Assembly: GCF_006345805.1 (NCBI RefSeq)
Contig: NW_021836982.1
Coordinates: 1 to 22,259, forward strand
DNA from: Octopus sinensis
Lineage: Eukaryota
Direction of reading: 5' to 3'
DNA: 22,259 bases
Part shown: in pieces, positions 1 to 22,259 of the stretch
Layout: the number at the start of each line of letters is the position of its first letter
How positions within the stretch are numbered: position 1 is the stretch's first letter
Notes under the pieces: generated by a model
Told to the model about the DNA's origin: nothing
Seen by the model: the letters and a program-made list of their open reading frames with translations, nothing else
Database searches by the model: none
Program-made: the position numbers and the translations under genes

Positions 1-9680: not shown

Positions 9681-10016
9681 TTATTAAAGAATTTTCTTCT
9701 CGCTTGCGACTCGTTTTTCACACTAGTACATTTACTGATTGACCTTTTTTCTTGTCCATGATTTCATTCCAACACATCAATAGAAACTACTTTTCTGTAT
9801 AGCAAAAGACTTTTGCATATTATAATTAAAAAACAAAGCAACAAAAATCTTTTTATGTTTCGCAAAAGAAAAGGATGTCTACTTCCGTTTGAAAGTGGTC
9901 TTCGCTTACAGTAACGGGGCGTGACTTTTTGCTTCTATGCGATCAATTGTCGCAATGGCGTGAAACTCGAGTCACGAGAAAATGAAGTCAGAATATGCGC
10001 GGCGTGTGTGTATGCG

Positions 10017-10018
10017 GC

Positions 10019-10053
<35 letters not shown>

Positions 10054-10119
10054 TGGGTGCACAATACAAGTTTTCACTCTCTCTCTCTCTCTCTCTTTAT
10101 CTATCTCTTTATATATTTG

Positions 10120-10183
<64 letters not shown>

Positions 10184-10321
10184 TAGTACATTTATATATA
10201 CGAATATATATGCACATATATAAACATTTTATATAAATATATCATTAAACCAACATCACCATCATCATCATTATTATTATTAGTAAAATGACTTGCTCAT
10301 TCAATTCTTATATACATGTAT

Positions 10322-10355
<34 letters not shown>

Positions 10356-10500
10356 AATATATATATATATATATATGTATATGTATATATATATATGTAT
10401 ATATATATAATATACATATATATATATATATATATATATGTATCTATATATATGATATATATACAAGTAGGTACATTTATAGGAAGGTACATAGACAGAC

Positions 10501-10571
<71 letters not shown>

Positions 10572-10619
10572 GATTGCATTTATATATAATAAAAAAAGTA
10601 TATTATATATATATATATA

Positions 10620-10650
<31 letters not shown>
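10017..10650. repeat. Compound (AT)n, (CT)n, (GATA)n, (TG)n microsatellite block
   Basis: Direct reading; (GATA)n at about 10500-10571. Confidence 0.95.
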
Positions 10651-10656
<6 letters not shown>

Positions 10657-10859
10657 CACATATGTGAGTCCTTGTATAGATTTGTATGTATAATAGTCTT
10701 TACATTTTCATGCATAGATAAATATCTGCATATTCATATCTCAAAAGATCTAAGAGAATTGAAGAAACATCTGGCAAGTTTCCCAGAGTCACAACTATGT
10801 TAGTACACGACTTCAATCGATCATACGGATATAAACATGTGTGTGTGTGTATGTGTGTG

Positions 10860-10866
10860 TTGTTGA

Positions 10867-10897
<31 letters not shown>

Positions 10898-11007
10898 CCT
10901 GTTACTGCTATTGTTATTGTCATTGTTGTTGGTTTTTGGTCTCGGGTTTAACCAGATATAGCAAACTTATGATCAATGACTTTCCAACTGAGACCATCAC
11001 GTTTTTT
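10860..11007 (-). mobile_element. Degenerate retroposon 3' end with (AAC)n tail, minus strand
   Basis: (GTT)n at 10860-10932 abuts a short body whose reverse complement (…CGTGATGGTCTCAGTTGGAAAGTCATTGATCATAAGTTTGC…) resembles a common octopus retroposon 3' end. Recognition is from memory. Confidence 0.45.
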
Positions 11008-11189
11008 TGTGTTCTCAAACAAAGCACGTCTCGAACTTCATTATTTCATGTCAGTTACCAGCATTCGTTATTTATTTATTTATATTTTTTATTTATTTAT
11101 TTATTTATTTATTTACTTATATATTTTCGGCAATACGGTGTGTGTTGTTTGTAGAATGTTTATTTGCGACTATAAGGACACATGAAGTA

Positions 11190-11327
11190 AAGCAAAAGAA
11201 AAGCAGACAAAAAGAATAAAGAAGAAAGAAGAAGAAAGAAGAAGAAGAAGAAGAAGAAGAAGAAGAAGAAAAAGAAAAGAAGAAGAAGAAGAACGACGAC
11301 GACGACGACGACGATGACGACGACGAT
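11190..11327. repeat. (GAA)n-(GAC)n microsatellite
   Basis: Direct reading. Confidence 0.95.
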
Positions 11328-11595
11328 TTGAAAGTGGGAAATACGAATGTTGTGGTCAATGAAGAGAGAAGACGTGATACCAATAGTAATTGGTTCACTT
11401 GGAAGTATCAGTAGTCAACTACCAACATGGCTGATAAATATCGGTGCAAGTGTAAAGGTAGAAGACCTACCAAAATCAGAATTGCTTGGAACTGCAAGAG
11501 TTCTCTGCATTCTTCATGAATCATGACCAGTAAACAAGAGTCACCCAGCAAAATAGGCTTTGAGTTTTCATATAATAATAATAATAATAATAATA

Positions 11596-11646
<51 letters not shown>

Positions 11647-11707
11647 TAATAAGAATAAGAATAAGAATAAGATAATAATAATAATAATAATAGAGATAGA
11701 TAATAAT
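11325..11707 (+). mobile_element. R4/Dong-like (restriction-like endonuclease clade) LINE 3' end with (TAA)n tail
   Basis: After a frameshift from DLK, 11335-11526 reads WEIRMLWSMKREDVIPIVIGSLGSISSQLPTWLINIGASVKVEDLPKSELLGTARVLCILHES* (cf. DLxxEIxRLW…V(V/I)PIVIGALG…QKxALLGTARIL). A 45-nt 3' UTR and a (TAA)n tail (11572-11707) follow. Confidence 0.85.
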
Positions 11708-11726
11708 AGCGATAGAGAAAGTAATA

Positions 11727-11822
11727 GGCCTTTAAAAATATCAAGTACTGCGGTCGAAAACTTTCAAAGTGGTGCTCCAGCATAGCCACAGGGCAATGAA
11801 TGAAACGTGTAAACGATAAAAA
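11727..11822 (+). mobile_element. SINE 3' tail fragment (type D)
   Basis: AAGTACTGCGGTCGA…GTGCTCCAGCATAGCCAC…TGAAAC matches the reverse complement of 8131-8190. Confidence 0.6.
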
Positions 11823-12358
11823 GGGAAAGCACTAAAAGGATTATTGTGTGTAGCGACTTTGTATGACTGAAGGTCAGTGTTTGTCTGTCGATATTTATTC
11901 ATCGGCACGCCTGGAAACCAATAAAGGCCGCATCGTTCACTGCTATGAATGCATCGATATAAACATAAGGAAAGAGCGATAAAGATAGGAAATGATACAA
12001 ATATAACGAGACAACGAGAAAGAAAAACAAAAAGAAAAACAAATAAATATGAGCGTGGAGACTATATACAAAGCAAATTATTCTACACAAGCATCTGATA
12101 GACATCAGGAAATGTAATCCGGTATGCAGTGTAAATCGCCTTATCAGGCACTTTTTACAGAGATAATTAAAGATCAGAGCAGGCTTTCTTTAATGTATCA
12201 CTATTCGAAGTAATACTTTTGAACTTTTTCTGATAAACAAAGCATACATCTGTGAGATCCACTGATATACGGTCTAATGGATTTGACGATTCACCAACTC
12301 TCTTTAAAATCTCAGACTTATAATGATAGAGAAGATGTGATTCGTTTACCAATGTGTC

Positions 12359-12451
12359 TCAAATGAGTTGTAAACGCTTAGTTTTAAAAGTATTCCCAGT
12401 AAAGACAAAATTAACCTCTTCTGCTCCAGGTATGTTTGTCGCATTCACACA
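12359..12451 (-). CDS. Candidate terminal coding exon D (unknown protein)
   Basis: Acceptor TTTTTGTAG, then phase-0 CVNATNIPGAEEVNFVFTGNTFKTKRLQLI*. No homology recognised. Confidence 0.15.
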   Translation of the reverse strand, partial: CVNATNIPGAEEVNFVFTGNTFKTKRLQLI

Positions 12452-12768
12452 CTACAAAAATGTTTTGCGGGGGGCATATACAGTGAAGAGGAAACGATAC
12501 GTTGTTATTATAATTACATTGATTTTAGAGGATGTAGAATATTTTATGTGCAATTTCTGCTATTAATCCTAGTTCGCAGTTGCTAGATTTTTCATACAAC
12601 TATAGCTAGCTTTGCTATCATTACTAATGAATAGTTTATGAAAAGGATTATGTTACGTTTCAAGTAATTATTCTCCGTATTCAGCGCAAATGTTATCAAG
12701 TTACTTAGTAAAACATTCCTTCCGTATTTCAGTATAGGAAGTGATGTTCACGCACGCACACATACACA

Positions 12769-12971
12769 CGGGCGAAATGCGTAGCTGTATTTCGTCTGTC
12801 GTTACGTTATGAGTTCAAATTCCGCCGAGGTCGACTTTGCTTTTCATCCTTTCGGGGTCGAGGAATTAAGTACCAGTTACGCACTGGGGGGTCGATGTAA
12901 TCGACTTAATCCCTTTGTCTGTCCTTGTTTGTCCACTCTGTGTGTAGCCCCTTGTGGGTAGTAAAGAAATA
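12769..12971 (+). mobile_element. SINE family A, well-preserved copy (5' head truncated)
   Basis: CGAAATGCGTAGCTGTATTTCG hairpin, B-box-like GAGTTCAAATTCC, core TTTCATCCTTTCGGGGTCGA…TAAGTACCAG (resembling, by inference, the Meta-type SINE core) and tail GGGTAGTAAAGAAATA. Confidence 0.92.
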
Positions 12972-13017
12972 TACATATAGTTTGTGTGTGTGTGCGTGCG
13001 TATTAGACAGAGACAGA

Positions 13018-13112
13018 GACGCTGGCTTCCACACGTTCCGTCTACCAAATTCACTCAGAAAATATCAGTTGGCTCAGGATTGCAGAGGGATTCAAGTCGA
13101 TACCACGTGATT
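13018..13112 (-). mobile_element. Degenerate SINE family C fragment
   Basis: Reverse complement TGAGTGAATTTGGTAGACGGAA matches TGAGGGGATTTGGTAGACGGAA in the copy at 19664-19830. Confidence 0.6.
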
Positions 13113-13355
13113 GCTAAACGAGGCCCCTTGCATCACAGACACTCTAATTTATTTCAGAATTATTGGTGTAAGTTACTTTACGAAAATATATTTCTTTGTT
13201 TTTTTTTCCTTTTTTAATTTTCGTGTGAGTGTGTGTGTGTGTTTTTTTAGAATTTTCGCTAATCCCTAAAAGTGACAGGTTTTCCTTTATGTCTTCTATT
13301 ACGTGATTCAAATATCATTTTCCTCGTTCTTATCATACGATCATCTGTCTCTTAC

Positions 13356-13369
13356 CTGCCAAGATCCAA
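13356..13369 (-). CDS. Candidate 14-nt microexon C
   Basis: Minus strand: TTAAT branch-like motif, TTTTTACCGTACCTTTTCACATCAG acceptor, exon TTGGATCTTGGCAG, donor CAG|GTAAGA. Confidence 0.3.
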
Positions 13370-13459
13370 CTGATGTGAAAAGGTACGGTAAAAATTAATC
13401 AACGAACGGTATAATGTCAGAAATGTGACAGAAAAGAATGAATTCTGCATACCTGAATC

Positions 13460-13503
13460 TGTGTGTGTGTGTGTGTGTGTGTGTACTTCAGTATTCATAT
13501 GTT

Positions 13504-13555
<52 letters not shown>
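13460..13555. repeat. (TG)n and (AT)n microsatellites
   Basis: Direct reading. Confidence 0.9.
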
Positions 13556-13556
<1 letters not shown>

Positions 13557-13566
<10 letters not shown>

Positions 13567-13705
13567 CTATCGCCATACTAATATGGCATTCTTATAAAAA
13601 TAAGAAAAAAGCTGTCCGCTTATTAGCTCATGGAGCTAATAAGCGGACAGCTTTTTTCTTATTTTTATAAGAATGCCATATTAGTATGGCGATAACTATT
13701 ATTTT
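13557..13705. repeat. 149-bp near-perfect inverted repeat (long hairpin or cruciform; possible foldback MITE)
   Basis: Arms 13557-13629 and 13633-13705 checked base by base: 72/73 complementary, single mismatch C13567/A13695, loop ATG (13630-13632). Confidence 0.97.
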
Positions 13706-14035
13706 CCGGGAACGCTGCCGCTGTTCTCTTTTAGAGAGACTTAGTTATTTTAATATTTCTATTATATATATATATACATATACGTGCATGCAAATAGAGT
13801 TTCTGATTTGTGTAATATTTTTTATTTAGTTCCAGCTCCCTATTTATTCTTTTATTCTTTTTTCAACGAACAAGTCTTGGGTACTTTTAAACAGTGAGTC
13901 TCCATTGAACATGGCATGAACTGAATGAACACACACGCAAGAAAAATATATTTTAAAAAGCATTATTTTAACACGGTGTTTCACATGTTACTAAATATAT
14001 TTTTGTAAGTCCGAAACGCCAATTAGCGTTCCTTT

Positions 14036-14039
<4 letters not shown>

Positions 14040-14100
<61 letters not shown>
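14040..14100. repeat. Pure (AT)n of about 30 units
   Basis: Direct reading. Confidence 0.95.
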
Positions 14101-14103
<3 letters not shown>

Positions 14104-14491
14104 ATTTATATATGAATTATATATGAATAATATATGGCGTGTACTGGTACACCGGCGATTATAATTAATTTTATTGTATCGCATTTAACTTTGTTTATAT
14201 ATATATATATTATTTTTGTTTTACTACTGTCGCTGCTCATTCAGTTGAGATAGGTATATACAGGTGTGTGTAGAAAACTCGCTTTAAATTCACTCTGTTC
14301 GTATCAATGATCCGAACTCAGAGTCCATGGAACCGGACCAGGTCCCCGCCAGGTCTTTTGTTCCAATCGTCTTCATATTCTCAGTTAAATATATTATTAC
14401 AAGTTACTAAACCAAGGCTGACTTTTACTAACCAGATAAGTATTTCCAATTACATCTCTTACCGCTCACAGCATTGAGTTCGTTAACTTAC

Positions 14492-14539
14492 CAGTTCTAA
14501 CACATGCACGTTCTCTTCTATAATTATTCCAGTAGAAGA
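14492..14539 (-). CDS. Candidate 48-nt frame-preserving exon B
   Basis: Acceptor CTTATTTTTAG and donor CTG|GTAAGT. Open in two phases (SSTGIIIEENVHVLEL or xFYWNNYRRERACVRTx). Confidence 0.3.
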
Positions 14540-15134
14540 CTAAAAATAAGTTTTACTTCGAATTGGATTGTAAAAATAAATCTAATTCTGCAGACGTCGC
14601 CAACAATGACGAACTAGGAAACCCGTGTGTGATAATAAGAATATCGTCTCCGTCAGGCTTTAAACATTGTTCTTAATGACATAAGACGCCCTCTGTAGGA
14701 AGTGTAATGCTATTTGGAACCGAACATGTCATAAACCTCCTGGTTTTATTCTAACTTCTGATAATTAAGTAAATTTGAAAGTACAAATAAATTACACAGA
14801 AATAGATTTAATTAATTTTGTAAGAACACCGAATTGTAATTTACGAACAATAAAAATATATATAAAGGAAAGAAATAAAGACGTGAAAATTTGTTTTGGG
14901 GTTTTTATTTTACGCATTTTAAATAGCGGACATTTTGAAGTAGGTTTTTTTTTGTTTCTCTTTTTTTATTTTTATTTATATATTTATTTTTTTTTTAAGA
15001 AGAAGGAGAATAAAAAATAAAATTAAGATCGGAATGTTTTAATCTGTAAAGATTTATTTTTGTCAACTTATGTTAAGTTTGTTGATCAGGGGGGGTGGAC
15101 TTTTAACAGATAAATTAGGAAGAAGGTGGGGAAT

Positions 15135-15545
15135 AAGAAGAAGAAGAAGGAGAAGAAGAAGAAGAAGAAGAAGAAGAAGAAGAAGAAGAAGGAGAAGAAA
15201 AATAACAACAACAACAACAACAAAAAACAACAGTAACAACATCAACAACAACAACAAGATGGTGATGATTATCATCATGATGACGACGACGACGGTAATG
15301 GAGGTGACGGTGATGCTGCTGCTACTGCTACTGCTGCTACTGTTGGTGATGAGGATGCTTGTGATGAAGATGATGATGATGTTGCTGGTGTTAGTGTTGG
15401 TTGCGGTGGTGTTTCTGGTGCTCGTGGTGTTCCTGCCGGCGACGCTGCTGTAGCTTTCGCTGATCGTGAAGATCAGAAGGAGGAGGAGGGGTGGGGTAAG
15501 GTGGAGGAGGAGAGAAGGCGAAGACCAACAACAACAACAGCAACG
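15135..15545. repeat. Mosaic trinucleotide tract (AGA)(AAC)(GAT/GAC)(CTG/CTA)(GTG)(GGA)(CAA)
   Basis: Direct reading. Explains ORFs 15063..15278, 15070..15453 and 15391..15588. Confidence 0.9.
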
Positions 15546-15633
15546 ACATTACGTATATGTGTGCATGTATGTATGCGTGTATATGCACAGATAGGCGTGC
15601 GTGTGTTTAGGCGCCTGTATTTATATAGGAAGC

Positions 15634-15742
15634 ATAAATTAAGTACCAGTTATGCACTGGGGTCAATGTAATCGATTTAATCCCTTTGTCTGTCCTTGTT
15701 TGTCCCCTCTATGTTTAGCACCTTGTGGGTAATAAAGAAATA
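15634..15742 (+). mobile_element. SINE family A 3' half
   Basis: ATAAATTAAGTACCAGTTATGCACTGGGGTCAATGTAATCGATTTAATCCCTTTGTCTGTCC…GGGTAATAAAGAAATA matches 12860-12971. Confidence 0.9.
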
Positions 15743-16041
15743 TATATATATAAGAAGCAACGTTTCTCCCAAATATTATATTAAAGCCATGACTCCATTC
15801 AAAATTCTTTTGAGATATTTTTTGTCTTTTTGTTTGTTGTTGTTGATTTCCCTATTCTCTTATGGGTCTTTTTTATCCTGAGTTTGAACTCCTAAGTCTT
15901 ATCTTCTGACTGAAATTCTAACAACGGCGCTTCATTGTCGCGTTTTGTATTAAGCAACAAACGAACATGGGAATCGGCGTATTTAAAATTGCTCTATATC
16001 TGTGTATCGATTTTCGGCTTGTATATTTGCTATTAATTAAC

Positions 16042-16237
16042 CTCCCATGTTTAATCTTCTTGGATAGTTTATAGAATTCCACATTGGGCGGTAGTGCTTC
16101 CGACTAATCTTGTAGTCGTTGTGTTTTGTTTTCGGTATTAAATCCGCTGTTTTATCTCTTTTAACAAACGCATCGTCAACCGGCGAGAAAGCAGCGTATT
16201 TTCGCGTTGATTGATTTGCAAACATTATTGTTCCAAA
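16042..16237 (-). CDS. Candidate coding exon A (196 nt, unknown protein)
   Basis: Long polypyrimidine tract then …ACGTTTAG acceptor; open frame FGTIMFANQSTRKYAAFSPVDDAFVKRDK…NYPRRLNMG; weak donor G|GTTAAT. Confidence 0.2.
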
Positions 16238-16364
16238 CTAAACGTCTCGTAAAAAAAAAAAAGAGAAATGGAGGAAAATTCTTTTATTAAAATGGATTAA
16301 GCATGAAGACGGCTGTGTTGCTAAGATAACATGTTTGAAAGAATCTTGCCCTGTATAGACATAC

Positions 16365-16405
16365 GCGCAGGCGTGGTTGCGTGGTAAGCGGCTTGCTTCC
16401 AGACA
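16365..16405 (+). mobile_element. SINE family C 5' head remnant
   Basis: GCGCAGGCGTGGTTGCGTGGTAAGCGGCTTGCTTCC matches 19665-19701. Confidence 0.55.
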
Positions 16406-16449
16406 ATTTGGTCTAAGATCCACACCTGGGCACCATTTTTGTACGCACA

Positions 16450-16930
16450 AACATACATAGATACATGCATGTATATCTACCTACCTACTTACATACATAC
16501 GTACATACATACATACATACACATACATACATACATACACATACATACATACATGCATACATACATACATACATGCATGCATGCATGTATACCTACCTAC
16601 CTACTTACATACATATATACATACATACATTAAAACATACATACATGCATGTATACCTACCTACCTACCTACTTGCATACATACGTAAATACATGTATGC
16701 ATGTATACCTACATACATACATATACATACATACATACATGCATACATACATGCATGTATACCTACCTACCTACCTACTTGCATACATACGTAAATACAT
16801 GTATGCATGTATACCTACATACATACATATATACATACACACACACATACATACATACATACATACACGCATGCATGCATACATACATGCATGCATACAT
16901 ACATACATGCATGTATATCTACCTACCTAC

Positions 16931-16961
<31 letters not shown>

Positions 16962-17185
16962 CATGCATGCATACATATACATACATACATACATACATAC
17001 ATGCATACATATATATACATACATACACATACATACATACATACATGCATGCATACATACATACATGCATGTATATCTACCTACCTACTTACATACATAC
17101 ATGCATACATACATACATACATACATACATACATGCATGCATACATATATATACATACATACATGCATACATACATACATGCGTA
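16450..17185. repeat. (TACA)n/(CCTA)n tetranucleotide satellite with higher-order units
   Basis: Direct reading; GCATGTATA(T/C)CTACCTACCTAC recurs six times. Explains the YIHT/MHTY ORFs. Confidence 0.95.
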
Positions 17186-17569
17186 CGAACGTATAACGCA
17201 TTCTTGCGCAACGTAACGCGTCCATTAGCCACGTGTCTGTAAGGAAACACTTTAACCATACGACTGCGTTTTCGCTTAATTGTTCGTTTTTCAGTAAAGT
17301 TTAATTAGCATCCAATCAAATATTCATATGTGATATAATTAAGAATTTAATTACTCCCAATTTAATATCCCAGCATCTTACATAATTTATCATATTTGCA
17401 TATTTGTTATTAATTATTTCATTTTCCTTTTTGCTTTGTTAATTTTCTTAGTGATTTCTTTCTTTGTTTTATTTTCGTATTTTTGCTTTAATTTCTTATC
17501 ACGTGACCTCATCACGCATACTCAACTCATTATTGTATTAATCCTGTCCACCACTTTTTCTCCCTCTAC

Positions 17570-17936
17570 GTGTGCGTGTGTGATTGAGTGCACATGTGTG
17601 TGCTTGTGTGTGTGTGTGTGTGTGCGTGTGTGTGTGTGTGTGAGTGCCTGTATCATTAAACATGTATCACATTATGTGTCAATGTGTGTGACAGAGTTTC
17701 GGCATATAACTCTTCGTATGTTTTTGTGTCTGTATATTTGTTGGTGCATGTGTATGGGTGTGTATGTGTGTGTGTGTGTATGTGTGTCTGTGTGTGTGTA
17801 CACATGTACGAATATACATGGATACATGTCGATGTAAATATGTTTGCATATATGCATGTATCGGTAAATATAACACACACACACACTCTCCTCTCTCTCT
17901 CTCTCTCACACACCACACACACAATAATATATATAT

Positions 17937-17980
<44 letters not shown>

Positions 17981-18340
17981 GTATATTTATTTATATATGT
18001 GTATATTATATATGAGCGAATAGATAGATGATAGATAGGAAGTATGTATGTATGTATGTACGTATGTAGGTAGGTAGGTAGGTAGGTAGGTATATATGTA
18101 TGTAGGTAGATAGGTAGGTAGGTAGGTAGGTAGGTAGGTAGGTATGTAGGTAGGTAGGTAGGTATATATGTATGTAGGTAGATAGGTAGGTAGGTAGGTA
18201 GGTATGTAGGTAGGTAGGTAGGTAAGTAGGTAAGTAGGTAGGTAGGTAGGTAGGTAGGTATGTAGGTAGGTAGGTAGGTAGGTAGGTAGGTAGGTAGGTA
18301 GGTATGTAGGTAGGTAGGTAGGTAGGTAGGTAGGTAGGTA
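17570..18340. repeat. Degenerate (TG)n/(CA)n/(CT)n/(AT)n block followed by (TAGG)n/(TATG)n satellite (18042-18340)
   Basis: Direct reading. Confidence 0.9.
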
Positions 18341-19084
18341 GCTACTTACGGATAATTAGCTATATAGATGTGTGTATGTGCATGTAATAATATATTGTGA
18401 TGAAATGTGTATTACGCACAACCAAATATCTACCATTAACAACTTCCTGCGTATTCTTGTATATTCAAATGGAAACTATGAGGAAGACGTCTATTTGGGG
18501 TCCTATTTCCCTTTCGTTAGGATCTAAGACTTTATGAACAATTTCCTGTTTTGCTCCATTTCCGATATATAGTGTAAATATGGGTGCATATGTGTGTGAG
18601 AGCGAAAGAGAGTGTATGTGTATGTGTGTGTATGTGTGTCCGTTCATGTAACCTTAGTATAATAAAGAGAATTAACAGAGAATTCAAAGAATTTTCTAAT
18701 TTTTATATTCGAGTTTAGAAAAACAAGGAATACAAACAGCCTAAGGAAAATATGTCAGGTTATACAGAGAAATAATAGGCACACATATTCCATAAACTTA
18801 TAATCGGCGGTAAAAACGATTTGTTTCTTGTAAAAACAAAGAAAAAAACGAAAAAATTGTGCACCCGTAAATATGTCAAAACTTTATCAGCTTAGAATGG
18901 TAATTAAACACAACGTTATTGAATTGAATATTAAACGGTTATTATAAGCATTGGAGTGAGATTAAAACTAAATATTAGAATTTTAGGTTTTGTGTTGCTT
19001 ACCGAGTCCGCACGAAATAGCGAACAACTCGGTTATGGTTGTTGCATGCAATAATTATAGCAGAAGATATTGGTATTCGTGACC

Positions 19085-19320
19085 GTGTGTGTTTGTGTGT
19101 ATGATTGTCTGTGTATGTGTATGTGTGTGTATGTGTGTGTGTTTGTACTTGTTTATGCATTTGTGTGTGTATGTGTGTGTGTTTGCATGTGTGTGTTTGT
19201 ATGTATGTGTTTCTGTTTGTGTATACGTGTGTGATTGTGTGGTGTGCTTGTGTGTGTACCTGTGTGTTTCTTTGTGTGTATGTATGTATGTGTGCCTGTG
19301 TGTGTGTGTGTATAGTTATT
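19085..19320. repeat. Degenerate (TG)n tract
   Basis: Direct reading. Confidence 0.9.
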
Positions 19321-19663
19321 GTGCCCAACGTATTTTGCGATGTATCAGGCAAGTTTTTAGCATAAAAATATATTTTGATTTATTTACATTTTGATAGAAG
19401 TGCAAATATACACATATATAAGCATATACGTACATATATAAGAATAAACACAAAAACTCATACAAACATACATGCGTACATCTCGTATTCGCTTAGCCAT
19501 GTTTGTGGCACACACGAACATGTAGGAGTTTACGTGTACGAATGGGTTTGTGAGTTTAGTTCCAACTTCAAAGATATGGTCATTGAGAAAAATATTTACA
19601 CATTTATGTAAATATAGATGTGCATATGTTGTACATTAATTTGTATTAAATAAATATATACAT

Positions 19664-19829
19664 AGGCGCAGGTGTGGCTGTGTGGTAAGAAACTTGCTTC
19701 CCAGCCACACGGTTCCGGGTTCAGTCCTACTTCGTGGTATCTTGGGCAAGTGTCTTCTACTATAGCTTCGGGCCGACCAAAACCTTGTGAGGGGATTTGG
19801 TAGACGGAAAACGGAAAGAAGCGCGTCGT

Positions 19830-19830
<1 letters not shown>
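19664..19830 (+). mobile_element. tRNA-derived SINE family C (head and body)
   Basis: A-box-like TGGCTGTGTGGT and B-box-like GGTTCAGTCC; CTTGGGCAAGTGTCTTC segment; ends GTAGACGGAAAACGGAAAGAAGCGCGTCGTA followed by (TA)n. Confidence 0.88.
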
Positions 19831-20350
<520 letters not shown>

Positions 20351-20464
20351 ATGCGTGAACCGATGACATTTCAAATCAACTGACTGACGGATGCGCCACC
20401 GATTCCGCTGTGTATTAGCTAACATTGACAGCTCATGTATTTCGTGTCTGAAATGGTTGATGTC

Positions 20465-20610
20465 ACTACAGTATGGAGTAGATGTTTTGAATACTCCGAA
20501 ATTCTTTGTTGGTAAACAATGAAATAAAAATCACTTTCCACAAGAGAATCCTGAAAGAAAATGGTTTTCCTGGATTACTAAATGAGGCATCAATGCTTAG
20601 AAATATCTAG
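20465..20610 (+). mobile_element. Possible decayed Penelope-like RT C-terminal fragment
   Basis: TVWSRCFEYS, then in another frame NEIKITFHKRILKENGFPGLL (20518-20580); cf. the PLE pattern L..RC..ICS…E…L..IL..NGYP. Short and weak. Confidence 0.35.
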
Positions 20611-20869
20611 GAATAAATACTTCCAAGTTTTTACATTCTATCTTTGCGACAAAACGCGGCAACAATGCGCTGTCATTTTCATTCATTTCATTTAGAAGAT
20701 AAATACGGAGAAGGTCTTGGTATTTTAATGGACATCGGAAGGTTATTGTTCCAATCTGAACGTAAAGAACGAAGAAGCTAAAATATGAAAAGTCTTGAAT
20801 AAACAAGATTAAACTCGAACGCAGTTATATCTTCAATACAAAGTGTGTTCAAAGGAAAGGCTGTTCCAG

Positions 20870-21040
20870 CGCGTGTATGTGCGTGTGTGTTTTCCTTTGC
20901 GTGTGCAAGCGTATTTCTGTATATGATAATATATATATATGCATGGGTGTGTGTGCGTGAGTGTGTGGATGTTTACCTATGTATATATGTATATACATGC
21001 TTATGTGTATGGAGGTGTGTTTGTGTGTATGTATATATAT
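20870..21040. repeat. Degenerate (TG)n/(TA)n tract
   Basis: Direct reading. Confidence 0.85.
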
Positions 21041-21048
21041 ACATCGTA

Positions 21049-21166
21049 GCACTCCATCGGTTACGACGATGAAGGTTCCAGTTGATCCAATCAACGTACC
21101 ACGCAGTGGGACCGAACCCGGACCCATGTGGCAGGGAAGGAAGCTTCTTACCTCACAGCCACGCCT
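21049..21166 (-). mobile_element. Chimeric short SINE: family C tRNA head fused to family B 3' end
   Basis: The reverse complement of 21097-21166 matches 19668-19739. The reverse complement of 21049-21096 matches 9626-9678. Confidence 0.85.
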
Positions 21167-21474
21167 ACTTTCTTATCTCTTCTTATCTTGCTTCTTAATT
21201 AATTACCTTCTCCTTCAAGGAGTCCATCAACCTTATCAATATCACAGTTTCGAGTGGGGAGGGCCTACGACCTTCACGGTTGTTGTTTGCTGTTCTCAGA
21301 CCTTCGGTGTAACCTTATCATAAGAACGTAACTGAATACGGCGTGTAAGGCTTTTGGCAGCCAGGCTCAAAGATCGAATCAGCCAGTCACAGCTTCCCGT
21401 AGAGAATGCTGCCAAAACTAACGAGACTTTAATGAAGACGAGACGCCTCTACCCGATCTTTCATGCTTGCTGCT

Positions 21475-22194
21475 TACACACACGTACATATACTCATACA
21501 CACACATACAGAGGCATACAAGCATACACCAACGCAGACACACACGAGCGCATACATGTATCAACACAAATAAGACACGAATACAGAATAAAAGATATAC
21601 ATACACAGATATTTACGTGCGCATAATCACACATATAAACACACACACACGCACACTCACATTTGCATGCACAAATACATACGTACAAATAATTTCCCAT
21701 GCACACACATTCACACTCACGCACATGTATGGAAAGATATACACACACACTCACACATACTCATATAAACACCAAGTATTCACGCACACACACGCGCATC
21801 TTCGTGAGTACTCACTCTCAAATACACACACAAATACATACAGACACACACACACCACATTTTCACCGAGAAAACTATGCACAAACACACACACACACAC
21901 ATACACACACACACATTCAGGCAAACATTTTCGCATACTTTCTCTCACACACGCGCACACTCACAGACACGTAAACACACACCACACACACGCATTCAAG
22001 CTTAGTCACAAACACCTTTGTAAATACACCTTGTAACTACTTTTCATACACGCACGCACACACGCATACACGCACGGGCATACACACACACGTGCACAAT
22101 TTTAAATACGCACCTTGACACACACTTACACACACACACACACTCTCTCATACAAACAAACTCATTCACAATCACAACAAACAACACCATATGG

Positions 22195-22240
<46 letters not shown>

Positions 22241-22255
22241 CACACACACACATCC
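21475..22255. repeat. Long degenerate (CA)n tract ending in (AT)n
   Basis: Direct reading. Explains the THTH-rich ORFs. Confidence 0.9.
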
Positions 22256-22259
22256 AGTG

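What the first reader, a model, noticed from the sequence alone, without database searches (positions are those of the whole stretch)
13557..13705. 149-bp near-perfect palindrome: 73-bp arms, one mismatch, 3-nt loop
Seen: 72/73 bp complementarity, with 62 uninterrupted pairs next to the loop. The centre CTC-ATG-GAG is one base short of a zero-loop palindrome (CTCCATGGAG). The sequence is complex, not simple repeat, encodes nothing, and is far better matched than any transposon in the window. Established: such structures extrude cruciforms, are unstable, and as RNA are Dicer and ADAR substrates; foldback MITEs are a known source of new miRNA and siRNA loci, and coleoids have expanded miRNA repertoires. 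Inference: a very recent foldback insertion, arms homogenised by gene conversion, or a selected hairpin-RNA locus.
Basis: partly seen in the sequence, partly recalled or inferred. Interest (0 to 1): 0.75.

Follow-up and report, generated by a model that had tools for sequence, protein, structure and literature searches.

The report
Young 149-bp DNA palindrome in octopus
A real, almost perfect 149-base DNA palindrome sits next to a TA microsatellite in repeat-rich, apparently non-coding octopus DNA; it is most likely a young inverted duplication made in one step by a replication or repair error, and nothing here shows that it is a transposon copy or a working small-RNA gene.

Summary
The arms are 13557-13629 and 13633-13705, 72/73 complementary, with a 62-bp perfect stem next to a 3-nt loop (ATG). 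One C/T transition separates the arms (13567 vs 13695). Chance expectation is about 6e-29, and the next-best complex hairpin in the window has a 12-bp stem.

Complementarity stops abruptly at both ends. There is no target-site duplication. The left end abuts (TA)27. No other copy of the arm exists in the 22 kb.

SINE copies matching a motif I recalled as the abundant Octopus SINE suggest an octopod genome. This rests on memory and was not confirmed by any database or paper.

Rfam reports mir-965 just above threshold on both strands. This is best read as a structure-driven false positive: the seed differs at nt 7, similarity is 16/22, the stem is perfect, and all retrieved miR-965 reports are from arthropods.

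Best reading (about 0.5): a roughly 2-My-old (0.05-11 My) local inverted duplication made by template switching or fold-back synthesis beside a structure-prone microsatellite. Rivals are a foldback MITE copy, an older repeat made perfect by arm homogenisation, an assembly artefact, and a selected hairpin-RNA gene.

Genome-wide copy number, outgroup state and expression could not be tested, because no octopus genome or small-RNA data are reachable with these tools. Interest is modest.

The parts
13557..13629 (.). Left arm of the palindrome (73 nt)
   Evidence: reverse complement of 13633-13705 at 72 of 73 positions
13630..13632 (.). Central 3-nt spacer ATG, the smallest loop a fold-back can have
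13633..13705 (.). Right arm of the palindrome (73 nt)
13567..13567 (.). The only arm-to-arm difference (C here; partner 13695 is A). It is a transition, not at a CpG. It gives a C-A mismatch in a + strand transcript and a G-U pair in a - strand transcript.
13504..13556 (.). (TA)27 microsatellite directly abutting the left arm; itself self-complementary and structure-prone
13706..13762 (.). Unique right flank (CCGGGAACGCTGCC...), not complementary to the left flank and with no direct repeat of it, so no target-site duplication
13572..13587 (.). Small hairpin nested in the left arm, GCCATA-CTAA-TATGGC (mirrored in the right arm)
13589..13606 (.). Small hairpin nested in the left arm, TTCTTAT-AAAA-ATAAGAA (mirrored in the right arm)
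13596..13666 (.). Stretch that Rfam's mir-965 model (RF02520) matches on both strands at 44.6 and 44.5 bits (gathering score 43); judged a structure-driven false positive

Best explanation
The palindrome is a young, locus-specific inverted duplication. About 73 bp of local AT-rich sequence beside a (TA)27 microsatellite was copied in reverse complement right next to itself in a single event. The likely route is a nascent DNA strand that folded back on itself, or jumped to the opposite strand, at a stalled fork or resected break, copied back along the same stretch, and then rejoined the original template (template-switch mutation or fold-back synthesis). This creates a perfect hairpin-forming sequence at once, with a minimal loop, sharp ends and no target-site duplication. 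One transition has accumulated since, which puts the event at roughly 2 My (0.05-11 My) at the octopus repeat-clock rate. Shown: the structure, its sharp boundaries, the lack of a target-site duplication, the microsatellite next to it, and the absence of other copies in 22 kb. Inferred: the mechanism, which arm is the copy, and the age. As DNA it should be able to extrude a cruciform and be prone to breakage or deletion. If the region is transcribed, it would give a 73-bp double-stranded RNA, a plausible ADAR or Dicer substrate. Nothing here shows that it is transcribed or used.
For: The arms are 72/73 complementary with a 62-bp perfect stem and a 3-nt spacer. Complementarity falls to 8 of 29 just outside the arms, so the event had discrete end points. 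No direct repeat flanks it: the left flank is TATATA, the right flank is CCGGGA. The left boundary coincides exactly with (TA)27. The arm's 29.5% G+C is like the surrounding window's 25-44%. Each arm is already hairpin-prone on its own, z about -4.1 to -4.4, p about 0.001, which suits a region where strands fold back. No second copy of the arm was found in the window at up to 3 mismatches or by short-word BLAST. Template switching is documented to create perfect base pairing for a whole hairpin in one event, including at loci with no earlier similarity (PMC10710096), and to homogenise and extend inverted repeats (abstracts of PMC13100816 and PMC8604942). The age comes from 1/73 differences and the calibration JC 0.09 = 25 My in Octopus vulgaris (PMC13282606; arithmetic).
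Against: The decisive evidence is missing: an outgroup or allele with only one arm. Genome-wide copy number is unknown, so a transposon family is not excluded. No clear microhomology at the switch points can be read from the sequence. A single assembly cannot exclude an artefact.
Confidence: 0.5

Rival explanations
1. It is one copy of a foldback-type miniature inverted-repeat transposable element (MITE): a non-autonomous DNA transposon whose consensus is itself a near-perfect palindrome, inserted recently by a transposase supplied in trans.
For: Size (149 bp), AT-richness and full-length hairpin potential suit MITEs. DNA transposons including Tc1-Mariner, hAT, piggyBac and MITEs are reported as recently active in Octopus vulgaris (PMC13282606). 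The element sits at a TA-rich site, the preferred target of Tc1/mariner-type elements (my knowledge). Genome-wide copy number could not be examined.
Against: No target-site duplication of any length: the left flank ends ...TATATA and the right flank begins CCGGGA. The outermost arm bases AAAA...TTTT cannot be an absorbed palindromic duplication such as TA or TTAA. There is no second copy or half-copy in 22 kb. There is no non-palindromic core, which most MITEs have (my knowledge). The 'MITE' class in the O. vulgaris annotation has 65 families with 65 insertions, that is, singletons. So single-locus inverted repeats of this size may be getting labelled as MITEs without evidence of mobility (my inference).
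Confidence: 0.22
2. It is an older, imperfect inverted repeat whose arms were recently made identical by arm-to-arm gene conversion or quasi-palindrome correction, so the near-identity reflects homogenisation rather than youth.
For: Template switching between imperfect inverted-repeat arms is known to homogenise and expand them (abstracts of PMC8604942 and PMC13100816; PMC10710096). The smaller hairpins nested in each arm could be traces of earlier rounds.
Against: No decayed complementarity remains outside the arms (8 of 29 matches, about random). Any homogenising event must therefore have covered the whole repeat. Seventy-three bp is short for classical gene conversion (my knowledge).
Confidence: 0.1
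3. It is an assembly or library artefact: a fold-back chimera or a de Bruijn-graph hairpin at the edge of a hard-to-assemble (TA)n tract. The real genome has only one arm.
For: Palindromes and (TA)n tracts are hard to sequence and assemble (abstract of PMC4057610). The structure sits exactly at a microsatellite edge. Only one assembly is available.
Against: Read-level fold-back chimeras stay complementary out to the read ends. Here both flanks are different, ordinary sequence. The arms differ at one base, whereas a duplicated read would be identical unless the difference is a heterozygous site.
Confidence: 0.08
4. It is a functional hairpin-RNA gene under selection: a microRNA (Rfam suggests mir-965) or a hairpin-RNA/endo-siRNA locus.
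For: Rfam mir-965 (RF02520) scores 44.6 and 44.5 bits on the two strands against a gathering score of 43. The 3' arm reads UAAGCGGACAGCUUUUUUCUUA against miR-965-3p uaagcguauagcuuuuccccuu (PMC12484754). Coleoids gained many new miRNA families (PMC9699675). New miRNAs can start as template-switch hairpins (PMC10710096).
Against: The seed (nt 2-8) differs at nt 7, AAGCGGA against AAGCGUA, and overall identity is 16/22. A random 22-mer reaches 16/22 or better somewhere in this palindrome with P = 5e-4. With the few thousand mature sequences behind Rfam's miRNA families (number from memory), one or two such matches are expected by chance. Perfect hairpins inflate covariance-model scores: mir-3660 scores 50.9 bits with little sequence identity, and bacterial and plastid hairpin families also match. 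The mir-965 model's 16-nt apical loop is aligned to bases that are paired here. All retrieved miR-965 reports are from arthropods, and the host appears to be an octopod. A 73-bp perfect stem with a 3-nt loop is not a canonical Drosha substrate (my knowledge). There is no evidence of transcription or conservation.
Confidence: 0.05

Closest known systems
Template-switch mutations (TSMs) that create perfect hairpins in one event (Loytynoja and Goldman model; Monttinen et al. 2023, PMC10710096)
   Same: A reverse-complement copy lies right next to its source, with perfect pairing at birth, a tiny loop, sharp end points, no target-site duplication and a single locus. It is a possible raw material for new miRNA genes.
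   Different: The ancestral state is not available here, so the event is inferred and not reconstructed.
Foldback elements and palindromic MITEs
   Same: Short, AT-rich, non-coding, and able to fold over its whole length.
   Different: No target-site duplication, no internal non-palindromic core, and no second copy seen. Family membership is untested genome-wide.
Human palindromic AT-rich repeats (PATRR11, PATRR22, PATRR17 and others)
   Same: Single-locus, near-perfect palindromes with no or minimal spacer and no homology to one another. They are AT-rich, form cruciforms and are breakage-prone (PMC7999016).
   Different: PATRRs are several hundred bp and more than 90% AT. This one is 149 bp and 70.5% AT.
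mir-965 microRNA precursor family (Rfam RF02520)
   Same: Hairpin with UAAGCG...AGCUUUU in the 3' arm, scoring just above the family's gathering threshold.
   Different: Seed mismatch at nt 7, 16/22 identity, a perfect 73-bp stem, a 3-nt loop in place of about 16 nt, equal score on both strands, and a non-arthropod host.
Hairpin-RNA (hpRNA) endo-siRNA loci of Drosophila
   Same: A long, nearly perfect inverted repeat that as RNA would be a Dicer substrate.
   Different: hpRNA stems are usually hundreds of bp and are defined by siRNA reads and target genes (my knowledge). Neither is known here.

Membership tests
MITE / foldback DNA transposon | Terminal inverted repeats | tested here: met
   Trivially met: the whole 149 bp is an inverted repeat.
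MITE / foldback DNA transposon | Target-site duplication flanking the element | tested here: not met
   The left flank ends ...TATATA and the right flank starts CCGGGAAC. There is no direct repeat of 2-10 bp. The outer arm bases AAAA/TTTT are not a palindromic duplication.
MITE / foldback DNA transposon | Multiple dispersed copies in the genome | not testable with these tools
   No other copy in the 22-kb window. There are 0 hits in JGI metagenomes and IMG/VR, but the SINE motif also has 0 hits in IMG/VR, so that collection holds no DNA of this genome. The fetched ENA contigs lack the SINE motif and so probably come from a different species from the window.
Template-switch / fold-back inverted duplication | Reverse-complement copy lying directly next to its source with a short spacer | tested here: met
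   73-nt arms, 3-nt spacer.
Template-switch / fold-back inverted duplication | Sharp end points, no target-site duplication, flanks otherwise unrelated | tested here: met
   8 of 29 complementary positions beyond the arms, about random.
Template-switch / fold-back inverted duplication | Ancestral or outgroup sequence carries only one arm (four-point solution) | not testable with these tools
   No orthologous octopus sequence is reachable. Exact-ORF look-ups for the flanks are not on record.
mir-965 (Rfam RF02520) | Covariance-model score at or above the gathering score | tested here: met
   44.6 and 44.5 bits against 43 on the + and - strands. The margin is small and the score is boosted by perfect pairing: mir-3660 scores 50.9 bits with little sequence identity.
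mir-965 (Rfam RF02520) | Identical seed (nt 2-8) of the mature miRNA | tested here: not met
   AAGCGGA here against AAGCGUA in miR-965-3p (PMC12484754); 16/22 overall.
mir-965 (Rfam RF02520) | Precursor shape: imperfect stem with a sizeable apical loop | tested here: not met
   73-bp stem with one mismatch and a 3-nt loop. The model's 16-nt loop aligns to paired bases.
mir-965 (Rfam RF02520) | Taxonomic range (arthropods) | tested here: inconclusive
   All retrieved reports of miR-965 are from insects and crustaceans. The window carries copies of a SINE that I recalled as octopus-specific. The host assignment rests on that memory-based lead and was not confirmed in the literature.
mir-965 / any miRNA or hpRNA gene | Expression and precise processing into 20-24-nt RNAs | not testable with these tools
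   No small-RNA data are available. The supplements held for PMC9699675 contain no miRNA sequences: the let-7 positive control failed.
PATRR-type palindromic AT-rich repeat | Near-perfect palindrome with little or no spacer, unique sequence | tested here: met
   Uniqueness was tested only within the window.
PATRR-type palindromic AT-rich repeat | Several hundred bp, more than 90% AT | tested here: not met
   149 bp and 70.5% AT, against the definition in PMC7999016.

The most novel reading that the evidence does not exclude
The locus is a newborn hairpin-RNA gene caught near its birth. A single template-switch event beside a microsatellite made a perfect 73-bp hairpin in a transcribed (for example intronic) region of an octopus genome, and it is already processed into small RNAs or hyper-edited by ADAR. 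That would be a live example of how the coleoid small-RNA repertoire grows.
Probability: 0.07. Interest if true: 0.6.

Novelty: new member of a known kind. Interest (0 to 1): 0.3.

Why it matters
Near-perfect palindromes of this length are thought to be short-lived, so each one marks a recent mutation and a likely fragile site. If an outgroup confirms a one-step origin by template switching, this would be a clean invertebrate example of the mechanism proposed to seed new microRNA genes. It would come from a lineage known for gaining many new microRNAs and for heavy RNA editing. If the arm turns out to belong to a repeat family, the finding is an ordinary MITE. There is also a practical point: a perfect genomic hairpin can pass an Rfam miRNA gathering threshold (mir-965 here) on both strands without being a family member. 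Such hits need a seed check and a taxonomy check.

Tried and rejected
1. Other copies. Pattern searches of two arm segments with up to 3 mismatches, and short-word BLAST in the window, found only the two arms.

The control with the abundant SINE motif also gave 0 hits in IMG/VR, so that negative says nothing. No control was possible for the JGI collection.

3. Protein-space trick. The palindrome-encoded peptide of the spurious ORF was searched against 5.8 billion clusters, to catch any gene-called copy in other assemblies. 

4. Exact look-ups of the two flanking ORFs, to find the same locus in other assemblies, were not on record.

5. More DNA from the host was sought through relatives of the LINE tail ORF. 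The long ENA contigs (L003-L006) lack the SINE motif and match the window only at about 70% over that ORF, so they come from other animals. They hold no arm copy.

6. The literature was searched for the arm or the putative mature RNA. Only unrelated primers turned up. The octopus miRNA paper's held supplements contain no sequences, because the let-7 control failed.

7. tRNA or mitochondrial tRNA origin of the cloverleaf-like arm. Standard ARAGORN finds none. Its permissive -mt mode calls a 'His(atg)' centred on the big hairpin's loop and an adjacent 'Asn(att)', both on AT-rich hairpin sequence, so I rejected them as false positives.

8. A larger element enclosing the palindrome. Self-BLAST of the window shows only SINE copies at 6500-7024, 12760-12979 and 15634-15750. 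Nothing pairs the flanks of the palindrome.

9. Coding context. Pfam found nothing significant in nearby ORF fragments, and the only hit on the ORF through the palindrome was below threshold.

Full report
**The observation**

The structure is exactly as described. The arms are 13557-13629 and 13633-13705, 73 nt each and 99% complementary, separated by ATG. The single mismatch is C at 13567 against A at 13695, a C/T transition between the arms. The uninterrupted stem next to the loop is 62 bp.

Folded as DNA it gives -82.2 kcal/mol (z = -23). The minus strand folded as RNA gives -120 kcal/mol (z = -19), and there the mismatch becomes a G-U pair. With this base composition about 6e-29 such stems are expected in the window. 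The next-best non-periodic hairpin has a 12-bp stem.

The sequence is complex and 29.5% G+C. An 81-aa ORF crosses it, but it is mostly translated (TA)n. The palindrome-encoded part has no relative in 5.8 billion protein clusters, and its only Pfam hit is below threshold.

**Surroundings and host**

The window is about 32% G+C overall (25-44% per kb). Tandem repeats cover 26.5% of it. It has no tRNA and no convincing exon.

It carries fragments of mobile elements. One is a LINE-type reverse-transcriptase tail at 8434-8754(-), whose relatives occur only as stray animal contigs in metagenome assemblies. There are also several copies of a SINE at 6500-7024, 12760-12979 and 15634-15750.

A 22-mer that I recalled from memory as part of the abundant Octopus SINE matches exactly at 12814-12835 and with one mismatch at 6935-6956. 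The full copy reads as I remember that element. The basis is my memory plus the match, because the literature search for the motif found nothing.

**Anatomy that bears on origin**

- Complementarity ends abruptly: 8 of 29 positions beyond the arms pair, which is random.
- There is no target-site duplication. The left flank is the end of (TA)27 (13504-13556) and the right flank is CCGGGAACGC. The outermost arm bases, AAAA/TTTT, cannot be a hidden palindromic duplication such as TA or TTAA.
- The left boundary coincides exactly with the microsatellite, which is itself a hairpin-forming tract.
- The spacer is 3 nt, the smallest possible fold-back loop. The centre is one indel away from either of two zero-loop palindromes.
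- Each arm is hairpin-rich on its own. It contains GCCATA-CTAA-TATGGC, TTCTTAT-AAAA-ATAAGAA and a closing stem AGCTA/TAGCT. The z-score is -4.4 with DNA parameters and -4.1 with RNA parameters, p about 0.001 over 5000 shuffles. Only about 1% of other 73-nt windows in the same DNA reach z of -3.5 or lower.
- No other copy of the arm exists in the 22 kb, and nothing pairs the wider flanks.

**The Rfam hit**

Rfam reports mir-965 (RF02520) at 13596-13666 on both strands, 44.6 and 44.5 bits against a gathering score of 43. I do not accept this as membership, for these reasons:

- The alignment places the model's 16-nt apical loop on paired bases.
- The same stretch scores 50.9 bits against mir-3660 with almost no sequence identity, and it also matches plastid and bacterial hairpin families. 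Perfect pairing is therefore supplying much of the score.
- The candidate mature RNA is UAAGCGGACAGCUUUUUUCUUA. It matches miR-965-3p (uaagcguauagcuuuuccccuu; PMC12484754) at 16 of 22 positions and differs in the seed at nt 7.
- A random 22-mer does as well somewhere in this palindrome with P = 5e-4. Given a few thousand mature sequences behind Rfam's miRNA families (a number from memory), one or two such matches are expected by chance.
- Every retrieved report of miR-965 is from an arthropod, while the host appears to be an octopod.

**Most likely mechanism**

The features listed above are a reverse-complement copy directly beside its source, a minimal loop, sharp ends, no target-site duplication, local base composition and a structure-prone microsatellite at the boundary. 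Together they fit a one-step inverted duplication by template switching or fold-back synthesis.

This mechanism is documented to create perfect pairing for an entire hairpin in one event, even where no repeat existed before (PMC10710096). It is also documented to homogenise and extend inverted repeats (abstracts of PMC13100816 and PMC8604942).

One difference in 73 sites, with the O. vulgaris repeat clock (JC 0.09 = 25 My; PMC13282606), gives about 1.9 My. The Poisson range is 0.05-10.6 My. The mechanism, the direction of copying and the age are inferences. I put this reading at about 0.5.

**Rivals**

- *Foldback MITE (about 0.22).* It fits in size and composition but fails the target-site-duplication test. 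Copy number is untested. In the O. vulgaris annotation the 'MITE' class has 65 families with 65 insertions. Single-locus inverted repeats of this size may therefore be getting labelled as MITEs without evidence of mobility (my inference).
- *An older repeat homogenised by conversion (about 0.1).*
- *Assembly artefact (about 0.08).* The differing flanks and the single arm difference argue against it, but only raw reads can settle it.
- *A selected hairpin-RNA gene (about 0.05).* It has no positive evidence. A 73-bp perfect stem looks like new DNA, not like a processed precursor.

**What could not be done**

No octopus genome, orthologous locus, raw reads or small-RNA data are reachable with these tools.

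- Scans of JGI metagenomes and IMG/VR were negative. The SINE control was also negative in IMG/VR, so that negative carries no weight.
- The protein-space search and the exact-ORF look-ups found nothing.
- The ENA contigs fetched through the LINE tail lack the SINE motif and so come from other animals; they hold no arm copy.
- Supplements of the octopus miRNA paper held here contain no sequences.

**Verdict**

This is a real and statistically extreme feature. It is best explained as a young local inverted duplication of a known kind. The miRNA label from Rfam is a false positive. Interest is modest (0.3). It would rise if the locus proves single-copy, absent from sister species, and expressed.

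Noticed in passing
window 13557-13629 (mirrored in 13633-13705): Each arm is significantly self-structured on its own: three small hairpins inside a 5-bp closing stem, a cloverleaf-like shape. z is about -4.1 to -4.4 and p about 0.001. It is not a tRNA by ARAGORN. This may mark a region that has undergone earlier small fold-back events; it remains unexplained.
   Followed up: partly
window 13596-13666, both strands: A perfect genomic hairpin passes the Rfam gathering score of mir-965 on both strands and scores even higher (below threshold) against mir-3660. This is a warning about miRNA calls on palindromes.
   Followed up: yes
window 6500-7024, 12760-12979, 15634-15750: Several copies (77-91% alike) of a SINE containing TTCAAATTCCGCCGAGGTCGAC, which I recalled from memory as the abundant Octopus SINE. 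This suggests an octopod genome, but the attribution was not confirmed.
   Followed up: partly
window 8434-8754 (-): ORF resembling the C-terminal tail of a LINE reverse transcriptase. It is 90% identical to a protein on ENA metagenome contig ERZ27289496:k119_834504 and 60-70% identical to many others, which look like animal DNA in metagenome assemblies. There is no Pfam match.
   Followed up: partly
window 7351-7560 (+) and 11332-11523 (+): Short open frames that look to me like the C-terminal end of a mariner-type transposase and the tail of a retroelement polyprotein. This is from memory only; Pfam finds nothing.
   Followed up: partly
whole window; for example 16447-17180 (ACAT)n, 18042-18341 (GTAG)n, 5077-5472 (TTC)n: 26.5% of the window is microsatellite or short tandem repeat, including a 734-bp (ACAT)n array and many (TA)n tracts.
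   Followed up: no
window 9627-9678 and 21049-21096: A second short dispersed repeat (79% identical, inverted orientation) in G+C-richer stretches, possibly another SINE or tRNA-derived element.
   Followed up: no
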